A stretch of 47,428 nucleotides of DNA from a virus (taxonomy: Duplodnaviria; Heunggongvirae; Uroviricota; Caudoviricetes). The notes below the pieces were generated by a model. The model was not told where the DNA came from. It searched no databases and saw only the letters and a list, made by a program, of their open reading frames with translations. This document shows, one piece after another, positions 1-47,428 of the stretch. Positions within the stretch are counted from its first letter, which is position 1, and every line of letters begins with the position of its first letter. A program made the translations under genes and the position numbers. The stretch lies in IMG/VR virus record IMGVR_UViG_2574180238_000003, one strand, 5' to 3'.

Positions 1-1119
1 TCAAATAACCAACTTAACCCATTCCTGACCTCGGGTATCGTTATAGCGATCGGTGGTTGCCTGGACTTTATGTCCTAGTAAGGTTTTTGTATCGATACCC
101 TGTGCACGGTACAGCCGTTCAGATAGAGAGCGTTGTTCATGAAATGTGGGCGGTGTTTTTCCTGCTGGTGGAATTATTCCAGCCAGATCCCGCGCTTTGG
201 CAAAGTAGTCGCTCAGGTTGTCTTTACTCATCGGCTTTGGTTGTTTCTGGTGCCGACTATGGATTAGATATGGACTTAATATTCTGTCTCGGCATCCATC
301 AATAACGTCTTTTAACGTTATCCCAATGGCATCACAGCGTAGTGTAAGCGGTAACGCCAGACGCATTCCGGTTTTTCCCTGGGTGATATGCAAGTGTTCG
401 TTCCACACATCTGAAAAACGCATGTGGCAAATGTCATCACGGCGCTGACCAGTGACAATCGCAAGAAGCATTGCGTTACGGATAAAGTGTTTTTCCGGCG
501 TTGCGTTGTAAATTTTTTGCCAGTCTTCCAGGGCGAGCCTGGCTCTGGTTACTTTAGGGATCGGTTTACGGGTAGCCTCCGGAGGATTCCATCCAGGAGG
601 AACTTCCCCTGCATGTTGTGCTTCTTTATAAATATCAACCCATAATCCGCGATTTACTCTCGCTGTGCTGACCATGTCTTTATCCAGCCATTCATCCAGT
701 ATTAATGCAAAGTCTCTTACTTCCAGGTCTTTCAATGGGTGATTTCCCAGGCGGAAAACCAGGTATGCAGCCATTCGCGCCTTTTCTTTGTGGGTTGTAG
801 CTGCAATATCTCCATTTTTCAGTCGTGAGTCCTGTATTTTCAGATATCGATCAACCCATGCTTTTAATCTGATACCCCGACGTTTTGTTGCTGATGGACT
901 TTCATCAATTTTGCGCATGAAATATTCTGCTTCTGCTGCAGCTATTCGTTGATTAGCCGTGGAAGCGATTTTTTCTGCCTTGTCTTTGTCTGTTCCGAGT
1001 CCGTGAAATTTTCCAGTCACTGGATTTTTATACTGGTAGTAAACCTTGCCAGTTCTGCGATCAAACTTTTCGTAAAGACATGCTATGTCAGTGCTGTTTT
1101 TTCGTGGCCTCGGTGACAT
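1..1119 (-). CDS. int: Phage integrase (tyrosine recombinase)
   Basis: 372-aa ORF ending at window position 1. C-terminal half shows the tyrosine-recombinase layout (TGQRRDD arginine box, HEQR, LLGH, terminal Y in TDRY). Lies at the prophage left end overlapping xis, as in lambda. Confidence 0.9.
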   Translation of the reverse strand: MSPRPRKNSTDIACLYEKFDRRTGKVYYQYKNPVTGKFHGLGTDKDKAEKIASTANQRIAAAEAEYFMRKIDESPSATKRRGIRLKAWVDRYLKIQDSRLKNGDIAATTHKEKARMAAYLVFRLGNHPLKDLEVRDFALILDEWLDKDMVSTARVNRGLWVDIYKEAQHAGEVPPGWNPPEATRKPIPKVTRARLALEDWQKIYNATPEKHFIRNAMLLAIVTGQRRDDICHMRFSDVWNEHLHITQGKTGMRLALPLTLRCDAIGITLKDVIDGCRDRILSPYLIHSRHQKQPKPMSKDNLSDYFAKARDLAGIIPPAGKTPPTFHEQRSLSERLYRAQGIDTKTLLGHKVQATTDRYNDTRGQEWVKLVI

Positions 1120-1366
1120 GAGTTAAAATCTCCTTCAGTGCGTCATCATCGTCAGTATGAATTTCCGGCGCAATTCCTGTTTCACCAGGACCCACAAATA
1201 CTGCTCGGCGATCTATCAGCCAACGCCCACGGATTTTTTGTGGCCTTGGAACGATGTATCCCATTTTTCCGTATTTCACCAGGGTAGTGTTTGTTATTGG
1301 GAGACTGAACCGTTTAGGTTTCCACTCGTCGAGCGTTATCAGGTACTGTTCGCTCATGGCCATCAC
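1088..1366 (-). CDS. xis: Excisionase (Xis-like DNA-binding protein)
   Basis: 92-aa ORF immediately upstream of and overlapping the int start; small basic protein in the canonical xis position. Exact start Met among MMAM is uncertain. Confidence 0.7.
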   Translation of the reverse strand: MMAMSEQYLITLDEWKPKRFSLPITNTTLVKYGKMGYIVPRPQKIRGRWLIDRRAVFVGPGETGIAPEIHTDDDDALKEILTHVTEATKKQH

Positions 1367-1418
1367 TCCGGAATGCGCCAGTTGCAGAATAGCAACTACA
1401 ACTGGCGACGGTTGAACA

Positions 1419-3890
1419 TTAAAAATCAGCCTGACTCGGGATCAGTTTTTGCCAGATGGCTGAAACGTATTTTGCCTGGTAACGCGTATCGTGCAGGGCG
1501 TTATGGTGTTCACCTTCGAATGGAATAGTCGTTCTTGCGTCGAAATCCATCACCAGTCCCAGAGCAACCATCGTTCTTACATCGCGATCATTGGTGTAAC
1601 GCCACGGGCAGGGGATCCCCTGCCGTTCATATGAACGGCGTAAAATCACGTTGTCGAAAGTTGCACCGTTACCCCAGACCTGAACAAAAAATTCACCGGA
1701 GTTTTCGTCGATAAATTCCCGGAATTGCAGCAGTGCATCATCCAACGGGATTTCATCGGTCAGAATGGCGGATTGTGCTTCGCGTGACTGTTTCAGCCAC
1801 CACTTAATGGTGTCCCGTTCGATGACCCCGCCTGCGGTTTCCAGATCGATAGTTTTGCTGAATTCTGGCCCCATCTCTCCGGTTGCCGGATCAAAAAACT
1901 TACCGGCTATAGCGTTTATTGGCGCATCAGGATTTTTTCCCATTGTTTCAAGGTCAATCATCAGATGGTGCCACAACCTGCTGGTGGATGTGATTTCACG
2001 ATGACCGTTCACCTTAATTAAGGGATTTGCTGTCTCGCCAGTTTTATTATCGCTGGCGTGATACTGATCGCTGTCAGTGTTCTCCTTGTGCGGATCTTCA
2101 GTGCCTTCCATTTCCTCCGGAGCATTTTCCTGAACTTCAATCAGGCTCTCTCCATCGAATGTTTCCTGGTAGGTTGCGTCGCCCATCACCGCACCACAGT
2201 CAGGACAGTTGCCGCCACCGGTCTGACCGCATGCGGTGCAAACTTTCTCCACTTCCTGTTGCACTGCTGGTTCTGGTTGTTGCTCTTCTGGCCCGTTTTG
2301 TTGCGTATCCGGGCTGTTTTGTTCCGCTTCTGGCTCATTTTGTTTCACGCCGGGCTGATTCTGGCCCTCAGCGTTGCGACTCTGGATCCCTTTCACCCAT
2401 TTCGGATCATTAGGGTCGCTAATCCCTTCAACAAATTCACCACGTGATGCAGCAAGCAATTTATCGGCGTCAGGCTGGCTGATATTGGCTGCCTGCATAA
2501 TTTTGTTTACTTCGTCAGCGGTAACTTTTACCGGCTCTGGTTGTACGGAATCTTCAGCGGTATCTACATTTTGCGGTAAGCCCGTATATGTGCCATTTTT
2601 TCGGGCAAAATATTCCTCTTTTGAGATTTCGGTAGCGCCGGCAGCCAGCGCCTTGTCCAGACCAGAAAGTTTGTTTGCCCTGCCGTATTTTTCCTCGCCC
2701 TTATCGGTAAAGACGAAATAAAATGGTCCTTCACGCTCTACAGATGGTTCAGCTTCCACCAGGATTTCATTTTTTTGAGTATCGGATTCTGCCGTCTCCA
2801 CTGGAGCAGTTTGTGCTGCTGACGGCTGGAGAGTATCAGCAGAGCTCTGGTCTGTTTCTTCATGCTCAAACACGCCCTTTGTTGTCAGGTATTCGCTGAT
2901 ATATTTGTTCAGTGCAACGGGATCTTTGTGAATGTCGATCGGACGTTCACGGACAAGGCCAAAAATAGTCTGACGGTCATAGCCAAGTGCTTCGGGCTGT
3001 TTGCGCATTGATGCTGAGATACGCTTCCAGTCTTCGCGATCCTTGTCGATAACCTCATTTGTCGCCCAGCGATGGATGGTACCGTCAATATTTCCCGCAT
3101 TCACATCACCGGGCCAGAGGGCGCAGGCCAGCTCATTGTCGAGTGTTTTCCATGTCTGTTTGTATTCTCGGCGAACGGCAACAGTGACATCCCCGGTTTT
3201 TTCAGCAGAGTTTTCAGTGTTCTGTTGGTTTACTCTGGAACGGGCGATATCAACGACAGATGTGTATTTCCCGGTTTCCTTGCGTTCACCTTCGCGACGT
3301 TTTTTCCAGATGCGCATCTCTGCCTGAATTTCGGGCCATTTAGCAGCAGGCTTGCATTTATGCTTAACCCACCCGATGGCATGCAGCTTAAGCTCCGGAT
3401 ACATGGCGTTAACTTCTGGCATTTTCATCAACGCTTCAACGATATGGCCGTCGAATGTTGCCATGTCTTCCTGCAACAATTCCTGTGCGCTAATCACCAT
3501 ATCAACAGTGATGTTTTCACATGTGTCGAACTTAACCATGACGGCGTTCTGTACTTCAGGGGCCAGCTTGTCAAAGGTGACGTTCATCGGATCGGATTCA
3601 GTCTCGACCGGGACAAAGGAAGCAGACGCCTCATCCCAGCGGTTTTCCTGCATATATTCGGTATCCCAGGAATCGAGGGTAGGGCGGGGTATGCCGGGTT
3701 TATCCTCACAGACAATAAATTTATAAGCGCAGTCCTGAGCTGCCGGGAATTGCTCCAGAAATTGCCAGTGAAATTTTGCGCGTGCGCGACGCTCATCACC
3801 GGCTTCAATGGCAGTGGCCACCGCAACAGCGCTATCTTCTTTTATGGCCTGTTCATCAGGAATAGCCGCGCAAATAAAGATTTTACTCAT
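1419..3890 (-). CDS. Exodeoxyribonuclease VIII (RecE)-family protein with C-terminal DnaQ-like DEDDh 3'-5' exonuclease domain
   Basis: 823-aa ORF. Central Cys-rich segment (CTACGQTGGGNCPDCGAVMGDATYQETF) and the flanking KLLAASRGEFVEGISDPNDPKWVKGIQ segment resemble the RecE linker region as recalled. C-terminal ~200 aa carry DEDDh motifs read directly: MIDLETMG (DxE), WGNGATFDN, HNALHDTRY (Hx4D). Confidence 0.75.
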   Translation of the reverse strand: MSKIFICAAIPDEQAIKEDSAVAVATAIEAGDERRARAKFHWQFLEQFPAAQDCAYKFIVCEDKPGIPRPTLDSWDTEYMQENRWDEASASFVPVETESDPMNVTFDKLAPEVQNAVMVKFDTCENITVDMVISAQELLQEDMATFDGHIVEALMKMPEVNAMYPELKLHAIGWVKHKCKPAAKWPEIQAEMRIWKKRREGERKETGKYTSVVDIARSRVNQQNTENSAEKTGDVTVAVRREYKQTWKTLDNELACALWPGDVNAGNIDGTIHRWATNEVIDKDREDWKRISASMRKQPEALGYDRQTIFGLVRERPIDIHKDPVALNKYISEYLTTKGVFEHEETDQSSADTLQPSAAQTAPVETAESDTQKNEILVEAEPSVEREGPFYFVFTDKGEEKYGRANKLSGLDKALAAGATEISKEEYFARKNGTYTGLPQNVDTAEDSVQPEPVKVTADEVNKIMQAANISQPDADKLLAASRGEFVEGISDPNDPKWVKGIQSRNAEGQNQPGVKQNEPEAEQNSPDTQQNGPEEQQPEPAVQQEVEKVCTACGQTGGGNCPDCGAVMGDATYQETFDGESLIEVQENAPEEMEGTEDPHKENTDSDQYHASDNKTGETANPLIKVNGHREITSTSRLWHHLMIDLETMGKNPDAPINAIAGKFFDPATGEMGPEFSKTIDLETAGGVIERDTIKWWLKQSREAQSAILTDEIPLDDALLQFREFIDENSGEFFVQVWGNGATFDNVILRRSYERQGIPCPWRYTNDRDVRTMVALGLVMDFDARTTIPFEGEHHNALHDTRYQAKYVSAIWQKLIPSQADF

Positions 3891-3985
3891 TGTGTTTTAA
3901 CCTCATTACAGATTTCAGGGTGAACGAATCCCTGCCATTGCTGGAATTTTTAATCCGTTGGTATGGCGTTAATATGGCTGGAGGG

Positions 3986-4174
3986 TTATCCAGCCGGTGT
4001 TTCGTTATTCAGGTACAGCGATACTTTTTTTACCGGGAGGCATTCACCAGAAATTTTTTGCTCGTCTCTTGCCTGGAGGCAGGATTCTTTACTGGCATAA
4101 ATTCCGGTAATCACATTCTGTGATTCACCCGTTATAAGAAAAACCGTCATCACCAGTGCAAATGCTGAAGTCAT
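3986..4174 (-). CDS. Small membrane protein (N-terminal hydrophobic segment), function unknown
   Basis: 62-aa ORF directly downstream of the DicB-like gene with a 4-bp overlap, the position held by ydfD in Qin; hydrophobic N-terminus. Identity not recognised. Confidence 0.4.
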   Translation of the reverse strand: MTSAFALVMTVFLITGESQNVITGIYASKESCLQARDEQKISGECLPVKKVSLYLNNETPAG

Positions 4175-4359
4175 TGACGTTCTCCGAAAATACCAAGTTT
4201 AATAAGGGCAATTCGGGAAAGAATGGAATTATCATTGAGCAGATAAGGCTCATATTTCCGCATATTAATGGCATCCTCAGTAAACGCTTTATTACTGAGC
4301 AGAACACCAATATCAAAACAACCTTCAGACGTATTAACGTTTGGTAATAACGTTTCCAT
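4171..4359 (-). CDS. dicB: DicB-like cell-division inhibitor
   Basis: 62-aa ORF; N-terminus METLLPNVNTSEGCFDIGV...FTEDAIN closely matches the recalled E. coli DicB N-terminus; same length; lies just downstream of a DicF-like sRNA as in Qin. Confidence 0.7.
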   Translation of the reverse strand: METLLPNVNTSEGCFDIGVLLSNKAFTEDAINMRKYEPYLLNDNSILSRIALIKLGIFGERQ

Positions 4360-4534
4360 TATCGCGTCCTCAACAATGAATTTTGTGATGCCGTGCCTGG
4401 TGCCTCCAGGTGACGTTAACCAGTTAACAATTAACGCCGGATTGTTAGTTGATGTCTGTTACGCAAGTAAAAGACCGCTTGTTTTAACTGTTCCGCGTGC
4501 GCATGGCCGCATTCACCGCATCACAAAATTCACT

Positions 4535-4575
4535 TTAAAAAGAGCGGATATCCATTTCCGCCGAATCACCAGAAA
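4535..4575 (-). ncRNA. dicF: DicF-like small RNA with intrinsic terminator
   Basis: Minus-strand sequence tttctggtgattcggcggaaatggatatccgctcttttt: the 5' end matches the recalled DicF 5' end (UUUCUGGUGA), followed by a hairpin (gcgga/tccgc) and U-run. Downstream flank (uuuuuaaagugaauuuugugaug..gugaaugcggc..gcgcacgcggaacag) also matches the recalled dicF-dicB spacer. Ends are approximate. Confidence 0.55.
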
Positions 4576-4912
4576 AGTGATAACAGAGGTTGTTGTGGCT
4601 GGGGGGTCACTTAAGCGTATGGTCAACCTGACAACCCGGTGTCCTCAACGGGGGAAGGAATAACCCCGCCATACTTACCGCCGCGCTATTTCGCGGATTG
4701 CCACAACCGGAAACGCACGGTTGAAGAAATTTAACGACAAGCCTTATATGCAAAGGAATCTCGCCGTGCGCTTTCGTGTTATGCCCTGACTTTTCAGGGA
4801 TATATCCTTTCAGTAAACTGTCAGTGCCGGATTCTTATCCGTGTCCGGCGCACGACCACACGCTGTCACGAGAGGTCTCCATTCTCAACCAGTAACCTCA
4901 ATGGAGGATAAA

Positions 4913-5107
4913 ATGTCAGAGCAGGAGTTAAAACTTGGTGCATGTTATTGTGTTCTCAAGGAGCTGGTACACATGCTTCCATCTACTCAGTATCAACAGT
5001 TAGTTGGCAATTTAAATCAGCGAATCGAAGCTATGTTAAAATCTGATGGTTTTAATAACGTAGAAACGCTGATGCTAAAAAGATATCTTGATGGATTGAT
5101 CAGATAA
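4913..5107 (+). CDS. Hypothetical small protein (64 aa)
   Basis: ATG at 4913 preceded by GGAGGA (4901-4906); ORF MSEQELKLGACY...; convergent with the leftward operon and overlapping the 3' end of the 5075-5434 gene, so it may be spurious. Confidence 0.3.
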   Translation: MSEQELKLGACYCVLKELVHMLPSTQYQQLVGNLNQRIEAMLKSDGFNNVETLMLKRYLDGLIR

Positions 5108-5434
5108 CATTTTTTTACGGCGTTCATATTCGTTAATATTTATGAAGCCTGTTGCCAGAAGCAGTTCGTTAATTTCATGGTTGTTTGGCTGTTTCTGGCT
5201 CTTTGAACTGAGATCTTCCACTTCTTTTTCTGCAAATTGTTTTGCTGTATCCTCTGTGCCATGGATATTTAAAGCTGTATCTGAAAACAGCCCAGTAAAC
5301 GCATCGCGCACATTACGAGCCATATTATCAGTGTCTTTTTTTGTTACCGATTCCAATTCAAGTTCGTTCAGACGATGACGAAGTGTGTGTGCTGCAATCT
5401 CCTGGATTGAAGGCGGTAAATATTTAAATTCCAT
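5075..5434 (-). CDS. Hypothetical protein, first gene of leftward early operon
   Basis: ORF with internal start MEFKYLPP preceded by a GAGG Shine-Dalgarno; acidic, helical-looking protein; no family recognised. Confidence 0.5.
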   Translation of the reverse strand: MEFKYLPPSIQEIAAHTLRHRLNELELESVTKKDTDNMARNVRDAFTGLFSDTALNIHGTEDTAKQFAEKEVEDLSSKSQKQPNNHEINELLLATGFININEYERRKKMLSDQSIKISF

Positions 5435-5778
5435 CGTCAACCTCATCAGTCAGTGTTTCTTGCTAACCAGCGATGCGCGCCAGCTGCGGTTTTAAACGTT
5501 TTACTTTTGGTATACGTCATCACGGTGAAGGTGCCGTCCTAGTTAGGGAACACACCGCATACCAGAGATTCGTTGTTGCTAAGATTGAGCGTATCCATGT
5601 TGACCTCATTTCCCCTTAACGCCGGGGTAGCGGAACTAAAAACCTGCTGCGCTGTTATACAAAGTGTTCCCGCCGTCATGTTCATACGCCTCGGGCTGGC
5701 TACTTAACCCCTAATCACTGCCGGGTAACTCGAAGTATTGCCCGGTGTTCTGTGGGCGGGGTGGGTTGGTATGGGAGA

Positions 5779-5850
5779 ACTATAGGTAATGCCTAATTAA
5801 TTGTCAATAGGCTGCGCCTAATGTTTTTGACGAAAACCTAATAGGCGATG
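5779..5850 (-). promoter_or_regulatory. Leftward early promoter (PL-like) with repressor operator half-sites
   Basis: On the minus strand: TTGACA (5807-5802), 17-bp spacer, TATAGT (5784-5779). The gcctaat / attaggc motif recurs at 5791-5797, 5816-5822 and 5837-5846, the same motif as in the operators between the repressor and cro-like genes. Confidence 0.5.
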
Positions 5851-5917
5851 ATATGTGGAAGAGGTGATGGGGGGCTAGATAACGGGCTCTAGGAGGTTCC
5901 CATCAGACCATATAAGT

Positions 5918-6394
5918 TTAAGTTCCCGTTTTGGTGATGTTCTGGCTTTTCCGTTCTGATTCTTGATCTTTCAAATACTTACCTACCTTCATCTCCATTG
6001 TGGCAATGTAGGCGCGAACGTCATGATCAACCCAACCAGGTTCCGTGGCATTTGCTGATAAGAGAAAAGCCACAATGGCTCTTTTTTCATCAGAGGCGGC
6101 TTGATAAAGGCTGTTTATGTCTAAAAGTTCACTTTTTGTATCTGAAATGAGGGAGGTGGGTATGGGGTATTCGTTAAGCCCCCAATGCTCTGGGCCAACC
6201 ACATCAGAAAAGAAACGCCATAGCTCTGGAAGTTTATCTTTACTTATCGAACCTTTCTTAATCCAATCATAGATTGATGGTGGTTGGACTTTGAAGTGAC
6301 GCGCTACCTCCGCCTTTGATTTGACGGATCCTGATGCAATTTTTTTGTTAATGGCCTGCTCTATCGCTCGGCCTAAGTCTTTACCACTAAGCAT
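5918..6394 (-). CDS. Prophage repressor, RacR-like (XRE/CI-type HTH)
   Basis: 158-aa ORF divergent from a YdaS/YdaT-like pair; N-terminal HTH-like segment (SKAEVARHFKVQPPSIYDWIKKG); same length and context as Rac RacR. Confidence 0.7.
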   Translation of the reverse strand: MLSGKDLGRAIEQAINKKIASGSVKSKAEVARHFKVQPPSIYDWIKKGSISKDKLPELWRFFSDVVGPEHWGLNEYPIPTSLISDTKSELLDINSLYQAASDEKRAIVAFLLSANATEPGWVDHDVRAYIATMEMKVGKYLKDQESERKSQNITKTGT

Positions 6395-6519
6395 TGCTTA
6401 ATACTCTCCTATGCTCATTGCATTAGGCAATCCCTACTTCATTTGCGTTAGGCGACGCCTATTGACATTTGTATTAGGCGTCGCCTAATATTGTTTCGTG
6501 TTTTTTTGGAGTTCATTCG
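6395..6519. promoter_or_regulatory. Divergent promoter/operator region (OR-like) between repressor and cro-like gene
   Basis: Two 15-bp palindromes, ttaggcgacgcctat (6448-6462) and ttaggcgtcgcctaa (6474-6488), plus a half-site cattaggca (6421-6429); rightward promoter TTGACA (6462-6467) with TAATAT (6486-6491) overlapped by the second operator. Confidence 0.65.
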
Positions 6520-6843
6520 ATGAAAAAAGAGAACTATTCATTCAAACGAGCGTGTGCTGTTGTCGGTGGGCAATCTGCAATGGCTAGGCTTTTAGGTGTA
6601 TCACCTCCAAGCGTAAATCAATGGATCAAAGGTGTACGTCAGTTGCCTGCTGAGCGATGTCCAGCAATTGAACGTGCAACAAGAGGTGGTGTTCTGTGCG
6701 AAGAACTTCGTCCTGATGTTGACTGGTCATACTTACGACGCTCGTCATGCTATTCGCTGAATATGTTGATGAAGCAACCAAATGACGAAAACGAGCATAC
6801 CCGAAATATCAAGAGGCAAATGATTCATGAAAATCAGCCATGA
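6520..6843 (+). CDS. ydaS: YdaS-like Cro/CI-family HTH protein
   Basis: 107-aa ORF with HTH (QSAMARLLGVSPPSVNQWIKG); divergent from the repressor; followed by an overlapping YdaT-like gene, as in Rac. Confidence 0.7.
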   Translation: MKKENYSFKRACAVVGGQSAMARLLGVSPPSVNQWIKGVRQLPAERCPAIERATRGGVLCEELRPDVDWSYLRRSSCYSLNMLMKQPNDENEHTRNIKRQMIHENQP

Positions 6844-7252
6844 GCACATCCGCATGGCGATGAATGCCTGGGCGCATCCGGATGGCGAGAAAGTACCAAC
6901 TGCGAAGATTACCAAAGCGTATTTTGAACTGGGAATGACATTTCCGGAACTGTACGGCGACAGCCATCCGGAAGCCCTAGCTCGTAATACCCAGAAAATT
7001 TTCCGCTGGGTAGAGAAAGACACCCTTGATGCTGTTGAAAAAATTCAGGCGTTGTTACCAGCGATCGAAAAGGCAATGCCACCTTTGCTGGTGGCCCGAA
7101 TGCGCAGCCACAGTTCAGCCTATTTTCGGGAGCTGGTGGAGACGCGGGAACGACTGGTGAGAGACGCTGATGATTTTGTCGCAGTGGCGATTGCCGGTTT
7201 CAATCAGATGAACCGTGGTGGCCCGGCAGGAAATGCCGTGGTGATGCACTAA
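6827..7252 (+). CDS. ydaT: YdaT-like protein
   Basis: 141-aa ORF overlapping the end of the ydaS-like gene; size and context match Rac YdaT. Confidence 0.6.
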   Translation: MKISHEHIRMAMNAWAHPDGEKVPTAKITKAYFELGMTFPELYGDSHPEALARNTQKIFRWVEKDTLDAVEKIQALLPAIEKAMPPLLVARMRSHSSAYFRELVETRERLVRDADDFVAVAIAGFNQMNRGGPAGNAVVMH

Positions 7253-7260
7253 AAGCACGG

Positions 7261-7482
7261 ATGGCGTTAACAATGACGGAGGGGGCTGTGAATCTACCTG
7301 ATTTTTTTACTGTTCTTGCCTGTGGTATTGGTGGGGCTCTGGCCGGACATTTTATCGTGAATCTGTTCACCTGGTATCTCTTTGGTTTCAGGGATTACTT
7401 CACCCGATGGACTTTAAATTGTCTTCGTCGGTTCATTGGGCGCAAGCCTGATATGAGGATTTGGAAAGATGAAAAACGCTGA
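7261..7482 (+). CDS. Hypothetical small membrane protein
   Basis: 73-aa ORF with a hydrophobic core (FFTVLACGIGGALAGHFIVNLFTWYLFGF); no family recognised. Confidence 0.3.
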   Translation: MALTMTEGAVNLPDFFTVLACGIGGALAGHFIVNLFTWYLFGFRDYFTRWTLNCLRRFIGRKPDMRIWKDEKR

Positions 7483-7486
7483 TTGT

Positions 7487-7882
7487 TTATGGCATCGGGA
7501 GGCCGTTTTTCTCCCGATATCGCTCGATCTCTGCCTGAATTGCTGCAACAGCACACATGGAGTCGTACTGGATCAGTCTGAGATTTTCAATCGTGAATTT
7601 GTCTTCCTCCATCAGGTTGAGCATACGAAAGTATCGAAAGACGTAAACTTCTGGGCCGCTGACACCATACCCCTTTGCCTTCGATATGGTTTGGTGGAGC
7701 TCCCATTCTTTCAATGCGAGGGTGAGAGCCATTTCTCTTATTTTTGCTCTGGCTTCAGCAGCCCGGCGTTGCGCTTCAATGGTTCGTTCCGATTTGCGTT
7801 GCCAGGCACCATTAACCAGCGAAACCACGCCAGCAACACACGCACTCAACACAACGCTACTTGTGATAGTTGCAAAATCCAT
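7487..7882 (-). CDS. Hypothetical protein with N-terminal transmembrane segment
   Basis: 131-aa minus-strand ORF (N-terminal TM, then predicted coiled-coil) lying among plus-strand genes; protein-like composition, unlike the overlapping Cys-rich plus-strand ORF. Confidence 0.35.
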   Translation of the reverse strand: MDFATITSSVVLSACVAGVVSLVNGAWQRKSERTIEAQRRAAEARAKIREMALTLALKEWELHQTISKAKGYGVSGPEVYVFRYFRMLNLMEEDKFTIENLRLIQYDSMCAVAAIQAEIERYREKNGLPMP

Positions 7883-7961
7883 GTCGAACCTCCTCTGGTT
7901 CTGTTGATTAGTGAATCACAGATTATAACCAGAGGAAGGTTTGGCTCCAGACGAGGTGAAC

Positions 7962-9047
7962 ATGCGTGATTATGCAAAAGTTTCCCCGCGATTCTGGCTG
8001 GGAGAAACGGGGAGAGAACTTAGAAAGGCGGGTGCAGAAGCGCAAGTTGTTGCTTTTTACCTGATGACATCCCCTCACGCAAATATGTTGGGTTTGTATT
8101 ACCTGCCAGTTTTGTACCTTGCTCATGAATCCGGGCTTGGTCCGGAAGGGGCTTCGAAGGGGCTTAAAAGGGCTGTTGAAGCTGGTTTTTGTAGCTATGA
8201 CCATGATGCCGAGATGGTCTGGGTCCATGAAATGGCAGCCTGGCAGGTTGGGGAAACGTTGAAGCCTGGAGATAACCGTTGTGCAGGTGTCAGGAATGAG
8301 TATGCATCATTACCTGAAAACGCCTTTCTGTCAGCCTTTTACGACAGATATAAAACGGATTTCCATCTGGATGTGAGGCGGAATAATCGCCGGAATTCAG
8401 CAAGGGGCTTCGAAGAGGCTTTAAAGGGGCTTCTAAGCCAAGAACAGGAACAGGAGAAAGAACAGGATCAGGATAAAAATACTATGCTTCATGGCGAAAA
8501 AATCGCCACGAACCAGGCAGGGGATGTTCAGAACGTCAATCCTGGTCAGCCAGCAGGCACGACACCGGAAGCCGATTCGGGCGCTGTGCAGCAGGCGATG
8601 ACCGCAAGGCCGGAACAATCACACCAACTGCAGCAGCCTGAAGCCGATTCCGCCATTCAGCGGGAAGCCGATCAGGTAGTCCCGGAAAACACCGGGCAGC
8701 CTGTGGGACGAGTGGATTATCCGGATGTGTTCGAACAGGTCTGGCGGGAATACCCGTTGCGTGCCGGGGCAAACCCGAAGAAATCCGCTTTCAGTGCCTG
8801 GAAGGCCAGATTACGCGAGGGGGTGCCACCAGAGGCCATGCTGGATGGCGTGAGGCGTTACGCAAGATACTTGGCGACTACCGGGAAAACGGGAACGGAA
8901 TTTGTTCAGCGAGCGACGACGTTTTTTGGACCGGACCGGAATTTTGAAAACCCCTGGTTGCTCCCGGTAAGCGGCACGAACAACCAGCGTTGTGTGAATC
9001 ATGTTTCTGAACCGGATACCGAAATTCCGCCAGGCTTCAGGGGGTAA
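7962..9047 (+). CDS. Putative phage replication protein (YdaU/DUF1376-like N-terminal domain)
   Basis: ATG 7962 preceded by GAGGTG; N-terminal segment RFWLGETGRELRKAG...FYLMTSPHANMLGLYYLP, a low-complexity EQ-rich linker, and a Trp/Arg-rich C-terminal domain; in the replication-gene position after the immunity region. Family assignment is from memory. Confidence 0.5.
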   Translation: MRDYAKVSPRFWLGETGRELRKAGAEAQVVAFYLMTSPHANMLGLYYLPVLYLAHESGLGPEGASKGLKRAVEAGFCSYDHDAEMVWVHEMAAWQVGETLKPGDNRCAGVRNEYASLPENAFLSAFYDRYKTDFHLDVRRNNRRNSARGFEEALKGLLSQEQEQEKEQDQDKNTMLHGEKIATNQAGDVQNVNPGQPAGTTPEADSGAVQQAMTARPEQSHQLQQPEADSAIQREADQVVPENTGQPVGRVDYPDVFEQVWREYPLRAGANPKKSAFSAWKARLREGVPPEAMLDGVRRYARYLATTGKTGTEFVQRATTFFGPDRNFENPWLLPVSGTNNQRCVNHVSEPDTEIPPGFRG

Positions 9048-9087
9048 GTGTTTATTTCAGGTCATGAGGTAATTTTCAGGAGGGCTT

Positions 9088-9513
9088 GTGGCAAAAGTTT
9101 TTACACAAGAAGAGCGAGAAAAAATTAAAGGGCAGGTTGTTGAGCTAGTACGCCGGAGTGGGCGCGAGACGTTACGGCAACTGGAAGCCAAGACAGGTGC
9201 GACAAGATATCTGATGAGCGTTCTCGCCAGAGAGCTGGTTGCCAGTGGTGATGTATACAACTCTGGTTACGGGTTATTCCCGTCTGAACAGGCTCGTAAG
9301 GACTGGCAAAACGCCCGCAAAAAACTCTCAAGGGCAAAGCTGAAGAAAAAAACACCTGTGGTTGATCCGGACCTTATCTGGTCGTTACCAGACGGAGAAA
9401 TACGTCGTTATGACAGGCGTCAGAACATAATCTGTAGCGAGTGCCGGAAGAGCGAAGTTATGCAGCGCGTGCTGGCGTTTTATCAGGGGAATTTTCAGGA
9501 GGTGGTGCTGTGA
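9088..9513 (+). CDS. Hypothetical protein (possible winged-helix DNA-binding)
   Basis: 141-aa ORF with GTG start after GGAGGG; no family recognised. Confidence 0.45.
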   Translation: MAKVFTQEEREKIKGQVVELVRRSGRETLRQLEAKTGATRYLMSVLARELVASGDVYNSGYGLFPSEQARKDWQNARKKLSRAKLKKKTPVVDPDLIWSLPDGEIRRYDRRQNIICSECRKSEVMQRVLAFYQGNFQEVVL

Positions 9514-9570
9514 GTGAAATTAGCTATCAGGCTTCAATTGCCGCTGGCATTCGCATCAAAGGAGAGGAGC

Positions 9571-9927
9571 ATGGAAATAAAACCAGAAGATGAGTTAAGT
9601 AATATTGTTTTATTTCCGGTAAAAGAGGATGACCCACGTAATCAGGTTAATTTTCTTTATGAGCCATCGGAAAGGCCATATTGTCATCACGCCTCTGTCC
9701 GGGTTGACGAAAAAGAGCGTCAGGTCCGCTGTAAAATCTGCGGTGCAGTTGTGGAGCCATTTGACTGGATGCTCTCTGTTGCGAAAAGAGAAACCAGGCT
9801 GGCAGATGATGTAAAACTATTGCGCCTGGAGGAACAGGAAAGGCGAAAAAATATAGGAAAGCTAATTCAGATTGAGCGTAACGCGAAAGCGCGGATACGC
9901 AGAGCGACAAAATCCAGAACTGAATAA
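9571..9927 (+). CDS. Hypothetical protein with putative zinc-ribbon (CHH...CxxC)
   Basis: Internal ATG 9571 preceded by AAAGGAGAGGAG; Cys/His cluster YCHHASVRVDEKERQVRCKICG. Confidence 0.45.
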   Translation: MEIKPEDELSNIVLFPVKEDDPRNQVNFLYEPSERPYCHHASVRVDEKERQVRCKICGAVVEPFDWMLSVAKRETRLADDVKLLRLEEQERRKNIGKLIQIERNAKARIRRATKSRTE

Positions 9928-10021
9928 TTAAATTTAGCACTGCTAAAAATTAATCCTTAACCGGAGGGATTTCTGCACCCTCAGAACATCAGGAGACCGC
10001 CTGAAAGGGCGGTAATGAAAA

Positions 10022-10390
10022 ATGACTGAATTAACAAAAGAGCAATTAATCAAAGAAGCCAAATTAAAAATAGCGGTTGCGAAATGTTACCCTAATTCAG
10101 AGATGGCCAGGGTAGAGGGCGAGCTATTCAAAATTGCACTGGCATCGCTGGAAGCGGTTCCGGTGGCATGGCTGCATTCAGACAATGGCCTGGGTATTCC
10201 AGCAATAACCAGGAGTAAAAACGTTGCTGATAGTTGGTTATCAAAGGGCTGGTATGTTCAGCCGTTATATGTAGCCCAACCAGTACCGGTGGTGCCGGAT
10301 GCTCGTCCATCTTTAAATAATGGCATTGTCGGATTTGATGAAGGCTGGAATGCCTGCCGGGATGCCATGCTTAATGGAGATAAATCATGA
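10022..10390 (+). CDS. Hypothetical protein
   Basis: 122-aa ORF in the nin-like region; ATGA overlap with the next gene. Confidence 0.5.
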   Translation: MTELTKEQLIKEAKLKIAVAKCYPNSEMARVEGELFKIALASLEAVPVAWLHSDNGLGIPAITRSKNVADSWLSKGWYVQPLYVAQPVPVVPDARPSLNNGIVGFDEGWNACRDAMLNGDKS

Positions 10391-10869
10391 TTAATCGTAT
10401 CAAGCTGGAGCACATCCTCGAATATGCCAGGCAGCAGAAATGTATTGGGCAACTTTGTAAAATTCCACCAGGGGATATGGTTGAGATCATGGAAATAGCT
10501 ATGCGTCAGGCTGGCAACTTTCAGGTAATTCCTGATGACGGTCGCGAACAGTTCGAAGCGCTTATCAGGTTCTATGCGGATGATAAAAACCATGAAACAT
10601 TGTTGCTTCGTGCTAACGAAGGGATGAATTACCGGGATCCAAATGTGGATTTGGCGTGGATATCCTGGAAATCCAGCCGAGAGCACATATTGCCGGGAAA
10701 AAGCGACAATAATCCAGCATCAGGCGATCAGGTAAGTGAATTAACAATGTGGGTGAAGCGGTTATCTCATTCCTTAAAAAGCGTTAATAAATCAAGCAAA
10801 CTACCGGATAAAGCGATGGACTACCTGAAGCGAAACGGACTGATAAACGAGGAGGATATTTTACGATGA
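10387..10869 (+). CDS. Hypothetical protein
   Basis: 160-aa ORF translationally coupled to the upstream and downstream ORFs. Confidence 0.5.
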   Translation: MINRIKLEHILEYARQQKCIGQLCKIPPGDMVEIMEIAMRQAGNFQVIPDDGREQFEALIRFYADDKNHETLLLRANEGMNYRDPNVDLAWISWKSSREHILPGKSDNNPASGDQVSELTMWVKRLSHSLKSVNKSSKLPDKAMDYLKRNGLINEEDILR

Positions 10870-10949
10870 CCAGGCCTGAAGCGTTCATAACGGTAGGAAT
10901 AGCAATGGCGGTGGCGCTGGTGGTGTATTCGATTTGTCGCTGGGGATAA
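10866..10949 (+). CDS. Small hydrophobic peptide (27 aa)
   Basis: ATGA overlap with the upstream gene stop; MTRPEAFITVGIAMAVALVVYSICRWG is a single predicted transmembrane helix. Confidence 0.3.
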   Translation: MTRPEAFITVGIAMAVALVVYSICRWG

Positions 10950-11159
10950 AAACGGTTTGCGGGGAAAGAAGAGTTAAGTAGAATTGCTGCGGGTGCTTGA
11001 GGCTGTTTGCCTCGGGCATGCCGCCGTAAGGCAGACAGAGAAAAGCCCCAGTTAACATTACGCGTCTTGCAGGACGCTTAACATTAATCTGAGGCCCAAT
11101 CTATGCTTCACAAACGTAGGTTAGCCTCTTACGTGCCGAAAGGCAAGGAGAAGCAGGCT

Positions 11160-11315
11160 ATGAAGCAGCAAAAGGCGATGTTAATCGCCCTGATCGTCAT
11201 CTGTTTAACCGTCATAGTGACGGCACTGGTAACGAGGAAAGACCTCTGCGAGGTACGAATCCGAACCGGCCAGACGGAGGTTGCTGTCTTCGTAGACTAC
11301 GAATCTGAGAAGTAA
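11160..11315 (+). CDS. hokD: Hok/Gef-family type I toxin (HokD/RelF-like)
   Basis: MKQQKAMLIALIVICLTVIVTALVTRKDLCEVRIRTGQTEVAVF... matches the Hok family signature and recalled RelF/HokD; GC hairpin ggcgagggagaaatccctcgcc (11325-11346) just downstream, typical of hok mRNA 3' ends. Confidence 0.85.
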   Translation: MKQQKAMLIALIVICLTVIVTALVTRKDLCEVRIRTGQTEVAVFVDYESEK

Positions 11316-11393
11316 GAGTGACCAGGCGAGGGAGAAATCCCTCGCCACCTCTGATGTGTCAGGCATCCTCAACGCACCCGCACGTCCCCCGTT

Positions 11394-11756
11394 TTGGCAG
11401 ACTTTGTTTTTTCCTGGCATTCTGGTTTACAATTCGCACGTCAGCCTGAACAACTGGCACCTGCTGCGTCACCGGAGAACCCGATGGCGCAACATATAAA
11501 ATCCCACAATTCTGAAGTCGATCCGACCATTAAGCGGGGGCGGCGTTCACACGTATTTAAAACCGACTGGTTCCAGCATGACCTATGCACTGAAGAACAG
11601 GCCGAATGGCTGATCCAGTGTTACCGCAGGCGCGGATATGAGTTTGAGAAAGCCCTCAGCTTCGATCGTCGTCACTGGATAATCTCCGTCAGGCTCCCTT
11701 ATTCCGAACGCCCACCGCGTCCGTCCCGCACATTCCAGCAGCGCATCTGGAGGTAA
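11394..11756 (+). CDS. Hypothetical protein
   Basis: ORF between hok and the DUF968 gene; probable start at an internal Met (MAQHIKSHNSEV, 11484). Confidence 0.4.
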   Translation: MADFVFSWHSGLQFARQPEQLAPAASPENPMAQHIKSHNSEVDPTIKRGRRSHVFKTDWFQHDLCTEEQAEWLIQCYRRRGYEFEKALSFDRRHWIISVRLPYSERPPRPSRTFQQRIWR

Positions 11757-11757
11757 C

Positions 11758-12807
11758 GTGCGGGTATTACTTCGACCTGTTCTGGTACCGGAACTCGGTC
11801 TGGTTATCGTTAAGCCAGGCCGTGAATCAATGTCAGTATTCCATAACGGCAGAATATTGGTGGAGCCGGAACCGAAAAACATGCGCGGTCTGCCGTCCGG
11901 AGTCGTTCCTGCCGTTCGCCAGCCGCTGGCAGAGGATAAAACATTACTGCCATTTTTCAGCGATGAGCGGGTTATTCGTGCAGCAGGTGGTGCAGGTGCA
12001 CTGTCTGACTGGTTATTACGTCACGTGAAATCCTGCCAGTGGCCACACGGCGATTATCATCACAGCGAAACCGTCATTCACCGTTACGGTACCGGCGCGA
12101 TGGTGTTGTGTTGGCACTGTGACAACCAGCTGCGCGACCAGACATCAGAATCACTCGATCAACTTGCTCAGCAGAATCTGGTTGCCTGGATGATTGACGT
12201 CATCCGTCACGCAATAAGCGGTACGCAGGAGAGGGAGTTATCGCTGGCCGAATTATCCTGGTGGGCGGCCTGCAATCAGGTGGTGGATGCACTGCCTGAG
12301 GCAGTAGCGCGTCGTTCGCTGGGATTACCAGCGGAAAAAATCCGCTCCGTATACCGTGAGAGTGACATCGTACCGGGAGAACAGACAGCCATCAGCATAC
12401 TGAAGCAGCGCACAAAAAATATTGCGCTGCCACTTCACGTCCACCAGCAACAAAATCCACCACAGAAAAAAACGGTTGTCAGTATCGCTGTTGATCCGGA
12501 GTCTCCTGAATCGTTCATGAGGCGGCCTAAACGTCGCCGTTGGGTTAATGAGAAATACACGCGCTGGGTAAAGACACAGCCGTGTGCGTGTTGTGGTAAG
12601 CCAGCTGACGATCCGCATCACCTGATTGGTTATGGTCAGGGGGGAATGGGAACAAAGGCCCACGATATTTTCACGCTACCGTTGTGCCGGGAGCACCACA
12701 ACGAACTTCATGCAGACCCGCTGGAGTTTGAGAAAAAGTACGGCTCTCAGATTGAGTTAATTTTTCGTTTTCTTGATCACGCCTTTGCGACTGGCGTGCT
12801 CGGGTAA
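11758..12807 (+). CDS. YdfU-like DUF968 protein (Cys/His-rich C-terminal putative nuclease domain)
   Basis: 349-aa ORF; C-terminal CACCGKPADDPHHLIGYGQGGMGTKAHD...CREHHNELH cluster; same length and hok-adjacent context as Qin YdfU. Confidence 0.65.
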   Translation: MRVLLRPVLVPELGLVIVKPGRESMSVFHNGRILVEPEPKNMRGLPSGVVPAVRQPLAEDKTLLPFFSDERVIRAAGGAGALSDWLLRHVKSCQWPHGDYHHSETVIHRYGTGAMVLCWHCDNQLRDQTSESLDQLAQQNLVAWMIDVIRHAISGTQERELSLAELSWWAACNQVVDALPEAVARRSLGLPAEKIRSVYRESDIVPGEQTAISILKQRTKNIALPLHVHQQQNPPQKKTVVSIAVDPESPESFMRRPKRRRWVNEKYTRWVKTQPCACCGKPADDPHHLIGYGQGGMGTKAHDIFTLPLCREHHNELHADPLEFEKKYGSQIELIFRFLDHAFATGVLG

Positions 12808-12819
12808 AAGAGGTGACTG

Positions 12820-13179
12820 ATGCTCATAGATTTGGTTTTACCTTACCCGCCGACGGTGAACACTTACTGGCGTCGTCGTGGCAGCACATATTTTGTCTCA
12901 AAAGCCGGGGAGCGTTATCGCCGGGCAGTGGCGCTTATTGTTCGCCAGCAGCGGCTGAAATTAAGACTGTCCGGACGGCTGGCAATAAAAATTATTGCAG
13001 AGCCACCGGATAAGCGTCGTCGTGACCTGGACAATATTCTGAAAGCGCCGCTGGATGCGCTGACGCATGCGGGAATGTTAATGGACGATGAGCAGTTTGA
13101 TGAAATCAATATTGTACGTGGTCAGCCAGTATCTGGTGGACGGCTGGGTGTGAAGATTTACAAAATTGAGAGTGAGTGA
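12820..13179 (+). CDS. rusA: RusA Holliday-junction resolvase
   Basis: 119-aa ORF; LPYPPTVNTYWR... N-terminus and the DKRRRDLDN acidic motif match the RusA family; nin-region position upstream of Q. Confidence 0.85.
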   Translation: MLIDLVLPYPPTVNTYWRRRGSTYFVSKAGERYRRAVALIVRQQRLKLRLSGRLAIKIIAEPPDKRRRDLDNILKAPLDALTHAGMLMDDEQFDEINIVRGQPVSGGRLGVKIYKIESE

Positions 13180-13187
13180 GCGTAAAT

Positions 13188-13718
13188 ATGATATATCCGG
13201 AAATTACAGGCAAAAGCGGCGAACATTTACGCCTGAACACGCTGGAAGCAGTCTGGATCCAGGGGAAATTACGGATGTGGGGGCGGTGGTCGTATATCGG
13301 TGGGGGTAAATCCGGAAATATGTTTAACCGGTTACTGGTTTCGAAAAAACTGACGAAAACCGCAGTTAATGAGGTTTTACGCAGAATGAAGAAATCCGGG
13401 CTGGATAAACCGGAACTTGAGGCATTTTTTCGGGATATGACAAGAGGAAAGCAGAAGAGCTGGTTGTCACATTGTACAGACACAGAGGCGTTGATTATTG
13501 ATCGCGTTATCAGTGAGGTGCTTGGGGAATATCCCGGGCTAATCAATGTTCTCCGGCAAAGGTACGAAGGACGGGGAATGAGTAAGAGAAAAATGGCAGA
13601 ATGTTTAAATCGTACTCACCCGGAATGGTGCTTCAGCACATGTGAGAAACGTATTGCAGGTTGGTTAGCCGTGGCTGAACACATGCTTTATGTACCTATG
13701 CACGATTCATTTCGATAA
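13188..13718 (+). CDS. Late-gene antiterminator Q
   Basis: 176-aa ORF directly upstream of the late region (methylase, tRNAs, lysis genes), downstream of rusA; Cys/His-containing C-terminus; assigned mainly by position and size. Confidence 0.65.
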   Translation: MIYPEITGKSGEHLRLNTLEAVWIQGKLRMWGRWSYIGGGKSGNMFNRLLVSKKLTKTAVNEVLRRMKKSGLDKPELEAFFRDMTRGKQKSWLSHCTDTEALIIDRVISEVLGEYPGLINVLRQRYEGRGMSKRKMAECLNRTHPEWCFSTCEKRIAGWLAVAEHMLYVPMHDSFR

Positions 13719-13810
13719 AAAAAGCTTGCTTTTTTACGCAGAAACAGCTTGAATTCGTGTAAGCTTCGCAAAGCTGTATCGCGAGGCGAAACGCAAGTTT
13801 TTTCGCACAA

Positions 13811-13838
13811 GGAAGCCACCGGAAAGTGGTTTTTTTGT
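13811..13838 (+). terminator. Candidate intrinsic terminator downstream of Q (tR'-like)
   Basis: gccaccggaaagtgg hairpin followed by ttttttt; short stem, so weak. Confidence 0.35.
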
Positions 13839-13959
13839 GTCCGTAATATACAGCAGCGCAATAAATTCGCTGGTGGTTATTAATACCGTTCTTTCAGCTT
13901 GCTGGCTTTTTTGACAAGAGTTATTGGTGTGTCACGTTAACCGGAAAAGGGAAAAAGAC

Positions 13960-14157
13960 ATGCTGAAACAGCAGGATATGACAGAAACCGCCAGAGCAGT
14001 GTTTAATGAATTAAGCGTCACCGAACCGGCGACAGTCGGGGAGATTGCGCAGAATACTTACCTTTCACGCGAACGCTGCCAGTTAATACTGACCCAGCTT
14101 GTTATGGCGGGTCTGGCAGACTATCAGTTCGGTTGTTACAGACGCCTTCGGTCCTGA
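13960..14157 (+). CDS. Hypothetical small protein
   Basis: 66-aa ORF from an internal Met (MLKQQDMTETARAVF...), preceded by an AAGGGA purine-rich stretch. Confidence 0.4.
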   Translation: MLKQQDMTETARAVFNELSVTEPATVGEIAQNTYLSRERCQLILTQLVMAGLADYQFGCYRRLRS

Positions 14158-14307
14158 AGGCTTTTTTATTTGTGGTAAATGGGCGGCTGGTGGGTGTTAG
14201 GGGCACTCACCAGCCATCTGCTCATGCGTCCGGATCACAAGCAAACCTCAGGCCCACTGCTTTGCGCAAAAGCAGAATGAGCCTATCAGAGACAGGCTTA
14301 ATGATCC

Positions 14308-15366
14308 ATGTTTAATACTGTAAAAATATCCAGTTGTGAGTTGATCAACGCTGACTGCCTGGAATTTATCCGGTCGTTACCCGAAAATTCTGTTGACCTG
14401 ATAGTCACGGCCCCGCCGTACTTTAAAGTGAAGCCTGAGGGCTGGGATAACCAGTGGAAGGGCGACGATGATTACCTGAAATGGCTGGACCAGTGTCTGG
14501 CGCAGTTCTGGCGGGTGCTGAAACCTGCCGGAAGTCTTTACCTGTTCTGTGGCCATCGCCTGGCATCTGACATTGAAATCATGATGCGAGAACGCTTCAG
14601 TGTGCTGAACCATATTATCTGGGCGAAGCCGTCCGGACGCTGGAACGGGTGCAACAAGGAAAGCCTGAGGGCGTATTTCCCCGCCACAGAGCGCATTCTG
14701 TTCGCGGAACATTATCAGGGGCCGTATCGTCCGAAAGATGCCGGGTATGAGGCGAAGGGCAGGGCACTGAAACAGCATGTGATGGCACCGCTGATTGCTT
14801 ACTTTCGTGATGCGCGTGCTGCCCTGGGGATAACGGCAAAACAGATTGCTGATGCCACAGGAAAGAAAAACATGGTGTCGCACTGGTTCAGTGCCAGTCA
14901 GTGGCAGTTACCGAACGAAAGCGATTATCTGAAATTACAGGTGCTGTTTGCCCGGGTGGCAGAAGAGAAGCATCAGCGGGGTGAACTGGAAAAGCCCCAC
15001 CACCAGCTGCTGGAGACGTATACTTCACTGAACCGGCAGTATGCGGAACTGCAGAGTGAATATAAGCATCTGCGGCGGTATTTTGGCGTGACGGCGCAGG
15101 TGCCGTACACGGATGTGTGGACGCATAAACCGGTGCAGTACTATCCCGGGAAACATCCGTGCGAAAAACCGGCAGAAATGCTGCAGCAGATAATCAGCGC
15201 GAGCAGTCGTCCGGGTGACCTGGTTGCAGATTTTTTCATGGGGTCGGGTTCGACAGTCAAAGCCGCGATGGCGCTGGGGCGGCGTGCAACTGGCGTTGAG
15301 CTGGGGACTGAACGTTTTGAGCAGACGGTCAGAGAAGTTCAGGATTTAGTCAGTCAGAACGGATGA
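14308..15366 (+). CDS. Orphan DNA methyltransferase (beta-class amino-MTase)
   Basis: 352-aa ORF; catalytic TAPPY motif near the N-terminus and AdoMet-binding FMGSGST near the C-terminus (circularly permuted order typical of beta-class MTases); no adjacent restriction enzyme. Confidence 0.85.
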   Translation: MFNTVKISSCELINADCLEFIRSLPENSVDLIVTAPPYFKVKPEGWDNQWKGDDDYLKWLDQCLAQFWRVLKPAGSLYLFCGHRLASDIEIMMRERFSVLNHIIWAKPSGRWNGCNKESLRAYFPATERILFAEHYQGPYRPKDAGYEAKGRALKQHVMAPLIAYFRDARAALGITAKQIADATGKKNMVSHWFSASQWQLPNESDYLKLQVLFARVAEEKHQRGELEKPHHQLLETYTSLNRQYAELQSEYKHLRRYFGVTAQVPYTDVWTHKPVQYYPGKHPCEKPAEMLQQIISASSRPGDLVADFFMGSGSTVKAAMALGRRATGVELGTERFEQTVREVQDLVSQNG

Positions 15367-15406
15367 TATTGCAGGATTAGTTACGTACCGTTATTATCCT
15401 GCGCCC

Positions 15407-15482
15407 GGCCCTTTAGCTCAGTGGTGAGAGCGAGCGACTCATAATCGCCAGGTCGCTGGTTCAAATCCAGCAAGGGCCACCA
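15407..15482 (+). tRNA. tRNA with CAU anticodon (Ile2/lysidine-type, ileZ-like; Met not excluded)
   Basis: 76-nt cloverleaf: acceptor GGCCCTT/AAGGGCC, D-arm GCTC..GAGC, anticodon loop CTCATAA, T-loop GGTTCAAATCC, 3' ACCA encoded; close to recalled E. coli ileX. Confidence 0.85.
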
Positions 15483-15491
15483 TATCACATA

Positions 15492-15568
15492 CCGCCATTA
15501 GCTCATCGGGATAGAGCGCCAGCCTTCGAAGCTGGCTGCGCGGGGTTCGAGTCCTCGATGGCGGTCCA
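15492..15568 (+). tRNA. tRNA-Arg (anticodon UCG)
   Basis: 77-nt cloverleaf: acceptor CCGCCAT/ATGGCGG, anticodon stem CCAGC/GCTGG with loop CTTCGAA, T-arm CGGGG-TTCGAGT-CCTCG, 3' TCCA. Confidence 0.8.
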
Positions 15569-15846
15569 TTATCTGCATTATGCGTTGTTGGTTCTGATGA
15601 GTGAATCATTGTCTTTTGAGCAACAGGCTATCATATAAGATAGCCTCAGACTTCCTTGTTTATTCTCGCCGGATGCTTCGTAGATATTTGCAGGCATCTG
15701 TATGCAGGGGTATTATTGCGGCATATATCATCCGGAAAAATAAAAACTACATGCTGATCCGGAGATGATAGTTACAAGTCCTCCCGGATCCCGCATATTT
15801 ACTATATTTTATAGATAATTGTTCTTGTTAATATGGAGATGGATAA

Positions 15847-16275
15847 ATGTATTGCCGTGCTGTACCGGTTCTTGTTTTGATATTAGCCAGTCTGACAACT
15901 GGCTGCACAAAAGATGTATCGACAAATAATCATGATGCTTCTCTGTATCACTCAGATAAATTAATAAAGTCGCAAAATTTGAGCTCATCGGAACGTACCC
16001 CTGATGCCAGTGAAGAAATCCGGCAGTATGCCATTCAGGTCAGGAAAGCCATAGAAGAACAGTTAAAGGATGCGAGTAAGTATTCAGGAAAAGAGTGTTC
16101 ACTGAGAATGTATATGGCCCCGAATGGTCTTCTGCTACAGGTTAAAAGAGAAAGCGGTGATCCCGATTTATGTCGTGAAGCGATGAATGCAGTAAAGAAT
16201 GCTGATATACCATCACCACCGTCTTCAGGAGTATATAAAGCATTTAGAAATGGCGTGCTGGATTTTAAACTCTGA
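15847..16275 (+). CDS. Lipoprotein with TolA C-terminal domain (domain III)-like region
   Basis: Signal peptide plus lipobox LTTGC; C-terminal ~80 aa (IQVRKAIEEQLKDASKYSGKECSLRMYMAPNGLLLQVKRESGDPDLCREAMNAVKNADIPSPPSSGVYKAFRNGVLDFKL) align to recalled E. coli TolA domain III including the conserved Cys pair; AT-rich upstream flank. Confidence 0.7.
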   Translation: MYCRAVPVLVLILASLTTGCTKDVSTNNHDASLYHSDKLIKSQNLSSSERTPDASEEIRQYAIQVRKAIEEQLKDASKYSGKECSLRMYMAPNGLLLQVKRESGDPDLCREAMNAVKNADIPSPPSSGVYKAFRNGVLDFKL

Positions 16276-16334
16276 CAGGGGGAGAAGATTTTCTCCTGTC
16301 CTGATGATTTTGGGGCGCTGGAAAGATATTGTGC

Positions 16335-16590
16335 TGTGAAGTGTTAAATCCCTCACAATTCAGTAAGTTGACAGTTGCCTGTCAGACTGAGCATTTGTTA
16401 AAAAAATTTCGCATGGTGAATCCCCCTGTGCGGAGGGGCGACTGGTGAACGGTATGATCTCTTTGATGATCGTAAGCGAGAATACGCGGGTTTGGTGTCA
16501 CCGGGCTGAACTCACCGGGAGGCACCCGGCACCATGCTCATGGTGATACAGAAATGCGGCTTCAGCCCCTCTCCGGAGGGGCTTTCTTAT
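16335..16590 (+). repeat. Structured repeat unit 1 of 4 (candidate sRNA)
   Basis: Conserved blocks ttaaatccctcacaattcag, gcatggtgaatccccctgtgcggaggggc, caccgggaggcacccggcaccatgc, and terminator hairpin gcccctctccggaggggc with T-run. Confidence 0.6.
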
Positions 16591-16746
16591 GGACAAAAAA
16601 AGCCCGCGCTGGGAGACGCGGGCGGCAAGGAATAAACAATAAAACGTGAAGTAATACTTCAACTGGCGAATAATACCCGACAGTAATCACTCTGCGCAAT
16701 AGCGTGGCCTTTTTCGAATTGCGGGCTGTAGTCTCCCTTCTGCCGG

Positions 16747-16900
16747 GTGTCCTGGTTGCAGATTTCTTCATGGGGTAGGGTTCGGCAGTTAAAGCAGCGA
16801 TGGCGCTGGGGCGTCGTGCAACTGGCGTTGAGCTGGATACCGGGCGTTTTGAACAGACTGCGCAGGAAATCAGGGATGTATTTAGCGGGAGCGGTTTGCA
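16747..16900 (+). pseudogene. 3' fragment of a DNA methyltransferase gene (paralogous to 15216-15366), in-frame stop
   Basis: Nucleotide similarity to the 3' end of the intact methylase gene; translates as VLVADFFMG*GSAVKAAMALGRRATGVELDTGRFEQ... Confidence 0.7.
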
Positions 16901-16970
16901 GAAGTAATCTCCCAAAATGCCATTTTTGGAATATACTGGTATTAAGTCTTTTTGCTCAGGTTAATTCAAA

Positions 16971-17696
16971 ATGGATGTTGCCTGCTCTGTGGTCCTGATT
17001 CGCTATCCGATAGATATTTTTCTTGAAAAAGAAAAAGTTTCACTCGATGCCGGAAGTGTTATGCTTGTTGCCAGAAATATAAGAGGGCTTTTCTGTGCTT
17101 ATGCCGACAGAGTGAAAATGGCAGATATAAGTAACAGCGTCGTCAATCAGTATCTGGAAAGGGAGTGTGAACTGACGGAGTATACACCGACAAAAATGCC
17201 TCTTTATTTGATGTCTGATATTTACAATACGGAACTGGCGGAGGCTTTAATAACCCAGCATAGTGAATCCAGTGATACTTTGAAGGATTTCTCTGTTATA
17301 ACCGCATTTTCATGTATCTCCTTATTTGCAACAGACAGACGTCTGCCATTATTTTTGTCCGGTGCTGTAAATAATATCAGCTGTAAAGTAAGGGCTATAA
17401 TTCAGACCGACATATCGGCAGGCTGGATGCTTGGTGTGATTGCATTACAATTGCATATGAGCGAAAGCTTGTTGAAGCGAAAACTTAAGGATGAAGGTTA
17501 TAGCTTTAGTCGGTTGTTGCTGGAGGAGCGAATGCGTGTTGCTGTTAATCTTGTATGTTTCCAGCGAGAGTGTGGACAAGCGATAGCGGAAAAATGTGGT
17601 TACTCAAGTAAGTCCTACTTCATTTCTGTATTTCACCAGTATTATGGTGCACCACCTGAGAGCTATGCATATTTGCAGAAAGCAGACGTTATCTGA
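16971..17696 (+). CDS. AraC-family transcriptional regulator
   Basis: 241-aa ORF; C-terminal AraC-type dual HTH (GWMLGVIALQLHMSESLLKRKLKDEGYSFSRLLLEERMRVAVNLV...KCGYSSKSYFISVFHQYYGAPPESY); AT-rich gene in the accessory block. Confidence 0.8.
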   Translation: MDVACSVVLIRYPIDIFLEKEKVSLDAGSVMLVARNIRGLFCAYADRVKMADISNSVVNQYLERECELTEYTPTKMPLYLMSDIYNTELAEALITQHSESSDTLKDFSVITAFSCISLFATDRRLPLFLSGAVNNISCKVRAIIQTDISAGWMLGVIALQLHMSESLLKRKLKDEGYSFSRLLLEERMRVAVNLVCFQRECGQAIAEKCGYSSKSYFISVFHQYYGAPPESYAYLQKADVI

Positions 17697-17785
17697 TGTT
17701 TTTTCATCAGGCATATATTGATTGACTGTATTAGATATAGTCTGAATGTGTTCAGCATAAAAAGTTATAATCATTTGGTGTTTGC

Positions 17786-18064
17786 GTGAATATTGATGAG
17801 AAAATCAGATGTAGCCAACTGTTACAGCGTATTGAAGCCGTCAATGTGGAACGAACAAAGGTCTTCAGTCGTCTGACAGTTTTATTTTGTACCCCTGATC
17901 GACGTTCAGGTCAGGAGATGGTTCTTCTGGATGTAGATGCACTTCGGAACGTCTGTGAGGAGTTCACCGCGGCTAATTCGGAGTTACTGAGTCTTGTTCA
18001 GGAGTACAACAGAATTGCAGGTAGTAACGGTTTTGATGAAATCAAAATTATATCCCGTGGATAA
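17786..18064 (+). CDS. Hypothetical protein
   Basis: 92-aa ORF (GTG start, or ATG 17796) downstream of the AraC gene. Confidence 0.35.
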   Translation: MNIDEKIRCSQLLQRIEAVNVERTKVFSRLTVLFCTPDRRSGQEMVLLDVDALRNVCEEFTAANSELLSLVQEYNRIAGSNGFDEIKIISRG

Positions 18065-18304
18065 AACATATCCTGTATATTTATGTTGTTACATACAGGC
18101 GCTTTTAGTATCTGCCGCACGGCAGTTGTACTTCAGAATAAGATGCTTTTGTGACTGGTGGTGTTGTATCTGGGGTTAGCCAGTAGGCAGGTTCAGAGAG
18201 TCCGGTGGTAATTATGTGTATGCAGTGGTTGTTGCTGTACCGTGGGCAAGTTCTGGAACTGGCTTCGTCCATTGTAGATGATTGTTAGCTGGATATCAGT
18301 TACC

Positions 18305-18548
18305 TCATGGAAATGTTAAATGACTCACAATTCGGTTGATGGGCTATTGTCTGATCGATGGAAGTCTTGTAAAAACGAGCCAGCATAGTGAATCCCCCTG
18401 TGCGGAGGGGCGTCTGACATGGTCTCCATAGCGATGGTCACAATACGCAGATTCAGTAGTCAGGCTGAATCTACCGGGAGGCACCCGGCACTATGCTGCT
18501 TATGGTGTATACATAGCGATCGGCCCCTCTCCGGAGGGGCTTTTTTTG
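18305..18548 (+). repeat. Structured repeat unit 2 of 4
   Basis: Same block order as unit 1; long-range helix gcatagtg (18383-18390) / cactatgc (18489-18496) carries a compensatory base-pair change relative to unit 1; terminator gcccctctccggaggggc plus T7. Confidence 0.6.
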
Positions 18549-18564
18549 TGCGGGAAAAGGCTGT

Positions 18565-18806
18565 GTTGTTAAGTGTTAAATTCCTCACAGTTCAGATGGT
18601 TGATGCTTGCCTGTCTGAGGGGGCGTTGTTAAAAAAGTTCTGCATGGTGAATCCCCCTGAGCGGAGGGGCATATCAGCGCAGGTGTTTCTACTCTATCCT
18701 TTCTGTGCGGGTTCAGGTGCTGATACTGAACTCATCGGGAGGCACCCGGCATCATGCATATGGTTAACAGACACGTAGCGAAGCCCCTCTCCGGAGGGGC
18801 TTTTTT
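18565..18806 (+). repeat. Structured repeat unit 3 of 4
   Basis: Same blocks; helix gcatggtg / catcatgc (G-U wobble); terminator gcccctctccggaggggc plus T6. Confidence 0.6.
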
Positions 18807-18824
18807 ATGCAGGGAAAAGGCTGT

Positions 18825-19062
18825 GTTGTGAAATGTTAAATTCCTCACAATTCATGAGGTTGATGATTGTCTGATTGATGAGGAGTTTGTTAAAAAAAAC
18901 GGGCATGGTGAATCCCCCTGTGCGGAGGGGTGATATCGTATCATTTCCTGTGTGGCCGACTGATATCACGGACATTTGTTCACCGGGAGGCACCCGGCAC
19001 CATGCAGTATACAGAGATTAGGCATACATCCAGGCTCCTCATCGCAGGAGCCTTTTTACATG
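18825..19062 (+). repeat. Structured repeat unit 4 of 4
   Basis: Same blocks; helix gcatggtg / caccatgc; different terminator sequence (ggctcctcatcgcaggagcc plus T5) in the same position. Confidence 0.6.
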
Positions 19063-19291
19063 TAAAAAAAAAAACGCTCCTGGGAAGAGCGGTTGGCAAG
19101 GAAGCAAGGAATAAATAACAAAACGTGAAGTAATTTATTCAGCACCCTAATAATACCTTAGAGTAATCACATTGCGCAACTGTAAGGGCGTATTTCTTTT
19201 TTGCGGGCTGTTTTTCTGTGTGACTTTTGTGTTTCCGGAGGTCAGCCCGTGCCTTCTCTGACTCAGAACATTATCCCGGCCGGGAGGATTC

Positions 19292-21256
19292 ATGGCATTT
19301 AAACACTACGATGTGGTCAGGGCGGCATCGCCGTCAGACCTTGCTGAACGACTGACACAAAAACTGAAGGAGGGCTGGCAGCCATTTGGCAGTCCGGTGG
19401 CCATCACGCCTTATACCCTGATGCAGGCCATTGCGGCGGAAGGTGATGTCACCACACCAGTGGCGGTGACCGGTAATGAGGGTAAGGCGGTGGCTGTCAG
19501 TGCCACCAGCGACCCGGAGTATTACTTTGTTGTGGTTCTGGCAGGGCAGTCAAATGGCATGTCGTATGGTGAAGGTCTTCCGCTGCCGGAGACATATGAC
19601 CGTCCGGACCCGCGCATTAAGCAGCTGGCGCGCCGCAGTACGGTGACACCGGGCGGTGCAGCATGCAAATATAACGACATCATTCCGGCGGACCATTGTC
19701 TGCATGATGTGCAGGACATGAGCCGCCTTAACCATCCGAAAGCGGACCTGTCAAAGGGGCAGTACGGTACCGTGGGGCAGGGGCTGCATATCGCCAAAAA
19801 ACTGCTGCCGTTTATACCGGCGAATGCGGGTATTCTGCTGGTTCCGTGCTGTCGTGGGGGTTCAGCGTTCACCACCGGAGCTGATGGCACATACAGTGAC
19901 GCTGGCGGTGCCTCGGAGAATTCAGCGCGCTGGGGTGTGGACAAGCCGCTGTATAAGGACCTTATCGGTCGAACAAAAGCAGCACTGAAGAAGAACCCGA
20001 AAAATGTGCTGTTTGCCGTGGTGTGGATGCAGGGGGAATTTGATTTTGACGGCACGCCCGGAAATCACGCAGCACAGTTTGGTGCGCTGGTTGATAAATT
20101 CCGTGCAGACCTGGCGGATATGGCAGGCCAGTGCGTCAGTGGCTCTGCTGGCGGTGTTCCCTGGATATGCGGGGACACGACGTATTTCTGGAAGCAGAAG
20201 AACGAATCCACGTACCAGACGGTGTACGGCAGCTATAAAAACAAAACGGAAAAGAATATCCATTTCGTACCGTTCATGACGGATGAGAACGGGGTGAATG
20301 TGCCGACGAACAAACCGGAAGAAGACCCGGACATTCCGGGTATCGGGTATTACGGTTCGAAATGGCGTGACAGCTCAGCCCCCTGGACGTCACAGGACAG
20401 GGCGAGCCATTTCAGCACCTGGGCACGCCGGGGGATTATTTCCGACCGTCTGGCAACGGCGATTCTGGTGCACGCCGGGAGAACCGCTGAATTCATTACC
20501 GGAAAACAGCCTGATATGGTGAAGCCCACCGTACCTTCCGGTGAAGGTCCGGAGAGAGAGGCGGAAGCCCCGGTCAGTAACCGAACCCTGATGAGTCTGC
20601 TGGCATCCGGCGAAGACCTGGCATCACAGGGCTGGCGCTATTATCACAAACCGGCGGGCGGGGACAGTGTTAACAAAAACATTGCTGAAGCGGTGGTCAG
20701 TGATGCGGGGGCTACGGGAGGTAAGGCTCTGCAACTGAACAAACCGGAAAACCACATCTGGTTTCTGGAGCATGATGCAGCCGGACAGGGTGCGGAGTTA
20801 CTGAAGAAGGGCGGACGTGTGAGCGTACGGTTTAAGTTGCCGGGTTCACTGGTGCCGAATCAGTTTGCCCTGGGCATTTACTGGCAGTTGTCGTCCCTGC
20901 CGGAGGGGGTGACGCTGTCAGGAGAAGGTAACGATATGCTGATGTCTTTCTTCCTGCAGACGGATACGACGAACCTGAACGCGATGCATCACAGGAAGCC
21001 GAATGCGAAGCTGGATACATTCGGGGTCTTTGATAACGGATGGCACACGCTGGCTTTTGAGTTTGCCGGAAACAACAGCATTCAGGTGACACCAGTACTG
21101 GATGAGAAACGGGGAGCGGCGTTCACACTGGTGAAGTCACCGGCATCGGGGGCGGCGGACAAACTGCAACTGACCGATATATCAAAATCGGCGACGTATA
21201 CGCTGCTGATTGACAGCATTGCGGTGGAAGTGAACAGCACAGACACTGCGGCATGA
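19292..21256 (+). CDS. NanS-p-type sialate O-acetylesterase (SGNH/SASA hydrolase)
   Basis: 654-aa ORF; GQSN catalytic motif (VVVLAGQSNGMSYGEG); location between Q/tRNAs and the lysis cassette as in Stx-type lambdoid phages. Confidence 0.75.
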   Translation: MAFKHYDVVRAASPSDLAERLTQKLKEGWQPFGSPVAITPYTLMQAIAAEGDVTTPVAVTGNEGKAVAVSATSDPEYYFVVVLAGQSNGMSYGEGLPLPETYDRPDPRIKQLARRSTVTPGGAACKYNDIIPADHCLHDVQDMSRLNHPKADLSKGQYGTVGQGLHIAKKLLPFIPANAGILLVPCCRGGSAFTTGADGTYSDAGGASENSARWGVDKPLYKDLIGRTKAALKKNPKNVLFAVVWMQGEFDFDGTPGNHAAQFGALVDKFRADLADMAGQCVSGSAGGVPWICGDTTYFWKQKNESTYQTVYGSYKNKTEKNIHFVPFMTDENGVNVPTNKPEEDPDIPGIGYYGSKWRDSSAPWTSQDRASHFSTWARRGIISDRLATAILVHAGRTAEFITGKQPDMVKPTVPSGEGPEREAEAPVSNRTLMSLLASGEDLASQGWRYYHKPAGGDSVNKNIAEAVVSDAGATGGKALQLNKPENHIWFLEHDAAGQGAELLKKGGRVSVRFKLPGSLVPNQFALGIYWQLSSLPEGVTLSGEGNDMLMSFFLQTDTTNLNAMHHRKPNAKLDTFGVFDNGWHTLAFEFAGNNSIQVTPVLDEKRGAAFTLVKSPASGAADKLQLTDISKSATYTLLIDSIAVEVNSTDTAA

Positions 21257-21625
21257 TAAAAAAGCCGCCAGTTACCGGAATGGACTGGCGGGGGAGCTCT
21301 ATGGACACTCCAGAGAAACATTTTTGTACATGAATATTTTCAAATGAAAAATATTCTTATTGTCAATATGTGTCAGCGGTATTTGCGGGGCAAAAAAAAT
21401 CCACCAGTAAGCACAGGGAGAAATGCGTCATGCTTCTGGTGGAAATAGTACGGCTGTGAGGTTTTATTGTTATGCATGCCATAATTTTTCTACACAAAAG
21501 CGATTCTTAATGTCAACACGTTTGACAGGGAATTGTTGGGCACTCAGAGTAACTACACGAGGCTGTCAGTGGAGCACTGGCGGCCTTTTTCATGTTGTGA
21601 GCTTCCGGATTGCGGGAGACGGGGT

Positions 21626-21841
21626 ATGTACCAGATGGAAAAAATCACAACAGGTGTGTCATACACCACGTCAGCGGTGGGAACGGGCTACTGGTTCCTG
21701 CAGTTGCTGGACAGGGTTTCCCCGTCTCAGTGGGCGGCAATAGGCGTGCTGGGGAGTCTGCTGTTTGGTCTGCTGACGTACCTGACGAACCTGTATTTCA
21801 AAATCAGAGAGGACCGGCGTAAGGCGGCACGGGGAGAGTAA
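21626..21841 (+). CDS. Holin (class II, phage 21 S-like pinholin) with dual-start motif
   Basis: [71 protein letters not shown] closely matches recalled S21; two Met starts three codons apart. Confidence 0.85.
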
Positions 21842-21845
21842 GCTG

Positions 21846-22379
21846 ATGAGCAGGAAACTCCGCTATGGTTTATCGGCTGCCGTTCTGGCGCTGATTGCCG
21901 CAGGTGCTTCTGCGCCTGAAATCCTCGACCAGTTTCTGGATGAAAAGGAAGGCAACCACACCACGGCATACCGTGATGGTGCGGGTATCTGGACCATCTG
22001 CCGAGGTGCCATCATGGTGGATGGCAAGCCTGTTATTCCTGGCATGAAGCTGTCGAAGGGGAAATGCGACCGGGTTAACGCCATTGAGCGTGATAAGGCG
22101 CTGGCATGGGTGGCGAAAAACATCAAAGTGCCACTGACTGAACCCCAGAAAGCGGGTATTGCGTCATTCTGTCCTTACAACATTGGCCCGGGTAAGTGTT
22201 TCCCGTCGACGTTTTATAAGCGGCTTAATGCCGGTGATCGTAAAGGTGCCTGTGAGTCGATTCGCTGGTGGATTAAGGACGGTGGGCGTGATTGCCGCAC
22301 ACGTTCAAATAACTGCTACGGACAGGTTATTCGTCGTGACCAGGAAAGCGCATTAGCCTGTTGGGGGATAGATCAGTGA
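21846..22379 (+). CDS. SAR endolysin (T4-lysozyme family, GH24)
   Basis: 177-aa ORF; N-terminal signal-anchor-release segment ([15 protein letters not shown]) followed by an E..D..T lysozyme core ([20 protein letters not shown]). Confidence 0.85.
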
Positions 22380-22813
22380 GAAGAGTAGCCGCGATTATCT
22401 CCGCTCTGGTTATTTGCATCATCGTCTGCCTGTCATGGGCTGTTAATCATTACCGTGATAACGCCATTACCTATAAAGAACAGCGCGATAAAGCCAGGTA
22501 CATCATCGCTGACATGCAGAAGCGTCAACGTGATGTAGCAGAACTTGACGCCAGATACACAAAGGAGCTTGCTGATGCTAACGCGACTATCGAAAGTCTC
22601 CGTGCTGATGTTTCTGCTGGGCGTAAGCGCCTGCAAGTCGCCGCCACCTGTGCAAAGTCAACGACCGGAGCCAGCAGCATGGGCGATGGAGAAAGCCCAG
22701 GACTTACAGCAGATGCTGAACTCAATTATTACCGTCTCCGAAGTGGAATCGACAAGATAACCGCGCAGGTCAACTACCTGCAGGAGTACATCAGGACGCA
22801 GTGCTTAAAATAA
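22376..22813 (+). CDS. Rz (i-spanin)
   Basis: [34 protein letters not shown]... matches recalled lambda Rz; GTG start overlaps the endolysin stop. Confidence 0.85.
22575..22760 (+). CDS. Rz1 (o-spanin lipoprotein), embedded in Rz in the +1 frame
   Basis: Lipobox LGVSAC followed by a proline-rich segment ([13 protein letters not shown]), fully nested in Rz. Confidence 0.75.
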
Positions 22814-22850
22814 TTTTAATTTCACTGAAATTTAATACGTGACTTTCAGG

Positions 22851-22880
22851 AAAATGCCTCGCAGATGCGGGGCATTTTTG
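22851..22880 (+). terminator. Intrinsic terminator after lysis cassette
   Basis: atgcctcgc-agatg-cggggcat hairpin followed by ttttt. Confidence 0.6.
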
Positions 22881-23229
22881 TACAGGTATTTCACCGCGCA
22901 TCGCAGCGCACTCAACCACGTCGAACCAAACCCTTTGGAATGAGCCTTTGAGTAGTCAGTTAGTGCTGGTGAGCCTTGACGGGCTGATCTCCTATGCAGC
23001 AAAGGTTCATCTCAAAGTAAGGCGAACGCTATGACAAACCAAGATTCTATAGACCTATCTGATCTTCGTGGAATGGTCAGTTTTCCAGACAAAAGGTAAT
23101 CACCATAGTCGTATGGCTATGAATCTTGTTGCTGCAGATAAGCATTTTGTGATTGAAGTGGTCAAATCTCTCAAATGCAGTAAAATGCAGTGCGCTATAA
23201 TTCAATAACGGAGGGAGTAAGGAGAAGTC

Positions 23230-23850
23230 ATGAAAGATCAAGATGTTAGGTTCGCGGTGCATCATAAGCTTTTGAAAGAATCGCATTTAGATCCAGACTG
23301 CCTTGTGGTCGATGAATTTTCCATATCCCTTGGCGCCAGTAGAGCAGACATTGCTGTAATAAATGGTGTTATACACGGGTACGAGCTCAAAAGTGAATAT
23401 GACTCTTTGGAGCGTTTGCCTCTTCAAATCAAGCATTATTCTTCTGTAATGGACAAGGTTACTCTTGTCGTAGCTGAGAAACATCTTGAGGGAGCATTAA
23501 AGTTAATCCCAGGTTGGTGGGGCGTTAAAACGGTTTCTGTTGGGTCAAAAGGCGCCATTCTTATAAAGCACATGCGTGGAGAAAAGCTTAATCGAAACCA
23601 TGACACATTGATGCTCGCTCAATTGCTTTGGAAAGATGAATGTATCGACGTACTTGAACGATGGGGCTATTCCAAAGGAATCAAAAGCAAGCCCCGATTT
23701 GAGTTATGGAATATTATTGCGGAAAATATTCCAATAGCGAATCTCAGGCTTGAAGTCAGAACAGCCTTAAAGAAACGCGTAGGCTGGAAAGTTAAGGCTT
23801 GGCAGGCTGAGTCTGCGCCAACCAATAAAGCTGTCTCACGACTAACGTAA
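23230..23850 (+). CDS. Hypothetical protein with PD-(D/E)xK-like nuclease motif
   Basis: 206-aa ORF with a strong Shine-Dalgarno (GGAGGGAGTAAGGAGAAG before the ATG); putative active-site elements RADIAVINGVIHGYELKSE (D...ExK); AT-rich; convergent with and overlapping the next gene. Confidence 0.6.
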   Translation: MKDQDVRFAVHHKLLKESHLDPDCLVVDEFSISLGASRADIAVINGVIHGYELKSEYDSLERLPLQIKHYSSVMDKVTLVVAEKHLEGALKLIPGWWGVKTVSVGSKGAILIKHMRGEKLNRNHDTLMLAQLLWKDECIDVLERWGYSKGIKSKPRFELWNIIAENIPIANLRLEVRTALKKRVGWKVKAWQAESAPTNKAVSRLT

Positions 23851-24859
23851 TATGGTGCGTATGTGCAACTTTACGCCATTCTTTAGAGCCGCCAGATTTG
23901 TTAGCGCCTAATGATCTTTGGTAAATGTAATCATCCCCCCAACTAAATTTGGAGCCAAAGACTTGATACTCTGGCGAACTAACAAGGGTAGTACATAAGT
24001 TTTTAGTTTGGCCCCATCCATTTCCTTTAACTGCGGTACCTTTTACAAAGATCCATGAGGTATCGTTCGAATATCTCACTGAGACATACTGAGACATGAA
24101 GCGTGGGTCTACGCTCGTAATGGTAGAGCTAGCGGTGGGATAATCACTAAAACTTGGCGTTCTTCCATTGCTAAAATTCTGTACTACGTACATCCAAAGA
24201 TCGTATTCATGGCGCGGAATATGATGAACTTGATGTTGCGGTATCCCTGCCTGTGATGCCGGGTATGCGGTTGAAGATAAAATCAAGTTTCTCCACGGAG
24301 CTTGGCCTGATAATGTGTTGACCATGCTTAATGCTTGTTGTTTTAAACTATCAGTTGCGTTTTGAATATCTCCAAAATCAATGATTACATCAATTAAACT
24401 AGGATGAATATTTAAGTGGTTAACCAGACTTGTGAATTGGTGCCATGTCTGGGGGGTGATAGATATAGCGAGCCCATTGATTAAGTTGCGTTGAACAGCA
24501 TGTATATAGTTTGTTGAATATGTGGGAGAAACAACAGGGATAATTTCCTTACCATTTACTCTAGCATCTTGGATACACATATCTAGAGGATGATGGCGGC
24601 TCGAACCATGTTTATCTAAATATTTAACATCCAGCAAAACAGGACGATTGGCTTTCCAGGATGCCGCAAGGTTAATACCGAAGTCAGATAAGTAAGAACT
24701 CAAACTCTTCTTGTAGCATTCGTTTTCATAATCCCAGTCTATGTCTGGAATGGTAATGATCGGAGTAAAACCAGAGAGCGTAGTTTGATCTAAAAGCATC
24801 AGAGATTCATATTCAGCAGGCTTCCATTTCAGCTGTGGATAATATTGATGTTGACTCAT
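23792..24859 (-). CDS. Hypothetical protein (355 aa), partner of the PD-(D/E)xK-like gene
   Basis: Minus-strand ORF with an AAGGAG Shine-Dalgarno upstream; its 3' end overlaps the plus-strand gene by 59 bp; no recognisable motifs; AT-rich promoter region at 24860-25060. Confidence 0.6.
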   Translation of the reverse strand: MSQHQYYPQLKWKPAEYESLMLLDQTTLSGFTPIITIPDIDWDYENECYKKSLSSYLSDFGINLAASWKANRPVLLDVKYLDKHGSSRHHPLDMCIQDARVNGKEIIPVVSPTYSTNYIHAVQRNLINGLAISITPQTWHQFTSLVNHLNIHPSLIDVIIDFGDIQNATDSLKQQALSMVNTLSGQAPWRNLILSSTAYPASQAGIPQHQVHHIPRHEYDLWMYVVQNFSNGRTPSFSDYPTASSTITSVDPRFMSQYVSVRYSNDTSWIFVKGTAVKGNGWGQTKNLCTTLVSSPEYQVFGSKFSWGDDYIYQRSLGANKSGGSKEWRKVAHTHHITLVVRQLYWLAQTQPAKP

Positions 24860-25059
24860 TAAAACTCCTTAAAATCTTTACTTATTCTAAGTATAGTGTT
24901 ATAGCGTAACGCCAATTGTTTTTATACAATTGAAAACATTGGGAAAAGTTGAGCTATATCTAAATTTACAAAATTGGATGTTATAGAAATCGAGGTTTCA
25001 ACTAGGCATGGAACTGCAAAATTTTTAATGCCTGCACGCGAAAGTCGTTGGCGGGTCCT

Positions 25060-25263
25060 TTCCGGTGATCCAGACCGTTACGGGGCGGCGACCTCGCGGG
25101 GTTTCACTATTTATGAAAATTTTTCGGGAAAAAGCAGATCCGTTCTTCTTCTTTTTAACTGATTGATTATCAATAGAATATTAAAAATATAAAAGGATCT
25201 AACAAAGGCTGTTTTTGTCCGAAAATGCCATTTTCAGATCCTTTCTGGTTTCCAGAGGAGTGT
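25060..25263 (+). other. cos site (cosN/cosB), lambda-like
   Basis: ggggcggcgacctcgcggggtttcactatttatgaaaatttttcgg matches the recalled lambda left end (GGGCGGCGACCTCGCGGGTTTTCGCTATTTATGAAAATTTTCCGG); cohesive-end sequence at 25083-25094; immediately upstream of Nu1. Confidence 0.85.
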
Positions 25264-25812
25264 ATGAACGTCAATAAGAAAAAATTGGCCGATATTTTTG
25301 GCGTTGATGTCAGGACCATCACCGCCTGGCAGAGTCAGGGGTTACCACTAGTTTCTGGTGGAGGGAAAGGGACTGAATCAGTTTTTGATACAACTGCTGC
25401 CATTCAGTGGTATGCGCAGCGCGAAGCTGATATTGAAAACGAAAAACTCCGTAAAGAGGTCGAGGATTTGAGGGCTGCCAGCGAATCAGACCTTCAGCCC
25501 GGCACCATTGATTACGAACGTTACCGACTGACGAAGGCACAGGCAGATGCACAGGAACTGAAAAATGCCCGCGACAGTGGGCAGGTCATTGATACAGGGT
25601 TTTGCCTTTTTGCTCTGGGAAGACTGGCACAGGAGATCTCTGCCATTCTTGACTCCATTCCATTGTCCATGCAGAGACAGTTTCCGGCACTGACGCCCGC
25701 TATGCTTGATTTCCTGAAAACCGATATAGCAAAGGCGGCAAACCGATGCGCATCAACGGCAGAGAAGTTACCGGAGATGCTGGATGAATACCTCAGAGAA
25801 GCAGCTAAATAA
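25264..25812 (+). CDS. nu1: Terminase small subunit (Nu1)
   Basis: [29 protein letters not shown]...GGGKG matches recalled lambda Nu1 (MEVNKKQLADIFGASIRTIQNWQEQGMPV...). Confidence 0.9.
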
Positions 25813-27712
25813 CTTTGCTGTTGTTTGTGGAGTGGCACTTCGTGGGCTTTTACGCCCACTGCCTGTAACCACCGTTGAATGGGCCGATCAAAATTATTAT
25901 TTGCCCCCGGAGTCCTCTTATCTTGCCGGGCGGTGGAAGACGTTGCCCTTTCAGGTGGCAATAATGAACTGCATGGGTAATGACCGGATCCGCACAATTA
26001 ATCTTATAAAATCAGCTCGAGTCGGTTACACCAAAATGCTGATGGGCGTTATTGGTTACTTTATTGAGCATAAAAACCGTAACAGTCTTCTGTTTCAGCC
26101 TACGGATTCTGTCGCTGAAGATTTTATGAAGTCTCATGTGGAGTCAACATTACGGGATGTTCCCTGTCTGAAAATTCTTTCCCCCTGGCTGGGGCGTAAG
26201 CACCGGGATAACACACTGACATTAAAAAGATTCACGTCCCGTGTGGGGTTCTGGTGCCTGGGTGGTGCTGCCGCCAAAAACTACCGTGAAAAATCAGTGG
26301 ATGTGGTCTGCTATGACGAACTTTCCTCATTCGAGCCGGATGTCGAAAAAGAGGGCTCGCCAACCCTGCTGGGGGATAAGCGTATTGAGGGCTCGGTATG
26401 GCCAAAATCCATTCGCGGCTCGACGCCAAAAATAAAAGGCTCCTGCCAGATCGAAAAAGCGGCCAACGAGTCGGCACATTTCATGCGTTTTTATGTGCCC
26501 TGCCCGCACTGTGGGGAGGAGCAGTATCTGAAATTTGGCGATGAGTCCACGCCTTTTGGGCTTAAATGGGAGAAGGACAGTCCCGAAAGTGTTTTCTACC
26601 TCTGTGAACATCATGGCTGCGTGATCCATCAGTCTGAACTGGACCAGAGCAACGGGCGGTGGATCTGTGAAAACACGGGGATGTGGACCCGTGACGGTCT
26701 GACGTTTTTCAGCGCTGCGGGTAATGAAATTCCGCCGCCGCGCTCCATCACATTCCATATCTGGACGGCGTACAGTCCGTTCACCACCTGGGTACAGATA
26801 GTCTATTACTGGCTGGATGCACTGAAAGATCCCAACGGCCTGAAAACTTTTGTGAACACCACGCTGGGCGAGACCTGGGAAGAGGCCGTGGGCGAAAAAC
26901 TCGATCACCAGGTACTGATGGATAAGGTTGTGCGTTACACGGCGGCGGTGCCTGTCCGGGTGGTTTATCTGACGGCGGGCATTGACTCGCAGCGAAACCG
27001 TTTTGAGATGTATGTCTGGGGATGGGCTCCGGGAGAGGAAGCTTTTCTGGTGGATAAAATCATCATTATGGGGCGTCCCGATGAGGAAGAGACGCTGTTA
27101 CGTGTGGATGCGGCGATCAACAAAAAATACTGCCATGCAGATGGAACCGAAATGACCATTTCCCGTGTCTGCTGGGACACCGGGGGGATCGATGGTGAAA
27201 TTGTTTATCAGAGATCAAAAAAACACGGTGTTTTCCGGGTGCTGCCGGTAAAAGGCGCGTCTGTCTATGGCAAGCCGGTGATCACCATGCCAAAAACCCG
27301 CAATCAGCGGGGCGTGTATCTGTGTGAAGTGGGGACGGACACCGCAAAAGAAATTCTCTATGCCCGTATGAAAGCCGATCCCACGCCTGTGGATGAAGCC
27401 ACGTCGTATGCCATCCGTTTTCCTGATGATCCGGAGATTTTTTCGCAGACAGAGGCGCAGCAACTGGTCGCGGAAGAGCTTGTGGAGAAGTGGGAAAAAG
27501 GAAAGATGCGTCTGCTGTGGGATAACAAAAAGCGGCGTAACGAAGCGCTGGACTGCCTGGTGTATGCCTACGCGGCATTACGTGTGTCCGTGCAACGCTG
27601 GCAGCTTGATCTGGCTGTACTGGCAAAATCCCGGGAAGAAGAGACGACCCGGCCAACCCTGAAAGAACTGGCAGCGAAGCTGTCCGGAGGAGTGAATGGT
27701 TACAGTCGCTGA
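25784..27712 (+). CDS. A: Terminase large subunit (gpA)
   Basis: 642-aa ORF collinear with recalled lambda A ([35 protein letters not shown] Walker-like region, [17 protein letters not shown]). Confidence 0.9.
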
Positions 27713-27902
27713 ACTGCAGGCGCTGCGTCAGGCGCGCCTTGATTTATTAACCGGTAAACGGGTGGTGTCTGTCCAGAAAGATGGTCGCAGAATTGAATAT
27801 ACGGCGGCTTCTCTGGATGAGCTTAACCGGGCGATCAATGATGCGGAGTCGGTACTGGGGACAACCCGGCGTCGCCGTCGTCCGCTGGGAGTGAGGTTAT
27901 GA
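27696..27902 (+). CDS. W: Head-tail joining protein W
   Basis: 68 aa; LTGKRVVSVQKDGRRIEYTAASL matches recalled lambda W. Confidence 0.8.
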   Translation: MVTVAELQALRQARLDLLTGKRVVSVQKDGRRIEYTAASLDELNRAINDAESVLGTTRRRRRPLGVRL

Positions 27903-29491
27903 AACGAACGCCTGTCCTGATTGATGTGAACGGCGTTCCGCTTCGTGAGAGTCTCAGCTACAACGGGGGCGGTGCAGGATTTGGCGGGCAAATGGCTGAG
28001 TGGTTGCCACCGGCGCAGAGTGCCGATGCGGCCCTGCTGCCCGCGTTGCGTCTGGGGAATGCCCGGGCAGATGATCTGGTGCGCAATAACGGAATAGCGG
28101 CTAATGCGGTGGCTCTGCATAAGGATCACATTGTCGGGCATATGTTTCTGATCAGCTACCGTCCGAACTGGCGCTGGCTGGGGATGCGGGAGACCGCGGC
28201 AAAAAGCTTTGTCGATGAGGTGGAGGCGGCCTGGTCGGAATACGCCGAAGGGATGTTTGGCGAGATCGACGTGGAAGGAAAACGCACGTTCACGGAATTT
28301 ATCCGTGAAGGTGTGGGCGTTCATGCGTTTAACGGCGAAATCTTTGTGCAGCCGGTCTGGGATACGGAAACCACGCAGTTATTCCGTACGCGTTTTAAAG
28401 CCGTGAGTCCGAAACGGGTGGACACGCCTGGACACGGTATGGGGAACCGTTTTCTGCGGGCCGGTGTGGAGGTCGATCGATATGGCCGTGCCGTTGCGTA
28501 CCATATCTGTGAGGATGATTTTCCGTTCTCCGGGAGTGGACGATGGGAACGGATCCCGCGTGAACTTCCCACCGGGCGTCCGGCCATGCTGCATATTTTC
28601 GAGCCGGTGGAGGACGGGCAGACCCGTGGAGCCAATCAGTTTTACAGCGTCATGGAACGGCTGAAGATGCTGGATACGCTGCAGAACACGCAGCTGCAGA
28701 GCGCCATTGTGAAGGCGATGTATGCAGCGACGATTGAAAGTGAACTTGATACCGAAAAGGCCTTTGAATATATCGCGGGGGCACCGCAGGGTCAGCAGGA
28801 TAATCCGCTTATTAATATTCTGGAGAAGTTCTCCAGTTGGTATGACACGAATCATGTGACGCTGGGCGGTGTCAAAATTCCGCACCTTTTCCCCGGGGAT
28901 GATCTGAAACTGCAGACCGCACAGGATTCAGACAATGGATTTTCGGCACTTGAACAGGCGCTGCTGCGGTATATCGCCGCCGGTCTTGGCGTTTCCTACG
29001 AACAGTTGTCCCGTGATTACTCGAAGGTCAGTTATTCAAGTGCCCGCGCCTCCGCCAATGAGTCGTGGCGCTATTTTATGGGACGACGAAAATTTATTGC
29101 GGCCCGGCTGGCCACGCAGATGTTTTCCTGCTGGCTGGAAGAGGCACTTCTTCGGGGGATTATTCGTCCGCCACGGGCGCGTTTTGATTTTTATCAGGCG
29201 CGTTCAGCCTGGTCACGGGCAGAGTGGATTGGAGCCGGAAGAATGGTCATTGACGGGCTCAAGGAGGTCCAGGAATCAGTGATGCGCATTGAGGCCGGAC
29301 TGAGCACGTATGAGAAAGAGCTGGCGCTGATGGGTGAGGATTATCAGGACATTTTCCGCCAGCAGGTCAGGGAATCCGCAGAGCGGGAAAAAGCCGGACT
29401 CTCACGTCCGGTGTGGATAGCGCAGGCGTATCAGCAGCAGATAGCGGAGAGCCGCAGGCCGGAAGAGGAGACAACACCACGTGAGACGTAA
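27899..29491 (+). CDS. B: Portal protein (gpB)
   Basis: 530-aa ORF after W, collinear with lambda B as recalled. Confidence 0.85.
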   Translation: MKRTPVLIDVNGVPLRESLSYNGGGAGFGGQMAEWLPPAQSADAALLPALRLGNARADDLVRNNGIAANAVALHKDHIVGHMFLISYRPNWRWLGMRETAAKSFVDEVEAAWSEYAEGMFGEIDVEGKRTFTEFIREGVGVHAFNGEIFVQPVWDTETTQLFRTRFKAVSPKRVDTPGHGMGNRFLRAGVEVDRYGRAVAYHICEDDFPFSGSGRWERIPRELPTGRPAMLHIFEPVEDGQTRGANQFYSVMERLKMLDTLQNTQLQSAIVKAMYAATIESELDTEKAFEYIAGAPQGQQDNPLINILEKFSSWYDTNHVTLGGVKIPHLFPGDDLKLQTAQDSDNGFSALEQALLRYIAAGLGVSYEQLSRDYSKVSYSSARASANESWRYFMGRRKFIAARLATQMFSCWLEEALLRGIIRPPRARFDFYQARSAWSRAEWIGAGRMVIDGLKEVQESVMRIEAGLSTYEKELALMGEDYQDIFRQQVRESAEREKAGLSRPVWIAQAYQQQIAESRRPEEETTPRET

Positions 29492-30986
29492 TCTTTCACA
29501 CATTATTGCCGCAGCATTCAATGAACCGCTGCTTCTGGAGCCCGCCTATGCGCGGGTTTTCTTTTGCGCGCTCGGGCGCGAGATGGGGGCAGCAAGTCTT
29601 TCGTTACCACAACAGCAGGTACAGCTTGATGCTCCCGGGATGCTGGCTGAAACGGACGAGTACATGGCCGGAGGTAAACGACCGGCCCGTGTTTACCGGG
29701 TGGTGAACGGTATTGCGGTACTGCCGGTGACCGGCACGCTGGTGCACCGGCTGGGTGGTATGCGGCCATTTTCCGGAATGACAGGCTATGACGGCATTGT
29801 TGCCTGTCTTCAGCAGGCAATGGCGGACACCTCTGTCCGGGGCGTACTGCTGGATATTGACAGTCCGGGCGGGCAGGCCGCCGGTGCGTTTGACTGCGCT
29901 GACATGATTTACCGCCTCCGGCAGCAGAAGCCGGTCTGGGCACTGTGTAATGACACGGCCTGTTCTGCGGCCATGCTGCTGGCGTCGGCCTGCTCCCGAC
30001 GGCTGGTTACCCAGACATCCCGTATCGGCTCCATTGGCGTGATGATGGGCCATGTCAGCTATGCCGGTCATCTGGCGCAGGCCGGAGTGGATATCACGCT
30101 GATTTATGCCGGGGCGCATAAGGTGGATGGCAATCAGTTTGAAGCGTTGCCGTCAGAGGTTCGCCAGGACATGCAGCAGCGGATTGATGCGGCGCACCGG
30201 ATGTTTGCCGAAAAAGTGGCGATGTATACGGGGCTGTCTGTGGAAGCTGTCACGGGGACAGAGGCTGCCGTTTTTGAAGGTCAGTCCGGTATTGAGGCCG
30301 GGCTGGCGGATGAATTAATCAATGCGTCGGATGCCATCAGCGTGATGGCTGCGGCGCTGAACACACATGATACAGGAGGCACTATGCCGCAATTAACTGC
30401 AACGGAAGCCGCCGCGCAGGAGAACCAGCGAGTGATGGGGATCCTGACATGCCAGGAAGCGAAAGGACGTGAACAGCTTGCCACGATGCTGGCAGGACAA
30501 CAGGGCATGAGCGTTGAACAGGCCCGGGCGATTCTGGCCGCGGCAGCACCGCAGCAGCCGGTGGCATCCGCGCAGAGTGAAGCCGATCGCATTATGGCGT
30601 GTGAAGAAGCGAAAGGTCGTGAACAACTGGCGGCAACGCTGGCGGCGATGCCGGATATGACGGTGGAAAAAGCCCGCCCGATCCTGGCGGCTTCACCGCA
30701 GGCGGATGCCGGACCCTCACTCCGTGATCAGATTATGGCTCTGGATGAGGCAAAAGGGGCTGAGGCGCAGGCTGAAAAACTGGCGGCGTTTCCCGGAATG
30801 ACGGTGGAGGCTGCCCGCGACATTCTGTCCTCATCGCCGGATAAAGCAGAACCGGTTTCTGCATCCACAACCGCCATGTTTGAACGCATCATGGCGAACC
30901 ATTCACCGGCAGCCGTGCAGGGTGGCGTGTCACAGACGTCGGCAGACGGTGATGCGGACGTGAAAATGCTCATGGCCATGCCATGA
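29481..30986 (+). CDS. C: Head protease/scaffold C (S49-family) with Nu3-like C-terminal repeats
   Basis: N-terminal NEPLLLEPAYARVFFCAL and ClpP/S49-like core match recalled lambda C; the C-terminal third has three tandem ~38-aa repeats (CQEAKGREQLA..., CEEAKGREQLA..., LDEAKGAEAQA...). Confidence 0.8.
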   Translation: MRRNLSHIIAAAFNEPLLLEPAYARVFFCALGREMGAASLSLPQQQVQLDAPGMLAETDEYMAGGKRPARVYRVVNGIAVLPVTGTLVHRLGGMRPFSGMTGYDGIVACLQQAMADTSVRGVLLDIDSPGGQAAGAFDCADMIYRLRQQKPVWALCNDTACSAAMLLASACSRRLVTQTSRIGSIGVMMGHVSYAGHLAQAGVDITLIYAGAHKVDGNQFEALPSEVRQDMQQRIDAAHRMFAEKVAMYTGLSVEAVTGTEAAVFEGQSGIEAGLADELINASDAISVMAAALNTHDTGGTMPQLTATEAAAQENQRVMGILTCQEAKGREQLATMLAGQQGMSVEQARAILAAAAPQQPVASAQSEADRIMACEEAKGREQLAATLAAMPDMTVEKARPILAASPQADAGPSLRDQIMALDEAKGAEAQAEKLAAFPGMTVEAARDILSSSPDKAEPVSASTTAMFERIMANHSPAAVQGGVSQTSADGDADVKMLMAMP

Positions 30987-31022
30987 AGTCAGTGCTGACC
31001 ATCAATATGAGGTTTTTACAAT

Positions 31023-31370
31023 ATGGTAACGAAAACCATCACTGAACAACGTGCAGAAGTACGTATTTTTGCCGGTAATGATCCGGCTCATACCGCCACA
31101 GGCAGCAGCGGGATTTCTCAGGCAACACCGGCACTGACGCCCCTGATGCTGGATGAAGCCAGCGGGAAACTGGTGGTCTGGGACGGACAGAAAGCCGGTA
31201 GTGCGGCTGGCATACTGGTACTGCCGCTTGAAGGCACAGAGACGGTGCTGACGTATTACAAGTCGGGGACCTTTGCGACGGAGGCAATCCGCTGGCCTGA
31301 AAGTGTGGATGAACACAAAAAGGCCAACGCCTTTGCTGGCACAGCCCTGAGTCACGCGGCGCTGCCATAA
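31023..31370 (+). CDS. D: Head decoration protein D
   Basis: 115 aa; DPAHTAT...TPLMLD...YYKSGTF...FAGTA matches recalled lambda D. Confidence 0.85.
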   Translation: MVTKTITEQRAEVRIFAGNDPAHTATGSSGISQATPALTPLMLDEASGKLVVWDGQKAGSAAGILVLPLEGTETVLTYYKSGTFATEAIRWPESVDEHKKANAFAGTALSHAALP

Positions 31371-31427
31371 CACGTTATCAGGCCACCGCGTTGGCCTGAC
31401 TGATTTCTGAATGAAAGGAACTGATTT

Positions 31428-32456
31428 ATGGGATTGTTTACGACCCGCCAGTTACTCGGTTATACCGAACAAAAAGTGAAATTTCGTGCGCTGTTTCTGG
31501 AACTGTTTTTCCACCGTACGGTGAATTTCCACACCGAAGAGGTGATGCTGGACAAAATTACCGGAAAAACGCCGGTGGCAGCCTATGTCTCCCCGGTTGT
31601 TGAAGGAAAAGTGCTGCGTCATCGTGGTGGTGAAACCCGCGTGTTACGTCCGGGCTACGTCAAGCCGAAACACGAATTTAATTACCAGCAGGCGGTGGAG
31701 CGCCTTCCCGGTGAAGATCCGGCGCAGCTGAACGACCCGGCCTACCGTCGTCTGCGTATCATCACCGATAACCTCAAACAGGAAGAGCACGCCATTGTCC
31801 AGGTGGAAGAAATGCAGGCGGTGAATGCCGTACTGTATGGCAAATACACCATGGAAGGAGACCAGTTCGAGAAAATTGAGGTTGATTTTGGCAGATCGAC
31901 GAAGAATAACATCATACAGGGTAGCGGTAAGGAGTGGTCAAAACAGGACCGTGACACGTTCGACCCGACATATGATATCGACCTTTTCTGTGATCAGGCC
32001 AGCGGTCTTGTGAATATTGCCATCATGGACGGTACCGTCTGGCGTCTGCTGAATGGCTTTAAGCTGTTCCGCGAAAAACTGGATACCCGTCGCGGCTCAA
32101 ATTCACAACTCGAAACGGCAGTGAAAGACCTGGGGTCGGTGGTATCTTTCAAGGGGTATTACGGCGATCTGGCCATTGTGGTGGCGAAAACATCTTATGT
32201 GGCAGAGGACGGTACCGAAAAACGTTATCTTCCAGATGGCACGCTGGTCCTGGGAAATACGGCTGCTGAGGGCATCCGTTGCTATGGTGCCATTCAGGAT
32301 GCGCAGGCGTTGTCCGAAGGTGTGGTGGCCTCTTCCCGTTATCCGAAACACTGGATGACCGTGGGCGATCCGGCCCGTGAATTCACCATGACGCAGTCCG
32401 CGCCGCTGATGGTGCTGCCGGATCCGGATGAGTTTGTGGTGGTACAGGTGAAATAA
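31428..32456 (+). CDS. E: Major capsid protein E
   Basis: 342 aa; collinear with recalled lambda E (PGYVKPKHE, QVEEMQAV, KLDTRRGSNS, TGDPAREFTM). Confidence 0.9.
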   Translation: MGLFTTRQLLGYTEQKVKFRALFLELFFHRTVNFHTEEVMLDKITGKTPVAAYVSPVVEGKVLRHRGGETRVLRPGYVKPKHEFNYQQAVERLPGEDPAQLNDPAYRRLRIITDNLKQEEHAIVQVEEMQAVNAVLYGKYTMEGDQFEKIEVDFGRSTKNNIIQGSGKEWSKQDRDTFDPTYDIDLFCDQASGLVNIAIMDGTVWRLLNGFKLFREKLDTRRGSNSQLETAVKDLGSVVSFKGYYGDLAIVVAKTSYVAEDGTEKRYLPDGTLVLGNTAAEGIRCYGAIQDAQALSEGVVASSRYPKHWMTVGDPAREFTMTQSAPLMVLPDPDEFVVVQVK

Positions 32457-32508
32457 TCCGGGAGCGGGGGCGAAATGCCCCCGTGTCTTTTTTCACAGGG
32501 GGCTGGAT

Positions 32509-32877
32509 ATGGCAACAAAAGAAGAAAATCAGAAACGTCTTCGTGAACTGGCTGGCCTGCTGGGGCGCGAGGCGGATATGTCGGGGAGTGCAGCGGATAT
32601 CGCACAGCGTGTGGCAGAGTGGGAAGAGGAGGTTTGCGCATCGGAAAATGAAATCGCAGATGTTGATGATACCGTTTATGAGCAGGCATACAGGAACACC
32701 GGTGAGGATGCTTTCGGTATTCTGGAACGTATCAGGCTTCTGAAGTGTTTTTACCTGTGCGGTGTTGACGATGAAACAGGTGAGCCTGTTGAGCATGTTG
32801 ATGCTGGCAGAGTAATTCTGATGCCCCCCTCAGTGGCAAAAGACATGGTCAAGAGTGGAATGGCCGTTTATGCGTGA
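32509..32877 (+). CDS. DNA packaging protein FI
   Basis: 122-aa acidic protein in the FI position between E and FII. Confidence 0.6.
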   Translation: MATKEENQKRLRELAGLLGREADMSGSAADIAQRVAEWEEEVCASENEIADVDDTVYEQAYRNTGEDAFGILERIRLLKCFYLCGVDDETGEPVEHVDAGRVILMPPSVAKDMVKSGMAVYA

Positions 32878-33223
32878 TTTTCAGAATGCCTTCGATGCTG
32901 CCCTCGCCGGGGTGGACAGCACGATTGTTGAAGTGATGGGACTCTGTGCGCAGTTCACCTCGGGGGCACAGCGTGGCGGCGAAGTTCAGGGGGTTTTTGA
33001 CGATCCGGAGTCGCTGGGTTTTGCCGGTGGCGGGGTCCGTATTGAAGGAAGCAGCCCGTCATTATTTGTGCGGACGGATACGGTTCGGGCTGTGCGGCGT
33101 GGTGACACGCTGACCATTAACGGCGAGATGTTCTGGGTGGATCGTGTTTCTCCGGATGACGGGGGCAGCTGTTATCTCTGGCTCAACCGTGGGCAACCAC
33201 CCGCAGTTAACCGGCGACGATAA
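32870..33223 (+). CDS. Head-tail connector FII
   Basis: MRDFQNAFDAA...VFDDPE...GVRIEGSSPSLFVRTD...VDRVSPDDGGSCYLWL matches recalled lambda FII. Confidence 0.85.
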   Translation: MRDFQNAFDAALAGVDSTIVEVMGLCAQFTSGAQRGGEVQGVFDDPESLGFAGGGVRIEGSSPSLFVRTDTVRAVRRGDTLTINGEMFWVDRVSPDDGGSCYLWLNRGQPPAVNRRR

Positions 33224-33238
33224 ACGCAGGGTGAAATT

Positions 33239-33772
33239 ATGGCGATAAAAGGGCTTGATCAGGCGATTGAAAATCTGAGCCGGGTTCGTAAAAACGCCAT
33301 TCCTGCTGCTTCAGCAATGGCCATTAACCGCGTGGCCACAACGGCAATAAATCAGTCTGCGTCACAGGTTGCCCGTGAGACAAAGGTACGCCGGAAACTG
33401 GTAAAGGAACGCTCCAGACTGAAACGGGCCACGGTCAGAAATCCGAATGCAAAAATTATCGTTAACCGCGGTGATCTTCCAGTGATTAAGCTGGGGATCA
33501 GGATGCTGGGCCGTCGTCCGAACAGCATACTTAAAGCCGGTCAGCATCGGTATCAGCGGGCATTCATTCAGCGATTAAAAAACGGTCGCTGGCATGTCAT
33601 GCAGCGTGTGGCCGGGAAAAACCGTTACCCTATTGATGTGGTGAAAATCCCGATGGCGGCCCCACTGAAACAGGCGTTTGATGAGAATGTTGACCGTATC
33701 CGGCGTGAACGCCTGCCCGGAGAACTGGCATCCGCGCTGAAACAACAACTGAGGATTGCGATAAAACGATGA
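33239..33772 (+). CDS. Z: Tail component Z
   Basis: MAIKGLDQAIENLSR...RVAGKNRYPIDVVKIPMA... matches recalled lambda Z. Confidence 0.85.
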   Translation: MAIKGLDQAIENLSRVRKNAIPAASAMAINRVATTAINQSASQVARETKVRRKLVKERSRLKRATVRNPNAKIIVNRGDLPVIKLGIRMLGRRPNSILKAGQHRYQRAFIQRLKNGRWHVMQRVAGKNRYPIDVVKIPMAAPLKQAFDENVDRIRRERLPGELASALKQQLRIAIKR

Positions 33773-34164
33773 AACATACTGATATCCGTGCTGCAGTGCT
33801 GGATGCACTCGAGCAGCATGAACACGGGGCGACGCTGTTTGATGGTCGCCCTGTTGTTTTTGACGAAGAGGATTTTCCTGCGATCGCGGTTTATCTGACG
33901 GATGCAGAGTATACCGGTGAAGAGCTGGATGCAGATACCTGGCGGGCCACACTGCATATTGAGGTGTTTTTACCGGCACAGGTACCTGATTCGGAGCTCG
34001 ATCAGTGGATGGAAAGCCGGATTTATCCGGCGATGACTGCGATCCCGGCACTGGCAGGACTGATTACCACGATGGTTACGCAGGGCTATGAGTATCGTCG
34101 TGATGACGATATGGCGTTATGGAGCTCTGCGGATCTGACTTATTCCATTACATACGAGATGTGA
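33769..34164 (+). CDS. U: Tail terminator U
   Basis: 131-aa ORF between Z and V; lambda gene order. Confidence 0.75.
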
Positions 34165-34171
34165 GGACGAT

Positions 34172-34921
34172 ATGGCAACACCAAATCCCCTGGAGCCGGT
34201 AAAAGGTGCCGGTACCACTCTGTGGGTTTACAACGGCAAGGCTGATGCTTATGCAAACCCGTTGTCAGACGATGACTGGCAGCGACTGGCGAAGGTGAAG
34301 GATCTGACCCCCGGCGAGATGACGGCAGAATCCTACGATGATAACTATCTGGATGATGAGGATGCTGACTGGGTATCCACCGGGCAGGGGCAGAAATCTG
34401 CCGGTGACACCAGTTTTACGCTGGCCTGGAAGCCGGGTGAGAAAGGGCAGCGCGATTTGATTGCCTGGTTTGACAGCAGTGAGACACGGGCCTACAAAAT
34501 CCGTTTCCCGAACGGCACGGTGGATGTGTTCCGTGGCTGGGTGAGTGCTATTGGTAAAGCGGTGACCGCCAAAGAGGTGATCACCCGTACCGTGAAGATC
34601 ACCAATATCGGCCGTCCGTCGCTGGCGGAAGATCAGGGGGACATCACACCGGTCACCGGTATTACCGTGACGCCACCAACGGGCAATGTGGCAAAAGGTC
34701 AGAATATCACCCTGACCGTGGCTGTTCAGCCGGAAGGGGCGACGGATAAAACATTCCGTGCCACGTCGGCGAATCAGAATTTCGCCACCATTACCGTGAA
34801 GGGGAACACGATCACGGTGAAAGGTGTTGCGGCAGGGAAAGCACAGATCCCTGTGGTTACCGGCAATGGTGAGTTTGCGGCAGTGGCGGAAATTACCGTC
34901 ACGGATGGTGCAACGGGTTAA
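34172..34921 (+). CDS. V: Major tail protein V (with C-terminal Ig-like domain)
   Basis: 249 aa; C-terminal Big_2-like repeat region ([31 protein letters not shown]); position before G/GT. Confidence 0.85.
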
Positions 34922-34940
34922 GCTGAGGGAGTGATAAAGC

Positions 34941-35372
34941 ATGTTTCTGAAAACAGAACAATTTGAATATAACGGTGTGTCTGTCACGCTTTCTGAGCTG
35001 TCTGCGCTGCAGCGTATTGAGCATCTTGCCCTCCTGAAACGGCGGGCAGAAGAGGCTGAAGCCTGCGGTAACCGGCAGGTGAGCGTGGAGGACCTTGTCA
35101 GAACCGGGGCGTTTCTGGTGGCGATGTCCCTGTGGCATAACCATCCACAGAAAACGGCGTCACCGTCAATGAATGAGGCCGTGATGAAGATAGAGCAGGA
35201 AGTGCTCACCACCTGGCCTGCCGATGCCATTGCCCGGGCGGAAGACGTTGTGTTGTGCCTGTCCGGGATGATCGAAGCTGTTCGTCCGGATACTGATATC
35301 ACCGAAGTGGCGAAAAATAACGTGCTGACTGATGATGATTTTTCTGCGGGAAAGTCTTCGACGGCGAGCTGA
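34941..35372 (+). CDS. G: Tail assembly chaperone G
   Basis: MFLKTEQFEYNGVSVTLSELSALQRIEHLALLKRRAE... matches recalled lambda G; slippery heptamer G GGA AAG at 35348-35354. Confidence 0.85.
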   Translation: MFLKTEQFEYNGVSVTLSELSALQRIEHLALLKRRAEEAEACGNRQVSVEDLVRTGAFLVAMSLWHNHPQKTASPSMNEAVMKIEQEVLTTWPADAIARAEDVVLCLSGMIEAVRPDTDITEVAKNNVLTDDDFSAGKSSTAS

Positions 35373-35812
35373 ATTTTGCCCTCAGACTGGCGCGTGAGAT
35401 GGGGAGACCCGACTGGCGCGCCATGCTTGCCGGGATGACATCCACCGAATATGCCGACTGGCGACATTTTTACCGCACGCATTATTTTCACGATACCCAG
35501 CTGGATATGCATTTTTCCGGGCTGACGTACGCTGTACTCAGCCTGTTTTTTTGCGATCCGGATATGCATCCCTCTGATTTCAGTCTGCTTGTCCCCCGGC
35601 ATGAGGAAGCGCAGGTGGAGAGGCAGGATGAGGACAAAATGCTGATGCAGAAAGCGGCAGGACTTGCCGGAGGCGTCCGGTTCGGTGGGGACGGAGGGCG
35701 CGATATTTTATCGTCTGCGGATGTGGCGGATGTCATGGTGGATGATGCCGTATTAATGATGTCTTCAGCGGGGATTTCCGGAGGTGTGAGATATGTCCCA
35801 GCCGGTTGGTGA
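34941..35812 (+). CDS. Tail assembly chaperone G-T fusion (programmed -1 frameshift)
   Basis: Slip at GGGAAAG (35348-35354) into the -1 frame continues through the 35399-35812 ORF (RPDWRAMLAGMTSTEYADW...), matching recalled lambda gpGT. Confidence 0.75.
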
Positions 35813-38393
35813 TCTTGTTATTGACCTGAGTCTGGATGCGGTCCGTTTCGATGAGCAGATGAGCCGGGTAAGGCGTCATTTTTCCGGACTGGATACCGAC
35901 GCCAGAAAGACCGCCAGTGCTGTTGAGCAGGGGCTGAGCCGCCAGGCGCTGGCTGCACAAAAAGCCGGGATTTCCGTCGGGCAGTATAAAGCGGCCATGC
36001 GAACCCTGCCTGCACAGTTTACGGATATCGCCACGCAGCTTGCCGGTGGTCAGAATCCCTGGCTCATCCTGCTGCAACAGGGCGGTCAGGTGAAGGACTC
36101 CTTCGGCGGGATGATCCCCATGTTCCGGGGGCTTGCCGGTGCGATCAGCCTGCCGATGGTCGGGGTCACCTCGCTGGCGGTGGCGACCGGTGCGCTGGTG
36201 TACGCCTGGTACCAGGGGGATTCCACGCTTTCAGCGTTTAATAAAACCCTGGTTCTTTCCGGTAATCAGTCAGGACTGACGGCAGAGCGCATGCTGACGC
36301 TCTCCAGAGCCGGGCAGGCGGCAGGGCTGACGTTTAACCAGGCGGGAGAGTCACTGGCAGCCCTGGTCAGTGCCGGTGTGCGTGGTGGTGAACAGTTTGA
36401 TGCCATTAACCAGAGTGTCGCGCGTTTTGCGTCTGCCTCCGGTGTGGAGGTGGACAAGGTTGCAGAGGCTTTCGGAAAACTGACCACCGACCCGACGTCG
36501 GGGCTGACTGCGATGGCACGCCAGTTCCGCAACGTGACGGCGGAGCAGATTGCGTATGTTGCACAGCTGCAGCGTTCCGGAGACGAGGCCGGTGCCTTAC
36601 AGGCGGCGAACGATATCGCCACGAAAGGCTTTGATGACCAGACCCGCCGCCTGAAAGAGAACATGGGGACGCTGGAAACCTGGGCGGATAAAACAGGAAA
36701 GGCGTTCAAATCGATGTGGGATGCCATTCTGGATATCGGTCGTCCGGAATCTTCTGCGGACATGCTCGCCAGTGCGCAGAAGGCATTTGATGAAGCGGAT
36801 AAAAAATGGCAGTGGTACCAGAGCCGGAGCCTGCGCCACGGTAAAACCTCCTCTTTCCGGGCCAACCTTCAGGGTGCATGGGATGACCGGGAAAATGCCC
36901 GTCTGGGGCTGGCGGCGGCAACGCTGCAGTCGGATATGGAAAAAGCCGGTGAACTGGCGGCAAGGGACAGGGCTGAGCGTGAGGCGTCACAGCTGAAGTA
37001 TACCGGAGAGGCGCAGAAAGCGTATGAACGCCTGCTGTCGCCGCTGGAGAAATATACCGCCCGTCAGGAAGAACTGAACAGGGCCCTGAGAGACGGGAAA
37101 ATCCTGCAGGCGGATTACAACACGCTGATGGCGTCGGCGAAAAAGGATTATGAATCGACGCTGAAAAAACCGAAGTCGTCAGGTGCGAAGGTGTCTGCCG
37201 GTGAGCGCCAGGAAGACCGGGCACATGCTGCCCTGCTGGCGCTTGAAACCGAGCTCCGGACGCTGGAGAAGCACAGCGGTGCGAATGAGAAAATCAGCCA
37301 GCAGCGCCGTGATTTATGGAAGGCGGAAAGCCAGTATGCCGTGTTACATGAAAAGCTGCTTGTGGATGCACAGGCCGGACAGAAAAAATCACTTGCATTG
37401 CAGGAAAAATCCCTGCTGGTTCATGAGAAAGAAACGCTGGAGTACAAACGCCAGCTGGCTGAGCTGGGTGACAAGGTGGAGCACCAGAAACGCCTGAATG
37501 AGCTGGCACAGCAGGCGGTGCGGTTTGAAGAGCAACAGAGCGCGAAGCAGGCCGCCATCAGCGCAAAAGCCCGCGGTCTCACTGACCGTCAGGCGCAGCG
37601 GGAGTCTGAAGCGCAGCGTCTTCGTGACGTGTATGGCGATAATCCGCAGGCGCTGGCCCGGGTCACCGGGGCACTGAAACAGACATGGGCGGATGAAGAC
37701 ATGCTGCGCGGTGACTGGCTGGCCGGGCTGAAGTCCGGCTGGGGGGAGTGGGCGGAAAGTGCGACGGACAGTTTTTCGCAGGTTAAAAGTGCTGCCACGC
37801 AGACCTTTGACGGTATTGCACAGAATATGGCGGCGATGCTGACCGGTGCAGAGGCAGACTGGCGGGGATTCACCCGTTCGGTGCTGTCCATGATGACAGA
37901 AATCCTGCTTAAACAGGCCATGGTGGGCATTGTCGGGCGTATCGGCAGCGCCATTGGTGGTGCTTTCGGTGGTGGTGCATCTGCTTCCTCGGGGACGGCC
38001 ATTGAGGCTGCGGCGGCGAACTTCCATTTCGCGACCGGAGGATTTACGGGGACGGGCGGCAAATATGAGCCTGCGGGGATAGTTCACCGCGGGGAGTTTG
38101 TTTTCACGAAAGAGGCAACCAGCCGGATAGGTGTGGGGAATCTTTACCGTCTGATGCGCGGCTATGCGGAAGGTGGTTATGTGGGTGGTGCCGGAAGTCC
38201 GGCGCAGATGCGGCGGGCGGAAGGTATTAATTTTAATCAGAACAATCACGTGGTGATTCAGAACGACGGTATCAACGGACAGGCGGGGCCGCAGCTGATG
38301 AAGGCGGTGTATGACATGGCCCGCAAGGGGGCGCAGGATGAACTCCGGCTGCAGTTGCGTGATGGCGGTATGTTATCAGGGAGCGGGCGATGA
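35793..38393 (+). CDS. H: Tail tape measure protein H
   Basis: 866 aa; extensive collinearity with recalled lambda H (PVGDLVIDLSLDAVRFDEQM..., GISVGQYKAAMR..., C-terminal GGFTGTGGKYEPAGIVHRGEFVFTKEATSRIG). Confidence 0.9.
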   Translation: MSQPVGDLVIDLSLDAVRFDEQMSRVRRHFSGLDTDARKTASAVEQGLSRQALAAQKAGISVGQYKAAMRTLPAQFTDIATQLAGGQNPWLILLQQGGQVKDSFGGMIPMFRGLAGAISLPMVGVTSLAVATGALVYAWYQGDSTLSAFNKTLVLSGNQSGLTAERMLTLSRAGQAAGLTFNQAGESLAALVSAGVRGGEQFDAINQSVARFASASGVEVDKVAEAFGKLTTDPTSGLTAMARQFRNVTAEQIAYVAQLQRSGDEAGALQAANDIATKGFDDQTRRLKENMGTLETWADKTGKAFKSMWDAILDIGRPESSADMLASAQKAFDEADKKWQWYQSRSLRHGKTSSFRANLQGAWDDRENARLGLAAATLQSDMEKAGELAARDRAEREASQLKYTGEAQKAYERLLSPLEKYTARQEELNRALRDGKILQADYNTLMASAKKDYESTLKKPKSSGAKVSAGERQEDRAHAALLALETELRTLEKHSGANEKISQQRRDLWKAESQYAVLHEKLLVDAQAGQKKSLALQEKSLLVHEKETLEYKRQLAELGDKVEHQKRLNELAQQAVRFEEQQSAKQAAISAKARGLTDRQAQRESEAQRLRDVYGDNPQALARVTGALKQTWADEDMLRGDWLAGLKSGWGEWAESATDSFSQVKSAATQTFDGIAQNMAAMLTGAEADWRGFTRSVLSMMTEILLKQAMVGIVGRIGSAIGGAFGGGASASSGTAIEAAAANFHFATGGFTGTGGKYEPAGIVHRGEFVFTKEATSRIGVGNLYRLMRGYAEGGYVGGAGSPAQMRRAEGINFNQNNHVVIQNDGINGQAGPQLMKAVYDMARKGAQDELRLQLRDGGMLSGSGR

Positions 38394-38719
38394 AAACCTT
38401 TCGCTGGAAAGTGAAGCCGGATATGGAGGTGAACTCGCAGCCGTCGGTGCGTGAAGTGCGTTTTGGTGACGGGTACTCACAGCGTATGGCGGCAGGGCTG
38501 AATGCTGACCTGAAAACATACCGGGTGATGCTTTCCGTGAGCCGGGAGGAGGCCCGGCATCTGGAAGCGTTCCTGGCAGAGCACGGGGGCTGGAAGGCAT
38601 TTTTGTGGAAGCCACCCTATGCATACCGGCAGATAAAGGTGACCTGTGCCGGGTGGTCTGCGCGGGTCGGGATGTTGCGCGTTGAGTTCAGCGCGGAGTT
38701 TAAGCAGGTGGTGAACTGA
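38390..38719 (+). CDS. M: Tail tip protein M
   Basis: MKTFRWKVKPDMEVNSQPSVREVRFGDGYSQR... matches recalled lambda M. Confidence 0.9.
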   Translation: MKTFRWKVKPDMEVNSQPSVREVRFGDGYSQRMAAGLNADLKTYRVMLSVSREEARHLEAFLAEHGGWKAFLWKPPYAYRQIKVTCAGWSARVGMLRVEFSAEFKQVVN

Positions 38720-39417
38720 TGCAGGATATTCACGAAGAAAGCCTGAACGAGTCGGTTAAGTCAGAGCAGTCACCGCGGGTGGTGCTCTGGGAAATCGACC
38801 TGACGGTGCAGGGCGGTGAGCGGTATTTTTTCTGCAATGAGCTGAATGAAAAAGGGGAGCCGGTGACCTGGCAGGGGCGTGAATATCAGGCGTACCCGAT
38901 TGAGGGCAGCGGCTTTGAGATGAACGGAAAGGGCAGCAGTGCCCGCCCGTCGCTGACGGTGTCCAATCTTTTCAGCCTTGTCACCGGGATGGCGGAGGAT
39001 TTGCAGAGCCTGGTGGGTGCCACGGTGGTCCGCCGCCGGGTGTATGCGCGTTTTCTTGATGCGGTGAACTTTGTGGCGGGGAATCCGGAGGCAGACCCGG
39101 AGCAGGAGCTGACGGACCGGTGGGTGGTGGAGCAGTTATCAGCGCTGACGGCCATGACGGCCTCGTTTGTGCTGGCGACACCGACGGAGACGGACGGTGC
39201 GCTGTTTCCCGGTCGCATCATGCTGGCGAACACCTGTATGTGGGATTACCGGGGCGATGAATGCGGGTATAACGGTCCGGCAGTGGCGGATGAGTTCGAC
39301 AACCCCACCACGGATATCCGGAAGGACAGATGCAGTAAATGCATGCGCGGGTGTGAGATGCGCGGCATGGTGGCTAATTTCGGCGGTTTCCTTTCCATTA
39401 ATAAACTTTCGCAGTAA
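38719..39417 (+). CDS. L: Tail tip protein L
   Basis: 232 aa; collinear with recalled lambda L, including the C-terminal Cys cluster (CSKCMRGCEMRG). Confidence 0.9.
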   Translation: MQDIHEESLNESVKSEQSPRVVLWEIDLTVQGGERYFFCNELNEKGEPVTWQGREYQAYPIEGSGFEMNGKGSSARPSLTVSNLFSLVTGMAEDLQSLVGATVVRRRVYARFLDAVNFVAGNPEADPEQELTDRWVVEQLSALTAMTASFVLATPTETDGALFPGRIMLANTCMWDYRGDECGYNGPAVADEFDNPTTDIRKDRCSKCMRGCEMRGMVANFGGFLSINKLSQ

Positions 39418-39427
39418 ATCCCGTTTT

Positions 39428-40171
39428 ATGACACAGACTGAATCAGCGATTCTGGCGCATGCCCGGCGGTGTGCGCCAGCGGAGTCGTGCGGCTTCGTGA
39501 TAAGCACCCCGGAGGGCGAACGGTACCAGCCCTGCGTGAATATCTCCGCAGAGCCGGAGGCGTATTTTCGTATTGCACCGGAAGACTGGCTGCAGGCACA
39601 GATGCAGGGGGAGATTGTGGCGCTGGTCCACAGTCATCCCGGTGGACTGCCCTGGCTGAGCGAGGCGGACCGGCGGCTGCAGATAAAGAGTGCCCTGCCC
39701 TGGTGGCTGGTCTGCCGGGGTGACATTCACCGGTTCCGCTGTGTGCCGCACCTGACCGGACGGCGCTTTGAACACGGTGTGACGGACTGTTACACCCTGT
39801 TCCGGGATGCTTACCATCTGGCGGGGATAACGCTGCCGGATTTTGTGCGTGAGGATGACTGGTGGCGCAACGGTCAGAACCTGTACCTGGACAACCTGGC
39901 GGAAAACGGCTTTTACCGGGTGTCTCCGTCCCGTGCACAGGCAGGCGATATTCTGCTGTGCTGCTTTGGCGCATCGGTGCCGAATCATGCCGCCATTTAC
40001 TGTGGCAACGGTGAACTGCTTCACCATATACCTGAACAACTGAGTAAACGGGAGAGGTATTCAGAGAAATGGCAACGACGAACGCATTCTGTCTGGCGTC
40101 ACCGCCACTGGTCCGCATCTGCCTTCACGGGGATTTACAACGATTTGGTCGCCGCATCAGCCTGTATGTGA
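39428..40171 (+). CDS. K: Tail tip assembly protein K (NlpC/P60 plus MPN/JAB-like)
   Basis: Start ATG 39428 (MTQTESAILAHARRCAPAESCGFV...); HSHP motif and a downstream Cys/His region; matches recalled lambda K. Confidence 0.85.
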   Translation: MTQTESAILAHARRCAPAESCGFVISTPEGERYQPCVNISAEPEAYFRIAPEDWLQAQMQGEIVALVHSHPGGLPWLSEADRRLQIKSALPWWLVCRGDIHRFRCVPHLTGRRFEHGVTDCYTLFRDAYHLAGITLPDFVREDDWWRNGQNLYLDNLAENGFYRVSPSRAQAGDILLCCFGASVPNHAAIYCGNGELLHHIPEQLSKRERYSEKWQRRTHSVWRHRHWSASAFTGIYNDLVAASACM

Positions 40172-40749
40172 ACACGGCAGCGGAGGCCATCCGTGCCCTG
40201 TCGCTGCAGGTGCCGGGATTCCGCTGTCAGATGAACGAAGGCTGGTATCAGATACGTATTGCCGGTGAGGATACCGCGCCGGAGGCGGTGTATGCCCGTC
40301 TTCATGAACCGTTGAGCGGGAGGGCCGTGATTCATATTGTACCGAGGCTGGCAGGGGCCGGGGGAAATGGTGTTTTTCAGGTGGTGCTGGGGGCAGCAGC
40401 CATCGTGGGCTCTTTCTTCACCGCCGGCGCAACGATGGCGTTGTGGGGCGCAGCCCTGAGTGCCGGAGGGCTGACTGCCACCACGATGCTGTTCTCACTG
40501 GGTGCCAGCATGATACTGGGTGGTGTGGCCCAGATGCTGGCCCCGAAGGCAAAGACGCCGGAATACAAAAGTACGGATAACGGTAAACAGAACACGTATT
40601 TTTCGTCACTGGACAACATGATTGCCCAGGGTAACCCGATGCCGGTGCCTTACGGTGAAATGCTGGTTGGTTCACGACGGATATCCCAGGACATCAGCAC
40701 CCGTGATGAGGGCGGAGACGGGAAAGTGGTGGTTATCGGACGGGGATAA
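40069..40749 (+). CDS. I: Tail assembly protein I
   Basis: 226-aa ORF overlapping the K 3' end in the lambda I position; hydrophobic Gly/Ala-rich middle. Confidence 0.8.
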   Translation: MATTNAFCLASPPLVRICLHGDLQRFGRRISLYVNTAAEAIRALSLQVPGFRCQMNEGWYQIRIAGEDTAPEAVYARLHEPLSGRAVIHIVPRLAGAGGNGVFQVVLGAAAIVGSFFTAGATMALWGAALSAGGLTATTMLFSLGASMILGGVAQMLAPKAKTPEYKSTDNGKQNTYFSSLDNMIAQGNPMPVPYGEMLVGSRRISQDISTRDEGGDGKVVVIGRG

Positions 40750-41173
40750 AAATAAAAAAATCCCGCAGAGTTAGCGGAGCTGCGGGAAGAGATACGAAGA
40801 TTAACTGTAAGGAGTTATTATTATGTCACAGCAAAAAAAACGGTAACGCAGAGAAATTATAAGCGCCACTGGGATTTTGTGAAAATGTGAAGAATTTCAG
40901 AAATTTTCTGTTGCGGAGCTGAACTAAAAAACGCTCCCGCAATACACCTGGATATTAACGGGAGGAACGAATAGTCACCTTAAGGAGTTGCGATTAATTG
41001 CTTTTATTGACCGCAGGTAATCTACCCATCCGGCAAGGTTTCCTCCACGGGAATTTGCCGGAAATGTGAAGAATTTCAGAAATTTTATTCCGTCATGACA
41101 CAGGCCCCCTCCGGGGTGCCTGTCGTTTTCTGGCATAAACAGATTCAGACATCAGACAGGAGAGGGGGACAGA

Positions 41174-44100
41174 GTGGGTAAAGGGGGCGGCAAGGGGCAC
41201 ACACCGCGTGAGGCGAAGGACAATCTCAAATCAACGCAGATGATGAGCGTGATTGATGCCATTGGTGAGGGACCGGTGGAAGGTCCGGTGAAGGGACTGC
41301 AGAGTATTCTGGTGAACAAAACCCCGCTGACGGACACGGACGGTAATCCTGTGATACACGGTGTGACCGCCGTCTGGCGTGCCGGGGAGCAGGAGCAGAC
41401 ACCGCCGGAAGGCTTTGAGTCCTCCGGGGCGGAAACCGCACTGGGCGTGGAGGTGACGAAGGCAAAGCCGGTGACGCGCACCATCACGTCAGCGAACATT
41501 GACCGTCTGCGGGTCACCTTCGGGGTGCAGTCACTGGTGGAGACCACCTCAAAGGGTGACCGTAACCCCTCTTCTGTCCGCCTGCTGATTCAGCTTGAGC
41601 GTAACGGTAACTGGGTGACGGAGAAGGATATCACCATTAACGGCAAGACTACCTCGCAGTACCTGACGTCGGTGATTCTGAATAATCTCCCTGAGCGCCC
41701 CTTTAACATCCGGATGGTCAGGGAGACGGCGGACAGCACCACGGACCAGCTGCAGAACAGAACGCTGTGGTCGTCATACACCGAAATCATCGATGTGAAA
41801 CAGTGCTACCCGAACACGGCGATTGTGGGGCTGCAGGTGGATGCGGAGCAGTTTGGTGGCCAGCAGCTGACGGTGAACTACCATATCCGTGGTCGCATCA
41901 TCCAGGTGCCGTCAAACTATGACCCGGAAAAACGCACCTACAGCGGTATCTGGGACGGGAGTCTGAAACCGGCATACAGCAATAACCCGGCCTGGTGCCT
42001 GTGGGACATGCTGACCCACCCGCGCTACGGGATGGGAAAACGCCTGGGGGCCGCGGATGTGGACAAGTGGGCACTGTATGCCATCGGGCAGTACTGCGAC
42101 CAGACGGTCCCGGATGGTTTCGGAGGCACAGAGCCGCGGATGACCTTTAATGCGTACCTGTCACAGCAGCGTAAGGTGTGGGATGTCCTGGGGGATTTCT
42201 GCTCGGCGATGCGCTGTATGCCGGTATGGAACGGCCAGACGCTGACGTTCGTTCAGGACCGCCCGTCGGATGTGGTGTGGCCGTACACCAACAGCGATGT
42301 GGTGGTGGATGATAACGGCGTGGGGTTCCGCTACAGCTTCAGTGCCCTGAAGGACCGGCACACGGCGGTGGAGGTGAATTACACTGACCCGCAGAACGGC
42401 TGGCAGACTTCCACGGAACTGGTGGAAGACCCGGACGCCATCCTGCGCTACGGACGCAATCTGCTGAAGATGGATGCGTTTGGCTGTACCAGCCGCGGTC
42501 AGGCCCACCGTGCCGGACTGTGGGTGATAAAGACCGAACTGCTGGAAACGCAGACGGTGGATTTCACGCTCGGGTCACAGGGGCTGCGGCACACACCCGG
42601 TGACATCATTGAAATCTGTGATAACGACTACGCCGGGACCCTGACCGGCGGACGCATCCTGTCCATGGATGCCGCCAGTCGCACCCTGACGCTGGACCGT
42701 GAGGTGACACTGCCGGAGACAGGTACATCGACGGTGAACCTGATTAACGGCAGCGGTAAGCCGGTGCGCGTGGACATCACTGCACACCCCGCCCCTGACC
42801 GGATACAGGTCAGCGTCCTGCCTGATGGCGTGGCAACATACGGTGTGTGGGGACTCTCCCTGCCGTCACTGCGTCGTCGCCTGTTCCGCTGTGTTTCCAT
42901 CCGGGAAAACACGGACGGCACCTTTGCCATCACGGCAGTGCAGCACGTACCGGAAAAAGAAGCCATTGTGGATAACGGAGCCCGCTTTGAGCCGCTGTCC
43001 GGTTCACTGAACAGCGTCATCCCGCCGGCAGTGCAGCACCTCACGGTGGAGGTGAGTGCCTCAGACGGCCAGTATCTGGCGCTGGCGAAATGGGACACGC
43101 CGCGGGTGGTGAAGGGCGTGCGCTTCAGTCTGCGCCTGACCAGTGGCAGTGGTGAAAACAGCCGCCTGGTGACCACCGCCATCACTGCCGACACGGAGCA
43201 CCGTTTCAGTGGCCTGCCTCTGGGGGAATACACCCTGACGGTCAGGGCGATAAACAGCTACGGCCAGCAGGGCGAACCTGCCACCACCACGTTCCGGATT
43301 AACGCCCCGGCAGCACCGGACAGCATTGAGCTGACGCCGGGGTATTATCAGATAACAGCAGTACCGGTGCTGGCGGTGTATGACCCGACGGTACAGTATG
43401 AATTCTGGTTCTCAGAAAAACGCATCACGGACACGGCACAGGTGGAAATCTCTGCCCGTTATCTGGGGACAGGCAGCCAGTGGAGTGTCTCCGGCCCGCA
43501 CATTAAGCCGGGGAGGGATTTCTGGTTTTATGTGCGCAGCGTCAACCTGGTGGGGAAATCTGCGTTTGTGGAAGCCAGTGGCCGGGCGAGCAATGATGCG
43601 GAAGGGTATCTGGACTTTTTCAGAGGAGAAATCGGGAAGACACATCTGGCACAGGGGATGTGGGAGCTGATTGATAACAGCCAGCTTGACGATGAGATGG
43701 CGGAGATGAAGACCACCATCACCGAAACCCGCAATGAAATCACGCAGACGGTCAGTAAAACTCTGGAAGACCAGAGTGCCACCATACAGCAGATACAGCG
43801 GGTGCAGACAGACACAAATAACGACCTGGCTGCGCTGTACATGCTGAAGGTGCAGAAAACAAAAAACGGCATTCCGTATGTTGCCGGTATAGGTGCGGGG
43901 ATTGAGGATGCTGATGGCCAGCCCCTGAGCAATATACTGCTGCAGGCGGACCGTATCGCGATGATTAACCCGGAGAACGGCAACACCACGCCGCTGTTTG
44001 TGGCGCAGGGGAATCAGCTGTTCATGAACGATGTGTTCCTGAAGCGGTTGTTTGCAGTGAGCATCACCTCGTCCGGCAATCCCCCGACGTTCTCCCTGAC

Positions 44101-44641
44101 GCCGGAGGGCAGGCTGACGGCCCGCAATGCGGACATCAGCGGACATATCAGTGCGAACTCGGGCACGCTCAATAATGTCGTGATAGCGGAGAACTGTACG
44201 ATAAATGGCACGCTGAAAGCGGAGAACATTATTGGTGATCTTGTGAAATGTGCAGGGGTGGCTTTTCCGGTGGATGGTAGTTACCTTGCGAACGGTACAC
44301 GAACGCTGACGGTGTATGACGATCACAGCTTTGACCGGCAGATTATAATCCCGCCGATAATCTATGTCGGGTCAAAACAGGAATCCCGCACCAGTAATGA
44401 CATCTGGACAGAGTGCTTCCTGCATGTTGATCAGAACGGACGCCGGATTTATTCAGGCAGGTCAGTGACAGAGCCGGGAATTTTCAGCGGGATCATCGAT
44501 ATGCCAGCCGGTCATGGTCATATCACCCTGAGTTTTACCGTAAGTTCACGACGTCAGAACGGGAGTTTTGGCAGTTCACGTATCAGTAACCTTCAGGCGA
44601 TAGTGGTGAAGAAAAACAGCGCGGGGATCAGTATCCGCTGA
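41174..44641 (+). CDS. J: Central tail fibre / host-specificity protein J
   Basis: 1155 aa, GTG start; N-terminus [21 protein letters not shown]... and long stretches are collinear with recalled lambda J; the extreme C-terminus diverges. Confidence 0.9.
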
Positions 44642-44839
44642 ACATCGCGCCCCGGGATTGCCGGAAGGAGACAAAAACCGTACAGTATGCGCGGGTGCCT
44701 TTGGCTGATGGCCGGAGGGAACACCTGAAGGCCGGATGTGAAAAGGCCCCGGGCAAACATTCATGTTTAACCCGAGGCCTGACCATTCATCCTAAGCAAG
44801 TGAAAGGTTAGCGCCTCTCCGTAAAAGGAGCAAGCGTTT

Positions 44840-44980
44840 ATGTCGCAAAAACCGTTAAAAACCACCGTGATTTGTATCACGGTAGTGCTCATTATCTGGA
44901 TCACCCACAGTTCACTGTGCGAGTTCCGGTTCCGGATAGCGGGCGCGGAGATTGCGGCGTTCTTACAGTGTAAGCAGTAA
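44840..44980 (+). CDS. Hok/Gef-family-like small toxin (46 aa)
   Basis: AAGGAG RBS 9 nt upstream; MSQKPLKTTVICITVVLIIWITHSSLCEFRFRIAGAEIAAFLQCKQ has a TM helix then the SLCE-(I/F)R...E(V/I)AAF signature; GC hairpin ggcgggggg-agaata-ccccccgcc downstream. Confidence 0.6.
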   Translation: MSQKPLKTTVICITVVLIIWITHSSLCEFRFRIAGAEIAAFLQCKQ

Positions 44981-45072
44981 GAAACCGTGGCGGGGGAGAA
45001 TACCCCCCGCCGACCGGTTGCTGAGGGTGGTCAGCCGGATGGCACCGTTTTAACACCAACAAACCACAAATA

Positions 45073-45108
45073 TTACCGCAGGCCGGGAAACCGGTACTGC
45101 GGTTTTTT
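45073..45108 (+). terminator. Intrinsic terminator
   Basis: accgcaggccgggaaaccggtactgcggt compound hairpin followed by ttttttt. Confidence 0.6.
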
Positions 45109-45122
45109 TATGGGGGAAATCC

Positions 45123-46523
45123 ATGACAGTCAGAATATCGGGTGTGCTGAAGGATGGTACGGGAAAAGCGGTACCGGGATGCACGATAGAGCTGAAAGCG
45201 CGCCGCACAACGGAGACGGTGATTGTCACCACGGTGGCGTATGGTCAGCCGGGGGAAACCGGCAGTTACAGTATGGATGTTGAGCCGGGGTTGTACCGGG
45301 TGACGCTGAACACGGAAGGGTACGCGCCGTCATATGTGGGTGACATTCTGGTGAAGGCGGATTCTGCACCGGGAACGCTGAATAAATTTCTGATGGACCT
45401 GGAGGACGCACAGTATTACCCGAAAGCCCTTGCAGAGCTGGAAGCGGTGGCAGCGGAAATCCTGAAACGTGCAGAAGCGTCAGCGGCCAGTGCGGAGGAG
45501 GCAAAAAAACGGGCAGAGAATGCGCGGGGACCGAAGGGGGATAAGGGGGACACCGGGCCGCAGGGTATTCCCGGGCCAAAAGGCGATACCGGCGAGCGGG
45601 GGCCAAAGGGTGAGCGTGGTGAGACAGGACCACAGGGGCTTCAGGGTGTGAAAGGTGAACGGGGAGAGAAGGGCGAAAAAGGCGAGCCGGGAGGGCCGGA
45701 TGCGACGACGGCACAGAAGGGAATTGTGCAGTTAAGCAGCGCAACGGACAGTGATGATGAAACGAAGGCAGCCACCCCGAAAGCGGTGAAAGCGGCAATG
45801 GACAAAGCGGACGGATGCCTGGAGAAAGCGAAAAACGGTGACGATATCCCGGATAAGGTGAAGTTTCTGAACACCGTGGGAGCAGCCAGAGTATACGGGC
45901 GGGACATTCATACGGAGACCGGTGAATGGACCACGAGTGAGTTTGTGGCCTGGCTGAAAGAAAAGGGGGCATTTGACCAGCCTTACTGGATGATGAAGGC
46001 ATCACTGCTTGCGGAATTTAATAAGGTCATCACGGATGTCGGACCGGGAAAACTCAATCTGGGAGGCTGCGCCATTGAGGTGATGGGGACGTATAACGCA
46101 GCCATAGTCCGGGTCACCATCGGCGAATACGGTGGCGATGGTTTTCTGAACGGCACGGTCTGTACCTGTACAGTTTACGGAGACACACAACGTTTTCACT
46201 GGCGGGGGGATTACAGCACAAAAAACAAGCCCACAACAGCAAGCCTGACAGTAAATGGCTGGGAGCGTGATGAAGTAACCGGTCGTTTGCGGCAATGGGG
46301 CAGTATTGAGGTAAGTGAGGATGATGGTAAGCTTATGACACAACACTCTATCCGTTTTCCTGTCGCTTTTCCGGTTGCTGCTCTGAATGCTCAGGTGTCT
46401 GCAGTGGGAGACCCCAACGTCATTAAGATGTATACCCTGTCGAATCCGTCATTAGTGTCTGTGACTCTGATAACAGTCAGGGGATGCTACGGCAAGTTTT
46501 CATGGGAAGCGATCGGATACTGA
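45123..46523 (+). CDS. Side tail fibre protein (Stf-like) with collagen-like G-X-Y repeats
   Basis: N-terminus [28 protein letters not shown] matches recalled lambda Stf ([17 protein letters not shown]...); [10 protein letters not shown]...AATPKAVK conserved; 19 consecutive G-X-Y triplets ([13 protein letters not shown]...). Confidence 0.85.
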
Positions 46524-46532
46524 GGGCATTGT

Positions 46533-46757
46533 ATGGAACAGTATGTTTTTTCACCGTCAGAGAATATGTTTTATCCCCTGTCCCTGCGGCCGGTTTATGA
46601 GGCAGCAGGGCGCTGGCCGGAAGACGGTATTGTGGTGGATTATGTGGTGTATAAAGTCTTTGCAGCGGATGCTGCACCGGCAGGTATGAAGCGGGGCGTC
46701 GGTGCGGAAAAAATGCCGGTCTGGGTGCCGGTATCGGAGGAGGGCACGGAAACATGA
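46533..46757 (+). CDS. Hypothetical protein downstream of tail fibre
   Basis: 74-aa ORF, ATGA-coupled to the next gene. Confidence 0.4.
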   Translation: MEQYVFSPSENMFYPLSLRPVYEAAGRWPEDGIVVDYVVYKVFAADAAPAGMKRGVGAEKMPVWVPVSEEGTET

Positions 46758-47428
46758 TGCATATCAGAAATTTTTCGTATTACACCCCGGCGGAGCCGGA
46801 TGTTGCAGGCGCGATGTACCTGAAGTCTGAGGATGGTCAGGACTGGTATGAGTGTCAGGCGTTGTTTTCGCCGGAGACGCTGAAGGTGGTGTATGACAGC
46901 CGGGGTGTGATTACGGGATACGGTAAGGAGACTGCCTTGTTGTGGCCGGTGAACCAGAGTGTGGCAGAAGTGCCGGATACCCCGGAGAGCCGGAAAATTG
47001 ACCTGAGCGGGCGCTGGGGCTTTGACGGGGAGAAAATCACGGACCTGCTGACCGCGGAGAAAGCGCGCGGGATGAAGGGCGATGAAATTAACGCCTGGCG
47101 TAATGCGATGGAAGCGGCGAACTACACGTTTGAGCACAATGGGCGTAAATGGGACTACGGGAAGTCAACGCAGACGCGTCTTGAGCCGTCGGTGGCTGCA
47201 GCGAAAGCGGGGAAACTGCCGGAGGCGTTTTTCTGGACGGATGCGGAAAACAATGATGTGCCGGTGACAGCAGAAGAGCTTATTGCGCTGAGTGAAGCGG
47301 CAGAGCAGGCGATGTTCACTAAAGGGATGGAAATCCACATTCGCCAGCGCACCATGAAGAAGGACCTGGAATCGCTGAGCAGTGCGGATGAGATCCTGGC
47401 ATACAGGGTTGGCTGGGCACAGGAATAA
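46754..47428 (+). CDS. Putative tail fibre assembly/chaperone protein
   Basis: 224-aa ORF immediately after stf, ending with a stop at the window edge; assignment by position only. Confidence 0.4.
   Translation: MMHIRNFSYYTPAEPDVAGAMYLKSEDGQDWYECQALFSPETLKVVYDSRGVITGYGKETALLWPVNQSVAEVPDTPESRKIDLSGRWGFDGEKITDLLTAEKARGMKGDEINAWRNAMEAANYTFEHNGRKWDYGKSTQTRLEPSVAAAKAGKLPEAFFWTDAENNDVPVTAEELIALSEAAEQAMFTKGMEIHIRQRTMKKDLESLSSADEILAYRVGWAQE

What the first reader, a model, noticed from the sequence alone, without database searches (positions are those of the whole stretch)
40750..41173. Unusual 420-bp structured spacer between tail genes I and J with a 24-bp direct repeat
In lambda, J follows I directly. 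Here a non-coding spacer contains two copies of aatgtgaagaatttcagaaatttt (40884-40907 and 41063-41086), hairpins (tcccgcag...ctgcggga at about 40767-40792; ttgcggagc...gctcccgcaa at about 40910-40945), and only a 7-codon ORF. The repeats look like binding sites for a regulator, or a small RNA or promoter inserted ahead of J.
Basis: seen in the sequence. Interest (0 to 1): 0.45.

Follow-up and report, generated by a model that had tools for sequence, protein, structure and literature searches.

The report
Two tandem prophage small-RNA genes
The odd 424-bp gap between tail genes I and J holds two back-to-back, diverged copies of a known prophage small-RNA gene (PasB/EcOnc22 family) read on the opposite strand, and the 24-bp repeat is the conserved promoter-upstream box of each copy.

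Summary
I (40069-40749) and J (41174-44641) are separated by 424 non-coding bp holding an exact 25-bp direct repeat (40883-40907, 41062-41086).

There is small-RNA content, but on the strand opposite to I and J, and nothing points to a J promoter.

The spacer is two tandem cassettes of one family. Read on the minus strand, each has:
- a conserved box, TGTGA-N6-TCAGA
- a TAnnnT hexamer
- an ~80-90-nt RNA carrying an anti-Shine-Dalgarno CUCCUU
- an intrinsic terminator

The single-cassette 240-bp form of this spacer encodes two known Hfq-dependent sRNAs. These are PasB in EPEC E2348/69 (83 nt) and EcOnc22/23/24 in O157 Sakai.

- **Cassette 1 (40754-40832, minus):** a clear family member, 83-84% identical, 87 bits with a model built without it.
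- **Cassette 2 (40926-41012, minus):** a diverged paralogue at 28 bits, missing one conserved upstream hexamer. It may be weak or decaying.

In 117 related loci the same junction carries 1, 2, 3 or 4 cassettes. I did not find this array organisation described in the papers I read. The box fits a class I CRP site centred near -61; this is inference, not tested.

A separate tail-sense terminator-like hairpin ahead of J is conserved, and phage lambda has a hairpin in the same position. Its role is unexplained.

The parts
40069..40749 (+). Tail assembly gene I (left boundary of the spacer)
   Evidence: ORF list; Pfam Lambda_tail_I, E 3e-14.
40754..40832 (-). sRNA-1, a PasB/EcOnc22-family small RNA, about 79 nt. 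Its 5' end is placed by homology; a primary transcript could instead start near 40849. Layout on the RNA: 5' stem 40832-40826 with 40810-40804, CUCCUU in the loop, conserved GUUAAUCUUCG, terminator hairpin 40787-40761, U7 at 40760-40754.
   Evidence: Model R1, built without this sequence, scores 87.2 bits, E 5e-14, over 40754-40849 (-). 82.7% identical to the PasB unit and 84.4% to the EcOnc22 unit. The scan tool calls the terminator. Fold -17.3 kcal/mol, z -3.35.
40795..40816 (-). Conserved single-stranded core of sRNA-1 (AACUCCUUACAGUUAAUCUUCG), the presumed seed.
   Evidence: AACTCCTT and GTTAATCTTC are the most conserved part of the RNA body across 61 distinct units. The CLASH hybrid reads of EcOnc22/23/24 span the homologous stretch.
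40840..40861 (-). Promoter core of cassette 1, with two candidate -10 hexamers: TACCGT (40845-40840, 7-8 nt upstream of the homology-placed 5' end) and TATAAT (40861-40856, paired with TTCACA at 40883-40878).
   Evidence: The scan tool reports TTCACA-16-TATAAT, 11 of 12 matches, on the minus strand. TAnnnT is conserved in all 61 units at this column, and the 5' ends of PasB and of the CLASH reads lie 6-7 nt after it.
40883..40907 (.). It contains TGTGA-N6-TCAGA at 40886-40901. The centre of the 22-mer is at 40893.5, which is -61.5 from G40832.
   Evidence: Both pentamers are invariant and the N6 varies across 34 distinct box contexts.
40908..40925 (+). Junction between the cassettes: a remnant of the 3' end of an I gene, including its stop codon (ctgttgcggagcTGAact).
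   Evidence: In other 2-unit arrays the same junction reads GGCGGGGCTGAAATAAAAAAC. That closely matches the real end of I in Sakai, GGGCGGGGATGAAAATAAAAAAATC.
40926..41012 (-). sRNA-2, a diverged paralogue of about 87 nt. Seed AACUCCUUAAGGUGACUAUUCG, hairpin 40964-40934 (CUCCCGU..ACGGGAG type), U6 at 40931-40926. Candidate -10 TAGATT at 41024-41019. It lacks the [T/A]AT[A/C]AT and GCGTTAC motifs that all other units have.
   Evidence: R1 scores 28 bits, E 0.003, over 40928-41028 (-). About 80% identical to unit 3 of the 3- and 4-unit arrays, where TATAAT or CATAAT is intact. The fold shows the terminator, but the overall z-score is only -0.52.
41062..41086 (.). Box copy 2. TGTGA-N6-TCAGA at 41065-41080; centre at 41072.5, which is -60.5 from G41012.
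41100..41131 (+). Tail-sense hairpin (ACAGGCCCCC / GGGGTGCCTGT) followed by CGTTTTCT. It looks like an intrinsic terminator just upstream of the J leader and is not part of either cassette. The window has C at 41106 where all 59 other spacers have A, which breaks one base pair.
   Evidence: Called as a terminator in E2348/69 and in Sakai. Nearly invariant in 39 single-unit spacers, with one compensatory change (CAGGCATCC / GGATGCCTG in L127). Lambda has a hairpin in the same place. Fold; the base difference.
41132..41173 (+). J leader: two copies of the heptad CAGACAT, then the GGAGAGGGGGA Shine-Dalgarno.
   Evidence: The heptad copy number varies from about 2 to 5 among relatives.
41174..44641 (+). 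Tail tip gene J (right boundary of the spacer)
   Evidence: Seven J-specific Pfam domains.

Best explanation
The I-J spacer is a tandem pair of PasB/EcOnc22-type small-RNA gene cassettes. Both are transcribed leftward, antisense to the tail operon.

Each cassette, read on the minus strand, has four parts:
1. A conserved upstream box, AAAATTTCTGA-N6-TCACATTT.
2. A weak sigma-70 core promoter.
3. An RNA of about 80-90 nt with an exposed anti-Shine-Dalgarno CUCCUU and an adjacent conserved stretch.
4. A GC hairpin followed by a U-run.

Shown for homologues, inferred for this window: these RNAs are made from the silent prophage independently of late transcription, are bound and stabilised by Hfq, and base-pair with mRNAs in trans.

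The 24/25-bp direct repeat exists because the whole cassette was duplicated by unequal recombination between two phages. The second copy carries about 12-15 nt of an I-gene 3' end.

Inferred: the box is the binding site of cAMP-CRP acting as a class I activator centred near -61, which would tie sRNA output to carbon status.

Cassette 1 is very likely functional. Cassette 2 may be weakly expressed or decaying.
For: Homology and location:
- PasB is mapped at NC_011601.1 1466343-1466261 (minus), 83 nt, with Northern probe AATCCCGCAGTGATCGCGGAGCT. This lies between the tail assembly gene I and gpJ, on the opposite strand.
- The EcOnc22/23/24 Hfq-CRAC peaks lie in the I-J spacers of Sakai prophages Sp15, Sp14 and Sp11, on the strand opposite to I/J.
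- Their CLASH read sequence GCCTGAAAAATAACTCCATAACGTTAATCTTCA is the Sakai-type unit read on that strand.
- Window unit 1 aligns to both homologues (83-84% identity). Model R1, built without any window-identical sequence, finds exactly two hits in the spacer, both on the minus strand.
- Across 967 kb of related phage DNA, all 123 R1 hits sit in I-J spacers next to a box.

Expression of homologues:
- EcOnc22 gives a Northern band of about 85 nt and is destabilised without hfq.
- PasB drops by log2 -6.8 and -2.4 in the hfq mutant and has 37 RIL-seq partners.

Anatomy:
- Terminator and promoter calls and folds.
- One terminator-stem change on both sides, CCCGCAG/CTGCGGG to CCCACAG/CTGTGGG, in L013.

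Duplication:
- 1, 2, 3 and 4 cassettes in 99, 9, 1 and 8 loci.
- The I-gene remnant at the junction.

Box:
- Invariant pentamers with a variable spacer, at a fixed distance from the hexamers.
- The centre falls at -61.5 and -60.5 from the homology-placed starts (coordinates).
- PasB is higher in overnight LB than in DMEM.
Against: - There are no expression data for this window or for any 2-unit spacer.
- The 5' ends of PasB and of the CLASH reads could be processing sites. If transcription starts after the TATAAT hexamer instead, the box centre is at about -44.5, which is not a standard CRP position.
- Cassette 2 lacks two motifs found in every other unit, scores only 28 bits, and does not fold better than shuffles (z -0.52). 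It was also below threshold in the larger search.
- CRP binding is inferred only from a consensus match (9 of 10 core positions). The LB versus DMEM difference could equally reflect growth phase or oxygen.
- The physiological function of PasB/EcOnc22 is unknown. The CLASH hybrids with yjbJ rest on 1-2 reads.
- The loci were collected by exact match to the box, so conservation of the box in the terminal unit is partly ascertainment. Internal units of arrays were not selected this way and still keep the box.
Confidence: 0.75

Rival explanations
1. The repeats are operators for a DNA-binding regulator, or part of a promoter that drives J (and the genes downstream) independently of the late promoter.
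For: The box is the best-conserved DNA in the spacer and resembles a dimeric binding site. It lies upstream of J.
Against: The sigma-70 scan found no promoter-like site on the + strand in 40500-41400, nor in the Sakai and E2348/69 spacers. A terminator-like hairpin lies between the last box and J. The box keeps a fixed distance to the minus-strand hexamers and RNA starts, and it is duplicated together with each minus-strand cassette. In E2348/69, J (E2348C_1437) has low read counts in both growth conditions.
Confidence: 0.07
2. A tail-sense small RNA also exists, or exists instead. It would start near the AT-rich hexamer region, carry the conserved box as its seed or Hfq site, and end at the conserved hairpin and U-run ahead of J. 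That would make the locus a divergent sRNA pair.
For: In single-unit spacers, the stretch from the box through ATTCCGTCATGAC to the hairpin and T-run is the most conserved part. The tool calls the hairpin an intrinsic terminator on the tail-sense strand. The conserved [T/A]AT[A/C]AT hexamer reads as nATTAT, which is -10-like, on the + strand. Two outward-facing terminators flanking a central AT-rich region is the layout of a divergent pair.
Against: No Hfq-CRAC peak is listed on that strand at these loci. I found no RIL-seq entry for the I-J intergenic region on that strand in the held files, some of which are truncated. There is no convincing -35. Internal units of arrays have the box but no hairpin. 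Lambda has the hairpin without a cassette, which suggests the hairpin belongs to the late mRNA rather than to an sRNA.
Confidence: 0.12
3. The main role is in cis. The antisense RNAs, or the act of transcribing against the late operon, modulate the I-J part of the late transcript. This could work by pairing with it (processing, altered I:J ratio) or by transcriptional collision. Trans targets would be secondary.
For: The RNAs are perfectly complementary to the late mRNA across the I-J junction (direct from sequence). The family is found only at this junction in 967 kb of related phage DNA. The position is conserved in every relative examined.
Against: PasB and EcOnc22 accumulate in lysogens, where late genes are almost silent (for I and J counts). 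They are Hfq-bound and ligate to chromosomal mRNAs. The complementary region ends more than 160 nt upstream of the J ribosome-binding site. The seeds diversify between cassettes while the junction function would stay the same.
Confidence: 0.12
4. Neutral recombination scar. The duplication is a by-product of mosaic recombination between prophages. At least the second cassette is a non-functional remnant.
For: An I-gene remnant lies at the junction. Cassette 2 lacks the two conserved upstream motifs and scores poorly. The identical unit 2 is found behind three different unit-1 types, as expected for recent shuffling. Only 33 of 5426 genomes carry the full 424-bp form.
Against: Cassette 2 keeps the box, a TAnnnT hexamer at the right column, the CUCCUU core and a hairpin with a U6 tail. 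Its body type recurs in the 3- and 4-unit arrays with intact TATAAT or CATAAT. Arrays of up to four cassettes, each complete, argue for retention.
Confidence: 0.3

Closest known systems
PasB (pathogenicity-associated sRNA B) of EPEC O127:H6 E2348/69, prophage PP6
   Same: Same genomic slot: between tail assembly gene I and gpJ, on the opposite strand. Same architecture of box, hexamers, CUCCUU/GUUAAUCUUC core and CCCGCAG..CUGCGGG-U7 terminator. The unit is 82.7% identical to window cassette 1.
   Different: PasB is described as a single gene in a 240-bp spacer, whereas the window has two cassettes in 424 bp. The 5' part and loop sequences differ. Cassette 2 is only 62% identical. PasB expression and Hfq dependence were measured; nothing was measured for the window.
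EcOnc22 / EcOnc23 / EcOnc24 of E. coli O157:H7 Sakai (prophages Sp15, Sp14, Sp11)
   Same: Same slot and strand. The unit is 84.4% identical to cassette 1. They are Hfq-crosslinked, give a Northern band of about 85 nt and are destabilised without hfq. The CLASH reads cover the homologous seed.
   Different: One cassette per prophage. The core reads CUCCAUAACGUUAAUCUUCA, against CUCCUUACAGUUAAUCUUCG in the window, so targets may differ. No function has been assigned in the literature I read.
Tandemly duplicated sRNA genes (OmrA/OmrB in E. coli, PrrF1/PrrF2 in Pseudomonas; from my own knowledge, and cited in the Pas preprint)
   Same: Adjacent paralogous sRNA genes, each with its own promoter and terminator, with conserved scaffolds and diverged parts.
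   Different: Those are chromosomal, two copies, and each pair answers to one known regulator. Here the copies sit inside a phage tail operon, run antisense to it, and number from 1 to 4 between related phages.
AgvB/AsxR-type prophage anti-sRNAs
   Same: Short Hfq-binding RNAs encoded in lambdoid prophages of pathogenic E. coli, with conserved 3' parts and variable 5' parts.
   Different: Those are 51-60 nt and lie downstream of PR' in the moron region, convergent with another sRNA. Rfam AgvB and AsxR give no match in the spacer.
Class I CRP-dependent promoters (lac type, site at -61.5; from my own knowledge)
   Same: A 22-bp site with TGTGA-N6-TCAxA, centred at -61.5 and -60.5 from the homology-placed starts, with a weak -35.
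   Different: Binding and dependence are untested. One core mismatch (TCAGA for TCACA). The true start site is not established.

Membership tests
PasB/EcOnc22 sRNA family | Located in the spacer between tail genes I and J of a lambdoid prophage, on the strand opposite to them | tested here: met
   Pfam identifies I and J. Both R1 hits are on the minus strand inside the spacer. PasB and EcOnc22-24 occupy the same arrangement.
PasB/EcOnc22 sRNA family | Sequence homology to the mapped RNAs | tested here: met
   Cassette 1: 82.7% to PasB and 84.4% to EcOnc22; 87.2 bits, E 5e-14. Cassette 2 is weaker: 61-62% to both, 28 bits, E 0.003, and about 80% to unit 3 of the longer arrays.
PasB/EcOnc22 sRNA family | Rho-independent terminator at the 3' end (GC hairpin plus U-run) | tested here: met
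   Cassette 1: called by the scan tool, hairpin 40761-40787 plus U7. Cassette 2: hairpin 40934-40964 plus U6 in the fold, but outside the scan tool's loop limit.
PasB/EcOnc22 sRNA family | Own promoter upstream (box, hexamers at fixed spacing) | tested here: inconclusive
   Cassette 1 has every conserved element. Cassette 2 keeps the box and TAGATT but lacks [T/A]AT[A/C]AT and GCGTTAC. Which hexamer is the real -10 is not settled.
PasB/EcOnc22 sRNA family | Expressed as a discrete RNA of about 80-90 nt that binds Hfq and depends on it | not testable with these tools
   Shown only for the homologues.
Any Rfam 15 family | Match at or near the gathering score | tested here: not met
   No gathering-level hit in the spacer. 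At E up to 10 there are only chance-level matches far below threshold. PasB/EcOnc22 appears to have no Rfam model.
AgvB/AsxR anti-sRNA class | 51-60 nt RNA with the conserved 42-nt 3' region, downstream of PR' | tested here: not met
   No AgvB or AsxR hit in the spacer, whereas the same search finds AgvB in Sakai Sp10. Location and length also differ.
Class I CRP-activated promoter | TGTGA-N6-TCACA-like site | tested here: met
   TGTGA-N6-TCAGA matches 9 of 10 core positions, with an AAA flank. Both pentamers are invariant and the spacer is variable in 34 contexts. Only two occurrences in the window, against 0.06 expected.
Class I CRP-activated promoter | Site centred near -61.5 (or -71.5, -82.5 and so on) from the transcription start | tested here: inconclusive
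   The centre is at -61.5 and -60.5 if the start is where the 5' ends of PasB and the CLASH reads map. It is at -44.5 if the TATAAT hexamer is the -10.
Class I CRP-activated promoter | CRP binding and crp/cAMP dependence | not testable with these tools
   Only circumstantial: PasB is higher in overnight LB than in DMEM.

The most novel reading that the evidence does not exclude
The I-J junction of these lambdoid prophages is an expandable array site for small-RNA cassettes. Unequal recombination stacks one to four complete PasB-type genes. Each would be under the same CRP-type box but carry a different seed. A single prophage could then deliver a small, carbon-status-controlled set of distinct riboregulators to its host, and phages could swap them as modules.
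Probability: 0.3. Interest if true: 0.6.

Novelty: new variant of a known kind. Interest (0 to 1): 0.42.

Why it matters
PasB and EcOnc22-24 are among the more abundant Hfq-bound prophage RNAs in EPEC and EHEC, yet their function and regulation are unknown.

This work shows three things about the locus:
- It has a fixed modular anatomy.
- It carries a testable regulatory box.
- It occurs as arrays of one to four cassettes with different seeds.

That gives concrete experiments: a crp dependence test, and seed-specific target searches. It also suggests that copy-number surveys based on strict BLAST of the E2348/69 sequence undercount the family.

It further explains a recurrent unannotated gap in prophage annotations. 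RefSeq lists no feature there in 24 of the 25 top-scoring hits.

Tried and rejected
- **Rfam, gathering and permissive thresholds.** Nothing real in the spacer.
- **AgvB, AsxR and Esr41.** Considered from memory as candidates and rejected: no Rfam hit, and a different location.
- **HnrS (EcOnc10-12).** Considered because it is a multicopy late-region sRNA. Rejected: its sequence (CCCAATCAGTAC.., L005 about 571-637) lies elsewhere and is unrelated.
- **Taking the Table S2 coordinates at face value.** This placed EcOnc22 on the J-proximal hairpin. That was wrong because the table uses NC_002695.1. I calibrated the shift with AgvB1 and HnrS (+137 to +146). The CLASH read sequence then settled it at +135.
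- **Small proteins.** The 7-codon ORF and the 38- and 53-codon minus-strand ORFs were not pursued. The aligned spacers differ by many 1-, 2- and 8-nt indels, so no frame is conserved.
- **RNAalifold on all unit types together.** It recovered only 3 pairs, because the two terminator types misalign. The model is therefore essentially a sequence profile.
- **A + strand promoter reading of the box as class I or II CRP.** Rejected by hand: no -10-like hexamer at the required distances.
- **Palindrome AATTTC-A-GAAATT inside the box.** Its left half varies between units, so it is not the conserved feature.
Full report
**1. What is in the sequence**

The window carries a lambda-type tail module. The ORF at 40069-40749 (+) matches Pfam Lambda_tail_I. 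The ORF at 41174-44641 (+, GTG start) has seven J-specific domains. Between them lie 424 bp with no ORF longer than 53 codons on either strand.

The repeat finder reports a 42-nt direct pair, 40866-40907 and 41045-41086, at 86% identity. It also reports a second pair, 40789-40823 and 40962-40996, at 71% identity, with the same spacing of about 175-179 bp. So a whole unit is duplicated, not just a 24-mer. The exact part of the repeat is 25 nt: AAATGTGAAGAATTTCAGAAATTTT, at 40883-40907 and 41062-41086.

The scan tool calls it an intrinsic terminator on the minus strand, followed by T7. The same scan finds a strong sigma-70-like promoter on the minus strand, TTCACA-16-TATAAT at 40883 to 40856, and none on the plus strand.

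**2. Relatives**

Most relatives hold one unit. The 424-bp spacer matches 778 of 5426 complete E. coli genomes, with a median of 3 and up to 9 places per genome. Only 33 genomes cover at least 80% of it, and RefSeq annotates nothing there in 24 of the 25 top-scoring hits. Among phage records (VT1-Sakai, BP-4795, 2851, 1717 and many Stx-converting phages), matches cover about 60% of the query in two pieces. That corresponds to a spacer of about 240 bp with a single unit.

**3. The single unit is a known small-RNA gene on the other strand**

Table S6 of the EPEC RIL-seq paper (PMC8550237) maps PasB to NC_011601.1 1466343-1466261 on the minus strand. It is 83 nt, with Northern probe AATCCCGCAGTGATCGCGGAGCT, and lies between E2348C_1436 and E2348C_1437. 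In that genome these two genes are the tail assembly protein I (ending at 1466255) and gpJ (starting at 1466496), both on the plus strand. The probe is the E2348/69 version of the window's 40759-40782 hairpin region.

In O157 Sakai, Table S2 of Tree et al. 2014 (PMC4104026) lists EcOnc22 (Sp15, Northern about 85 nt, destabilised without hfq) and its repeats EcOnc23 (Sp14) and EcOnc24 (Sp11). All three are on the strand opposite to the tail genes. Those coordinates refer to NC_002695.1, whereas the copy I could read is version 2. The three peaks fall in the I-J spacers of the three prophages.

The RNase E-CLASH hybrids of Waters et al. (PMC5286369) give the actual read: GCCTGAAAAATAACTCCATAACGTTAATCTTCA. 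That is the Sakai unit read antisense to I and J, and it fixes the coordinate shift at +135.

An alignment of window unit 1, window unit 2, the three Sakai spacers and the PasB locus shows one shared architecture.

**4. Anatomy of a cassette**

A scan of viral contigs with the box returned 120 loci. From these I extracted 117 I-J spacers, 59 of them distinct, holding 61 distinct units.

Read on the strand opposite to I and J, every unit has, in order:
- AAAAnTCTGA-N6-TCACATTT
- 14 nt, then GTrGC
- a [T/A]AT[A/C]AT hexamer
- GCGTTAC, which contains a TAnnnT hexamer
- a T-run
- a variable stretch
- a conserved core, AACUCCUU..GUUAAUCUUC
- a GC hairpin (mostly CCCGCAG..CUGCGGG), then A and U6-8

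One unit (L013) has CCCACAG..CUGUGGG, a change on both sides of the stem that keeps it paired.

The published PasB 5' end and the 5' ends of the three independent CLASH reads fall in the same alignment column, 6-7 nt after the TAnnnT hexamer. By homology, the window's RNAs are therefore:
- **sRNA-1:** 40832 to 40754, 79 nt.
- **sRNA-2:** 41012 to 40926, 87 nt.

If the TATAAT hexamer is the true -10 and the mapped ends are processing sites, sRNA-1 would instead start near 40849 (95 nt).

sRNA-1 folds into a 5' stem with CUCCUU in its loop, a single-stranded U/A-rich stretch, and the terminator (-17.3 kcal/mol, z -3.35). sRNA-2 forms the terminator, but its overall fold is no better than shuffled sequence (z -0.52).

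**5. Membership test**

I built a covariance model from 27 units, none identical to a window unit. It has only 3 base pairs, so it is essentially a sequence profile. With filters off, it gives three hits in the 47-kb window:
- 40754-40849 (-): 87.2 bits, E 5e-14.
- 40928-41028 (-): 28 bits, E 0.003.
- 16595-16676 (-): a non-significant hit, E 0.7.

Over 100 related loci (967 kb) it gives 123 hits. All are beside a box in an I-J spacer, on the strand opposite to the tail genes.

Unit 1 is 82.7% identical to the PasB unit and 84.4% to the EcOnc22 unit. Unit 2 is 61-62% identical to those, but about 80% identical to unit 3 of the longer arrays.

Unit 2 in the window type lacks the [T/A]AT[A/C]AT and GCGTTAC motifs. 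Its relatives in 3- and 4-unit arrays have them (TATAAT, CATAAT). It does keep TAGATT at the TAnnnT column. I therefore treat cassette 1 as a clear member and cassette 2 as a diverged, possibly weakened paralogue.

**6. Arrays**

Spacer lengths fall into classes:
- 232-260 bp: one box.
- 420-425 and 478 bp: two boxes.
- 715 bp: three boxes.
- 907-929 bp: four boxes.

Per locus the counts are 99, 9, 1 and 8.

In the window type, the junction between units reads ..TTTT|CTGTTGCGGAGCTGAACTAAAAAAC... In sister arrays it reads GGCGGGGCTGAAATAAAAAAC. That is a close copy of the real end of gene I in Sakai, GGGCGGGGATGAAAATAAAAAAATC. So the second cassette arrived with the last 12-15 nt and the stop codon of another phage's I gene, which is the signature of unequal recombination.

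The same unit 2 sits behind three different unit-1 types.

It is probably incidental.

The 2026 preprint on Pas sRNA distribution describes PasB as embedded in a structural operon with little sequence variation. It attributes multiple Pas copies to repeated acquisition rather than tandem duplication. It does not mention tandem PasB arrays, a promoter or CRP. Within the papers I could read, the array organisation is therefore not described.

**7. What the repeat is**

The box lies at a fixed distance from the hexamers in every unit. Across 34 distinct contexts the two pentamers TGTGA and TCAGA never change, while four of the six spacer bases do. Internal units of arrays were not selected by my search pattern and still keep the box.

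The 22-mer AAATGTGAAGAATTTCAGAAAT matches the CRP consensus AAATGTGATCTAGATCACATTT (from my own knowledge) at the whole left half and at four of five positions of the right pentamer. Its centre is at -61.5 for cassette 1 and -60.5 for cassette 2, measured from the homology-placed starts. That is the class I position. It would be at -44.5 relative to a start after TATAAT, which is not a standard position.

PasB is more abundant in overnight static LB than in exponential DMEM. In the same data the CRP-repressed Spot 42 behaves the opposite way. This fits CRP activation but also fits growth-phase or oxygen effects.

I rate 'promoter-upstream regulatory element of each cassette' as likely, and 'CRP site' as a reasonable but untested inference.

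**8. The J-proximal hairpin is a separate element**

After the last box, all spacers share ATTCCGTCATGAC, then the hairpin CAGGCACCC-TCCG-GGGTGCCTG, then TTGTTTTT. The scan tool calls this an intrinsic terminator on the tail-sense strand in both E2348/69 and Sakai.

One variant has a compensatory pair (CAGGCATCC / GGATGCCTG). One has a G-U pair and one has a mismatch.

The window has C at 41106 where all 59 other spacers have A, including the IMG/VR copy of this very contig. This breaks a pair and is why one search did not list the hairpin.

Lambda's 60-bp spacer also holds a tail-sense hairpin with a T-rich tail (ACCGCC-TGCG-GGCGGT, then TTTTGTCATTT) just upstream of J. The hairpin therefore seems to belong to the late transcript or the junction itself, not to the sRNA cassettes.

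Its role is not explained. Candidates are insulation of J from upstream transcription in lysogens, an mRNA stability element, or the 3' end of a tail-sense RNA.

**9. Mechanism, with steps marked**

- **Shown here:** homology, strand, cassette anatomy, duplication, arrays.
- **Shown for homologues by others:** transcription in lysogens, Hfq binding and dependence, ligation to mRNAs. PasB has 37 RIL-seq partners. EcOnc22/23 form hybrids with yjbJ, on very few reads.
- **Inferred for this window:** both cassettes are transcribed leftward from their own promoters. The RNAs act in trans through the exposed CUCCUU-containing core. The box recruits CRP.

Because the RNAs are also perfectly complementary to the late I-J transcript, a cis effect during lytic growth cannot be excluded.

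**10. Verdict**

The element is a new variant of a known kind: a two-cassette array of the PasB/EcOnc22 prophage sRNA family. Interest is moderate. The family is published, but its regulation, its function, its diversity of seeds and its tandem-array organisation are open. The box gives a direct experiment.

Noticed in passing
window 16382-16594 (+) and 18354-19063 (+): Four Rfam STnc100 matches (119-172 bits). Three of them are head-to-tail at 18354-18549, 18614-18812 and 18874-19063. This is a second tandem array of a prophage sRNA-like element in the same window.
   Followed up: no
window 16595-16676 (-): A terminator-bearing stretch directly abutting the first STnc100 copy on the opposite strand. 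It is a weak, non-significant hit of my model (E 0.7). In Sakai Sp10 the same position next to STnc100 holds the anti-sRNA AgvB. It may be an AgvB/AsxR-class RNA below Rfam threshold.
   Followed up: partly
window 10991-11165 (+): Rfam sok antitoxin RNA match at 115.8 bits, implying a hok/sok-type toxin-antitoxin locus in the prophage.
   Followed up: no
window 15407-15479 and 15492-15565 (+): Two tRNA genes just downstream of a DNA methylase ORF (14308-15366).
   Followed up: no
window 15847-16275, 16971-17696, 19292-21256 (+): Cargo genes interleaved with the STnc100 copies: a TolA C-terminal-like protein, an AraC-family regulator and a NanS-type sialate O-acetylesterase (DUF1737/SASA/DUF6645). 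No Shiga toxin genes lie between them.
   Followed up: partly
window 34837 and 41106: The window differs from the IMG/VR copy of the same 47428-bp contig (IMGVR_UViG_2606217173_000002, locus L044) at two positions in the 13968 bases compared: G versus T at 34837 and C versus A at 41106. The second breaks a base pair in the conserved hairpin ahead of J.
   Followed up: partly
window 41140-41160; loci L015, L019, L062, L075, L076, L078, L103: The J leader contains a heptanucleotide repeat (CAGACAT) whose copy number varies among relatives, from about 2 as in the window to about 5. It lies immediately upstream of the J Shine-Dalgarno.
   Followed up: no
L128 (phage lambda NC_001416.1) 946-1005: Lambda's own 60-bp I-J spacer holds a tail-sense hairpin with a T-rich tail (ACCGCC-TGCG-GGCGGT, then TTTTGTCATTT), preceded by AAAATGT..TGTGAA. 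This faintly resembles the box. I know of no described function for it.
   Followed up: no
L056 (715-bp spacer); L034, L057, L061, L062, L076, L105, L115, L117 (907-929-bp spacers): In 3- and 4-cassette arrays the linkers between units are 60-70 nt long and end in ..GGGGATAA or ..GGGATAA, followed by the A-run. They look like longer remnants of I-gene 3' ends from more distant phages.
   Followed up: partly
NC_002695.1 versus NC_002695.2 (Sakai): Published EcOnc coordinates (version 1) are shifted by about +135 to +146 bases relative to the current RefSeq record between 1.9 and 2.9 Mb. Reading them on version 2 puts EcOnc22 on the wrong hairpin.
   Followed up: yes
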